A stretch of 63,277 nucleotides of DNA, the filler included, from Sphacelaria rigidula (lineage: Eukaryota), in assembly GCA_964200075.2 (NCBI GenBank). It is 10 parts of 10 records of this genome, joined end to end, with 100 filler letters (N's around TTAATTAATTAA, not from the genome) between each part and the next. Parts side by side here need not be neighbours in the genome. Positions count along the whole stretch, not along the records: positions 50,704 to 56,940 come from CAXNAA020021316.1; 9 more parts are not named here. One strand, 5' to 3'. The notes below the pieces were generated by a model. The model was given only the letters and a program-made list of their open reading frames with translations, had not been told where the DNA came from and ran no database searches. Each line of letters opens with the position of its first letter. Position 1 is the first letter of the stretch. The translations under genes and the position numbers were made by a program. This document shows, piece after piece, positions 1 through 63,277 of the stretch.

Positions 1-66
1 TCGAACCCCACAACTCAACCATCAGAAGGTTACGAGGTTACCAACTGAGCCACTGGGGCGACCGGC
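1..66 (-). mobile_element. tRNA-derived SINE head, truncated by the contig start
   Basis: Minus strand reads gccggtcgccccagTGGCTCAGTTGGtaacc...ggGTTCGA (Pol III A and B boxes). A similar head is at about 20114-20177. Confidence 0.7.
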
Positions 67-142
67 TTTTACGTATGCAAGTCTTTATTGTGTCAAGAAT
101 TCTCACATTTGACTGAAAAATCATCTAGGGGAGTACGAGTAT

Positions 143-455
143 GGAAATGACAAAATGAGCGGTACGCAGGCGTATGGTGGCAGGTTGTGTTCCTCACCAA
201 CCGCACATCGATGCTGAACAAATATATCTGTAAGCAGGTGCTCCAAAAAGCTCCCCCGACGTCCCTCTGTATCTGTTACGCAGGCGTATGGTGGCAAGTT
301 GTGTTCCTCATCCACCGCATATATATCGATGCTGAACGAATATATTCTGTAAGCAGGTGCTAAAAAAAGCTCCCCCAACGCCCCTCTGTATCTGTGGTGA
401 GGAACACAATCTGCCACCATACGCCTGCGTACCGCTCATTTTGTCATTTTTTCCC
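143..455. mobile_element. Fold-back/MITE-like element with an internal tandem duplication
   Basis: About 55-bp inverted termini (aaatgacaaaatgagcggtacgcaggcgtatggtggcag...cctcacca / tggtgagg...ctgccaccatacgcctgcgtaccgctcattttgtcattt). An internal block of about 115 bp occurs twice. Confidence 0.75.
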
Positions 456-1301
456 AACTTCGCCAGCCCTTGCAAGACACCATCACTACCAACAGAATAC
501 AGAGTCAACTCTATCTTTGCCTACCGGTGAGTCAGACACACACTGATAATGATATGATTAATAGCATTGTGTTGTTGTTCCTGTCCACGTCCATCTGTGG
601 CCCGCTAGCACGAGCGAGAAGTGTACAACTGTCGTACAGATAGCGACAGATGTTAAGAAACTCTCATTTGGAGCGAGGCTCGGGTTCTTATTTCTTTTTC
701 CCTCTCCGATTGCTGCAGAAATTCTTAACCCCCTTGGAACCGTTGATGGGATGATTACGATTTACAGTTGACGGTTACTTGGGCAAGATATGGTCGTTTC
801 TCGGCAACTATTATTGATGATGCAGCCCACCAAAACGGTGTACGACTCTTAGTTCAAGCATACTAATGTGACGGGTGCGTGCACCGAACTCGAAGTGAAG
901 TATTCCCGGTAACGAAAGCTCGCACATGAGAGTTCGTATTGCTTTTCGGGAGTTCCAAAAGGGTTAAATCCAAATTCTTATCGTTCAAAGAGGTGCGAAA
1001 CGCCAAATAAATGCTTAATTTTGAAATTATTAATTTTGCACAGGCATCCAATACGGCATTTAAATTTTATTGGTTTTCCCTGACTGAGCGCTTGTCAAGA
1101 ATCATGTTTGGCGCATTGCATCCATCACGCAATACCGTGTTTCACCAGATTTTCATTTTATTATGACGAAGCTCACTAGGACTGCAGGGGTGAAAGTTCA
1201 TGTTGCCCACCTCCGACGACTACAAAACTGCTGTAGCACTGTTGTACTACTACTGTAGCCAGAAGAGCCACTGAATCGACATGGTCTATATATATTACGC
1301 G

Positions 1302-1609
1302 CGTTGGGCGTTAATACTCCCCCCCTGCTACTGACTGCCGGTTTTTTCGGGCCTGTTTCTGGATCTCCACGCTGCTGGCTGTTCTGCCCGCCCCTTCCGA
1401 CCGTAGCCCCCCTCTGCTGCTTGTTGGTAGGCTCTAGTAAGACCCACCAACCCACCGGCGCGCTTGCCTCCGTGCTGTATGCAGCTAACGGTAGCTTCAT
1501 GCTACGCACGCTCTGATCTTCTTCAAGACGCACACGATAGTCGTATAATTCTTTGGTGCGCTCCTGACTCTTGCGAGTGATCAGGCCACCAAACCACCCC
1601 ATGCTCAAT
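1302..1609. mobile_element. Possible degenerate solo LTR
   Basis: About 300-bp block bounded by cgttggg...gctcaata, resembling degenerate TGTTG...CAACA ends. No TSD seen. Confidence 0.25.
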
Positions 1610-2068
1610 AAAAAATCGGAGCAAAATACAGAACAACGGTAGTACTGTACAAGTTTCGTACAGATTGTTAGTATCCATGGGGTGTCCCAGCGAATTGTCA
1701 TTATCCTTGGGGTGTCCCAGTGGAAATCAATATATTGCTTGCCGGTTTAAGAGAGGAGACAGCTTGCTTGGTGGCCTGACGTAGCCATGGTGGTGGTGGT
1801 GGAGGCAGTTACTTTTTTTTTCTGAGGTGCAGTGCATTTTTGCAGATTCTTACCCGTCGACCCTCTTCCAACTCCCCAGTTTCTGATTCTTATTTCCTCC
1901 TTTGGGTTCAGCACAAATGCTTACCCGTAATTTCTTAATTGAAAAAAAAACGAGGCTGAGATTCTTAACTACGAAACTCTCAATATCTGACGCTATCTGT
2001 ACAACTGTACTGAATGTGTTAGATAGGCTTCAGCTCCGTGTGCGCGTTTTTTTTCAAATGCTCATTCT

Positions 2069-2306
2069 GGGTGTCCGAACGGACGCCGGAATGGTTCCGA
2101 AAAAACTGGTATTTCACATAGGAACCCAAAATTTCGGTGTTCGGAATACCAATTTCTATGGCGTGTAGCAGTCGTCAATAGCTTTCAGTAGGTGAAGAAA
2201 TGGAACCATATTTCGAAGATTTGGTGCGGATACTACGAAAATTTTAATTCTCCGGGTTTCTCATCCCCAATAAATGATTCATCCCCAATTTGTAAGGTCC
2301 AGTGTT
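2069..2306. mobile_element. Right half of the AACACGGG long-TIR MITE family
   Basis: Aligns with the right half of 3414-3856 (gggtgtccgaacggacgcc...catccccaatttgtaag..cc.gtgtt). Confidence 0.75.
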
Positions 2307-2430
2307 AATTAGAGAAAAAGGCGAAGCTATTGTAATGCAGAAATAATTGGCTTGCGTTTCGAAGCGTTTGCACCGGGAAGTGCACAGCTGCCGCTCCACA
2401 TTATAAATACTCCTCTTCTCAGCCCCCACA

Positions 2431-2544
2431 TCAACACGAGAACACTAACTACTACAAAACACGAGAACTTGGCTGTTTATACCGCGTCAGGGGTGACCCG
2501 CTGAAAAGGCATCGCTGCCGGTCGAAGGCCGGCACGGGACCTTG
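2431..2544 (+). mobile_element. Candidate miniature non-autonomous Helitron
   Basis: A|TC start, GC-rich hairpin gccggtcgaaggccggc at 2517-2533, CTTG|T end (one mismatch to CTRR), no TSD. Confidence 0.45.
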
Positions 2545-3184
2545 TAAAAAAGTTAAAAACAAAAAAGAAGGAAGGACTAGTTTTCATTTGTTCACGATAA
2601 TGATTAGGTCAGCACCTGGGACTGGGTAGTCTCATGACCCCCGAAACCCGGTCAGCCCGTAAGTCATTTAATGGTGAGCGCAGATGTGATCTTCTCTCGG
2701 AATGTGGAGGGGATGCCCAGTATCTCCCGATCCTCCAACTTTGGGATCAAACGTTGACTAGGGTGAGGGGTGAAACGCGAAAACGCTTTCGAATGTCCCC
2801 GACCACGAAAAACACGAAAACCTCCTTCTTCAGATGAAAACTACTGTACCTTTGTTGACGTCATTGATTGAGGAATGCATTCCATGTTTTTTCTTGTGGT
2901 GGGGGGCTCTAGTCCTGCGTCAGGCGCTGCTGCTGTTGCACGTTTGCTGCCCCGCACCCCGCCACCCTGTGCTGTAGAAGGGGTGATACTTAAATGTCTA
3001 ATATTCGGTATTCTCATTTGATTTTTCATCTTTTCCTCCAGGGACGCGACGTTTATGTGCACCATTTATCCACCGTCCCCCCTGTCCGAAACTTGAATCA
3101 CCTTTTTCACTTTTTTGCACGCTGCTCGCAATATCCAGTATCTTGAAGTCCCAGCAAGACGACTCATTTTGTACTTCTTGGTAT

Positions 3185-4053
3185 GTATCCGCGGATATCC
3201 ATACAATTTTCACGGATAACGGTTTCATTTATTTGACGGATCATTGCCACCGCGGACCTTGGCGACATGTCACGGTTTTTGTCCAATTTGTTCCACGGAG
3301 GGGGAAATCCGTTCCCTTTAGAAATTCGTGCAACGGACATCCGCTCCGTAATAATCCTTGCTCTTGTAGCGGGCGGATATCCGCTCCGTGACAATCCGTG
3401 ATTCTTCCCTCTAAACACGGGATCTTATAAATTGGGGATGGGTCTTTTATTAGGGATGATAAACCCGGAGAATTGATATCTTCGTATCCTCACCGAATCT
3501 TCGAAATATGATTCCATTTCTACACCTACTGATAGCTATTAACATCTGCTACACCGCACATTAATTTGGATTTCGATCAACGAAATGTTGGGGTCCTAGG
3601 TGTAAAACCAATGTTGGGGAATCCCGGGTGTCCGAACGGACGCCAAAGTGGTTCCGATCTTTTTCTTCACCTAGGACCCCAACATTTCGATGATCTAAAC
3701 CCAAATTTACATGGCGTGTAGCAGTTGTCAATAGCTATCAGTAGGTGAAGAAATAGAACCATATTTCGAAAAATTGGTGTGGATACGAAGTTTTTAATCC
3801 TCCGGGTTTCTCATCCCCCAAAAAATATCCATCCCCAATTTGTAAGATCCCGTGTTTCTACCAGAAATCCGCTCCGCTCCGTGACATAACCATGGCTGGA
3901 TATCCGCTTCGCAAAGAATCCGTGACATTTTCAATCGCGGGTATCCCCTCCGTCATAATCCATATTTGTTTCGCACATTCGGATATCCACTCCGCTCCGT
4001 GAGGTTGAAACAAATCCGACCGCGGAGCGGATTGTCCTCCGTACACATCCCTG
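3185..4053. mobile_element. hAT-like terminal fragment with ATCCGC/ATCCGT subterminal repeats, interrupted by a MITE
   Basis: Many atccgctccg/atccgtga motifs. Ends in catccctg, the reverse complement of the Ac-like CAGGGATG. The left end was not identified. Confidence 0.5.
3414..3856. mobile_element. Long-TIR MITE (AACACGGG...CCCGTGTT) with 4-bp TSD
   Basis: About 190-bp inverted arms, flanked by TCTA at 3410-3413 and 3857-3860. Confidence 0.85.
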
Positions 4054-4476
4054 ATGACAAATAAACTGTGGTTTCAGCGACAAAAAATTCCTTCGGGTGT
4101 AAGTCCACGAGGCTTGACCACGTGACTTCAGTTTTCACAAATTTCGGAGATATCCGGAAACCCAGCGTTAATTGCAACACCTATTATAGTCTTTCGTGCC
4201 CAAACGTGTGCCCACAAAGGCCAGCGGTTTAGCAGAAGAGGTGATGCGAGGAACAACTGCAGGGTTATTTGTTCGTTTACCCACAACCCCATCTTTGGAA
4301 ACTTTATTCAGCAACTGCCTTCGTGCATGCCGTGCGCCTATTCACCACGATAATGTTCAACTCTCCCTTGCTCCACCCTTCCTCCTCTTCTTTGTGTCCT
4401 CCATACCTACAACATCTGTATCCGTCTTCTTTTTCGTCGTTTGTCCACGACCACCTGGTAATACTACTCTAGATTA

Positions 4477-4905
4477 ATGGCTTTCAGGTCATTGCGGTGG
4501 GTGATCCTCGCTGCTCTCATCCGCCCTTGCTCGAGCAGCACCTCCAGCATCGATTCTGCGACAAGCGGGGCGGTCGCGAAACCTGAGTGCGATGACAGTG
4601 TGGGAGTTAGCTTCAAGTACGACAATGACATTGTAGGAGTGATAAACACCACGGGGAGCTTTAGATACAACGTGGTAGTGGCTGACACCACAGGGCCCTT
4701 CTACGTCCAAGCTGAGGATTTGGGGGACCGTGGGGGATGTGTCACCGTCGGCCAAATCTGGGATGCTCTCGGTGGGGTAACCGAAGAACGCACATATGCG
4801 CCCCTCTATCCCGTGGACCCGGATTCAGGTGTCACTACTAGCGAAATCACAGGCACCTGGCTGCTAGAGGGGGATTTGTACGTCCAGGATGGCATCACGC
4901 TTCAG
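4477..4905 (+). CDS. First coding exon of a mannuronan C-5-epimerase (brown algal alginate epimerase family)
   Basis: ATG and hydrophobic signal peptide. Motifs RGGCVT.GQIW, APLYPVDPDSG and TGTWLL..DLYVQDGITLQ are recognised as the start of the brown algal ManC5-E catalytic region. Ends in phase 0 at CAG|gtttga. Confidence 0.85.
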
Positions 4906-6239
4906 GTTTGACGGGGCGATTAATCTTATCAAAGGTAACCTTGATGTCAACCACTCATTTCAAATGAAAGAGGGTACCCTCGGAAATGCGATTCAACATC
5001 GCGGTGAGTTTGGTAATCTTTTTCGCATATCCCCACTTTCGTGTAGACGGTTCGAGCAAAGACAACACTTTCGGCAAGTTATCATGTGTTGAAAGCCTAG
5101 CAGGCGTGGCTGAGTATGTGGGGTAACGATGGGTGGAATGGAACGTAAATATGTTTTTTTGAGAGCCTCAGAATGGCTGTAAAACGCTGAGAGAATGCGC
5201 TTTCATCGGCTCCCCGAGGACGCGAAGAAATAAAATGCTACACTTTCTCAAGTCCCTAGAGAAAATAGTGAAACGTAGACTAGTTCCGATGAGTCAAACA
5301 CCCCGTTTTCACCTTCCGATGGAATGTTTTCGGCAACGGAATTTCTAAAGGTTGTGCTCTGTAGGGTACACCCGAAAGAGGGGGATTCCGGTTGGCATAC
5401 GTACCGAAAAGTGCATCGAACTTTCCAGTATGGCTCGCAGGGTATCTAGCATTATTCCGAACACTTCGGCACGGTTTAGCACTTACCAATGAAATACCTC
5501 TAAATCGCTCATGTAAATACCCGCATTTCAGCCGCTATACCCCACAGAACACCACCTTGGGAATTTCGATTTGGAAACACGAAAGGTGCACTTTAGTTCT
5601 CTGAAGCATGATTCCCCACATGGCATTTCCGGAGATGTTGAAAAAAATGTAGCATCGTAACTCTTCGTGCCCTTGGGAACCCGATAAAAGCGCTTTTTTC
5701 TCAGCCTTTCGCAGCCGTATTGAGGCTTTCAGCAAATATCCATCTTTGGTTCCACCCATCGTTGCTCCACATACCCAGCCACACCTGCGTAGCTTTTAGC
5801 ACAAATAAACCAGCCGAAATAGATGGTTTCGTTGTTCAAACTATTTACGAAATGCGGAATTCGACAAGTAGGTCCGACCTCACCACGATGTTGAACCCCA
5901 TTCACGAGGAGGATCTCTTAAGATATTGTGTCGATGAGTATACGCCCACAGCAGTTGGACTGAATGGACGTACAACAATGTTTCCGTGAAATCGAGATTG
6001 AAGAGTGGATCCTGGAAAATGGGGTCGATCTCTAAAATGAGGTTCAAGTGGCATATATTTTTTGCAGGGATGACGCGGCACAGTTACACAGAGCGAAACC
6101 ATATTTTCCCCAAAACTCTGCAAGAGTTAAGCGGTTGTGGCTGGGTGCACCCAACAAATGCGGGGTACACGCGTGTCGATGATGATATCACCAGAGAGAG
6201 AAGCGACAACAGAGAGGAAGCTCCTCGCCCGTGTCCTTT

Positions 6240-6339
6240 NNNNNNNNNNNNNNNNNNNNNNNNNNNNNNNNNNNNNNNNNNNNTTAATTAATTAANNNNN
6301 NNNNNNNNNNNNNNNNNNNNNNNNNNNNNNNNNNNNNNN
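6240..6339. other. Artificial 100-bp contig spacer (N-TTAATTAATTAA-N); also at 12578, 18916, 25254, 31592, 37930, 44267, 50604 and 56941
   Basis: Identical spacer with stops in all frames. Intervening segments are 6239, 6238 (x5) and 6237 (x4) bp. Confidence 0.98.
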
Positions 6340-6352
6340 AGAAAAAAGTTTG

Positions 6353-6383
<31 letters not shown>

Positions 6384-6391
6384 GTTTGGGT

Positions 6392-6420
<29 letters not shown>

Positions 6421-6425
<5 letters not shown>

Positions 6426-6636
6426 ACTCTTTTGTTGCTTGCCTTAGTCGTTTGACCATTGACCACGCATCCCTTTCGAGACGGAGCACTTTGATCACGT
6501 TGAGAGTGGGGGAGGGGAGGGTAGGGGGTCTATACATATCAGCTTCTCGGAGTAGCTCTGCCATAACGTCGTCACCCCCCTCCCCAACGAGACTGTTATC
6601 TGGAACCTCGTCTGATCCATTACTCTCGGACCCGCC
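6421..6636 (-). mobile_element. Dispersed repeat ending at a poly-G/C tract (subfamily A; second copy at about 19656-19725)
   Basis: gggtactc.tttgttgcttgccttagtcgtttgacca.tgaccacgcatccctttcga.acggagca is shared with 19656-19725. Confidence 0.7.
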
Positions 6637-7645
6637 TATTGTATCTCAAAATCCTGTCGGGGTGGGAAGGGCGAATGCACGCAAAATATCCAATATCGCA
6701 TGAGAGAGTACTCTCTTTACACATGCTGTCACCACTCCCTTGTACCACTGTAGTGCTGGCTCTTGCCGCGTGCAATGCACCTTTCTTGCAAAACTGTGGT
6801 GTTATGGATGGGGCTACGTTTATCTTGTTTAGGGTACCGAAAGTAGATGCCCCCGAAGCCCCGATCCCACCCGCCCTCACCAACCCAGCGGAGAGGGAGA
6901 GAGAATCGGGGGATCACCCAGTCTCAACATCACCGTGTACGCAGAGAGCACGACGACAGCTCACCCACCACCAACCGACCGACTTTCACGGAAAACTTAG
7001 TCCCCGAAGCACAGAAACATACCCAAAACACACACACACATGACAGTCCCGAAACATGACAACACCGAGTCATCAGACGCACGCTAACACACAAAAATCC
7101 GGGTAACGTTCCGTTCTGACTGATCATTCATCTGTCTGTTTCGTCCGACTACATGTCTGTCTGTCGGTCAGTCGGTCTGTCCCCACACCCGCCCAAGAAG
7201 AAAACAGATCTACAAAGCCAATATGCCGCACGAGCTTTTGCGAGGAGGACACCTTCGCGCTTTTTTGCAGAGCTCAAGCTTCGAGACGGTCTCGATTTGC
7301 TCACAGCCCGACACACAGGAAGGAGAAAAACATGCGTGCGAGAGCACGTTCCTGACTTTTCCTAGGACTCCGTAATTCTGGTCCCCTAGGACAACATCCA
7401 CGACAGGTCATTCGCCATAAACAGCTTGATAGCTTTCTGGTTTCCAACGAGAGGCTCACTTTTTGGACAAGTACCAAGCTGTGTGTGCTCCGCACCGTTG
7501 TTACACATCCACAGATCCAGACGCTACACACCGACACAGCGCCCACGGTAGCTACGCAGTCAACCTTTCGTGGGAGCATGGTGTTTCTACCTGTAGACAA
7601 TTCTAGACATGTCTAAGTCATTCTCAACTAACAAACGAAACGCAC

Positions 7646-7846
7646 CTCCCCGTGCACGTGGTAAATATTCATACGGCACCCGCTGCTTCCGGCGTCCACG
7701 ACCACAGCCGTATCAAACTGCTGCTTGCCACCGCGTCGTACATCGGCGCCCGAAGCTGGCGGTGGCAGTACGACTGTTGCCGTTGCGCCGACGCCGACGG
7801 CTGTTGCCAAAACAGCAACAGCGGCTGCTCCTGCCCGAAGCGACAT
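7646..7846 (-). CDS. First coding exon of a GDA1/CD39 (apyrase/NTPDase) family protein
   Basis: Signal peptide MSLRAGAAAVAVLATAVG followed by the ACR1 motif AVVVDAGSSGCRMNIY. Ends in phase 0 at GAG|gtgcgt. An alternative in-frame ATG lies at 7933. Confidence 0.8.
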
Positions 7847-9604
7847 GCTGCGACTAGAGGTCAACTGTTTCGGATGGCGAGGGGTGGAGGAGTGGGGGGG
7901 GGCGGGGGTTCGGTGACTACTTAGATGCTGCATGGCTTGGTGTGTGAAAGTGGCGTTTGGCGTGACGCCTGCAGACCTTCTAGTACAAGCCCATTACAGA
8001 CAGCAGAATAGAGAAGTGTAAACTTTACATGCATTGGGAAACAAGATGAACTGACTTCACCAACAACCCGCGCATGGTAGCCTTGATCTCGCCAAAAAAA
8101 CTTGGGTCTGGACTCTCACCCACACCACACCTATCCTCTTCGGATGGTGGTGGGGGTGTAGTCATCCCCGCCGGGGGGGTTGTGGAAAGGAGGCAACAAG
8201 ACGAAGATAGATATAGTGATTACTAGAGGTGAACCCATGAAAAAAGGAGTTAAGGGTCAATCGGGGTTCAACGTGCAACTTATATGAAGCGCGCCTCGTC
8301 ATCAAGAATTATGGCCACAGTATGGCCACAGTAATATAGTACCTACGAGTATAAACATGATGTTGGACTGTTACAGTACTGCAGCTGTGGATGTTATCCT
8401 GCCACGTGCACGGCACTGTATGAAGATTGAAATCAATTCTAAAAGGCACTGCTACAGGATTTACTGCCCTGTACAAGGTACGACTACCTATAACTGGGGT
8501 AAAACGTAATTTGAGTGCCTCCGTCATACAGATGCTGAAGTATCACTTTGGTTTGGTACAGTGAAGGCCCTATCGCAATGCGGTCAACATAATTGGCCAA
8601 CAGTCCGATCCGCTTTTCTAATATCAAGTAATTGCACCATATGAGTGCAGTCCGGGGTCCCGGTATAGTGCGGTCATGTCGGGGTTGCAACCCACCGCAT
8701 CATACAGGGACCTCTACTGGGTTACCTTACGCAAGAACTAGATGCGACCTTGAAGTGAGTCGCGTTCTCAACGCCATTCTTTACTGAAAAATCAAGGAGC
8801 TTTCACTATTTAGTTTGTACATGCAAGTACTGCGCGTATTTGTTCATGTTCATGGCAGATCAAGTTTGTTTTGACTTTGTCCATCCCGGTGTGCACACAT
8901 GGTAGTGTACAACAGTGACTTGCCATGTTCAACGATGCACAACGTACAATATTAGTATCATTTGTGCCGAAGCAAATTCAAGCACTTCGTCTCCCCGGTA
9001 CATGCACAGGTCATGGAAGCTCTAGATTGCACTGCACAGTTGCAGTAAAATTCAAATTTGGTGCCATGTGGTATCATGAATGTAGTGCAAAGGAGCACGC
9101 CTGACGGGCTCTTATTCTACGCTACTACTGGAAGGACGCTCATGAGGCCTTGATCAGCCCGTGTCAATATCAGCGACAACGAAACAAAACAGGACAACAG
9201 AGCTTTGGCCTGAATATCGACATATACCGATATATCATAAGGTGCCCGGTCATCCTCCAGCCTCCACTGCGGCATCTCCAATCTACAATGAGGAGCCACG
9301 TGCTGGTTCTCAGTATTTGCCAAAAATCTATTTGGAGACGGAAAGGTGAAAGGTGCAACGACGGTATAGAAAAATTGAAAATATCAAACAGTACGACGAG
9401 CGCTTCTTCCTCACGTCTGGTTGACTTCAGAGTAATCGACCGTTGGCGAACTCCCGGAACCAGGCAATCAGAAACGTGGGTTGGGTTGCTCTCAGTGCGG
9501 CGGAATAAGCCAAAAGGAAACGGCTGAGATTGGATTTTCGCGTGTAGTCAGTTTTGTGCCGCGTGGTGCCGCATAAGCTGTGGTTCCCGAGCTCAATACT
9601 CAGT

Positions 9605-9863
9605 CATTTTCGATGAAATTTTGACATGTACAGGAAGTATGTGCCAACACCCCTTCGTTCCTGCCGTGTGTTTTTTTTTCGTTTTTTTCGTGAGTTATTG
9701 GCGACGGCACATTTTAGAACATTTTTTCGGAACAAAATCGCCAGTAACTCACGCGGAAAAACAAAACAAACGTCGGAGAGAAGGTTCGGTATTCGCACAT
9801 ACGTTCTGTGCATCGTGTCAATTTTTCATCCAAACGATTCAAAGTTGAGCGCAGGAAATGCGT
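9605..9863. mobile_element. Fold-back MITE, left-truncated copy
   Basis: Homologous to the adjacent 9924-10213 copy; ends ttgagcgcaggaaatgcgt. Confidence 0.7.
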
Positions 9864-9923
9864 TTGAAATATTCGTAACTGGTCCACCTCCATATACTGT
9901 AGTGACCGCTTCTCGACGAAATG

Positions 9924-10213
9924 ACGCATTTCCTGCGCTCAATTTTGGATCGTTTTCGATGTAATTTTGACACAATGTACTGGACGTATGTGCGAACACC
10001 CCACTTTCCATCCCCTGTTTTTATATCTTTTACCCGTGAGTTTTTGGCAAAGGAACATTTCAGAACAGTTTTCCCGGAACAAAATTGCCAATAACTCACG
10101 AAGAAAACAAAAACAAAAACAGGGGATGGATGGTGGGGTGTTCGCACATACGTCCTGTACATCGCGTCAAAATTTCATCGAAAACGATCCAAAATTGAGC
10201 GCAGGAAATGCGT
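9924..10213. mobile_element. Fold-back MITE, complete copy
   Basis: TIR acgcatttcctgcgctcaattttggatcgttttcgatg matched by its reverse complement at the right end; arms exceed 100 bp. Confidence 0.85.
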
Positions 10214-12494
10214 TTCAACATTCTTGGTGGCTTCTTGGGCGGCCCAGCCTGTAGATGCCGTAGTTTGAAAAGCATGGTGCGGTGTGGCTTCAAAAACAGA
10301 GAAATATCAAACGTTTAGTATAATAGTGGTCTGTCAACTCGCCAACGGCACAGAACATGCCCTTCATCATTTCAAAATTTCCGCACCTCTGTCTCGGTAA
10401 GAAGCGGACGCGATCAATAGTTGCAGGGGTGATTCTAATACTGAATATTCCTGGTGCATATAATCGACATCCTGGAGACAAAAACGGGTTGATCTCTCGA
10501 GACTTGAGACCACGGACTCATCCCGACGAAGGAAAGCGATCAAAAGTGTTACGATTTTCTTCATCAACACCGGGGCTAACAGGCTCAGGATAACGGTGCG
10601 GGTTGACGGGCCCGGGATTATTCGTGAGCGGGCCGGGTCATACGTATGTCATTGTTACTTCATCAATGAATGCTGCCGTGATGGTGGTGGCGACAGTCAT
10701 TTCGGAATAATTTTCGACATTTTCCTCAAGTACTGTAGTCGGTACACACCATGATGGTCCTGTACACAAAGGACTTGACAGGGGTTTCAACTTTCACCTT
10801 CTACCTGAAGAGCTTCGTCTGAACTACATCTACAGACCACAGGTAACACAGCAATCTGCTGGCGTAGCCATCGCTTACCACAAGCAAATGACATGACACC
10901 CCAATAGTGTATATCCGAGCCGCGGGTACCTGCTAGTCGGAACATGGAATCAGCCCCATTGTGGAACCTTACACGGATCCGTCATACCCTGTCACCGAAC
11001 ACATATCATGCATGTCAGCGCAGACATGCGGGGCGAGACAATCAAAATAAGCAGGCCACAACATTTATTTATGGACGTGTACAACAGTACCGTCTATACA
11101 GAAATTGAGAACTCTTCCGACGTTCAAGGATGGGTCGGCATCCATGCCTTGATGGAGCACACCTACAGGCAACCTATGATAACGATACACGATCAACAGT
11201 CGTCGAGGAAAGAGCAAAACACACGATGTCACACAGTACGATGAAGTATAGCAACATGATCTCACAAAATCACAGCGCACGGTCAAAAGACTCTGGCGCG
11301 CAGAGCCGACCTTTGAATCCTTCATTCGGAGGCATGCAGCAGCCTGTACGGCCGACCATACGGTGAATAACACCCCTCGCATATGCACTTGCCGAATACA
11401 CGTTCAGGTTTTCTCAACGAGAAATGTCCTCCCGAACTACCGACAGAGCTGCTTTAGACATATTCTGATCTCGACAAGATCTTTCGAACGACGCAAGTTC
11501 TGATGTCGTTCGTATCACCATCTTTGAAAAAATGGAGGTCGATATAATCATCCCGGGAGGGTGCGAAATGCCGTCGCCTGCAAGTAAAACGCAGTCAAAA
11601 GTACACCTACACAGTGGTCAGTATAGCGCTCAAGCAGGGTCAACATGATGTCTGAGAGTGCTACAAGATTATGAGAGAGCGGGCGCGATACCTCGGCACC
11701 GTGACCTGGGAATTTTCTCTCTAACCACCCGCACACCCGGGTTGAGGAAACAATATCGGCCGCGAGATACAAAGTTAGTCATTGCCAAGGACACGCTAGA
11801 AGAAAGACACTGTACCTTGCTGTCATGTTCGTCGTCATTGCTGTTGCTGCTGTTGCCCGTGGTGGTCGCTCGTTGACCATGCTGGTGATGACGCCACATG
11901 ACAACCGTATCACCCAGGTGCCGTGAAAGCTGACAGAATTCTCGTGCTTCGAAACACAGACGGGACTTGCAGATGCTGTATCCGAGTAGATGCTTCAAGA
12001 ATACGGTCTCTACTTCTAATATTATCAGAGAAGATAGTAGAGAACACGTGAAGGCAGGATGATGCCTCCTGACAGAGAGGATCGCCGCTGGCCTTCAAGT
12101 TCGGGAACACACCGTGGCCTGTTAGTACAACAGTACAAGACACCAACCACCGGGTTATACTTAGAATTTTGTTTTTATTTTCACACTTGATCCAAGTCGC
12201 ATAAATCCCGTTGGCCGTAGCGAACAACATCATAAACTTGAATTACTATGCGCCCGAACTGTTCATATCGGTAATTTGTTCGCAATTGGCGATTTTGTTA
12301 GATTATTTCACTTGCCACCGCCCATCAAATCGAGGATCTGACGATATACTTGTATTAGCTCCACAGTCCAAGAAAGAAAAAAAAATGTACTCAGGCCGCT
12401 TCTTATAGACTGAAAAAAGTCTCTGAGAAAAGTCATTTCGAACGACTTTTCTCAGGGACTTTCTCCAGAGAAATCAGTTTTCAGAACCCCACCC

Positions 12495-12520
12495 TTGTTG
12501 TTGTTGTTGTTGTTGTTGTT

Positions 12521-12562
<42 letters not shown>

Positions 12563-12576
12563 GATGATGATGATGT
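12495..12576. repeat. (TTG)n/(TGA)n microsatellite
   Basis: Direct observation at the contig end. Confidence 0.95.
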
Positions 12577-12677
12577 CNNNNNNNNNNNNNNNNNNNNNNN
12601 NNNNNNNNNNNNNNNNNNNNNTTAATTAATTAANNNNNNNNNNNNNNNNNNNNNNNNNNNNNNNNNNNNNNNNNNNN

Positions 12678-15600
12678 CGTTTCGCTAGGACGCTCGAACA
12701 GTCTGTTGAACAGTCACATCCGTTTCCGTTTCCCTGTAGCTTTGGATTCCGAGTCCGGATGTGAGCATTCAGCTAACCCTTTGTCAAAGTCCGGTGCTGA
12801 GCAATGCTACGGTAGGTCAGGTCAGCCGCTGGGCCGTAGCCCTGGAGCCTCAACAGATACTGATAGTTGTAACGACTTCTTCGACCTGGGCCTGGCGCGT
12901 GGCCTACCACTTTTTCGACAGCGTAACGTTTTATCGTAGGCAACGTTTCGTGTGATTGGTCTCTCTGGTAGAGGTATCTGTTTGTCTAGGAACAACTCGC
13001 TCGAGTTATCGACATCTGATACGAGTGGTGTTTCCCGCGGGTGATATTTCTCCAAGTGAGCGGGATGTACTGATATTTCTCTAGAGTCGTCGCCTATTTT
13101 GCTTGTGTACACAACCGGCGATCGTCTCGCGGTTATCATGAAAGGTCCTCTCCATGTAGATTGGAGTTTCAGGCTCGGCCTTCCTGAGTCCTGTTATGAT
13201 GGGTACAAGAGTGCCTTTTTGTCGGGTTTGAACACCGAGAAAGAGTTGAATTTGTTCTTGTTTCCTTGCTCGTTCGCTCTTCTCGTAAGACTTCTCTCGC
13301 AATTTCAAATCCAAAATGTAGGTTTTCCCGTGCTTCTTTGGAAAATTCTTCGGGTGTCGCTGCTTGGCTCTTTGATTGAAACGCAGCTTTCCCGGGATGC
13401 CAAATGTAGTAAAGACTCTGTAAAAGAGAGTTTTTGATGAGGTGGTCAACTACGGACAGTACATTTTTACCTATTACTCCAGCGTTTGACATCGAAGCTG
13501 TTTTTCATTCCACTAGATTTGCCGGCACTCTTTCGTATAGCTGTCCTATCGTAGCGTGTCTCATCGGCAAATTTTGGCCGGTTGACTGACAGCTCTCGGT
13601 CACTTTGCACTGGCTTCAAACGGTAGCGCTTCTTAGCTGATATTTGACGATGATATATGGTACAGCTATTTGCAGCGCATGGTTTTTTTGGCCCGTTATC
13701 ACATATTTGGTCGTGAGAGGATGTCCGAAATAACATGGAGTTTCTCCGTTCTTGTCTCTTATCATTATCATGAAGTTTTTCCGGGGTTTACACATGAGCT
13801 CGACCGGTTGGCGATTTGTACCATTCCGTTTTATTCATCGACTAAATGCCTGCTGTTCTTGAAGCAATGATGCGCGTGAGTGCTTGAGGTACATCAGGCG
13901 ATCAAGTGTCTTTCTCGGTTATTATGCGCGGCTCCACTACAGCTGCTGTTATTGTTCACGGGGTTTTTCCCGTTCCAACTAGTACTGTCATTTCACTTTG
14001 TATTGGCACACTGCACTTGTTGTGAGGAACTCGAACAGGGTTGGAACTTTTCACATCGACTATAAAACAATATGTTGTTTCGGTGTGTTGTATTTTGTGA
14101 GCCCTGTTGTTTTCGATACGATGCTTTGATTTTTATACTGAAAATAACGGAATGTTCGTTCTTCCGTCTGCCAGTCGAGTATAGAGTATAGCTTTGAAAG
14201 CACTCATAATGGAGTTGTCAAGTAGTCGACAACCCGGTCCCAGATGAGGTAATACAAACGCTTCTGTTGGCAGGGTTTTTATCCCCAGCGTAAGCTCGGA
14301 ATGAATGAACACCCGAATTTTTATGGGGGAACCACGTCCGCGATTCGGAGATCGATGGGTCCTGGCGGTATTGGTTTTATATCATCAGCTGCCATGATGG
14401 TCTCATGTTCATCTATGAACTTTTGCTGATACACGGTACAACTGCTGCGGAATCGATTGTGATCTTTCCAGCGAGGGTACCGTTTACTCTGGCTGCGACT
14501 CTAACGCGGGCTGATGCACAAAATAGCGCTAGGGGTGCATCTATATACCTGGCGGGTGATGATGCGTTGTTATGAGTCATAACAGTGATCGTCCAAGATC
14601 GGGTTGCAAAGGGGAGACTGGTGTTTCGATTTCGAATTAACAGCCCGTGCTTATAACATCGCTGTTTTTCTGGCTGCCGGTTAAAACTTTGTCCGCGTGG
14701 AATGTAACGTTACCGATCCATTGGGGGACGGCGGAGAATGTCACATACTTGAGAGCCTCCACAAGTTGAGCTACATGTTTGATAATGGCCCTTCGTGTGG
14801 TGTATTGTTTTCCCCACAGCTGTTCTGAAGGCTGCTTAGGAACCAACTCTCATCGTGCTCTTTCCAGCTTCTGCTCTTAGTATGTACTTTCACACCACAC
14901 CTGAGGGCTGTTTCGGTGCCCCTCTGGAGGAGTGAGTTATTGTACTGACCGAGAAACCCGCATTCCCCTAACATGTTTTCTTCACCAGACGGTTGACATT
15001 TTTCTCCATTTCATGCGTAATGAGGTGTGGGATCTTGCAATGTCTGCATTTTTCAACTTTCCTCAGCTTGTGGGCTGGGATGCGGTAAGATCATGCGATA
15101 CACCTCTTTCTTTCGCTCGCTACATGGTAGGGAAGGACAAGGTCGTGCATTCGCAGGTTAGGTAGCTTATTTGTTGATGCTATTTCGAGTCACCGCGTTT
15201 TCAGAGGTCGGTCTGCTTGATTAATTGCCGTGCCTTTCGCGCGATGGTGGTGGAATATTGGTTGTTTGTGGATTCGCTGTCTAACCAGCCGTTCTGGTGA
15301 CATATAATGTCCACTGAAGATACTAATTTCGCGTTTTCGCTGTTTGACTAGCCGTACAGGTGACATATACTGCACCCTGAGGAGTCTAACTTCGCGTTTT
15401 GCTCTATGATTAGTCATGCGGGTGACGTATTAATGCACATTGAGGGGGCTAATTTCGCGTTGATCCAAACACATGACTCCAATAACCTACCAACTCGAAT
15501 AACTAAGCACATGACGCATACGTTTCACCTGGAGTAGCGTTCCTTGGGGGACCCTAGTATTTCCGGTGTCGGGGAGCAGTCGGTTATCGTTCCATTTTTT

Positions 15601-15998
15601 TATTGCTAAGGCCTGTCTTGTTCGAGTTCTGTTCTGGTGTCGCCAGTGTGAGGAAGGCGTATCGCTAGAGTAGTCAGAGACCTACGGGGGAAAACTGCCG
15701 TCCTGAGGCCGAAGGAACTCCTAGGCTGGCGATGATTTCCTCTTGTATATGTAGGCAAGAAGTGGGGTCAGACTAGGAGTGGGCGCCAGAGGCGATCAGG
15801 ACCTCGGGGGATGTTGGACCGTCCTAATATTAGGCTCTTCCTCGCATCACCCCGAGTGGTCTAGGTACGTCGGCATTAGAGTGTCCTCGGTAATCTGGTC
15901 CTTCCGGATCGTTCCTACCTTGTCCCTGCTTGCGCTGGGTCTGCATACATATGTGGCATCAGTCTCTGATATGTCACTGCAAAGAGATATCCTCCACA
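12678..15998 (-). mobile_element. Decayed, internally deleted Ty3/Gypsy LTR retrotransposon
   Basis: LTR at 15647-15998 followed on the minus strand by PBS-like CTGGCGACACCAG. Integrase remnants LFYRVFTTFGIP (about 13390-13430) and the GPY/F region SLKLQSTWRGPFMITARRSPVVY...VHPAHLEKY (about 13040-13185). No RT motifs seen. Confidence 0.75.
15647..15998 (-). repeat. 5' LTR (352 bp) of the Gypsy element
   Basis: TGTGAGGA...TCCTCCACA termini adjacent to the PBS-like sequence; a different repeat resumes immediately at 15999. Confidence 0.7.
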
Positions 15999-16429
15999 AC
16001 TCGTCGGGTACGGTATATGGGGAGCTTGCAGAGAAGCGGTACCGGCAATCGAGTAACACGTTTAGGGCATACCCGCCCCTCGGGTTAGGGTAAAGGGTTT
16101 GTACAGAACTCACAGAACTGTCGGGGAAGGGTATGGGAGGCTGACAGAACTCACAGAAACTGTCGGGTAGGGTAAGGAGGTTGCCCAGAAAACCGTATCC
16201 GTTACCGGGTATCTTATCAAGAGCATACCCGTGCTTCCCGGCAACGGTGGGGGAGGCTCATAGAACTCATAGAACTATCGGGTACGGTTATGAAGGTCTT
16301 GAAGAGATCACAGAACTGTTATGTACCGGTATGAAATCTTACAGAAGTCACACAACTGTGGTGTATGGTAAATACCCGGCAAAATACCCCGGGTATACAG
16401 AAAACCGTACCCTACAGAACACGACCTTG
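15999..16429. mobile_element. hAT-family terminal fragment with ACAGAACT subterminal repeats
   Basis: Repeated acagaactcacagaactgtcgggta. Ends cctacagaacacgaccttg, the same terminus as the 8-bp-TSD element at 34530-34788. Confidence 0.7.
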
Positions 16430-16545
16430 GTATAACTATCACCCCTGTAGTGGGACCTACGTCACTATTGTACAACAATCGCGAAATACAGATGACAGTT
16501 CACGAAAACTCTGAATAGCGTCACGAGGTTGATGGAGAAGGACTA

Positions 16546-16783
16546 CCGTGATTGTGCAAGTCATCGCACACACCCTGGACCGAACTTCAAAGCTCGATTA
16601 CTCGACAACAAGAAGAGCATAAGTTCTAAAAAGGGTGACGCTGGAAAGATCTCGTCGGTAGCTGTCCGAAAACGCGTCGTNNNNNNNNNNCGCGTCGTTT
16701 GGTATTGACAAACCTTTTCGTCATGGAGTAGTCGAGCTGTGAAATTCGGTCCATGGGGTGTGCGATGACTCGCACAATTACGG
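16546..16783. mobile_element. Tc1/mariner-type MITE
   Basis: TA|ccgtgattgtgcaagtcatcgcacac ... gtgtgcgatgactcgcacaattacgg|TA; about 55-bp TIRs; 10-N gap inside. Confidence 0.8.
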
Positions 16784-16799
16784 TACACGAACAATCGCT

Positions 16800-17133
16800 G
16801 TAGTACATGTGCACGGCATCGTCCACATCTATCGACTTCACGTACCCCCCCAGAGAGTACATGAAGGAGCATTCATGGCTGCCCGTTCTCTGGAAGCCCT
16901 TCGGCACGCGAAAAAATCGCCGACGGCTTTGACGACTTTCGGTGGCAGCTCATAGCCTGTTCTGTGCATGTCGATAACGGCCTGGGGTTTGATGACCACG
17001 ACGCAACCACCATCAATGTCGATGACGTGCGTCGTTCTCCTTGATCCCCTGGTGGCGCAGATGAACCGCCCCCTCTCGAGCCACCACTCGAGTCTGCGGG
17101 TGATGCATCCCGATTTTCTACAGTGCTGCTCAT
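16800..17133 (-). pseudogene. Frameshifted coding remnant, possibly the N-terminus of a hAT transposase
   Basis: Joined across two frameshifts it reads MSSTVEN...VIDIDGGCVVVIKPQAVIDMHRTGYELPPKVVKAVGDFF/VPKGFQRTGSHECSFMYSLGGYV...HMYY. It lies between hAT-type ends; identity is tentative. Confidence 0.35.
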
Positions 17134-17628
17134 GTTTCGTGTGTCTACTCAGCGGTACCTCATATCCCGTTAGATCCCAAACTCAAGAACTTTTCAACAT
17201 TGAATTACTGTCGGTGTGCAGTTTTGGATGAAGGAGTCGGGTGGATTGATCGATGGGGGGTACATATTCAGGTCATGAGGTTGTGTTAGGATTGAATCTA
17301 TACCCGTACCTCCCCATGGTATATACCCGTGCTCATACCTGCAATCGGGTATACCTATAACGGTATATCCTAACTCCGGGTAGGGTATGAGAGGCTTAGA
17401 GAGCTCTCAGAACTGTCGGGTACCGGTACTGGATGAAGGTCTTACAGAAATTACAGAACTTGTCGCGTTCGGTTTGGGAGCCTTACAGAAAACTGGTACC
17501 GACAATCAGGTATTTTTTCAAGAGCATACCCGCGCCCCGGGTACGGTTCAACATGCTGTACAGGACTCACAGAACTGTCGGGTAACGGTATTTGGGAGGC
17601 TTACAGAACTCACAGGAACTGTCGGGTA

Positions 17629-18304
17629 CACACGAGGCTATTTGACCAACCCCCAAAATGCCTCCGGAGGGATGCTCGGCCCTCCAGGGGAAAAACAAGC
17701 CTCCGGAGGCCTTCAACCCCTCTCGAGGAAGCAAACTCTACCGACCCGGAGGGCCACGCACCCCTCCGGAGGAACATGGGAGTATGCGCGGCCCTCCGTA
17801 GAGGCAAAAATACATACGCGGCATTTTGGCTACCTCCAAAATTCCTCCAGGTGGGTGAACGTTTCGAGCCTCCAGAGAAAATAAACGCCTCCGGAGGGGT
17901 GCGTGGCCCTCCAGAGGAGAGTTTGAGAGTTTGTGGTTAACTCCAGAGGGAACAAACGCCTCCGGAGGCTTATTTTTGCCTCTGGAGGGCCGCGCATACC
18001 CCCAAATCCCTCCAGAGCGGGGTGCGTGGCCCTTCGGGCCGGTAGTGCTTGGTTTCCTCCAGAGGGATTGAAGACCCCCGGAGGCTTGTTTTATTTCTGG
18101 AGGACCGCGCATCTCTCCGGAGGCATTTTGGGAGGTAGCCGAATGGCCGCGTGTGTAAGCCTCCGGAGGCGTTTAATCCCTATGGAGGCAACCAAAAAAA
18201 CTACTACGGAGGGCCGCGCACCCCTTCGGAGGGGTTGTCCTCTAGGGGCTCGGAAAGTTAACCCACCTGGAGGAACTTTGGAGATAGCCAAATGGCCGCG
18301 GGTG
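17629..18304. mobile_element. TA-flanked TIR element with CCTCCGGAGG motifs (outer copy)
   Basis: TA|cacacgaggctattt ... aaatggccgcgggtg|TA. Removing it restores gtcgggta-gggtaaggaggttgc as seen at about 16162. Confidence 0.8.
17813..18155. mobile_element. Same-family TIR element nested in the opposite orientation (inner copy)
   Basis: TA|catacgcggcattttggctacc ... gtagccgaatggccgcgtgtg|TA. Confidence 0.75.
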
Positions 18305-19811
18305 TAGGGTAAGGAGGTTGCACAAAAAAGCGTACCCGCAATCAGGTATCTTATCAAGAGCGTACCCGTGCCCCCCGGTAACGGTTCGGGAGTCTTCCAG
18401 AGATTACAGAACTCTCGGGTAGAGGTATGAAAGTCTTACAGAGATTACAGAACTATCGGGTAAGGGCATGAAAGTCTCAAAGAGGTTACAGAACTGTCGG
18501 GCACCGGTGTGAAAGTCTTACAGCAGTCACAAAACTGTCGGGTGAGGTAAATACCCGGCAAAATACCCCGGGTATACAGAAAACCGTACAGAACACAACA
18601 ACCTTGGAAAATACGATAATTCTGAAAATACCTCCCTGTCCCCCGACCCTTCCCCCTGAATTTCAACCGAAGAAACAGCCCCCACGGAAACTCTTCCACT
18701 CGTAGACAGATAGAATCCCCAGGTGAAAAGAAGATCGGTTCTCTTCTTCGGCTGGATAGGTTAACCCCCCCTGCCAGATCCTCACCCTCGTCGTTATATT
18801 CGCGGCTCTCGAGACGAGATCGGGGGGGGGGGGGGGGGGGGGTCGTAATTCCCACACGCGAATTTTTTTGGCCACAGTTTTGTGGTTGCTGGAAGATGCA
18901 AAACACAGAAAAAAANNNNNNNNNNNNNNNNNNNNNNNNNNNNNNNNNNNNNNNNNNNNTTAATTAATTAANNNNNNNNNNNNNNNNNNNNNNNNNNNNN
19001 NNNNNNNNNNNNNNNATGTGGGCGAAATGGCTGCAAACGAGCCCAATAGTGGGATCGCAGCCGATTTGTCGGACGGTCTCCGGTGCACTTCTTGTGGGGG
19101 GGGGGCTATCTCGGCATTAGTCAAACGTTCCCGTAAGTTCAACGTCTTCTGGAAACTGTCCACCTTGGGATTTCTTTGGAGTCTACGCAAAATGATACAA
19201 CACAAGTACCGCTTCATCCCTGGTTTTCAAAAACCGATATCTCGATACATAATCGACCGGCAACGATATCGTCGTGGGACGTCGATTCTGACAGCATATT
19301 CTGTGACCTCGACATGGATGATTGCAGAGACCATTGAATAATCACGGAAATGGCGCACCTTTTGTGTCGGCGGTCATATGACCGACCAAAACATCGCGAC
19401 AAAATGGGACCAGAATTGGTCGCCGCCTGCCTCTGAAAGTGATGATGCCGACACGTGCTACGTTTCATTTCCGTTCCGACACGAGGTCTCAGATTACCTC
19501 GAAGAGGGACCTTAACCCCTTGACTGTAATGATATCCATCTCATTCAGTCCAGGTATTAAAAACATCACTCGTGGGCCTTTCACGCTCCTACAAGACGAA
19601 ACGGTATTCAAATCACGTAGTGCGAATCACATGCCGAGAGAAGCGACGGGGAAGGGGGCGTACTCATTTGTTGCTTGCCTTAGTCGTTTGACCAATGACC
19701 ACGCATCCCTTTCGAAACGGAGCATGGGGAAGGGGGGGAGGGAGTGGGGAGGAGGAAAAAATACACAAGGGGGGCAAGAGTAGCGCCGGGTCAAGGCTGC
19801 AAACTCCTGTA

Positions 19812-20177
19812 GTCTGTATGTGTGTTATCGTCCCATCTATTCTGGACGCCGGCCTACAGCTTTCGGTATACGTAGGCGCACCAGCCGGGGTCATACAGGA
19901 GGAAGGTCAACACAGGAGCTTTTTTATTTTTTTCTTGTTTCCAGTACTCCACCTTCCTTCTGCGGTGCTTGCCTTTTTTTTTTTAATCGCGAGAGGGGTG
20001 CAGCAGTCCCTTTCCCTCGCGTCAACCGTGAAGTCGAATTTGGTGTACCCACGACATAGTCGTTCTCCATTGTTGGGCATGCTGCGATACAATATCCCAG
20101 ATCGCTCCGAGATATGAACCCAGGATCCAACCGTCGGAAGTTTCACGGTTACCAACTGAGCCACCGGGATGGTCAGT
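19812..20177 (-). mobile_element. tRNA-derived SINE, near full length
   Basis: Head ggTGGCTCAGTTGG...GGTTCATATC homologous to 1-66, with a (CATA)-like short tail near 19812-19825. Confidence 0.65.
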
Positions 20178-21319
20178 CTGCGCATCAAATATTCCTGCCT
20201 CCATTGGACATCAATAAGCGCCCATCGCACTCAACGGGCCTCAAGTGCGAAGAATCCATTCGGCACGGCAGCAGCGCACAGGAGACGGAGAGGAGCGTGG
20301 AGCCGCGCTCCCCGCGGGCGCGATAATGATTATCTGACTCGACATTGGTTCGAGGCGCATATGGTACAATACCGTCGCCTGTTTTCCAGACGCGACGCTC
20401 CCGCGAGATGCCGGTTGTCAAAAGATCTCGACGATAGGCTAGCTGCAAATATCGTGAAATTGAACAGGAAATAACATTTGGAGTTTGCCACGGCAACACT
20501 CTGACGGTACTGTACACACCTCAGACGGCAACGGAAAAAGGTGTTGTTACTACGACCAAAAAAAAAAGAAAAGAGGGCGCTACAACACGACATAACACGT
20601 CCTGACACCCACGTTGAGCCTTTGGCAACAAAGTGTTGGACATCCTTCACTGTAGGAGCAGACCGTATGCAAAATTCGGGGCAGGAAGCGGTGCATTGGC
20701 ATGCTGCACATGGACTCACATGGACTGCTTCGTGGTCGAAGGTTTGGAAAAAAAATGTCCATGTGCAGGGTGGAACTATCGAGGCCGAGTGCTGGTAATG
20801 GCTGTACTTACTGGTAATGACTTTCGGCGGCGTAGCTGCCGTAACTTTGGAGAAGTTCGACGCCGAAAATTTCGCCGCATGGGGGTCCGCCAGACGAGAA
20901 TACCGTCCAGCTACCATCTGAGGGTCACTAAAACGGTACTTTGAGGCAATCTGCAAACGCTCCGAGTTGTTCGTGTCTGGTTTTACCAAGGATCTATCTG
21001 GCTGGCTCACCAAGCCTGAAGAAGCACTTGATGCTTACTCATACTCCAGACCAGGTCTCGCGCGTGTGGTGTAGCGTATGTAGGCATGGGTTCCGGGCTA
21101 CTCCTTCATTATTGGCGCAACGTTGTTGCCTAGGACACCGCAAGCTACAACTGTACTGTACCTGAACTGTGCGTCGCATGATCAAATCCTTGTGAGGAAA
21201 CACCAAATTTAGCACGACACCAGCTCACTCCATCTTCACACCGAGGGGATATACCTACTGACCCGACAAATCACTTCATTGAAACATGCGCAGCTAATAG
21301 GACGGCATGATATTGCGTA

Positions 21320-21752
21320 TAGTAGTGGGCGGTCTAACTATTCATTTTGTGGCATTTTGTGATTTTTTCATAATTGGAGATTTTCTGAGGCTCTTTTCGC
21401 TTGCCACTGCTTATAACACTGAGAATCTGAAGATATTTGTATCCGCTCTACCAAGCCTGTCCCGATCATATTTGTAAAGAAATGTACAGTTTATTTTTAT
21501 CTTTGTTCTACCTACTCATTGCTCTAGAACCGAAAATCTGTGTTTCACGGTCAGTAACATCCTCCTGATAAACGGGGTATTTACTCGTATCGCCTGATAA
21601 CACCAAGTAACATTGGCTTGGGCACTGTGTTTCGAGGATGATCTGTTTATTGTACCAAACTTTACCGACGCTAGCAATTTCGAGTTCTATCGAAGAGTAG
21701 TACGCGAGGGAACCCCGAGAACACCCCTGAATAGTTAGACCGCCCTCTACTG
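21320..21752. mobile_element. Tc1/mariner-type MITE (CAGTAGTGGGCGGTCTAACTATTCA family)
   Basis: 25-bp TIRs with TA on both sides; an inverted, internally shorter homologue of 37185-37742. Confidence 0.85.
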
Positions 21753-21777
21753 TACTCCAAACCCTGAGGGCTCGGTG

Positions 21778-22256
21778 CGTTCATAATCTTGCATGCCGTA
21801 GTCGCATGGCCATTGACCTTGCATCCCTACAAAGCCGGGAAAGGAGTACGCCTGGTTCTTGCCGAACCAGGCTCGCAATCGATCACCAAGCGCGAAGCGC
21901 GGAGATGTGTTGGGCGAGTCGCATGAAGGGTGAGCTGAATCCTGCTGAGATTATTCGGCCCGAAACGTGCCGGTTATCTTGCATTTTAGATAACAGCCTC
22001 CAACGAGTTTCACCATTTTTTGGTATGGTCACTTCCAGAAACAGCCACGGTTTATACACTTCCTCACCATTTACACACATCGTAGGATCACCCCCCTCTG
22101 CGCGAAGTTCAGACCCCACCCAATATGATCTAGCTCGACCACCATCACGGTTACTCCAAAAAAATAAAAAAGCAAGCGAAAGAGAAAAGAGGTGAATCTG
22201 GTTGCGTAGCTTACGCAGTGATTGGCGTGTTTCACAGAGTCATCGCCAACCGATGC
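21778..22256 (-). mobile_element. Dispersed repeat, subfamily B of the poly-G/C-anchored family (other copies at about 25425, 28988, 31692, 32043, 34093, 37768, 37878 and 38030)
   Basis: Shared core ccattgacctcgcatccctacaaagccgggacggagcac...gtgttcggcgagtcgcatgaagggtga...ttcggcccgaa. Confidence 0.85.
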
Positions 22257-22499
22257 TGATCCTCAGAGCAGAGAGGGCTGGGGGGAGGGGGGCTTCAGCA
22301 GAACCTGCATGCGGTAAGGGCTGCCCCACGTAAGGGGATGCAGAAAATGCTTTGTCTACGGTTTGAAGGTCAAAGACTCACAAGACTGGGTCGCGGACGC
22401 GACAAACCGGTAATTGGGGGTCGAAAAGGAGGCAGAGGAGTTCGAGGAGGCGTGGCGACGCCAATATCTACGCCAGTCGGACCTACGCCACGAGCAAGA

Positions 22500-22916
22500 A
22501 ACACGGGGTTTTACGATCTGGGGATGGATTTTTCATTGGGGATGAAAACTTGGAGAATTAAAATCTTCGTATCCACGCCAAATCTTCGAAATATGGTTCC
22601 ATTTCTTCATTCGCTGGTAGCTATTGGTAACTGCTACACGAAACACAAATTTGGATTCCGATAAACGTAATGTTGGGGGTCCGAGGTGAAAAACCCATGT
22701 TGGGGATGGGTCTCCAAAATGGGTTTTCACCTAGGACCCCCAACATTTCGTTTATCGGAATCCAAACTTGTGTGGCGTGTAGCAGTTACCAATAGCTACC
22801 AGCGAATGAAGAAATGGAACCATATTTCGAATATTTGGTTTGGATACGAAGATTTTAATTCTCCCGGTTCTCACCCCCGATGTAAAATCCATCCCCAATG
22901 TGTAAAATCCCGTTTC
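22500..22916. mobile_element. Long-TIR MITE, AACACGGG family
   Basis: Near-perfect hairpin with about 200-bp arms, homologous to 3414-3856. AAGA lies on both sides if two terminal mismatches are allowed. Confidence 0.85.
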
Positions 22917-22987
22917 AAGAGGCTGTGGCCGTGAGAGCTGTCAACAGAAGACTCGTCATCGCTGACGCAAAAACAACAAGAACAATG

Positions 22988-23027
22988 GCAGCAGCAGCAG
23001 CAGTAGCAGTAGCAGCAGCAGCAACAA
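22988..23027. repeat. (GCA)n microsatellite
   Basis: Direct observation. Confidence 0.9.
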
Positions 23028-24658
23028 CGGCTCGCGAGGAATCCAGGATGGAAATGGTCGAGGGACAGACTTGCTTTGTACCCTGCTGGGAATGAGCAGA
23101 AGAGGCGGGGAAAACCAAAAAAACGATACAAGTATGAGTTGGGACAGCATGAAAACGACTTCAAGCTCTCACAGTCATATCTCATCGACGCAGACGAATT
23201 GGGTCGTGATCCGCACATCTTGTGAATCGCCTAGTCGAGGGAAAAGATGCTCGTTGGCTCAAAAGCCCAGTCGGTGTTTTCTCGTTGACTGAATGCCATG
23301 CCGAGTACATCCCGTGACGCACGGAGATATCTCCACACCAAGTCCCTTCGAATCCCGGAATAATATATACAGGGGATGGTGAACATCCAGCTGCAATGAT
23401 CATATGTTCGAGGGCTGCGAACACACAGTGACGGCCGGTGGTCGTCACATATTTCTGCCCGTGTCCCCTCCGACCCGCTCGTCGGAAGCGTTGCAGAAAC
23501 CGTTCCTTTATAATTTTGTTGTGCGGTTGAAAACATTCCCCGGGGCGCTGGAAAACGATCGATGGCCTCGCCTTCACCTAATTCATCGTCTTGAGATACG
23601 GCGCACAACATATTCCATGCAAACTCAATATGTTGCGAGGAGAGGCAGTAAATGCACCAAATCTGGATTTCGAATCTCGGTTTCGGGACTTGTGCTTTGG
23701 AAATTTGGTATGAACTATCGCAAGAAACACAATGTTCGGGATCTTGCGTGTGTGTGTGTGTGTGTTTCCCCGTGAGTCAAGGGCGTTATTGTGAGAACTG
23801 AATGTTGTTTTTGTCATTAATTCTCAGCATCAAAAATAGAAAATTCTCAGCTCAGTTTTTGGAGTTGTTCTATGTAATTTAGAACAGAGAACCGCAAGGG
23901 CTTAAACAAAACACTCTCTTCACGACCTTGAGCTTCTTTCATGAGTCAGGGGTGTTTTTTTTTTTTTTTCAATTATCCTCATTAAACCAAAACGACTACA
24001 ATTATGGGGAGAAGAACTCAATATCCCCGCGGACTTCGTCTTTCCAACTTTCATTTCTCCGCATAAAACTCCACAGCACAACTCTCAAAACAGCTGCTCT
24101 GTGGCCAACGACATTCAGCTCCGCTTGTAGACCGGCCCAGCCTGCAAATCTGGCATTCTCATCTTGGTTTTGAGAGTTTCACCTTCAAAATTGCTTGGAG
24201 AACCGCTAGGGCGTAATGAAAAACATAATTTTGGGACCTTGACATTTGTTCCTCATGAGTAAGGCATGTCTGTGTGAAAAATTGAGCTTGTTTTTCGCCG
24301 TTACCTCATGAAGAAACTCCAGGGTCCCAAATTTATGTTTTTTATTATACCCCAGCGATTCTCCGTACCAAAGTTCAGAGTACAACTCTCAAAATTGGGA
24401 CGATAATCTGCCTGCAACCTACAGATCCGCTACTAGGCTGGCCCAGCTCTTACACATCTGTCTTATATCATGGGCTATCAGCTATGTTTCGTTCCCTCCA
24501 ACCTCAGCGAGGTTCCTAGCTGTGCTCGTACAGATGCACTCCTAGGTATTGGTGTTCAGTCTGTTGGTGTCTTTCTTCTTTCTTGATGTTAGGCCGTGTC
24601 TCATCAGATTGCTTTCGTGTCGGAAACGCGCGGTCGGATCGAATTCGGAGTGATGCTA

Positions 24659-24895
24659 CGGTAGGGGTGCACAAATATTTTCTGAGGTTAGAATTGTTAG
24701 GAGCCCTTTATCTCATCCTAAACGCGACCTATGAAAACATGTGGAAGTACGCCAGGATTACTACTCCGATATGTGTTGGGGATATCCCGAATGAAATTGC
24801 AAACGGGGATGTCCTGACCCATATTCTTGTGCATCTTGAATCGTTAGGAGCCCCTGAACTAGACATAATTTCGCGAAAAAAGTGCCCCCCTACCG
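24659..24895. mobile_element. Tc1/mariner-type MITE
   Basis: TA|cggtaggggtgcac ... gtgcccccctaccg|TA. Confidence 0.75.
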
Positions 24896-26074
24896 TAGCA
24901 TTGCTCTTCGCTCGTTTCTGATTTGTCCACTCTACTTATTTTCTCAGATGGTTGAGAACATGGATGCCGCGGACGTATCGGGCACGAGTAGATACGATCC
25001 CACTGTACGTTTTCGAGTCGAAAACAACTTGATGAGACACGGCCTCATTATATTGTTACTAGTTTCATCGGGACCGACTATTCGTGGTCTTCTCCTTTTC
25101 TGCCTTGTCCCTTTCTACAGCATTTACATCTTGTTTTTGTTTTGTCTTGTTTTTCTCTGTCGTTTTATGCTCAGCTTACGCCGTCTGCTTCGTCCGCTCT
25201 GATGCTACAGTATATCGGCCCTCCTATGATCGGCGCCATCACCGCCTGGCTACNNNNNNNNNNNNNNNNNNNNNNNNNNNNNNNNNNNNNNNNNNNNTTA
25301 ATTAATTAANNNNNNNNNNNNNNNNNNNNNNNNNNNNNNNNNNNNNNNNNNNNTTGTTGCTTTGTTTCGTCTCGTCTCCCCCTACCCTCCACACCCTATG
25401 GGAGGGGGCACGTGGGTGGGGGGGGGGTGTACTCATGATCTCGCATGTCATGGGAATATGGCCGTTGACCTCGCATCCCTACAAAGCCGGGACGGCACCG
25501 GGCTTTCGCCACGCCAGATTCGCAGTCAATCACCAAGCGCCAAGCGCTGTCATGTGTTCGGCGAGTCGCATGAAGGGTGACCTATATCTTGCCAAGATTG
25601 TTCGGCCCGAACGCAGTGATTGTCTGATCATCTTGCACTTCAACCAAGGGAAAGGGGGCATCCCTTTCGAGACGGAGCACAGGGGGGTCGTTGGGAGGAT
25701 TGGGAAAAATTAAGAGCATGTTTGTTTTTGTCAACGGATCAGTCCCTTTACTGTTGCGTTCTCGTTTTCGGTGTGTATACAGGCTTGTTCACGCTCATCA
25801 CCCAAAAGTGCGTCATCAGCAAATGCCTTTCGCAATACCTACCCAATAGTCGCATACATGGTATCATACTGACCACCATGGATAGCTGAAGAGCGTGACA
25901 TAGCCGGATGTATGTGTAGGGTCATAGTGATAACGCCAAGGGCAAAGGTATCTCGACCAATCAGCGCCCGTCAAATTGTTTCCACATCGAAATTACGAAT
26001 TCCAAGCCCAAGTTTCACCCAATCTCCACATGCTTCAAATCGTAGAAACCGTCATCGGCTCGGGAATCTAACGA

Positions 26075-26114
<40 letters not shown>

Positions 26115-26970
26115 TTTTGAAAACAGTTACTACGGGGGTCGGATTATACCCGAAACCGTGATGCTTCGGTGATGTCGGGTGTTGGCGTCGTCTAATTTCC
26201 ATTAGTGATACGCACGAAAGACCCAGGGAGCCACGTGACGGTGTCCCCTATATATGTCGTAGAAAACCTCAGATCGCCCTCATACTTGGCAGTTCTAAAG
26301 ATATTGATGCTCCAAATAGGAATCATGTATTCTCGACAATATTTAAATATTTCTTTGTTCTCCACGGGCTTACGGGGGTCCCAGTATGAACACCCCGGGA
26401 AGGCGGTACAGAATGCCCTAAAATAAAAATAATAAAATGATGCATCCCGGGATAGTCCAAGGAACGCATGAACAAAGTGTGGTCGAGAACCTCGAGAACC
26501 TCATACAGTTTGTCTTGCCTTAACGTAAACTTCGCCCAAAAATACATTTCCACCCTAAAAACACGTAATTAGGAGTTGCACGTTTAAAGCCAACATTCTC
26601 CACAAACGCGCAAAACTTGCCGTTATTAGGAGTCAGACCCTGAAACTTTGCAAAAATATGCCATGTGTCATTACGCAACTCTCTGTCGACGATTTTTTTG
26701 CTTGTTGATTTTTTTACCGTTTTTCGGGGGTCCGACGGGGTCCAAGTCGTTTTTCAAAGTAGTCGCCGTTCTGGGACCCCGGAAACCTGGTGCCATGATG
26801 TTTTTTTTACATTTCTTCGTGAACGAGTAATCCTCACACAACCCAAGGAAGGGCCTCAAAACCTTCGTCAAAAAATTCGATCAACTGATGCTTGAATCTT
26901 CATGTCCACGTCAAAGAAGGCTCAAAAACGCCGTCTTCGTACAGAAATCAAGTAGTTTGCGGTTTCACCG

Positions 26971-27308
26971 CGGCACGGCAAAGTTCATCGCACAAGAGCG
27001 AAAAACCTCACGCCGTTTGAAGGAGTTGAACGCTGAAATTTTGCACAACTGTGCTGTGTATTATTACGCAGATTTTGATGAACGAGGATATTTTTACCGT
27101 TCGACGGGGGTCCGATTAGATCGATGTTTCCCCGTAAAAACTGGGACCCCCGAAAAACAGTGAAAAAACTATGAAAGTAAAAAAAAACTCAACACTCAAA
27201 ATGTGCGTAATGCCCCGTAGAATATCTGTGCAAAATTTCAGGGTCTAGCTCCTTAAAGCGGCGTGAGGTTTTGTCGATGAATGTTTTTTGGGTGATGAGC
27301 GTGAACCA
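26971..27308. mobile_element. Terminal part of a fold-back DNA transposon; inverted second copy at 31253-31591
   Basis: Internal inverted repeat tcacgccgtttgaaggagtt...aaattttgcaca. The end gggtgatgagcgtgaacc mirrors ggttcacgcgtatcaccc at 31253. Confidence 0.7.
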
Positions 27309-27622
27309 AATGTATAGTTAACTTTTCACGTGCTGTGATGACTTGATTGGTTTATTGATCATCTTGCATTAATTGATCCGCAACCTCTCTGCTCGTGGTC
27401 ATAAAATGGCCGGTACACAACTGAAAAACAGTAGCTAGAAAAAACTGGACGAAGAAAGAGACAAAAGCCAAGAGCGATACCATGAAAAAAAAAAAGTCGG
27501 GGCGCCAGCTGAAGGGTTTTTGTCTTGTTGGGGCCCGAAAAACCATGTGAAAAAAATCGTTTCACGATTTGCGTTCAGTGCTTCAAAGCTGCGGTGTGGC
27601 CCCCCGCAAAAATATCATGTAA

Positions 27623-28087
27623 AGCCGCTTCTTCTAGACTGAAAAAAAACATCTCTGAGAACTGCCCTTTCGAACCTTTCATCACAGATTATTGGCCGAA
27701 TACGGGCCTTGGCGGATTTGGCCTCCTCGGGAATATTTGCTGTATTTTTCAAGAGGATTCCAGCACGCTCGCTGGATCTTTCGTAATCCCAGTTTTACTT
27801 TTTACCGGAATCTGGTTTTTTTTTTCACCAGAAAAAAAATTCGAGCTGTCGGGGAAAAGACGTACCTTTTTCCGACAACTCGATGATTTTCGCAGCAGAA
27901 TCCGGTCAAGAGTTAAACTGCGAGTACGAAAGATCGGACAAGCGCGCTGGAATCCTCGTGAAAAATATAGCAAGTATTTCCGAGGAGGCCAAATCCGCCA
28001 AAGCCCGTATTCCGCCAATAATCCGTGATAAAAGGTTCAAAAGGGCAGTTCTCAGAGAGAATTTTTTTCAGTCTATAAGAAGCGGCC
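27623..28087. mobile_element. PIF/Harbinger (Tourist-like) MITE
   Basis: TAA|(a/g)gccgcttctt.tagactgaaaaaa ... ttttttcagtctataagaagcggcc|TAA; about 150-bp arms; related end at about 12394. Confidence 0.85.
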
Positions 28088-30721
28088 TAAGCCCGTCTAT
28101 CATGGAGATGGGATTTTTGCGTAAATTTTTCATGGTATGGGAATTTTTCAGGCGAAAAAATATCCGGTTGACAATATCGCATGGGTTGCCCTGCCCTGCC
28201 CCTGTGGAAAAACCCGATATTCGTAGCGCACAGTGCCGCGAAGTACAGTTCGGCGCGTCTCTTGTGGGGATGCGAATTTTCCAAAAATGAGATGAAAACA
28301 ATATCAAAAGACCGCACCTCGTGGAGCAGTTCTCGAAGAATAGTAATAATTAATAAATAAAATAAAAATGCAATCGAGTCAAACACTATATTGATATTTC
28401 CAAAATATCCCAGCGTGCGGGCGTAGTTTCTGGCCCCGTTTATTTCAGGAAAATCCCCACGAAATTTGTCCCGCAAGGAAGGAATATGGTAACATGTTTT
28501 TCTTTCATGAGTTCAACGTATCCCAGCTGCGAAATAAAATTGCATCTCCCCATGGTAGGAGATGGTCCCATCATTGGCGAAAAACAAGATTGTTAAAAGT
28601 TTTTTCCATGCTCTTGAGAATAATTTGGGCCATTCATGAAACATTTTGCTCGTGCCTGTACGGGAACATGAAGAGGGTCTTGCGTTGTAGCGTCATGTCT
28701 TATTTATTTTGTTAGACCAAAAAAAGAAGCAAGAAAAGGAAAAAACGTCCGCGACCAGCATGTCGACTGATGCCCGGGTGGGTCTATGGTTCTCCACGGT
28801 TGCGGCGACCAATCAACACGCTGCTTTTGGACCCTTGATCCATTCCCCCCTTCTTTTCTGGTTTCGATCAGACACGGCCTATTCATCACTTCAACAAGTC
28901 TCTCCCCCAGTTTCGAGAGGCGTTCATGTGTACCAGTAACCACCTCCAGCGGCATGCCCGATGCCTCTGGGAGGGGGGTAAGGGGAGGGGTACCCATGAT
29001 ATTACATGCTGTACTCACGTGACCATTGGCCTCGCACACTATAAAGCCGGGACGGAGCACACCGGGCTTTTCGCCGGACCAGGCTCGCTATCAGTTGTCC
29101 AGCGCGAAGCACCGTGATGTGTTCGGCGAGTTGCATGAAGGGTGAGCTGCGTCCTGTTAAGATTGTTCGGCCCGAAGCCTACTTATTATCTTGAACATGG
29201 ATGACAGCCTCGAATGATTTACGTAATTTTCTGGTATCGCCACTTCCAGAGACAGCCATGGGTTACAATGTCTCATGAGCGGGAAGGGGGAGACGGTGTA
29301 CTGTGTCGGCGGAACAGGTTGTACTCTACTGCACTGTTGTGCTGTCTGCGGAATTATCCACGAATGTTGCCTATACTCTACCCGTACAGTACAAGGATTC
29401 TGCGCGCTCCAGTCCAGTGCGGCCGTGGTTCAGTTCAGCGAGGCTACGTTTCACTCCCCCGTGTTTTTTTTGTTGCCTATGGATTCTAGATACCGGAGGA
29501 ACCAAAGTGGTCGCGACGCGTGGATCAAGTGATTCTTCCGACAATCCTTTGACCGCCAGAGGAATCGTCGGTCGACAGTGCATCACTTTCGCTTGAAAAA
29601 ATTAATACGAGGCCCAACTGACCCGCCCTGATGGTCAATAGGTGAAGACGTCAATGGGTCAAGACATGACCTAATCAGACCGACTTTTATGGGAACCAAT
29701 CTATATTTGTGCGAATATGAGGATTTGAGGCCGTCTACAGGCGTTGTTCTCCCGTGGATTGGTTTTAAAAAAATCGGGGGAAAGATGGGCGAGTGTCCCG
29801 ATATGAGGAGAAAGGTGAAATACCACAAGTAATCATCCAGGGAATCGGCGAATTTTCTCACAGCTAGCCGAAAAATATTTCCCAGCGGACTGGGGTCCGA
29901 AAAATCAACCCAATCCACGGGAGAAACTCGCCTTTGGACGGGCTGAAATCCTCAAATTCGTAGTATCATACCACATATTGGTTTCCATAAAATTCGGTCT
30001 AAAATGATCCCCACAGATCTGACTTTCGCAAATATGAGTTCCCCCGATTTTGCACAGATTGGGGTCTCCACAGAATCGAGATTCGTTCCCATAGAAGTCG
30101 GTTCAAGGGCGTGTCTGAGCAAATGAATTTTAGATGGAAAAGACCCGGCGGAAAAGCGAAATTCCGATCTAATAGATAGGGATAGGTCTTCACTCATGAT
30201 AACATGACGACCTACCAGATCGACTTTTTATTTTCTACCGCAAGTTTTCGATTTTTTAAAACTCTACAACACGGCCTAAGACCGAAGGTCGTGTTTTATC
30301 GAGGCGAGGCAAAAAAAAAAGAGGGAGGGGGAGGGGGGGAGAGAGGTGGAGTAAGGCAGCTTGCCTACCCACAAGGACTCCGCACGGGTCCCAACGACGA
30401 AGCACGAAACGGATTTTCTTGAAAGAGAGGCGATCCTTCCGGTCCTGGATGCAGTCGGAAGCAGGTCTGAAAATCTCAACGGGCGTGACTGAAACACGTG
30501 ACTGAAACACGTTTCACCTACAGGCAACCGAGCTCGAGCAAACACCACACGGACACCAACGGCATGAGCGCAGCACGCCCAGCCCAGCGCCAGCTCTTGC
30601 TCATCTATACTCAGAGTTGTTTGTTTCACGGCAATCCGTTCGGACCTGGAAGTAAGGGCCGGCCGTGTGTATGCCAGAAAATATGCCTAGTTAGAGCCAT
30701 TGACAATTTATTGGTGAGTTA

Positions 30722-31010
30722 GCCGCCGCGCCCCGGTGGTGTAATGGTCCGACTTTCGCCAGGTGGAGGAAACGAGGGTTCGATTCCCGATGTGTTGGGT
30801 TTTGTCTTCGTGGTGCCTGATTTCCCCGTGAAAAGCGTGAGAACGTGAGTACACAGAGTGGTCAACTGAGTTTGTTTGACGTGAGTTGACGCGGTGTGGG
30901 AGTGCTGATAGTCATGACCCAATCCGCGAGACCAAAATGCAAGGTTTGTCCCGGGGTGAAATGAGACCACGAACTCCTCCCGAGGACGGGCAGGGGTTAA
31001 ACGTGCGACA
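30722..31010 (+). mobile_element. tRNA-derived SINE, full length (second family)
   Basis: A box TGGTGTAATGG, B box GGTTCGATTCC, about 290-bp body and a simple-repeat tail. Homologues at 46002, about 54315 and 62030. Confidence 0.85.
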
Positions 31011-31245
31011 AAAATAAAATAAGATAAAATAAGATGAGATGAGATGAGATGAGATGAGATAAGATAAGATAAGATAACATAAGATAAGATAAGATAAGAT
31101 AACATAAGATAAGATAACATAACATAAGATAACATAACATAAGATAAGATAACATAAGATAAGATAAGATAAGATAAGATAACATAAGATAAGATAACAT
31201 AAGATAAGATGAGATAAGATAAAATGAGATAAAATAAACTAAAAT
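31011..31245 (+). repeat. (AAGAT/AACAT/GAGAT)n pentanucleotide tail
   Basis: Direct observation immediately 3' of the SINE. Confidence 0.95.
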
Positions 31246-34200
31246 ACAGGCTGGTTCACGCGTATCACCCAAAAAACACTCATCGGCAAAACTTCACGCC
31301 GTTTGAAGGAGTTAGACCCTGAAATTGCACGAATGTTCTATGGGTCATTACGCAACTTTGAAGGAACGGGCGACTTTTTGACTTTTTTCACCGTTTTTCG
31401 GGGGTCCCAGTTTTGGGGGAAACCTCGACTCAATCTGACTCCCGTAAAACGGTAACAAAAGAAAAAACGAAAAACCCCGTTCCTGCAAAGTTGCGCCATG
31501 TCGCAAAGCACAGTTGTGCAAAATTTCAGGGTCTAACTCCTTCAAACGGCGTGAAGTTTTTGGCCTTTGTGCGATGAAGTTTGCCGTACCGNNNNNNNNN
31601 NNNNNNNNNNNNNNNNNNNNNNNNNNNNNNNNNNNTTAATTAATTAANNNNNNNNNNNNNNNNNNNNNNNNNNNNNNNNNNNNNNNNNNNNGCTAAGATT
31701 ATTTGGCCCGAAGCATACTAATCATCTTACATTCGGATGACAGCCTACAATGAGTTGCTTTATTTTCTCGTACCGCCACTTCGAGAAACAGCCACGGCTT
31801 ATACACTGCCTCATGCGTGTCTCACCATTTGAACACTGCGTAGTACGATCATCCCCATTGTGCAAAGTTGGGGTTCTCCGACGCCGCACAACATGATCTA
31901 GCTCCACTACCATCATGGTTACCGCAAGACAAAAAACGCAAGCGCGCGCAAAAAAACAGCAACCTGGCTCCCTAGCTTACGCAGTGAGTGGCGTGTTCTC
32001 CAGCATCATCGCCAACCGACGCCAACCCCATCGGGGCTCCGCCCCTACAAAGCCGGGACGGAGCACCCCGGGTTCTCGCCGGACCAGTCTAGAATAGTTC
32101 GGGCGTGCGGGGTAATGATTGCAAGTCTTTGTTTTGCTGCGGAACTACTGAGATCTTCCGTCTTGCAGTACCTACCGCGCGAGGGTTCATCCATCTCGTA
32201 TATTTTATGCAAATAATAACCAGCCAGAATTCACGAAGGAACGAGAAAAAAAACTGAAGTCGCTCTTACAGCGTTCGCATTGCCCCTTCACAAACACACA
32301 CAAAGCACAACACACATTGGATCAACTCGATGCACAGACGACCACGACTAACCCCCTGTATTTCCCAGCGAACAGTATCCAACGAACCGGATCCTTCCAG
32401 CCCTTTGGCCGGCAAGGACGGGTCATCCCTTCAACTGGCATAATTTTCGCTCAAAAATAACTACATGATCCAAATTACCCGCCGTGTTGCTTAGAGAACG
32501 GGTCAACACCACGTTTGCAAAGTTTCTAGGATCTTCAACACTATCACCCCGGCGACGTCCCTCGGGGTAATATCGGGGTAATACCAACTAAGAAACGCTC
32601 CGCATTGAAATAGACAGATCATACTGGACACTTCACAGGTTGGTGCACGGCACAATGCACAAGGAAACACACCACGGTACAGTGCAGGTGGCAGAGCGAC
32701 CTCTACCTTCCTTCTAATCCCCCCTCGGGCGCTGAACTTCATTTCGACAATAACAGCGGCTGACCCTGAAACGTCGGTAACAACCTCCCGGCGCTATAAC
32801 CGAGTAGCTCCTCCTTGTTTGCGAGTACCAGTCCCAATGACAACATACCGTGCAGCACCCCGCCATATTCCAGTGGTGTTGGAAATGCGCGAAGCTTTGG
32901 TTCTCGATCTAAACAAAAAGGCTGCAACACGATCAATACTGTCCTGTACTGCACCCGAGACGCGTTCAGCTTTTCCCCCATGAAAATGCTGCAACATGAC
33001 GAATACTGTACTACTGTACTACATCCAAGACGCTTCTAGCTTTTCCCGAAAAAAAAACTGGACCATGATCAATACGGTACTTTATGCCCCCCGCCCCCCC
33101 CCCCCGAAAGTATACGAAACTGTTCAGGGGATGCGAGGAGGTTCAGGTAAGCGCGTAGGGTTTAGTGTTCCAAGTGTAGGGTTTGATACCGAAGCGGTAG
33201 GTCGGCAGATACAGTACGAGAGAGGTACTTAGTACCGACAGTTTTCTGATAGACTGATCCTTTCGATCCCAAGGCGGCAATTCTGTCTGATAAAACACCT
33301 TCCTCTGTACCAACCCCCCTTTTACAGGATAAGCGGTACGTGCGGTGCGAAAGTACTGAAACGAACCAGGGTCATGATCCAACCACAGTGTCGGGGGAGG
33401 GGTTAGTGAAGTCACCCCCCGCCCTCTCCCCAACCGAAGATATAACACCGTACGGCAATATACTCAGGGAGTTCACACGACCGGAAAGCTCTGGTATTGC
33501 TTCACGTGTGCCAACAGCATGTGCAAACCCACGGCATCGTATGCGGCCTTCGCCAGACGAAACCCGTCTCCGTATACCTGTCAGATATGAAGAGATTGGG
33601 GAGGGGTCGGGGGAGGGAGGGGAGGGGGTCAATTATGTAGTCAAGGTCAATTCCCTTCTTCAGATGAAATTCTGTCCATGGGGACAAATTTGTGAAACCA
33701 AACCTGACGCTTTTCGACAGAGCCCTGCGACATGTGTTGTTTCTTTTTGGGGGGGACCGGTAATAGCTAGATACCAGGCAAGCATTTGCTTTCCCCTCCT
33801 CCTTCATTGCTTGCTCTATTTTCTCCTTCTTACTTATTGCCTTCCTTCCTTCCATCTCTTTCATCTTCCATATTTCTCTCTTTCTAGAGGGTCCTCTCGA
33901 ACGCTTTTCCGAAATACAAACCTTTGAGGTATGTGTACGTTTGTCCATCCAACGACTTACCACTACTGGACTCACGATGGATAAGTTAACGTGCGACCAT
34001 CAATTAATCACTCAATTAAATATTCCATCAATCCATGGTCAGAAAATATAGCACCGAGGGGTAGTATTTAAGGTAAATAGTAGGGGGCGGGGGGCGTAAT
34101 CATGACCTTGCATGCCGTAGTCATATCATCATTGACCTCGCATCCATACAAAGCCGGGACGGAGCACGCCAGGTTTTCGCTGGACTGCGCTCGTAATTAA

Positions 34201-34529
34201 TCATCAGGCACGAAGCGCCGTGATGTGTTCGGCGAGTCGCATGAAGGGTAAGCTGCCTCCTGCTAAAAATGTTCGGCCCCAAGCGTAAATTTCAAGTATG
34301 TTGCATTTGGACGATGGCCTCGAATGAGTTGCTTCATTTTCTGGTATCGCCACTTCCAGAGACAGCCGTGGGACTCACACTGCCTCATCGGCGTCTCACT
34401 GTTCAGATACTATGTAGTACGATCATCCCCTTTGCGCGGAGGGGAGGGGGGTTACAGAATGACAATATATATATATATATATATATCGGGGGGTGCTCAT
34501 ACGAGTAAACTACATCTATGACAAAAATC

Positions 34530-34788
34530 CAGGGTTGTGTTCTACAATCTCTACAATGAATCTCTACAATATAGGGTATACCCGAAAGTGGGGGAGTTTT
34601 GGGTGGCATACTAAACCATACCAAAATGTGTACCAAACAATCCGGTACGGTTCGGCAAGGTGTCGAGCCCTGTTCCGAACACTCTTGTATGGCTCGAGAG
34701 GTCATTTACTGACAAAATACCTCTTGGATACCAATGATATCTAAATACCCCGAATTCCAGTAGATATACCCTACAGAACACGACCTTG
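34530..34788. mobile_element. hAT MITE with 8-bp TSD
   Basis: CAAAAATC|cagggttgtgttct ... agaacacgaccttg|CAAAAATC. Confidence 0.9.
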
Positions 34789-35902
34789 CAAAAATCGACA
34801 CGTTTCCGTCTCGTCCACCACCAGTATGAGACATCAGCCCGCCGGTCAACCGCACCGTTACCTATATGCCCTCGTGAAATCCTAGGTGGATACAACATTT
34901 GCTTGTGCCGACTGATCATGAGTGGTGCGCTGGGCGGTACTGTTCTTCAGCGTGTCAGTCAAGGCCGAGAGATCAAACACCACCCTCGCCAGTACGGTAA
35001 TAGATACAGACCACGGTCAAGTCTTCCTTGCTTCCGTGGACACAGAGACCTTCAACACGGATTGTGCGGGGTGAGAACAACACCCTGTGTTTGCTATTTG
35101 TGTGTGTTTTCTTGTTTTTTTCTACCCGAGATATTTATTTTAAAAAAAAAATAATGTTGTTATTTGCGCTTTTTTTCGATATTTCAATTTTTCAGTATTT
35201 TTACTGTTTTTGGCTTTCATATTTTTTGCATATTTGAACGTATAAATGTTTGTGTGCCTTGTCTGTATGTATGTTCGTCTTTCTGTTTGTTTCAGTCTTC
35301 CCTGTTTGTCTGCTTCACCTTCCTGCTTTCTTCATTTTTCTCTAGAGAGTATTTCCATTTTGTTCACCTTGGGTACGTCTAATCTTGTGGATAATGACCA
35401 CGACTGGGCCCCCTCGGAGATCAGTTTATACGGAACAATTAGTCAATCAGAAATTTCACACGTCGGACAACTCATTAGCTACCTGAATATTACTTCTTAT
35501 TAGTGTGCTGATCCGGACCATGAGCTCGCTCATTTGGCCCCCTTTTTCCACATGTACTTCCCACAGCGCTGGACGCTGATCAAGAAAGTAACGCAAGAGG
35601 TGGCGCTTCGGCTTCGCGTACCCTGCTGTCACGTACTTGTGTTCTTGGACTAGGGATCTAACAGTCCTCTTCGATTGGTTATTTTCGGCAGCTCATGAGC
35701 TGTCCGGCATGTGAATAATTTACACTTGAGTATTTCTTCGGCATTTATGCCTTCTTTTGTTTTTCCTTCACATGGACAAAAGTTGCACAACATTCATACA
35801 GAGGTAAGGACTGTTGTAGCTCAAACATGAATTTTTCGAACAACGTTTCGGGGCCAACTCTCAGTGAGTCACGTCACGCCACATCACGCCACGTCACGCT
35901 TA

Positions 35903-37024
35903 GAGATCATCCAAACTTTTCACACGTCGGACGGATCACTTTTTTCTAGGACGCAGGCCACGCCGCTCAAGTTTGAACACACCTGTGTACCCGATTCGGA
36001 TGATACAGTGCAACTAGTTATGGAACGATCCTCGTGATCCGGATATCATCGATCCGGAGGGAGGTATCTTGTACGGGTTATGAGGACACACAAGTTCTTC
36101 TTGACGTTTCGTGTACACCTGATTCGGATTACATAGGTGTGCCCAAGGACATCATATACGGATATACAGGTCATACTAATCACTCGTGGTAGGTTTGTAC
36201 GGATACTCGGGTCATACAGATCATCTTCAGACATATATGTACGAATCACACGGGTCATAAAAGATCAGTCATGACGTCATGCATGTGTGCAGCGCCAATA
36301 AATACATGTACTTCATGTAGCTGCTACAGTCAACAGTCAACACACGGACTTGAGAACATGCACATTGAACCAGGGCCATATGGGTCAGCAGGTGAGGAAT
36401 ACTGAATATTTTTTATTGTATCCTTCGTTCGGATGCGCCGAGAGTGCACATCTTCGGAAAAAATATGCACCCCACCGTGGAACCACTCGGAATAAAAATA
36501 CACGTACTTCATGTTCCATGTGCCCGGGTTGCTACAGCCCACGTCCGGACTTGTGAGCATGCACTGCAACCGTGCCATACAGGGTAACAGGTGAGGGAGC
36601 TGAGTACTTTTTTCTTGCATACTTGATCCGGATCTTACGGGTGCGGGAAAGTGTTTCTCGTATACTAGATTCGGATTCCACAGGTAGGGGGTAACTCTTG
36701 GTGTACGTGAGGTTCAAATCGCGCGGGTCGACGACAAGCTGCTGTGCTTGCCTGACCCGAGTGATATAAATCACAACTATGTGATGTTGTACAGATGGCA
36801 CAGTTCTTTAGATCAGTTGTACACGAAAGTGTGGATGTGTGAAGCGGATCGTACAGCTCGTTGCTCGGCAAATATGGACGGGTCAAGTGGGTCCTACGGA
36901 TCCGCATCGGACAAACGTGCACAGGCGACAGCACACCTCGAACGGATCATGATCTATGCCCCGAATAAGCTGACCCGGATCTGTCACGAGCTGATCCGTC
37001 CGACGTGCGAAACTTCTCCATCTC
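35903..37024. mobile_element. About 1.1-kb non-autonomous TIR element with GAGAT termini and GTACGGAT/GATC-rich interior
   Basis: gagat...tttcacacgtcggacggatca and tgatccgtccgacgtgcgaaa...atctc. Homologous fragment at about 40620-40985. Confidence 0.6.
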
Positions 37025-37184
37025 TGGATAATAATTCTAGACCATAATAACAAATATTCCTGGAAAGAGATTATGTAGCCACAGGCAAAGGAAAGCAAGC
37101 CCTATGATGGACCCGGGGACCTTCCACAGCACTTAGAGAGATGGGTTAATCCCTCCAGACCACGGACTCGCTCCGACAAGCGTA

Positions 37185-37742
37185 CAGTAGTGGGCGGTCT
37201 AACTATTCAGCGGGGTTTTGGTTTTCTTGGGGTTTTCCTCGTGTACTACTCTTCGATAGAACTCAAAATTTCTAGCGTCGGTAGATTTTTGCACAATAAA
37301 CAGATTATCCTAAAAACACAGTGCCCAAGTCAGTACCGGTTGGTGTTATCGGGTGAAACGAGTAAATACCCCGTTCATCAGGAGGGTGTTATTGACCATG
37401 GAAAACAGTTTTTCGGCTCTAGTGCAATGAGTGGACAGAGTTAAAAAAAGTAAAAATATACATTTTTTTAGAAATATGATCGGGACAGGCTCGATCGACT
37501 GAAAATACCGAAGAGTAAGAGTCTGGGCTGAAACGTCGCAGGACCCCCGATGACCGGTCACCCCGTGAGTCGCTCAATTTTGAGTACAGATGATTTTTTT
37601 TCTTGGAGTGTGGAGCGGATACAAATATCTTCAGATCCCCAATGTGATAAAGCGGCGGCAAGCAGAAAGAGCCCAAAGAAATCGGCAATTGCGAAGAAAT
37701 CACAAAATGCCTCAAAATGAATAGTTACAGCGCCCACTACTG
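37185..37742. mobile_element. Tc1/mariner-type MITE
   Basis: TA|cagtagtgggcggtctaactattca ... tgaatagttacagcgcccactactg|TA. Confidence 0.9.
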
Positions 37743-38529
37743 TAGTGGCGGGAAAAGGGGAGGGAGGTGTTCTCATGATATGTCGTAGTCATGAGATCGT
37801 CGGCCGCGCATCCCTACAAAGCTGGAAGGAGGAATCCCGGGTTCTCGCCGGACCAGAAGAGAGGAGAGGGGAGGGGGGTGTACTCATGATCATGCATGTC
37901 ATAGTCATCAGACCATTGACCTCGCATCCNNNNNNNNNNNNNNNNNNNNNNNNNNNNNNNNNNNNNNNNNNNNTTAATTAATTAANNNNNNNNNNNNNNN
38001 NNNNNNNNNNNNNNNNNNNNNNNNNNNNNGTCCCGGCTTTGTAGGGATGCGAGGTCAATGGTCGTATGACTATGGCATGCATGATCATGAGTACACCCCC
38101 AGGGATTCAACCGGGATCACATGATGGGCGTACCTAAGACATTACAAAACACTCGCCGAAGGAAAAAAAGGAACATAACAAGTCAAACAAAACTACATAT
38201 TAGACTAAGACGCAAAAAACAAGGAGGAATGGAACAAGAATCCCTTTTTGAATGCGGCTGTTCGTTGCTTTCTCATATTTTTCGAGGCATAGGTGCTGCA
38301 TGTCCGTCGGGGAACCATCGCACAATTCAACCCTTTGAGCATCAGGGTGGGTCATCAGTTGAACCGGCATCACTTACACGTCAAGTGTACGACCCGGGAG
38401 ACCCACCCTCGCGGTGAAAGGCCCACGTAGGTGTGAGACGTCTACACTCAATGCAGGTGAAGGCTCTCTTGCGACAATTTGCACGAACATCTTGAAGAGC
38501 GGACTTCGGTGACTCCCTACCATACGCTC

Positions 38530-40022
38530 ACCATGACCACAGCAGGTGCCAAGGTGGTCTATCGGCGTAAAGTCCTCTAGAAATCACCCGACTGAGGTTC
38601 TCCTTTTGTGAATCTTATGCAAAGCTTATACAACTTTTATTCCAGTGCACCCCTGATTCACACAGCAAAAACATAGATGCATGCCCAACCGACGACAAGA
38701 CCACAGGGATACATGAGCGCTGATGGTATATACGGCCACCCCGATAGGCCCGCACACCCTCGAAGGATTGCCGAAGTGGTGAGACTTTATTCAATATATA
38801 CTGCACCAGTGATGGGAAATGGAAACCGGCAACGTGGCTCAATCTTGGTCTCAAGCCTTTACAGTCGTTGGCAATGGCGTCAATATCGACACAATATTCA
38901 ATATTTGTCGGTTGTTGGCTTCGAAGAGGATAGAACAACAGTCACTTGCACCCGGGTTTCGAACTAAAGTTGACTCACGTGATAAAAGTCAACTACTGGA
39001 TTCGAAGCAACGGTGTACTGTACCATTTTCAGAGGAACGAACATGAGTTGACTGTGGGCCAAATAAATTCCAGTGACTTCGAAACTTGTTCCTTCCGGAA
39101 CGGGAGATCGCCAGAGGCTGGACGTAACATGGAGACCATTGCGACACCTCTGTTTTAAAGGGGCAGGAAAATATCAGGTCGCCTAAAGATTATGCATATG
39201 CACTAGCTCACATCTACAGCTGATAACGTAGCTGGAAAGTTCGGAGTGCTCTTCACCTTTTTCTTGGCCAATCTGGCAAGCCTGTTCACGTTCGCTCCCC
39301 CGACAGGATAGGTATGTAATACGGAAAGTTAGATACAATACCTCTCACTTGAAAGCAGTGCCTCTTTTTCTTCATCTTGAGTAAGCGTTGGCCTCATGTA
39401 TTTCGAAAATGTGTGCGTCATGAACGGATTGGGTAGCGGAAAAGGAAACAAGGATGGATGACTCGTCCAACTAAACGGTACTGCATCGCTGACTGAAAGG
39501 AAAACAGTGTATGAATAAAGCACCAGGAGTGAAATGCAGGGAACATTGTACCAGGGCGGGGTCGACGGAGCCAGTGCATTGCGATATAGCATTGAATAGC
39601 CCCTCTCCTTCCCCTACCGCACGCCCGACTCTATGGTGATGACAGGAATTCATAACGCTACCTGGAGCTGGTCACTGCCCGATGGACGAGGCACCGCACC
39701 TCGTAAACCCTGTGATCATTAACTTCGTCGAGAAACACGCGGCACGATAAGAGTGAAGATGGATGGCCACATCATGCAGCAGGTTCTTGGAGACATCGGA
39801 ACAGTTTCCGTCTTTGATGTTCATGACTATCTTCTGACCGACAGTTTATTTTGTCAGTATCGAAACACTCGTACTGTTGGCGAAGGAGGTGGAGTATCAC
39901 GTCAAGATATGTGTAGGTATGAACACGCCGGAGGGGACACGTAAGCTGGTCAGGCGCGGTAGGAGGAGGTCTCTGCATCTTGGAAACAAGACAGTTGTAT
40001 AAACAGGCGATGGACCTTCTGC
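38530..40022 (-). pseudogene. Decayed multi-exon gene of unknown function with very short introns
   Basis: Predicted exons 40022-39941, 39873-39771, 39709-39552, 39488-39342, 39281-39212, 39149-39024, 38944-38807 and 38652-about 38530. All GT-AG and phase-compatible; six in-frame stops, each explainable by one transition. Confidence 0.6.
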
Positions 40023-42700
40023 CTATTTTTTGGGATGCCATTTTGAAGTACAGTCGGGAAGCTTACATGGTATTTGTGAGGAGGCAGCATGACCGGGGGG
40101 AAGCGGCCCTTGAGGCTATCGCCAATGTCGGCGTTGTGTGCATACGCGGCGGTTGGTGGGGGTCCCACGTTTGGCGAAAATATTTGTGTTCCATCCTTGT
40201 AAGTGTGCTAATGGTAAGTATTGCAGTGTCCGTTATTTGACAGGAGGGTGAGTAGCCACGCGCCTCCCTCGTTCACTCAGGCGATTCCGAGGCGAGCGTC
40301 ACCAAGAGACACAGTGGGACTTCTCCAGCAGCGGGTTCGGGGGAAGGCGGGGTTGTTATACCCATACGACCGCAACGTTGACAGTTCATTCGTGAAGGAA
40401 AACGCATTCTTCGTAGTGCCCGGCCTGCCGAATCAGTCGCCACTCGCACAAGTCGCTTCATTCGCACACTCGGTGAAACTAATGACATGTGGGGGGATTT
40501 CCAAGTTTCTCGAAAACAAAGGTACGAGATTCCCGTAACAGAGATGAGCAACAAACACGTGGGAACAGATCGACACCTAGATTCCACCAAGAACCTCTGG
40601 GTGCACTTTACGTTTACTAGCTGTCACACGTCGGACAGATCACTCTCTGTGGGACCCAGGTCATACGAGTGGAGTGTGAATACAATTATGTACACGATTC
40701 GAATGACAGGTCAACTAGTCGTTCACTGGTCCTCCTTTTGCTGTGTATCATCGATCACGATGGAGGTACCTTGTACGAGTTATGAGGATACAAACGTCAT
40801 CGACGTTTCGAGTACACCTGATTCGGAGTAAAGTAGATAGGTGTGCCCAAGGAGGTGATGTACGGATAAACAGAGTATACCAATCACCTATGGCAGACTT
40901 GTACCATTACTCTGGTCATACGGATCACCATCAGGCAGACTTGTACGAGTCACACGGTTCATACAGATCATTCATCACGCCATAGGTGCAAAGCAACCGG
41001 GTTCTATAGGTAACTACACGAGAAATGTGCATGCGTTAAACGGGTGATACGGAAACCGATCAATCGCCGATCGTGAAGGTCATACGGTTGATCGTCGAGC
41101 AGGCTTGCGGGAGGCACCCATGCTTCATCAACGCCGGCAATGTACAGTACACGCCAATGACTCTCCCCTCCGGAAATTTCCGTCAGACGCTGGGCAAGCA
41201 ACGTCATGATGTGTCAATTGAGCGTATAGCTGTATCTTCTTACTTATTTTTGCCGCCGCGCATGAGTGTGCACCCTGGACGAGGAAATACGAAAGTAGCC
41301 CTCACTGCCGCTTGCGCAACAGAACATACTATATCATGTATGCAGATCACGATCAATATTCCTCACCACTACTACTACTACTACTACTGCTACTACTACC
41401 GAAGTGAAGAAGTCCAACTTCACATACATTGGGCTAGCCTCCTAATACTGCTGGCATTGTCGCGCGAAAAAGTACCTGGCGGCGAGAATTTGTCGAGATA
41501 ATTGTTTCGGACACGGAGGTTCCCCCCCCCTGCCCTCTCGGATGGCATTTTTGCGACAATTGTCATGATCTATTTATTGTTTTGCTATTTTAAGTGATTT
41601 TTTTCTTTTTTGTTGAATTTGTTGAAATAAATTGATAAAAAAAACACTGACAAAAACAGAAAATTACGGCGGGTTTTGCGAAGTTCGTATACTTGCTTCT
41701 GCTCCTTGCCCGCCCTGTCCCGATGACCTCGGATGCTGGCAACGCTCACACACATTTCCAATTTTCGAATTGGTTGTTGACTCAGGGTATTCCAGATTCA
41801 GCATTAGATTTCTGTGACAGAAAACACCCTCGTATTTTCAAAATACTTGAAAAAACGAGGAAAATGTTTCGAAAAACTGCTCCAAACATGACGCACCCAC
41901 ATGGAGTACAGCGTAGTACACTGAACACAAAACATCCTGCAGTCGTATGTTACAGATTTATTAGTCATTGTACAGTCGATTAGGTTCCCATGTGTCATAC
42001 TTTGTCATGCTTGGTACCTGATGGGTCATACTGTATTGTGTTCGGCGCTCGTGATGTTTTTCTTTGACCATGCGCAGGTAGGATATCCGCAGGGCTTTGT
42101 CTGTTGCGCTGCCTGTACTCATCATGCTTGAGCAGGATTCCGCTTGTAATCGTTCCATCTATCTGGTTCGCAAGGCCGAAACGCCGAATTTACCGCCCGG
42201 CACACGACATTTCGATCTGCGTCACGTGCTTTACAACCGAGCGATATTTTCACTGACTCCGAAGACTTTCAACGCATACTAACCGTGCCCTCTATTACTT
42301 CCTCCCTTGTTTCACCTACACTCTTGCCTTGGGTATGTCACATCCCGATGAGGGGACCGGCGCTGAACGTGATTGCTTTGGGGAGGACACGCAGGAAACA
42401 ATGAACGGTTTGCTCATGACGGTATGTTCCGGCGTGGAGTGTCAGCAATCTGGCTTGGTATAGCTAATCCCGTGTACCTTTTTATAGGATTCTGGTGGCA
42501 GGGTTATTGCCTTGGTGTCACTTGACATGATCTCCATTTTTATCCCACTCTGGTGATCGATTGTATAAGTTTTCTATTCAACAGGTTGACTTCTTGACGC
42601 ACCCTGTACCGTAGTTGACTACTACCTTGTCCCTTGCTGATACCGTAGTTGGATGCTACTTTGTTCAGGTGCTTTGAACTTGGCTTTCGATGCCATGCAA

Positions 42701-42919
42701 CCAAATATATTCTCGTGCAATGTCTTGTCGTTACTTATGCAGTACGCAGACTTAGTTGCCCTGCTTTATGTTTTTGCCCTTCATGTCTAGCGTACCACGC
42801 AAGGTGACTGCCAAATATTTTCGTGAAATGTCTTGTTATTACTCATGCAGTACGCAGACTTAGTCGCCCTGCTTTATCCTTTTGCCCTTTATGTCTAGCG
42901 TACCATGCAAGGTGACTGC
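42701..42919. repeat. 110-bp tandem duplication
   Basis: ccaaatat...cagtacgcagacttagt.gccctgctttat...aaggtgactg at 42701 and 42811. Confidence 0.9.
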
Positions 42920-44393
42920 GCGACTACATACCGTGTCTTTGACATTTCCTGCAGACCCTACATATGGTTTTCAGACACTCATTCCGCCGATGTGGTTGCT
43001 GAACCCCCTCGGTGGGGGCGAAGCACGAGTTCCATATTTTTTGCTGGTTGTTGTCTCGCGTGCACACCCTTTGCCACAAACAACGCGGCTTCCCACCATG
43101 AGAACGCTGCATGATCAGAAAAGAAATGCACAAGCTTCTTGACCGAGGTGTTGCTCACCCAAATTTCCCCGGCAAGGTTTGTCGACTACACGGTTTTATG
43201 TTCAGTAAAATTCGTCTAGTTCGCCAAATATATTTTTACTGCAGGGTCTCACAGGTTCCTTAGCCCGTTAATCGATAATACCGGCATACAACCAGCCCCC
43301 TCCAAATGCAACGCAAATGCTCAGACGTCACGTTCATACAATCGAAAAACCACGTTCGTTTCTAAAGCCACCAGGTACCTTGGACAGTTTGTCCAGGAGC
43401 GTAGCATTCTAGTTGCCCTGCTGACCGATATTCTGAATAAGTAGGAAAGCCAACAGTATTGCTGCACGATGTAGGTAAACGCGCGCTCTCCTTTTGCTGT
43501 CAAACTCTTGTGCGGTACAACTGCAGCAAGACTTCACCACCACAATCCGGTCGTCTCATGGTGGCTCAGCTAGGATATGGCATACGAACTAGGCTCTCGC
43601 CCAATGAGCATCAATGTACAACTCATGCGTGTGAGGGGATGTTTCTTGTCATTTTGGTGCTTTGTCTCGGTATATTTAGTACAACGTACCTCATTATTAT
43701 ATTTTTACTCAGCATGCCTTGTCTATTTTATTTTCGCCATGATTATGTCTACAGTTTCACAGGATTCGAGAACCTAGGGGAACGGCTGCTGAAAAGGTTA
43801 CAGAATTGTACAAATCTTGGCCCCAGAGAGAGTACGTTTCACGCCCACTCTTGCGCAATCGTACCCTACCCGACGACCCGACGCCATGCTACCGTCTGAC
43901 ACATTCTCCTTCGAGCTCTGGACTGGTCGTAAACATTACACACGTACCACCGCTGTCTCAATAGCAAGAACTTCCTTCCATATCCGCCCACCCCATCCGA
44001 AACGTCTCATCCCCGAAGTGTTTGCGTCACACCTTGAGGGGGACCAAACTGGAACGCCACACCCGCATTCCACCTGACCCCTGAATTTGTGTCGTGTCGG
44101 ACTGCATTGCCTGTATCTATCACCATGTTGGATTGTCAAGAACTCTACGTTGTTTCAGGCACTGACGGGTGGGGAAAAGGGAAAGACTTCAAAAGGGGGG
44201 GGGGGGGGGGTACTCATTTGTTTCGGCCATGAAATTTATTCCGCGGGCTACTGTAATCTGCCTATTNNNNNNNNNNNNNNNNNNNNNNNNNNNNNNNNNN
44301 NNNNNNNNNNTTAATTAATTAANNNNNNNNNNNNNNNNNNNNNNNNNNNNNNNNNNNNNNNNNNNNGGGGGGTTTGTGTTGGTGTGGTGGTGT

Positions 44394-44428
<35 letters not shown>

Positions 44429-45789
44429 GGCGCAGGAAAGTACTGAGACGGCGAAAACGTTACACTGGTGAAGTTATCCCGGTACACAATATCGAAGGCA
44501 AAGGTCAAAAGAGTAGAACCACGAGGAGCACGGGAATAGCGAAACGTTGGGAGCATTGTGTTTTATCTACACCTGTTCTATGCAAGCAGTTCGATTCGAA
44601 AGCCCGGAGAATACAAAGCGCTCGACTCGCGCACACATAGACACAGACACCGAAACAGCTGTACCTCGGACAGTGTGTGTTTAGTAGGCTCACATACAAC
44701 TACGACAAACGTTGTCGGGGGAAACGGTCTCTCGACTTTGGCGGGGAGGGGAATCTGCAGATAGTATTACAGAGAACGAAGCGGAAACTCCTGGAGAGTT
44801 GAAGCGCGTGTGCGTATCGCCCGCCATCAGCAGAAGCTACTACTAAGTTTCTTTTGGACCTCCGAATCGTGCTACAGGTCGATCCTGCCAGCAACATGGA
44901 ATCTTCGTCACAGGCGCCGCCGACTGGATACGCCTGCCACCCGCTGGCGGAATTGGTGGTGAAGCTTTCCGTGCAGGTTACATGGGAGTATGATCCTCGA
45001 ATGACGCGTGGTGTACACCGTCGATCGGTGACGTCGGGAATCGAGAATGGTTCGTTTTTTATGGGCTTTTTCCAGGACTCGGCGGCATCCACGAACCGCA
45101 ATCAATGCCACTTTCGCGAAAAACCTAAGTGGATAATATGGGGGGACAGACATGATCTAGGGCGAGCAAGCAGAGAGTCTTACATAAAAGTTGGTCTCGT
45201 CCCTTCAATGTCAAGGATAATGCTTCCGACGTAACAAGCTGGAAATAAGAGCCCCCGCCATTGTCTGTGCTGTTGGGACGCGTTTCGGACGCGACGATTG
45301 GAGTAGTACGATTAGTTCGTACGATTCCATACGGCTGGATCATGTGATAAGCCACTATCACCAACACCTGCGCTATGCATGGTTGATTGGCAGGGGACAC
45401 GACCTTGTTTGTAGGACATCTTCGACTGCTCACAATACACATTGATAAGTCAGTTGATTGATACTTGCACCCGATACTTTCCCACTACTACGTTCGTATT
45501 GATCTAATCGTGGCTTGTTTTCTTCTTCGTCTTCTCTTCGATCGGTTCCTCTCTTACCCCTCCTCATGCTGCCTGAACCAATAAACAGCTGCACCTCTCC
45601 TCTGGTTTAGAGGACATTTTAAAAGCTATGGCACCGTGGAAAAACTTTCGAGACAGGTTTGTGCTTGTGGGTGCCTTTGTGTATGTGCTCGTATTGTACC
45701 CACACGCAAGTATCTCGCAAGATCACGGTTGGTGATGCCGAGCAATCGACCAACCCTGTTGATACGTCCGATCCTTTCAGTCGTGAGTT

Positions 45790-45900
45790 GCACGGTTACT
45801 CTTTGGAATTTTCTGAAAGCATCACCGACTGCGATTGCCCTCATGCGTATGTAATGATGAAATATCTATCCTTGTAGAGCGTCAAAACCCAGAGTAAGAA
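45790..45900 (-). pseudogene. Possible non-LTR reverse transcriptase fragment (CRE/NeSL-like domain 2)
   Basis: LTLYKD...RMRAIAVGDAFRK resembles the K...RPIAVGE.LRR motif; very short and decayed. Confidence 0.3.
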
Positions 45901-46001
45901 GCTCCGGTATGCGCCCTTTTGCTTCGAATGAAGGTGATCGTTGCTAGCGAGATCTCTGCACATGTTCGTTGAACATACAACACACACATACATACACACA
46001 A

Positions 46002-46690
46002 GCCGCCGCGGCCCGGTGGTCCACTGGTCTGACTGATAACATTAGGGTGGAGATAACGTGGTTTCGGTTCCCGCCAGATGTGTTCGGTTGTTCTTCAAAG
46101 TCTCTGATTTCCACCATCGAAGGTGTGGGGATGTGAACAGAAAAAAAAAAGTTGACTGAGTTTATTCTACGACAGAAGAAAGAGGTTCAACTCAAAAGCA
46201 TGGCAACTGATCTTTACATGGACGACCTCATCCCTCCCGACCTCTCTAAGACTATTTCGGGGGGCTTCCAGTCTTCCGTTTGCCCAAAGGCTATGTGCGA
46301 GAGCACATTTTTGCCTCGATTTCGGGGTGAAAAAAGGGACCTATTTTGGCCCCAAAAAAAGTCCTTTCGCACATACCCTTCGCGGGGAGGGGAGACTAGA
46401 AACCCCCCCGAAATAGTTTTAGGGAGTTCGGGAGGGATGAGGTTGTCCATGTGAAAGTCACGTGTCATGACTTTAGGTCCAGGGAAGCACGGCCTTTGAG
46501 TTGAACCTCATTTGTTTTTCAACCCCATTTCTGAGAATTCGCTGTTGATCGCTGATGCGGTGCGGGAAATCCGAACCCATCCGCGAGACCAATAAGCGGG
46601 GCGTGTACTGGGGAGAGATAGGTTGATCCCTTGAGAGCGCATTCTCGTCCGGAGGAAGGGAAATGACCTAGAGTGTGACAATATACATAC
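46002..46690 (+). mobile_element. Degenerate SINE split by a MITE
   Basis: Head gccgccgcggcccggtggt and body atccgcgagaccaa match the 30722 family; ends gtgtgacaatatacatac. Confidence 0.65.
46182..46509. mobile_element. MITE with GAGGTTCAACTCAAA termini
   Basis: Perfect 15-bp TIRs plus an internal inverted repeat of about 50 bp; no clear TSD. Confidence 0.8.
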
Positions 46691-46842
46691 AGAGGTAAAC
46701 AAAAATCCGCTGTAAAAATCGGTTCACCTGATAATATCATTATTGACTGTAGCAAAGTATCCATGTATTTTCTATGCCGCTCGATCTACGTCTCCCCGAG
46801 TTTGACGCAATCGAAGATGTACAGCGCTGGGCATGGGCGATT

Positions 46843-46889
<47 letters not shown>
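46843..46889. repeat. (TTG)n microsatellite
   Basis: Direct observation. Confidence 0.95.
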
Positions 46890-47211
46890 ATCGTCTTCAC
46901 ATCAAAAACCGTTCCGATATCTGCGCGGTACACTCGTACTGGGCATCTGATGCGGACGCCTTCCATGGTCACAGGGTAGCAAAAATATTTTCGACGCGGA
47001 CTTCAAAGGAGGCAAGTACACACCATATAGTCGGTGCTTATTTTCAAGCGCGATACCTACACGTGCGGGTCTTCCTGCCATTGCATCGTGCAGTACCATC
47101 ACTCCATCGACTCTGAACGGGAACTAAATTGAAGGGGGGTACGTCTGCACGTGTTGCACGTTCAGCGTGATGGGCCTTATAAAGCGGCTACTATTGTTTC
47201 ACATGCGGTAG

Positions 47212-47274
47212 GTTGTATGGACCACAAGAGGAGGAGCTGCCAGAAGAGTCCCTCGATCCTCGAGAGTATGCAAG
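47212..47274 (+). CDS. Internal exon of an unidentified host gene (LYGPQEEELPEESLDPREYA)
   Basis: tag| acceptor and AG|gtaggt donor, 63 nt, phase 2-2, joins in frame to the exon at 48430. Confidence 0.55.
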
Positions 47275-48429
47275 GTAGGTGAAACATAATTAGTCGAAGA
47301 AACTTCCGGCGTCGTGGCTATATATGCACGTCCGGCGGCTTTCCCTTTTTCACCGAAAGGAGTCGACTCTGCTACGTTTTGTTTCTGTCAATCGTTCCTG
47401 AAGAGTACGACGCGAATCGGGAAGACAGACGTCAGAAAGTAGCGGCGTGACTGTCAGCGGGTCCCTCGGCGTATTTAGTCCAGATATTAACATTTATTGT
47501 ATTTTCTACATTCAAATTTCACATTATAACTCAAACAAAAAGATAAGGCATTCCAATACTAGGTGGCCGTCTGATACCTGATACCACAGTTGCAACATCA
47601 TTTATTCCAGATGCCCAGTTTACGATTCTATCTCATCATATACATGGCCGAAATAGCTGAGCCGCAATCTGTTCCCCACGCCCGTTTTTTTCACTTGGAC
47701 ATGAGTGTATGTGCTTGTTTTGCGCAAATTTTCCATGCAGAGGCCGGCCAATTCTAGTGGGTTTTTCCGTTGTTTGCTTGATTTTTCGTTTGTTTTGACT
47801 GTTGTTTTGGCTGCGTCCCTTGCGGTTCAATCGACGTGCAACAATCAATCAGTCGACCACGTTCGGAATCATGCTGCGTATGAAATATCATCAGCTGCTG
47901 TTGACGCTTACCTATATTCAAGCCCATTGCGTCATACTTTGTCATCGGAGTTGCACTTGGTTGCAAATTAATGATGAAAACCGATTTTGAGACGATTGGG
48001 GGCGGACAGGCAACGTGGAACCAATATGGTCTAGGTACAGGTGACACGATTGATCGCATTGAAAACGTCTGATGAAGATATATATATATATATATGTGTA
48101 TATATTACTATTTCAAGCTACGCAAACTGTTGCGAGCTTTTCCTAACCTGGATTTTTCATCGATAGATGTTCCTACAAGAGCCCCCATGGTGCAACAACA
48201 TCGACGTCGAGCTTGAGACCCCTCACCTCACAAACAGCGGAAGCATAACGAAAGACATCCGCACAATATGTGAGAAGATGAAAGATGAATGTCGACATAA
48301 TTAATTGAACTCGGAATGTGTGTATATATATATACTGTAGCGATCGACACCTACAACCTGATGTGACGGGAATCAGTCAACCAACCAATCAAGGAATCAA
48401 TCAAGGAATCGATCAATCAATACCTGCAG

Positions 48430-48670
48430 GAATGTTGTCGAAGAAATTCAAGATAACGCTGCCAAGTTGCGACAAGTTCCATCCATGGGGTTCGACACCC
48501 TGAAGCCTATCCTCGAAGAGTGCGGTCGGAGCGACGTCGGCACGCTGGGTGAGCTGTCGGCAAGAGCCACGTCAGCACTGGAGGAAAGGATCAAGGCTGC
48601 GGCGGAAGGAGGCGCGCTCAGCAAGTTCGGCGAAAAAGCGGCCAGATTGATATTTAGGATGGCTGATAAG
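48430..48670 (+). CDS. Internal exon of the same gene (NVVEEIQDNAAKLRQ...FGEKAARLIFRMADK)
   Basis: ctgcag| acceptor, AAG|gtgatg donor, open and GC3-rich, phase 2-0, helical-looking peptide. Confidence 0.65.
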
Positions 48671-48989
48671 GTGATGACCAAAAAAGGAAACAGCACACAG
48701 TATATTGTTGTTTAGCTGGCGGGTACCCATTTGATATTTGTTTTCATCGGATGCTTTTTAGTGTCAAGTGAATGCGCTGTTGGACAACTCGGGCGTTTGT
48801 TGGGTTGTTTGACCACTTCTTGTGAGAACGGAGAAGAATGTAACTGAATGGTACTCATTGCGATGTTCGACCACCTTTTGTGGCGTGAAAAAAGACGGTT
48901 GGACGGAATATGCCTCCTCGGGACGGCTAGCAATACCCAGAGTATTATGCTGCATTGTGACCTTTTTCGTATACGCGAGCACCTTACGA

Positions 48990-49420
48990 TGAAACAACAT
49001 TGCGTCCATTGGGCTGTGTAGATATGTCTTCATTCCTATCCCCTCTCTCAACCTCCCGTATATCCTCAGGTGCTTTTCCTCATCTACTTTTCGTCTGAGC
49101 GCTTCTTTTTCCCTTACTTCTATTATGCCTTTTAATTTTGTCTTGTGCCCGCCGCGTTCACCTATGGACTGCATTTCGTCTTCGTTTCCTCCCATGTCCT
49201 TCCATACTTTCTCTACTGCGCAATCCCACCTAATTCCAGTCTGCCCTTTCGTCATTTTCTTCCATACAGCGCTATCAACTATGGCTGACAATCTCTTTCT
49301 TGGCATACTCCCTACGCTATATTGCCATTTCAATTTCCTCAGGTCTCTATTTGTTTCAAGTGGTTATATTCCCAACTCTGCTCTCAATGTTGTTCTATTA
49401 TTACTATTATTAGCCCAATC
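48990..49420 (-). mobile_element. LINE ORF2 C-terminal fragment
   Basis: LRAELGI.PLETNRDLRKLKWQY...LRIYGRLREGIGMKTYL, a typical post-RT region. Confidence 0.7.
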
Positions 49421-49759
49421 TCGCGAACCCGTGGTCACAGACGTAGGCTCGCCTTTCCAATACCGTTTCCTGATCTTTCTTACAAGACACATCACCAAAA
49501 AATAAAAACAAGAAGAGAGATGCTATGAAAACCGGTGAGAAGTAGCTCCCCCGAGTTCAACGGAGAGAGAAAAGAAAGAAAGAAAGAAAGAATGAAAGAA
49601 AGAATGAAAAACATACAAACAGCAAACGCCAGATCTGTCAAAAATGTACACGGAAAGAAAGGAAGAGCGAAGACAACAAAGGACAAAACAGAAAAAAAGA
49701 CAGGTGACACAAGGAGATTAGTATGGCCACCATGTTCGGGTTCAACATAAAAAAACAGA

Positions 49760-50603
49760 CATCCTCATAGACGACTACCACAGCCGTTCGGAGAACGGCG
49801 GCAGCGAGTGTGTTGCCCGAATGGACTACAGGTTACTTTTTGAAGGCCCTCGGTCGGCACTGGGGGAGCTCAAGAGGCAGTACAGCCAACAACTCCTTAG
49901 CTTGGCATGCGTTGGTCCAAGCCGTCATGTACAAGCTAGCCCCTACCTTTACAACTCGAGACCATTCGGACACATCTTGGGCAACCTGCGTCCACGATAT
50001 CGCGTGTATCCCGAAGTATGAGCAGTAGCCGGTGATACAATGTTGTAGGCGCCTTGCGGGTCGGCCTACCCTCCTATCCCCTTCAACCATCACTCCATGC
50101 ATAACTATGTTGGGGAGGCGGTCATCGTGCATGCGCACAACGTGGCCGGCGTGTAAGAGGGTCCGCTTCATCACGGTGGCCTCAATGCACTCGCAGTTGG
50201 TTCGTTCGAGGACTTCGTGGCACGGCAGCATGTGGTAGTCAGGGGCGCTGCGGCTGGAGGTATGTTTGTTGNNNNNNNNNATGCGCCGAAATTGACTTGT
50301 GCGATCGTCAAGGTCGCGCAGCCGTACAACATCATCTCGATCACTTCAGTCTTCAGGAGGCTGATCTTGGTGGCCAGGGCGATGTACCGGTTGTCGTGGA
50401 CCGCTTTGCTGTACTTGTACAAGCACGCCCAGGCCTGGCCAATGCGGCTATGGATCTCAGGTATGACAGCACCGATGCTGCTGATTCTCCTGCCAAGGTG
50501 AAGAAAAGATTCAACTTGCTTGTATCGTTGGCCAGCTGCCTCCACCTCGACCCTATCCACTTCCATTCCTGGGGAGCGCATGTGCATGGTTACCGTCTTC
50601 TTT
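49760..50603 (-). mobile_element. RTE-like LINE 3' fragment (RT thumb and C-terminus)
   Basis: QVESFLHLG, EIHSRIGQAW, MLYGCA and LLHAGHVVRMHDDRLP...GRP motifs; frameshifted. Confidence 0.8.
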
Positions 50604-51076
50604 NNNNNNNNNNNNNNNNNNNNNNNNNNNNNNNNNNNNNNNNNNNNTTAATTAATTAANNNNNNNNNNNNNNNNNNNNNNNNNNNNNNNNNNNNNNNNN
50701 NNNCACCTCCAAAGGGTGCGGTGGTAAAGGGTCAAACCCACTGGCCAACCACCCAAGGAGGCCCCCCCCCCCCCCCCCCCCCCTGTGATGACCCTGCTGC
50801 AGCAGCATTCTCTCTGTCGCCTGCTAACTCCACGACTGATGTTTCAGTCCACTCTGACCCACGTGCCCATATGCGACCGAGATACAATTATGATGTTCAT
50901 CTATCTCTCACATGGTCACGGCCTAAGGTTACCTTTGCTGTTTAATTGATGCAGGGTGCTGCTGGACTGGTTAACTGGTCTCCGTGAAGAGGTTTGTGAC
51001 AGTGTGGATCGCAGTAGCAGAAGCACCAGCGGTACGACCGCGGCTTTGTACCTTCTCTAGTGCAGTCGTGGAGGGG

Positions 51077-53827
51077 ACGCCTAGGTTGTGCACACACACG
51101 AGTTGCATCACGTGAGCATCATACGGCATAGCGGGTAGCAGGGAGGTGGAGTTCTGCGCCGCACACGCCGGAGCGGGCATGGTCAACATGACGAACAAGC
51201 GGTGCAGTAAGGAGGGCTGCTCCACAAGACCATCGTTCGGTGCGGCTGGTAGCAGGAAAGCGGAGTTCTGCGCTGCTCACGCCCGAGCGGGTATGGTCGA
51301 TGTGAGGCACAAGCGGTGCGTCAAGGAGGGCTGCTCCACACACACATCGTTCGGTGCAGCTGGTAGCAGGAAAGCGGAGTTCTGCGCCTCACACGCCCGA
51401 GCGGACATGGTCGATGTGAATAAGAAGCGGTGCAGTGAGGAGGGCTGCTTCACATACCCATCGTACGGTGCAGCCGGTAGCAGAAAGGCGGAGTTCTGCG
51501 CCCCACACGCCCGAGCGGGCATGGTCGATGTGGTGAGCAAACGGTGCAGCGAGGAGGGCTGCTCCACAATACCGTCCTTTGGTGCAGCCAGTAGCAGGAA
51601 GGCGGAGTTCTGCGCCGCACACGCCCGAGCGGGCATGGCCAACGTGGTGAGCAAGCGGTGCAGTGAAGAGGGCTGCTCTGCAAGAGCATCTTTCGGTGCA
51701 GCCAGTAGCAGGAAGGCGGAGTTCTGCGCCGCACACGTCCGAGCGGGCATGGTCAATGTGAAGAGCAAGCGGTGCAGTGAAGAGGGCTGCTCTGCAAGAG
51801 CATCTTTCGGTGCAGCCGGTAGCAGGAAGACGGAGTTCTGCGCCGCACACGCCTCAGCGAGCATGGTCGATATGGTGAGCAAGCGGTGCAGCGAGGAGGG
51901 CTGCTCCACTCAACCATACTTCGGTGTAGCCGGTAGCAGGAAGGCGGAGTTCTGCGCCGCACACGCCCGAGCTGGCATGGTCGATCTGAAGAGCAAGCGA
52001 TGTGGCAAGGAGGGCTGCTCCACGAGACCATCGTTCGGTGCAGCCGGTAGCAGGAAGGCGGAGTTCTGCGCCGCACACGCCCGAGTCGGCATGGTCGGTG
52101 TGAGGCACAAGCGGTGCGGGACGAAGGCCTGCTCCACACTGCCATCGTTCGGTGCAGCCAGCAGCAGGAAGGCGGAGTTCTGCGCCGCACATGCCCGAGC
52201 GGGCATGGTCGATGTATCGAGCAAGCGGTGCGGCAAGGAGGGCTGCTCCACTCGACCATCGTTCGGCGCAACCAGTAGCAGGAAGGCGGAGTTCTGTGCG
52301 ACACACGCCCGAGCGGGCATGGTCAATGTGATAACTAGGCGGTGCGGCGAGGAGGGCTGGTCTACAACCCCATCGTTCGGTGTAGCCAGTAGCAGGAAAG
52401 CGGAGTTTTGCGCCGCACACGCCCGAGCGGGCATGGTCAATGTGAAGAACGAGCATTGTAGCGAGGAGGGCTGCTCCACAATACTATCTTTCGGTGCAGC
52501 CGGTAGCGGGAAGGCGGAGTTCTGCGCCGCACACACCCGAGCGGGCATGGTCGATGTGGGAGGCAAGCGGTGCGGCGAGGAGGGCTGCACCACAATACTA
52601 TCGTTCGGTGCAGCCGGTAGCAGAAAAACGGAGTGCCGCGCCGCACACACCCGAGCGGGCAGGGTCGATGTGGTGAGCAAGCGATGCGGCAAGGAGGGCT
52701 GCTCTGCGAGAGTATCGCTCGGTGCAGTCGGTAGCAGGAATGCGGAGTCCTCCGCTAGACACGCTCGAGCAGGTGTGCTTCACGCGAAAAACGAGCAGTG
52801 CGGCAAGAATGGCCACTCGAACCAATCATCGGTCGGTGCAGGAGCTGGCAGCAAGGTTGAGTTCTGCGCCGCACACGCCCAAGCGGGCACGGTCGACGTG
52901 ACACGAAGGCAGTGTGGGAAAAAGGGCTGCTTCGTGGTACCGTCATTTCGGGTAGCCTCTCGCAAGGAAGCGGAGTTCTGCCCTACACACGCCCGTCCAG
53001 GCATGGTCGATGTGGTACGACGGCGGTGCGGCAGAGAGGCCCGCTCCACACGACGGTCACCCGGTGCAGTCGGTGGAAGCGATGCGGAGTTATGCGCCGC
53101 ACACGCCAGCGCAGGCATAGCCTCCATCAACGGCAATTACTGTGCCTCGCTGCATCATTCTATCCTGGTTCGGGAGGACGGAAATATCTATCATCATGCT
53201 CCATATGGCTTGGTCAGAGGGTCTGATCCCACAGGACATGTCCGAGAAAAAAACTCAGCGAGTGATGCCTTGGTCGCGGGAGAGACTGGTGTCGGTATCG
53301 ATGATGGAGATGGAAAATCTAGCTATCCACCTCATGGCGGTCCCAACACGAATGACGGTGGTCGTGACGCTGAGTCTCGTCCCAGCTTGCGTGTCATCCG
53401 TGTGAGGGAATGGGGTGCAAATTCCACGACCACGTCGCCTTCCCCCTCGAAGCAGCCCCCCGGCGCGATGGCAGCAGATAGGGTTACTCCAGGTGGGTCA
53501 GAGATGCGCAGGGAAATCAAAATGGAAACGACTGTTGCGCCTGCGCGAGTTTTCGAGGGGATCCAAACTAGCAAACGAGTTACTGCGCGATCCAGCAGGT
53601 GCGACGGCATGAGCGGCTCCAGCAGGACTACCACAAGCAGTAGCATCACCAATAGAAGGAACACGAAGCGGCTTCGCCGGACGACCCAGGTGCTGCCGGT
53701 AGTTGACGTGGAAGCCGGGGATGATGGAGTGTCTGAAGTTAAAAGAACCGACGTGAAGTTGGAACTGAACGTGTCGTCCCCGTCTCGTCACGCGTCCGCG
53801 GCCTCATTCCGCCTGGGAAAGAGGTAG
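51077..53827 (+). CDS. Intronless EsV-1-7 cysteine-rich repeat protein (18 x 38-aa repeats plus low-complexity C-terminus); 5' end disrupted
   Basis: 114-bp repeat encoding C-x4-C-x4-SFG-x7-EFC-x2-H-x3-GMVDV. Open from 51116 to 53827, with an in-frame TGA at 51113 in repeat 1. First in-frame ATG at 51179. Confidence 0.9.
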
Positions 53828-55722
53828 ATTGAATGGAGGGCCCGTGCACGCCTTTTTCCCGGCATATGTTCGACAAAGCGTTGTTGCACCGTATCTGTGG
53901 TGCGCAAGTCGTGATTTTACTCGAATCTTTGCCGTGCATATCGGTTTATTTGTTTTCAAGTCAAATCGTGCAGCTATCTTCGGTCGGTGGCTTGGGAGGC
54001 GGACGCCGCTGAGTCGTTTTTTTCGATGTATGTGTGGTGGCGGATTATCTGCAGCACTGGTTTCCGAAACATGATGAAATTGCAATCTGCATCTTCTAAT
54101 GGTCATGCCATGACCTTTTACTCGTTACCGCGCAGAAAGGGTAGCCATGTGCCGTACCGCCGCGTCCCAGTGATGCCACGTGTTCATGCAGAATCGATCA
54201 GGGCGAAATGTTTGGGCTTGGAATCCCGGTGGATACGTTTCCTTATATCTATGTGATTTCCGTCTTCGAAAACGTGAGGGCATGAGTATTCGGGAATATC
54301 TGACGACAGCCGGCAAGGTGTGGGAGTGCTGATCTCAGCGGTGATACCAAAATGCTGGGAATTCACCACGGGAAACATGGGTTGATCCCTCGAGACTACA
54401 AACTTCTCCCGAGGTACGGGGTGGGTCGAGAGGATAACGAAGATTAGCGCAGTCAATGCGCTGCTTGTGCAGCCATTGATTGCCTCTCCAGATACAGGGT
54501 GGGATACTTGTACCTAGCGGCAAGAAAGCGCAGCTGGAGGGTACATCTCCACTAGGTAGCAGGAGGCTTCGAACTGTTTGGGAATATTGACATGAGATGG
54601 TCACGTAAAGCGCAGTGGTACGACGCACATGCATCATGTTGAACGATAACGCGCACCTTTAGTTACGGTTGAGTATGTGCGACATCCGTGCCCGCCTGTA
54701 AGCTATGCACCTGTGGGAATATCGAGGTTGTCAGTGTCATGAAGTTAAGAATCACCCACACCAAAACCGAGTTTCAAACTGCAATATGAGTGCGGAAACA
54801 GGACAGTTCGAGCAAACCCCAACAGTTAGACACGGAGTGTTTCGCAGCCGACACTTGGATTCCAATTTTCAAATTGGCTGTTGTCTCAGGCTCTTCCACA
54901 TTCGGCATTGGACTTCTGTGACAGAAAACACTCTCAATTGTTTCGAAATACTTGGGGAAAAAAAAGTCGAAAAACTGGTCGCAACATGACCCCATTATAT
55001 GGAGTACAGGTTACTTCACTGAAAACAAGACAACTCTGCAGTGGTGTATGGAGCACATAATACCACATTGAACCCAAGACAAGACAACACAGCACAGGTT
55101 CTGCAGTGTTTAACTTAAACACGGACTGTACGCTAGAAGCCTACATCGCAGAGATGCGAGTCCATTCTCAGCTACCACCGCAACCCTGCAGCGTTGAGCA
55201 CGAGTCAAGCACCGGGATAGATACACTGCAGTAGCTGGGTATGCTTTGTTATTTTTGCTTGGCGAAAACTTGCTCGTCTTGTCTCATGGTGGTCATCAGC
55301 GACAGAACTGCGTGGTACGGTGGGCAACCGAGTTGCGTGCACGCCCATGGATAGTGCAGTGTGTACAAAGCAGCACGTTGCTGAAGTCCTGATCACGTCG
55401 CATTGTAAGTGATGCAAGTGGGGAGAGCTGATAGTCCTTGACTGCCTGGACTGTATGTTGCCTACATCGCCTTCATATCCTGCTGGACGAAACACGCACA
55501 CACGCACTCAAGACGGTCTGCTTGCAAGCGGTGCTTGGTGCTTACAAGCGGTGCAGACAGTACAGACTGTGTGTATTGTACACGAGTGACCCTGTGCTGT
55601 GTCACGAATTTCACTGAATTTGTTATATCGGAAGCTTGAACATCCATCTGAACCCACCTGCATCAAAACGAGATTGTTTTGCTCAGATTGATTCCACTGC
55701 TCCACTTTCTCGATCGAAAAGA

Positions 55723-56192
55723 CAGACCCTAGACACAACAAGGCAACACCACACCTACACACCAAGCCCCGAAATAACACGCACAGACACCCACCACTCA
55801 CGCGCATTAGTTTTACTGCTAGCCCTTGCTTATCTACACACAACAGGCTTTGTTTGACAGCAAATCAAGCCGCCGCTGCTCATAAGCTGTGCACGTTGTG
55901 CGTGACCTTGCTCAAGTCTGTTCAAAATTCAGTGAGAACTGATCATTTGTGTGAGACGCGCGCGCAGCACGGGCTTACAACACGATCAGCAACGACACGT
56001 TTTGGGTTGTTCTTGACACACATGTAGCCGCCATTCGTCCAATATATAACGGATTTCTGTCAAACAAAGACTGCAGTGTGTAGATTAGCAAGGGCTAGCA
56101 GTGAAACAAATGCGCGTGAGTGGTGGGTGTCTGTGCGTGTTATTTCGGGCGTGGGTGTGTAGGTCTTGTGTTACCTTGTTGTGTCTTGTCTG
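55723..56192. mobile_element. Fold-back element with about 140-bp inverted arms
   Basis: cccgaaataacacgcacagacacccaccactcacgcgcatt...ctgctagcccttgct is mirrored at about 56085-56150. Confidence 0.8.
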
Positions 56193-57120
56193 CAGCATTG
56201 CACAGACCTTGGACCTGCTTGGACTAACGACCACTTCCAGACCCGCCGCATTTCTCGATCTGCGTGCAGATCTGGGTTCGAATCTGTACAAAACTGCTTG
56301 TCGATAGGACTGGGGACTGGTCGTTATAGGGCCAATCCCTGTGAAAAGGGGATAATCCTCTTCGTTACACCTAGACCGCGACGGGGGTGACCTGCTGAAT
56401 TGGCATCAATTTTCACTTGAAAAAGGGATGCATGATCCAGATGGACTACCCGCTTCGCGATCGAAGGGTTAACCCTTTAGACAGCGACCTCCCCCGCTGG
56501 TAGACCGGCCGGCGTATTTCTACCCCCACGGGCAGATTCCCTGAACGTACCCCCAAACTAGAACCAGTTCTGCAGCACGTTTGAGCAGACCCGCCGGTCG
56601 GACTAACACATTTTTGAAAGCACCCCCAGATAAGGGAGCCCACACACGATTCACGCGCGGCATATAGTACGCCACGCACACGAACAGCACCATAGCCCAC
56701 ACACACGGATAGCATCATAGCCCTCAGACAAATGTAAAGACGAAACGCCATCAACTAGTGGCAAAAGAGCAGCAGCCGTTCACATCATCACATATACGCT
56801 TAGCAGGCAGCCGACCCAGCTACTTTTGTACATGGTCAGTACATACAGACAGTACGGTATCCAGGAGAGTTCGTATAAACATAGAACAACAAATTGTGCG
56901 AATTGAGGTTTAACTCCGAAATGAGATTCAAGCCTAAAACNNNNNNNNNNNNNNNNNNNNNNNNNNNNNNNNNNNNNNNNNNNNTTAATTAATTAANNNN
57001 NNNNNNNNNNNNNNNNNNNNNNNNNNNNNNNNNNNNNNNNTATTAAAATGAAGACTAGCAACGTGAGTTTGAGAGTTTGGGGACGGCAACCACAAACCAC
57101 CGTCACTGGATGGGAAGGGT

Positions 57121-57158
<38 letters not shown>

Positions 57159-57709
57159 CGTTTTTACGGTTGTGTCCCGATATATACAGCCAGCTATGTT
57201 TGAGGACAGATATTGCTGGGCCATAGACGTGGTGCCGTGAGTGTCTATTTTGTGCGATTTGAGTTGATTGTTCATTGATCAACCTATGAGGTTCAGGGAT
57301 ACACTAGGGGATGACACACTCCTCAGCCCCTCCCCACCCCATCACCTCTGGACTTTTGGGTTGACGTCGAGTGGCAACGGCGCTGTAAAACCAGCCACCA
57401 GAAGCTAGACATCAAATGGACAGACTGTCACCGTACCTATACCATAGACCACCACTAGACAAGCGAAAGTCCCGGACCGACAGACACAAAAGTCCTGCAA
57501 CAACCTAAACAAACAATTTTGTTTCCCCCCAGAAAAATACAAGATGAATTTAGACATGATACAACAAAGCTGACGATTTGTTTTTCTAATTTTTCTCACA
57601 CCTTGTCCTAATTCTATGTGTCTTTCTTCCCCTCCTTTTTCTTTTCTTCATTTTCCCTTTTCCTCTTTCTCTGCATTCCTTCTTCCTTCTTCTGCTTTGT
57701 CGGTTTTCT

Positions 57710-58565
57710 CCGCTACTATAGCACGGCCCGGACGTAGACATGAAATAAAGAAGTTAACTATCCTTTTTCTGTAACCTACCATCACACAGTCCGGATATAG
57801 GCTTGCAATAACACAGCTAAACATCCTTTTTCTCTGACCTGCCATAACACAGCCCGTATATAGACATGAAATAACAAAGCTGACCATCCTTTTTCTCTAA
57901 CCTAACATAACACAGCCCAGATATAGACATGGAATAAAGAACTTGACCATTTGTTTTCTTTAACCTGCTATAACACAGCCCAGACATAGATATGGAATGA
58001 CAAAGCTAAGCATCTTTTTTCTTTAACCTACCATAACACAGCTCGGATATAGACATGAAATGACAAAGCTAACTATCCGTTTTCTTTAACCTACCATAAC
58101 ACAGCCCGGACATAGACGTGAAATAGAGAAGCTAACCATCCGTTTTCTTTAACCTACCATAACACTGCACAGACGTTGACATGAAACAAAGAAGCTAAGC
58201 ATCCTTTTTCTTCAGCCTACCATAACACAGCCCGGATATAGACATGAAACAAAGAACCTAGCCATCCTTTTTCTCTAACCTACCATAACACAGCTCAGAC
58301 ATAGATATGAAGTGACAAAGCTAACCATCCTTTTTCTTCAACCTACCATAACACAGCCCGGATATAGACATGAAATGACAAAGCTAACCATCCTTTTTCT
58401 CTAGCCTACCATGGCACAGCTCAGATATAGACATGAAATAAAGAGAATGATAATATTTTTCTTCAATTTGCCATAACACAGCCCAGACATAGATATGAAA
58501 TGACAAAGCTAACCATCCTTTTTCTTTAGCCTACCATAACACAGCCCGGATATAGACGTGAAATA
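57710..58565. repeat. 63-bp minisatellite, about 13.5 copies
   Basis: Consensus aacctaccataacacagcccggatatagacatgaaatgacaaagctaaccatcctttttctct. Unit starts at 57773, 57836, 57899, 57962, 58025, 58088, 58151, 58214, 58277, 58340, 58403, 58465 and 58528. Confidence 0.95.
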
Positions 58566-59999
58566 GCGGGGGGGAACAGCTCTATTTTCCCATGTCAAAA
58601 CGGAAAACAACCGAGATTATTCTTCCCCTCGTCATACCAGTGGTAAGACAAAAATAAAACCAAAACCTAGACATGTAAGCAATGGCGTGGAGGTTCACCA
58701 CCTTACATGCCAATCGAGAATACAGAAGATGTAACCAGTACGGACAAGGTAGGGTCATCACCCCCTCCATGTTGAATTCACATGGAGGTTGGGGTCTCGT
58801 GGCGAGATACCCGTATAACATTATCGGTTTCCATTAGATGATGGCAATCTGGTCAGCCATTTTCCTGAAATTTCCGACATTAGGTGCAAAAAGCGCCTAA
58901 TGGAGGGAAGTGGTGGATAATGCATGACATAAGCGTCAAGATTTACTGCACTCATGAAACACACACCCTGCCGATGACCGACCACATGACCTACGAGAAA
59001 GAGCATGAAGCAGTACGTAGATTTTTCGAGACCTTGAAGGATAGAAGCTTATACGAAGGGTGCGGGAACCGTTGGCCAAGCGTTCGGCAGCGAAGGTCTA
59101 CTCGAAAGCATTAAGGAAGTAGTGACCCATGGTGAACCGTACACGGAGTGGGGAAAAGTGATATACGGGGCATCCCGATGTGAGTGAGACCTTGAGTTAT
59201 GCAAGCCGTCCTTGAGCCTTATACGGTGAACATGATCTCCCTGGAGGAAAGTAACCAGTAAAGCAACAGGGCAAGAAGATAGAAGATGCGATCGTGGGAC
59301 GCCTGGATGGTTTACCATGAAGATCGCCTGGCACAAACGTGCGGTGCTTGTGTCAAATGTGTTGAACTTGGCTTTAGGCCACGAGCCCACGTTGGAGTCA
59401 TTACTCAGTGTCGGTGAGCCAGCAAAAGAACTGAAAGGCACCAGACCCCCAACAAGTACTAGGATTGGTATATCCCAGTACCTTGACTACATCCCACCAA
59501 TGCACTTGAAATGAACAAGCTATAGATATTCTCGAAATAGATCGAGAGAAAGAGAGGGTGAGGAAGGGCGGATGGAGCAGTAAAGAGTGGACGGGTAACG
59601 TACTAGCAGTGCTGGTATTCGCAGTCCGTAGCGATATAACGATAATAGAGTTTAAAAGGAAACGCAATGGAGTTGGACTATACTGTTTGGCAAGAAGAAA
59701 AGTAGAAAAGGGGAGAGAATAGTTCCGAATCACGCCAAAACAGAGCGCGAGCAAGGAGTAGGTAAAGAAAGAGACAAGTAAAGTGTCAGCATGGGTTGGA
59801 AGGGTAGGATGGAGAGTATGCATACCTTATGGAACAGCAAACCTAAGACGTAGTCCACGGGTAAACGGAGGGGGAGAGAGGCGGGAACAAGTAAGTGCCC
59901 GGAAGGGGAAGGGGAGGGGAAGGGAACACAGCGGCCCAAAGCAAATAGACAAAGGCCAAGCCAGAAACGGGAAGAAAAGACAAACAAGGGAGGGAAAAT

Positions 60000-62337
60000 A
60001 TGAATAGAAACGACGGAGAGAGGAAAAAAGACAAAAGGGAAGTGAATAGTGATTCGGAAAGGAAGGTGGGAATGGGATCGTGGGATGTGTGTGGATTCGC
60101 CACAGGCAAGCGCGAAAGAATAGAGATAGCCCATCAAGTAAGTAAGCGCAACCCAGATAAAGTGGGAATCCAAGAGTCATGTGAGAAAGAGCGGGCGGAA
60201 ATAGGATGCAAAGTTGAAGAGCACGTACGGATTGGGGGGGAGCGGAATGGACAAACACCCAAGGGCAGTGGAGCGGGGAGAGTAGGATTTTTAGTCAAGG
60301 AATACCGGTGTGCCATTATAGAAGTGATCGACGACTCGAAATTCGACGAGAGCATATGGATAAGGGTACCAGGAGAGCAGGGAACGAAGGATTTTTTCGC
60401 AGGTAATATCTACATGACCCCAGAATCAAAAGGTACGGTGAACGATATACAGCGGAGATTTGGAGAGATAACAGCAGATGCATGTAAGTATAAAAGGCAA
60501 GGAGAAGTAATGCTGGTAGGAGATTTTGATGTAAGGGTTGGAAAAGCAGGTTAACCAGATGATATCATTGAGCAATACGAGGAAGATAAGAAGAACACGA
60601 ATAGGGTAGAAATGCTCAAGTTCCATGAGCATAACGAGATGAAGGCGCTGAACGATAGAGCACAAAAGCCAGAGGCACACTGGGTATGGACTAGAAAGTG
60701 CAAAGACGAGATAGAACGCTCCGTTTTTGACTATGTGGTGAGAGAGCATGGAAATAGTGAAGAAGTGGAAGTTCATGCATTTGCGGAGGACGTGAGAACT
60801 ACTGACCATTGCCTAATATGGACATAAAACCAACAAACAAGAGCTACGAGTAAAAGAAACCGGCGGGGTAGGAAGTTCTACAAATGAAGAATTGACAACT
60901 AAAAATCGAAGAAGAACAGCAAGAGTTCCAAGAAGATATGCCCAAAAATGCAGTGAAATTTTCCGATCTGTTGGAGCGCGTAGGTACAGTTAATACCGAA
61001 ATGGAGAGGGATCGGGCAGGAGCGAAGATTATAGAAGGATGGGAGCAGTTGGTCAAAAACACAGCGAGTAAAGTCATGAGGGAGAAACTGATCGTTTGCA
61101 ACATAGCAGTCAAAAGATGGTATGAGGAAGTAAAAGAGGCTATAAGAGTAAGGAGAGAGGTCCACGCAAGATGCTTATCGAGTACAACTACGATAGGATG
61201 TGAGGAGTATACTAGAGCCGGAAAGGAAGTAGAAAGTTTGGCAGAGGAGAAAAAGAAGGGAGTACGGGAAGATGTGGTGAATAAAACAAATAAAGATATA
61301 GATGGCGGAATGAAACAAATTTGGGCAGGGATAAAAGGAATACGGGCTACCAGGCAGGAAAGATGGACCAGGGGATAGCTACACTCCGGGCACAGAACGG
61401 TAAAATGGCCAGCAGCTCGAAGGGGAAGAGAGAAGTGCTTGTCGAGCACTACCGTAAACTAGGAACACCAAAACCTAACACGGAGTTCGACATAGAATTC
61501 GAAAAAGAAATCAATGCGAGGGCAGAGGCAAATGTAGAGGCGTCAAAACGGGGGGATAGAGGCTCGACAGACCTGCAGAGAGGATTTACCAGAGATGGAA
61601 TAAAAGAGTGTGTAACTAAACTCAAGAACAGAAAGACAGCGGCGGAAGGCGAAATAGTGAACGAAACTCTGGAGTACGGGGGAAAGGGAATGATTACCTT
61701 GACGATTATGCTGCATAATTGGATCTGGGAAAACGGATACACACCCAAGAGATGGAGACACGGATTAGTCGTCAACCTTTCAAAACAGGAGACAAGACGG
61801 GCGCAGGGAATTATAGAGGGATAATGCTACTGCTCACGGTAGGGAAAACATTCTGTAAGATTCTGAATGATGGAGTGAGAACGATTCTAGAGAAAAAAGA
61901 AAAGTTCCGCGAGGGGCAAGCAGGATGGAGACTAACCCGTATTTGCGTAGACCATGTGCACACATTAGGTAGGTTATTTACGGTGGAAACGACGCCGGGC
62001 TGACAACATTTTGTTTTTTTCGAGACATTCCACCGTGTCCCGGTGGTGTAATGGTCCAACTGTCGCCACTAGGGTGGAGAGAACGAGGGTTCGATTTCCG
62101 ATGCGCTGGGTTTTTTCTTCGTAGTATCTGATTCCCCCGTGGAAAGCGTGAGAACGTGAATAAATGAAGTAGCTGACTGCGTTTGCTTGACGTGAGTTGA
62201 CGCGGTGCGGGAGTGACCGTCCCGAGGAGGGGGGGAGGGGTTCAAAGTGCGACAAAAAAATAAATAGAGGAAGAAAAATAATAATAAAACAAAAGGCCTA
62301 TGACAAAGTATGGAGAAATGGGCTGTGGAAACAAATG
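60000..62337 (+). mobile_element. Decayed LINE ORF2: APE endonuclease and reverse transcriptase
   Basis: APE motifs GSWDVCG, VGIQES, GRVGFLV, LVGDFD, FDYV and TDH. RT motifs LKNRK, NYRGIMLL, QAGWR and CFF.DI/QKAYD.VWR. Many stops and frameshifts. Confidence 0.9.
62030..62289 (+). mobile_element. tRNA-derived SINE inserted into the LINE RT
   Basis: Same family as 30722 (TGGTGTAATGG, GGTTCGATT), internally deleted, with an A-rich tail; splits gac att | caa aag gcc tat gac. Confidence 0.85.
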
Positions 62338-63277
62338 CTCGAGAGACACAAGAAAGAGGCCGTTCCGTTAAGAGCCGATAATGGTAGAGCAGTCATGGCT
62401 GGCATGATATCCGCAGCATCAGCCCGCGAGTGATCCAAGAGAAAATGATGGACAAAGTGGCCCGGATTTCCCCCGATTGGGAGTGAGCGAGGAAGACGAG
62501 GGTTAGCACAGAAAAGGATTTGCTCCCGTCTTGTCCTATCGATTGTTGGCTGCTTGCTCTGCAATTTTTGCCATGTTCTGTAGCTGTGTTGCTGTACACT
62601 CTGCTTGTCTTCGTCTCTCAATTACTTCGCCGTTTCTTTCCCTTTTCGTTGTTGTCTGGTCTCTTCTCTCTCTCTTGCCTCTCCTCTCCCTTGTTTTCCC
62701 TTTCGCGTTTTGTCTAATCCCCTGTGATATCAGTGTTTGTGTTTCGCTCGTGGAGACTTCCTGGGTACGAGTTCCCGCCCAGATAGTGCGGTTTCTAAAA
62801 CAAATAGCCCAGTCGCAACGTGTTCCCACAGCCTTATTTGTTCGCTTTCGTTACTACACCATCTCCTTGCCTAAAACCAGACGAGGTTTTGTCTCGTTCT
62901 GCCTGGTCTTCTTGGTCCGCTCGTTTTCTCTTTCCTCATCTTGAGCTCAATCTGTTTGTTATATCTTCTTTTTTGTCCCCCTTTCCCCTTCCTCGAGTTT
63001 GCTCCACGGGTGTTTCCGTTCATTTTCCATGGTCATATCTATGTTGTGATCGCTGCTGGATTCGCAACGGATCAGTCAAAGTACGACAATCAGTCACGAG
63101 AGAAACCGCGCTAAGATTGACGCCACCGTTTGTGCATTTGTGGGGACACCCATTTTCGCCCGTGATCGAACCATCCACATAATGGTCGCATTCTACGTGA
63201 AAAGGAAGAATAAGGGCAACATTCACAGTCTTAGTCCACAGAAGAAGAAATATAATTGTCAGGTACAACATGAGGGG

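What the first reader, a model, noticed from the sequence alone, without database searches (positions are those of the whole stretch)
51077..53130. EsV-1-7 repeat array with two hypervariable patches on a fixed Cys/His scaffold: candidate modular recognition code
Seen: 18 tandem 38-aa repeats with a near-invariant scaffold (C-x4-C, SFG, EFC-x2-H, GMV). Two short patches change almost every repeat. The patch after the second Cys reads STRP, STHT, FTYP, STIP, SARA, SARA, STQP, STRP, STLP, STRP, STTP, STIL, with multi-base codon swaps (aga/cac/tac/ata/caa/ctg/acc). The linker before the first Cys reads TNK, RHK, NKK, VSK, KSK, SSK, ITR, KNE, GGK. Established: EsV-1-7 repeats are shared between Ectocarpus virus 1 and an expanded brown algal family that includes IMMEDIATE UPRIGHT; I know of no established ligand. 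Inference: this pattern parallels TALE RVDs and C2H2 finger contact residues, suggesting a one-repeat-one-target nucleic-acid (or protein) reader, possibly against transposons or viruses.
Basis: partly seen in the sequence, partly recalled or inferred. Interest (0 to 1): 0.78.

Follow-up and report, generated by a model that had tools for sequence, protein, structure and literature searches.

The report
EsV-1-7 zinc-repeat gene, three tuned positions
This is a brown-alga-type gene built from 18 copies of a small cysteine/histidine repeat of unknown function, and three residues per copy change faster than silent sites, which marks them as the likely contact points for whatever the repeat binds.

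Summary
A 114-bp (38-aa) tandem array lies at 51130-53118 in the window's only long ORF and matches Pfam EsV_1_7_cys (E 4e-204). Of 18 units, 12 keep the full C-x4-C-x16-C-x2-H set. One 5' unit carries a stop, and five have lost or shifted a ligand. The likely CDS is 51179-53827 (882 aa): array plus a 231-aa tail shared with three Sphacelaria rigidula proteins that start the same way.

Three positions per unit are hypervariable: two linker residues before K-R-Cys1, and the third residue after Cys2. Their non-synonymous sites changed about 4.6 times as often as fourfold sites. In 1000 neutral simulations, none reached the observed total. The same positions are the most variable within arrays family-wide, yet only averagely divergent between orthologous units. 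They are poor in acidic residues and flanked by conserved K/R.

My reading is that they form a unit-specific ligand-contact patch, most likely for nucleic acid. The logic resembles C2H2 arrays. It is not TALE-like: 638 distinct triplets occur in 1050 units.

Supporting context: about half of the sampled family proteins (giant-virus type by Atlas look-alikes) carry a conserved, possibly nuclease-like C-terminal domain, which this gene lacks. No ligand, expression or 3-D face was shown. This is a new member of a known family.

The parts
51032..51145 (+). Decayed 5' repeat remnant. It reads RLC-THTS-C-IT*-ASYG...EVEFC, with an in-frame TGA at 51113-51115. The stop falls exactly at the hypervariable third residue after Cys2 (AGA in most intact units). 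Probably an untranslated leader or a dead unit.
51179..51181 (+). Probable start codon. It is the Met of the G-M-V motif, giving MVNM-TNKRC..., directly before the first intact unit.
   Evidence: It is the first in-frame ATG after the stop. Three relatives start the same way: MVNV-PSKRC, MLN-VNKRC and MVDV-KNKQC.
51179..53827 (+). Proposed intronless coding sequence of 882 aa plus stop: EsV-1-7 array followed by a conserved tail.
51191..52672 (+). Core array of 13 well-preserved 38-aa units, phased x16-x17-K-R-Cys1...G-M-V-D-V. Eleven keep intact CCCH. The unit at 52331 has Cys2->Trp, and the unit at 52559 has Cys3 shifted by one residue.
51191..52597 (+). Hypervariable codons, repeating every 114 bases for k = 0..12. 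x16 is at 51191+114k, x17 at 51194+114k, and x28 at 51227+114k.
52673..53128 (+). Four 3' units. Three have a lost ligand (Cys3->Ser, Cys2->His, Cys2->Arg). One is intact (52901-53014).
   Evidence: The relatives P0001, P0004 and P0005 show the same decay before their tails.
53132..53824 (+). Non-repeat C-terminal tail of 231 aa with conserved blocks: ETT.AP, R.TK.LR.T (basic; NLS-like by my reading), DV.AG.D and VK.EL.VS. No Pfam family matches.
   Evidence: blastp identity to the tails of P0001, P0004 and P0005 is 48%, 43% and 39% (E 3e-47, 2e-31, 1e-29). Alignment. Pfam finds nothing.
53825..53827 (+). Stop codon TAG.

Best explanation
What it is. [quoted passage not shown] The probable CDS is 51179-53827.

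The unit. Each 38-aa unit is predicted to be a small metal-stabilised module. Cys1 and Cys2 sit on a beta-hairpin knuckle. Then comes a strand (S-F-G), a loop, Cys3-x2-His on a one-turn helix, and a closing strand (G-M-V-D-V). Only two residues join one unit to the next.

History of the array. It expanded or was homogenised within this gene, so its scaffold is nearly uniform. Three residues per unit have been driven or kept apart: the two linker residues before K-R-Cys1, and the third residue after Cys2.

Where the three residues sit. They lie on the two arms of the same hairpin, next to conserved Lys/Arg, and almost never carry Asp or Glu.

Committed mechanism. These residues form a unit-specific contact patch. 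The array is a string of individually tuned binding modules whose most likely ligand is a nucleic acid. The logic resembles C2H2 zinc-finger arrays (many residue combinations), not a small TALE-like code. The conserved tail is a separate effector or localisation part.

Shown: the anatomy, family membership, rate excess, family-wide recurrence, and conservation between orthologous units.
Inferred: metal binding, the patch being exposed and contiguous, the ligand class, and any modular read-out.
For: Gene is real:
- It is the only long ORF in the window, and 40 other ORFs of 130 aa or more have no Pfam family.
- The tail is 39-48% identical to the tails of three named relatives.
- The start matches theirs.
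- Scaffold pN/pS among 13 units is 0.34.

Rate excess at the three codons:
- pN is 0.577, against array-wide pS 0.27 and local pS 0.42.
- Fitch changes at first and second codon positions are 31 on 6 sites (5.2 per site). Fifteen fourfold sites give 1.13 per site (maximum 3), and neighbouring third positions give 1.83. Poisson P is 1e-11 and 6e-7; Mann-Whitney P is 2.5e-4.
- I simulated all 38 codons as neutral and then took the top three. None of 1000 runs reached 31 at either rate; the null maxima were 22 and 29.

Array-specific homogeneity: 12 of 12 window units have their nearest unit inside the window array.

Family-wide recurrence:
- In 112 arrays with six or more units (1050 unique units, 187 of 198 proteins), the same three positions have the highest within-array entropy: 2.02, 2.04 and 1.98, with the next at 1.76.
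- They fall in an array's top three in 44, 43 and 40 of 112 arrays, with the next position at 20.
- The result holds in both subgroups of the family.

Not free to drift:
- In 25 reciprocal-best orthologous unit pairs from 5 independent protein pairs, mismatch at the three positions is 16 of 75 (0.21).
- Other non-ligand positions give 0.206 (Fisher P 0.88), and the fastest positions give 0.44 (binomial P 3e-5 against that rate).
- Between units of one array, mismatch is 0.81-0.83 at the three positions against 0.50 elsewhere (similar).

Chemistry: Asp+Glu at x28 is 14 of 1050 (1.3%), at x16 40, and at x17 61, against 9.5% overall. The neighbours K18, R19 and position 27 are mostly Lys/Arg.

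Coupling: the x17-x28 pair ranks 16th of 703 column pairs by MI-APC. DSSP on both models puts a beta-bridge between R19 and x28.

Model confidence: pLDDT is 91.7 for two units and 84.4 for six.

DNA context by association:
- 94-97 of 198 family proteins carry, after the array, a conserved domain with RPD...E.DE.QH...NPD motifs.
- Atlas look-alikes of that domain are Nucleocytoviricota clusters, one auto-named 'Endonuclease (Fragment)'.
- One relative carries a Tudor-type domain and one a reverse transcriptase.
Against: - No ligand, metal or expression was shown for this gene or, as far as my searches reach, for any family member.
- The rate excess rests on one array of 13 units. It depends on the neutral proxy: if the true neutral rate equals the fastest fourfold site (3 changes per site), the simulation gives P = 0.23.
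- Silent diversity is itself uneven along the unit. It is higher around codons 14-22 and 26-31, and against that local pS the ratio is only about 1.4.
- Fitch counts on one tree are inflated if units exchanged segments.
- The orthologous-unit test is small: 75 cells, and only 5 of 48 independent protein pairs yielded usable unit pairs.
- This gene lacks the nuclease-like domain, as do all 15 proteins named as brown-algal. The nuclease reading of that domain is only motif-level. Pfam, PHROGs, NCBIfam and PDB sequence searches found nothing.
- Net charge per unit is only mildly basic: 104 K+R against 54 D+E in the array.
- Basic residues near a Cys3His site could serve to balance the site's charge rather than to bind a polyanion (my inference).
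- Signs of decay exist: a stop in the 5' unit, Cys->Trp in an otherwise good unit, and five units with a lost or shifted ligand.
- Inter-unit geometry is not confidently predicted (pTM 0.45).
Confidence: 0.45

Rival explanations
1. The array is a protein-protein recognition scaffold. Each zinc module presents a variable loop or hairpin surface to protein partners, as LIM, B-box, RING or PHD-type modules and ankyrin/LRR repeats do. No nucleic acid is involved.
For: - The vocabulary at the three positions is very large: 638 triplets in 1050 units. That is typical of protein-binding repeat surfaces.
- The only weak fold resemblances are to protein-interaction or mixed zinc modules: IDOL RING (Z 2.3), and B-box, LIM and PZP rows at E above 1.
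- Hydrophobic residues (I, V, L, Y) are common at x28 and x16.
- The only member with a phenotype, IMM, is described as a developmental regulator of unknown biochemical function (passages read).
Against: - Acidic residues are depleted at the three positions and Lys/Arg neighbours are conserved.
- The arrays recur in fusion with a possibly nuclease-like domain, a transposase, a reverse transcriptase and a Tudor-type domain.
- All fold matches are below significance.
Confidence: 0.25
2. There is no recognition function in the variable positions. They are simply the most substitution-tolerant surface positions of a structural repeat. The sharp contrast in this array is a by-product of concerted evolution, which homogenises the scaffold and silent sites, or of an underestimated neutral rate.
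For: - In ordinary family arrays the contrast is modest: 2.0 bits against 1.6-1.76 for the next positions.
- Silent diversity is uneven along the unit, and the ratio to local pS is only about 1.4.
- At the highest fourfold rate the simulated P is 0.23.
- All 12 window units are each other's nearest relatives, as homogenisation predicts.
Against: - Gene conversion without selection would erase the three positions as well.
- Tolerant positions should also be the fastest between orthologous units. They rank 15th, 8th and 21st of 34, with mismatch 0.21 against 0.44 for the fastest.
- Asp and Glu are nearly excluded at x28 (14 of 1050).
- None of 1000 neutral simulations at the mean fourfold rate or the local third-position rate reached the observed total.
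Confidence: 0.2
3. The locus is a decaying pseudogene or dead copy of an expanded family, and the variation is decay.
For: - The 5' unit has an in-frame stop, and no ATG lies upstream of the array in frame.
- An otherwise intact unit has Cys2->Trp, and five units have a lost or shifted ligand.
- The gene lies in a gene-poor stretch: 40 other ORFs of 130 aa or more have no Pfam family.
Against: - 882 codons remain open, including a 231-codon non-repeat tail.
- Scaffold pN/pS is 0.34.
- The tail is conserved with three relatives.
- Those relatives start at the equivalent Met and show the same decayed units before the tail, so the decay pre-dates this gene.
- Decay would spread changes evenly rather than concentrate them on three codons.
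Confidence: 0.1

Closest known systems
EsV-1-7 cysteine-rich repeat family (Pfam PF19114; Ectocarpus IMMEDIATE UPRIGHT; EsV-1 gene 7)
   Same: - Strong Pfam match.
- Same C-x4-C-x16-C-x2-H unit and 38-aa period as the relatives.
- Best named relatives are brown-algal, from Sphacelaria rigidula and Ectocarpus.
- The family's expansion and clustering in brown algae, and its unknown function, are already described (passages read).
   Different: - The array is long: 15 Pfam stretches and 12 strict units. Only 7 of 198 sampled family proteins have 12 or more strict units, with a maximum of 16. The maximum in the best 150 of the profile search is 15 stretches.
- The scaffold is unusually uniform.
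- It has no N-terminal non-repeat domain of the kind used to define IMM orthologues (for the definition, for the architecture).
- Its own tail is shared only with three S. rigidula proteins among the 64 compared.
C2H2 zinc-finger arrays, including fast-evolving KRAB-type clusters (recalled knowledge)
   Same: Tandem small metal-stabilised modules, a few variable contact positions on a fixed scaffold, a large residue vocabulary, array length that changes between relatives, and gene families that expand in clusters.
   Different: - The ligand set is Cys3His with different spacing, and no zf-C2H2 Pfam hit appeared.
- The predicted fold is mostly beta with a one-turn helix.
- The inter-unit linker is the most variable part here, whereas the C2H2 linker is conserved (recalled).
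- DNA binding is unproven.
TALE repeats, PUF and PPR repeats (recalled knowledge)
   Same: Units of 34-38 aa, near-identical repeats in young arrays, and two or three specificity positions per unit.
   Different: - Those are helical solenoids with a small code.
- Here the fold is a zinc knuckle and the vocabulary is large (perplexity about 473).
- No regular superhelix is confidently predicted (pTM 0.45).
SBP-domain first zinc site (Cys-Cys-Cys-His), a plant and green-algal DNA-binding domain
   Same: - The SBP Pfam model aligns its positions 1-36 of 75 to the units, summing to 32.1 bits (cutoff 27) on a six-unit segment.
- Zn-1 of SBP is Cys-Cys-Cys-His (PMC10796333, passages read).
- That the spacing is the same is my recollection, not a tool result.
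   Different: - No single stretch passes the threshold, and the whole protein scores 18.4 bits.
- SBP is not among the 25 listed families for 84 other family members.
- There is no second zinc site.
- SBP does not appear in the PDB sequence searches. Its only fold row is at E 8.1.
- This is resemblance only.
Giant-virus-type proteins with an EsV-1-7 array plus a conserved C-terminal RPD...E.DE.QH...NPD domain
   Same: Same repeat, and the same three most variable positions. The median is 8 units before the domain.
   Different: - The window gene has a different tail and lacks this domain.
- The domain has no Pfam, PHROG, NCBIfam or PDB sequence match.
- Reading it as a PD-(D/E)xK-type nuclease is my motif-level inference, plus one automatic Atlas name.

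Membership tests
EsV-1-7 cysteine-rich repeat family (PF19114) | Match to the Pfam model above its gathering score | tested here: met
   660.5 bits against cutoff 25, E 4.2e-204, 15 stretches
EsV-1-7 cysteine-rich repeat family (PF19114) | Repeated Cys/His pattern C-x4-C-x16-C-x2-H | tested here: met
   12 of 18 units are exact. The same spacing is the commonest in relatives, 271 of the CCCH patterns counted in 64 proteins.
EsV-1-7 cysteine-rich repeat family (PF19114) | Head-to-tail units about 38 aa apart | tested here: met
   The period is 114 bp. In relatives, 133 successive-unit spacings are 38 aa and the next most common spacing has 20.
EsV-1-7 cysteine-rich repeat family (PF19114) | Metal (zinc) binding by the Cys3His set | not testable with these tools
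   This is proposed in the literature only as a possible new zinc-finger class (passage). No solved structure matches by sequence.
IMMEDIATE UPRIGHT orthologue | IMM-specific N-terminal domain before the repeats | tested here: not met
   The protein starts 4 residues before the first unit and has no N-terminal non-repeat region. The criterion comes from the passage. The IMM sequence itself was not compared.
TALE-like one-repeat-one-base reader | Small vocabulary of specificity residues | tested here: not met
   638 distinct triplets in 1050 units, perplexity about 473. The five commonest x17/x28 pairs (62+58+46+46+44 = 256) cover about 24% of 1050 units.
TALE-like one-repeat-one-base reader | Helical solenoid repeat forming a regular superhelix | tested here: not met
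   DSSP on both models shows short strands and a 3-residue helix per unit. pTM is 0.45 for six units. These are predictions only.
TALE-like one-repeat-one-base reader | Each repeat contacts one base of DNA | not testable with these tools
   No binding data exist, and model coordinates are not returned.
C2H2 zinc-finger array | Cys2His2 ligands in a beta-beta-alpha unit recognised by zf-C2H2 models | tested here: not met
   The ligand set is Cys3His. No C2H2 family appears among the Pfam hits.
C2H2 zinc-finger array | Few hypervariable contact positions on a fixed scaffold | tested here: met
   Three positions per unit. This shows likeness of logic, not membership.
SBP domain | Full 75-position domain with two zinc sites above the Pfam threshold | tested here: not met
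   Only profile positions 1-36 align. The whole protein scores 18.4 bits against cutoff 27, and no single stretch passes.
SBP domain | Shared fold with solved SBP structures | tested here: inconclusive
   The only row is 8j49_A, rank 18, E 8.1. It does not appear for the two-unit model.
Array plus RPD...E.DE.QH...NPD domain subfamily (giant-virus type) | The conserved C-terminal domain after the array | tested here: not met
   The tail sequence printed holds no RPD or KPD motif. None of the 15 brown-algal-named proteins has the motif.

The most novel reading that the evidence does not exclude
EsV-1-7 arrays are an independent class of modular nucleic-acid readers. Each 38-aa Cys3His unit carries three specificity residues: two before Cys1 and one after Cys2. 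Giant viruses couple such arrays to a nuclease-like domain, giving natural 'zinc-finger nucleases' or homing-type elements. This 18-unit gene would be a recently re-tuned example.
Probability: 0.18. Interest if true: 0.9.

Novelty: new member of a known kind. Interest (0 to 1): 0.55.

Why it matters
The preprints read here describe EsV-1-7 genes as one of the most remarkable family amplifications in brown algae. One of them reports the largest orthogroup in its data set as made of these genes. The family includes a developmental regulator, IMM, yet I found no biochemical function for the repeat.

This locus is a favourable natural experiment. A young, nearly uniform array exposes which residues are being changed. 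The result is a concrete, testable proposal:
- three named residues per unit to swap;
- an acid-poor basic hairpin as the candidate contact surface;
- nucleic acid as the first ligand to try.

The side observation that about half of the sampled family proteins join the array to a conserved, unannotated, possibly nuclease-like domain gives a second, independent handle on the same question.

Tried and rejected
Expression:
- No RNA holder was listed.
- Four runs were laid as contigs. They cannot show transcription, ends or levels. The 'RNA?' labels are guesses and the joints have short sides, so nothing was concluded.
- Run X1 has depth in all 30 bins. Its exact-match contigs cover, for example, 52530-52782, 52754-52872 and 52866-53014.

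Genome and relatives:
- No whole genome is held, so paralogues of this genome could not be compared.
- Viral contigs and metagenome contigs held no relatives.
- Alignment queries were too diverse to search with.
- Genome contigs, searched with the giant-virus C-terminal domain, gave one hit in an archaeal record. It lies in a short frame opposite a methyltransferase-like ORF, so I take it as chance.

Fold:
- Foldseek against PDB gave no match at E 0.001 or better for the six-unit or two-unit models. The best was coronavirus nsp13 zinc-binding domain at E 0.64.
- VIA wide search gave nothing at Z 2 or more for six units, and a best of Z 2.3 for two units.
- Small size makes all of this inconclusive.
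- Model coordinates are not returned, so exposure and the 'one face' test could not be done.

Sequence against PDB: nothing significant. The Atlas gave no usable hit for the array.

C-terminal domain of the viral-type relatives: no family in Pfam, PHROGs or NCBIfam. Stand-alone forms are all labelled 'hypothetical protein'.

Context:
- My first guess that upstream minus-strand ORFs are reverse-transcriptase remnants got no Pfam support.
- A proviral setting is rejected, because no other long ORF or viral family is in the window.

Literature:
- Macaisne et al. 2017 is not held, so its repeat logo and any remark on variable positions were not seen.
- Supplements of the bioRxiv preprints (for example Table S17) were not opened.
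- Searches for EsV-1-7, PF19114/IPR043822 and giant-virus zinc-finger endonuclease repeats found no paper on a ligand, a structure or specificity positions.
Full report
**What is in the sequence**

A 114-bp tandem repeat runs from 51130 to about 53118. It lies inside the only long open frame of the window, 51116-53827, which is 903 codons stop to stop. The translation matches Pfam EsV_1_7_cys at E 4.2e-204 with 15 stretches.

Cutting the frame every 38 residues from 51032 gives 18 recognisable units.
- Twelve keep the full C-x4-C-x16-C-x2-H set.
- The first unit has an in-frame TGA at 51113-51115.
- Five have lost or shifted one ligand: one Cys->Trp inside the good part, and four among the last six units.

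'18 repeats' includes the decayed units. Each 'patch' is really one or two residues. The two linker residues before K-R-Cys1 (x16, x17) and the third residue after Cys2 (x28) have entropies of 2.82, 2.20 and 2.44 bits in the 13 best units. The next highest is 1.55.

**The gene**

The first in-frame ATG after the stop is at 51179, giving MVNM-TNKRC.... The 231-residue non-repeat tail (53132-53824) is 48%, 43% and 39% identical to the tails of three proteins named as Sphacelaria rigidula (E 3e-47 to 1e-29). It shares conserved blocks with them.

Those three proteins begin MVNV-PSKRC, MLN-VNKRC and MVDV-KNKQC, at the equivalent Met. They also have decayed units just before the tail. The proposed CDS is therefore 51179-53827 (882 aa). 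The decayed 3' units are an old feature of this subfamily, not evidence that this copy is dying.

The relatives have 4-7 strict units against 12 here, so the array has grown. Each protein has its own private scaffold consensus, and all 12 window units have their nearest unit inside the window array. This indicates expansion or homogenisation within the gene.

Forty other ORFs of 130 aa or more in the window have no Pfam family. The setting is gene-poor host DNA, not a provirus. Whether the gene is transcribed could not be determined (see Tried and rejected).

**Is the variation more than neutral?**

I used the 13 units from 51146 to 52627. I dropped the 5' unit with the stop and the rows starting at 52628, 52742, 52856, 52970 and 53084, because they are decayed.

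- Scaffold pN/pS is 0.34. The three codons have pN 0.577, against array-wide pS 0.27.
- The three most diverse of the 114 nucleotide sites are the second positions of exactly these codons: pi 0.79, 0.76 and 0.60. The 15 fourfold sites have mean pi 0.19 and maximum 0.53.
- On a tree built without these codons, their first and second positions need 31 changes on six sites. Fourfold sites need 1.13 per site and neighbouring third positions 1.83 (Poisson 1e-11 and 6e-7).
- To allow for having picked the codons after looking, I simulated all 38 codons as neutral and took the top three. None of 1000 runs reached 31 at either rate. At the rate of the single fastest fourfold site, P is 0.23.

Caveats:
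- Silent diversity is uneven along the unit, and against local pS the ratio is only about 1.4.
- Exchange between units would inflate counts made on one tree.
- This is one array.

Two readings remain. Either the residues diversified after a recent burst, or they were kept distinct while the rest was homogenised. Both imply selection on them.

**The family**

A unit profile finds 7689 representative proteins at E 0.001 or better, and 4518 at 1e-10 or better. I took 198 proteins (64 and 134 new ones). A strict pattern, which drops units with other spacings, recovers 1050 unique units in 187 of them.

- In the 112 arrays with six or more such units, the same three positions have the highest mean within-array entropy: 2.02, 2.04 and 1.98, with the next at 1.76.
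- They are in the top three of their array in 44, 43 and 40 of 112 cases, with the next position at 20 (smaller set).

It shows unusually sharply here because the scaffold is so uniform.

Two further results argue that these are not merely tolerant positions.
- Acidic residues are nearly excluded. There are 14 of 1050 at x28, 40 at x16 and 61 at x17, against 9.5% overall. The neighbours are mostly Lys/Arg.
- In 25 reciprocal-best orthologous unit pairs, the three positions differ in 16 of 75 cells (0.21). These pairs came from 5 independent protein pairs; 48 independent pairs were examined and the rest gave no unit pair that passed the margin. Other non-ligand positions differ at 0.206, and the fastest positions at 0.44 (binomial P 3e-5). 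Between units of one array the three positions differ at 0.81-0.83 (27 unit pairs agree).

Variable between units but held between orthologues is the signature of unit-specific specificity residues. The sample is small.

**Structure**

AlphaFold2 gives confident local models: pLDDT 91.7 and pTM 0.60 for two units, and pLDDT 84.4 and pTM 0.45 for six.

Per unit, DSSP shows:
- a beta-bridge between the Arg before Cys1 and x28;
- a strand at S-F-G;
- a one-turn helix at Cys3-x2-His;
- a closing strand at M-V-D.

This places x16/x17 and x28 on the two arms of the same Cys1/Cys2 hairpin. The x17-x28 column pair ranks 16th of 703 in covariation.

I infer that the two 'patches' are one small surface per unit. 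I could not check exposure or the arrangement along the array, because coordinates are not returned. No solved structure matches by sequence or fold. For such small modules this is inconclusive, not proof of a new fold.

**Ligand**

Nothing here shows the ligand. The case for nucleic acid is indirect. One part is the basic, acid-poor patch. The other is domain company.
- 94-97 of the 198 family proteins carry a conserved C-terminal domain after a median of eight units. It has a C-x2-C...C-x2-C element followed by RPD...E.DE.QH...NPD motifs.
- That domain has no Pfam, PHROG, NCBIfam or PDB sequence match.
- It also occurs alone.
- Its Atlas look-alikes are Nucleocytoviricota clusters, one auto-named 'Endonuclease (Fragment)'.
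- To me the motifs resemble a PD-(D/E)xK-type nuclease core. That is recalled knowledge, not a test.
- A published Ectocarpus Tc1/Mariner transposase has gained an N-terminal EsV-1-7 domain (PMC12477816, passage read).
- Single relatives carry a Tudor-type domain or a reverse transcriptase.

The window gene and all 15 brown-algal-named proteins lack the nuclease-like domain.

**Comparison with known systems**

- TALE, PUF and PPR. The logic is closest to C2H2 arrays, with many residue combinations, not to these. The three positions give 638 distinct triplets in 1050 units, perplexity about 473. The five commonest x17/x28 pairs cover about a quarter of the units.
- C2H2. Membership fails on the ligand set, the fold and the Pfam models. 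The linker here is the most variable part.
- SBP. The SBP model aligns its first zinc site to the units and sums to 32.1 bits on six units. No single stretch passes, and the signal is not family-wide. I treat it as resemblance.

**Verdict**

This is a real gene and a new, long and young member of a known family. It shows a statistically solid position-specific signal and a plausible but unproven recognition role. My estimates are:
- about 0.45 for a unit-specific contact patch with nucleic acid as the likeliest ligand;
- 0.25 for protein recognition;
- 0.2 for no specific recognition;
- 0.1 for a dead copy.

The anti-transposon or anti-virus idea has no evidence either way.

Noticed in passing
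window 6240-6339, 12578-12677, 18916-19015... 56941-57040 (every ~6338 bases): Nine identical blocks of 44 N + TTAATTAATTAA + 44 N recur at a fixed spacing. There are also two short N runs, at 16681-16690 and 50272-50280. This looks like an inserted spacer or mask rather than biology. One block (50604-50703) lies 475 bases upstream of the proposed start, so the promoter region is incomplete.
   Followed up: partly
every unit, e.g. window 51152-51184 (F-C-A-A-H-A-G-A-G-M-V): The Cys3-x2-His-x4-Met stretch, with a Met that is nearly invariant family-wide, matches the copper-ligand loop of plastocyanins (Y-C-x-P-H-x-G-A-G-M-V). This is the best PDB sequence hit of the unit profile, but it is not significant (E 0.16-0.25). 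One family member also weakly hits Pfam Copper-bind. It is probably chance or convergence, but the metal should be measured rather than assumed to be zinc.
   Followed up: partly
proteins P0008, P0009, P0014 ... (94-97 of 198 family proteins), C-terminal ~190 aa: A conserved, unannotated domain follows the EsV-1-7 array. It has a C-x2-C...C-x2-C element, then RPD...E.DE.QH...C.CE..RM...F.R.NPD. It also exists as stand-alone proteins of 170-240 aa. Atlas look-alikes are Nucleocytoviricota clusters. It has no Pfam, PHROG, NCBIfam or PDB sequence match. It is a candidate nuclease-type domain worth folding.
   Followed up: partly
window 50766-50792 and 46850-46890: A run of about 27 C lies upstream of the gene. 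A separate microsatellite reads as poly-Cys in one frame, in an ORF at 46679-47116 that has no Pfam family. Both are simple-sequence tracts with no evident link to the gene.
   Followed up: no
window 51172-52692 (repeat core), runs X1, X5, X7, X8: Thousands of short contigs at 95% identity or better lie on the repeat core: 2362 were laid for X1, of which 1234 fit two places of the stretch. This suggests many near-identical EsV-1-7 repeats in the same organism's reads. It fits a recently expanded family, but was not resolved into loci.
   Followed up: no
proteins P0012, P0036 and others: Some family members hit Pfam Zf_WRKY19 (PF24906), with a best E of 5.2e-13. Some hit CoV_NSP13_ZBD. A land-plant zinc-finger model matching EsV-1-7-type repeats may deserve a look, given that the family is described as absent from land plants (passage).
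   Followed up: no
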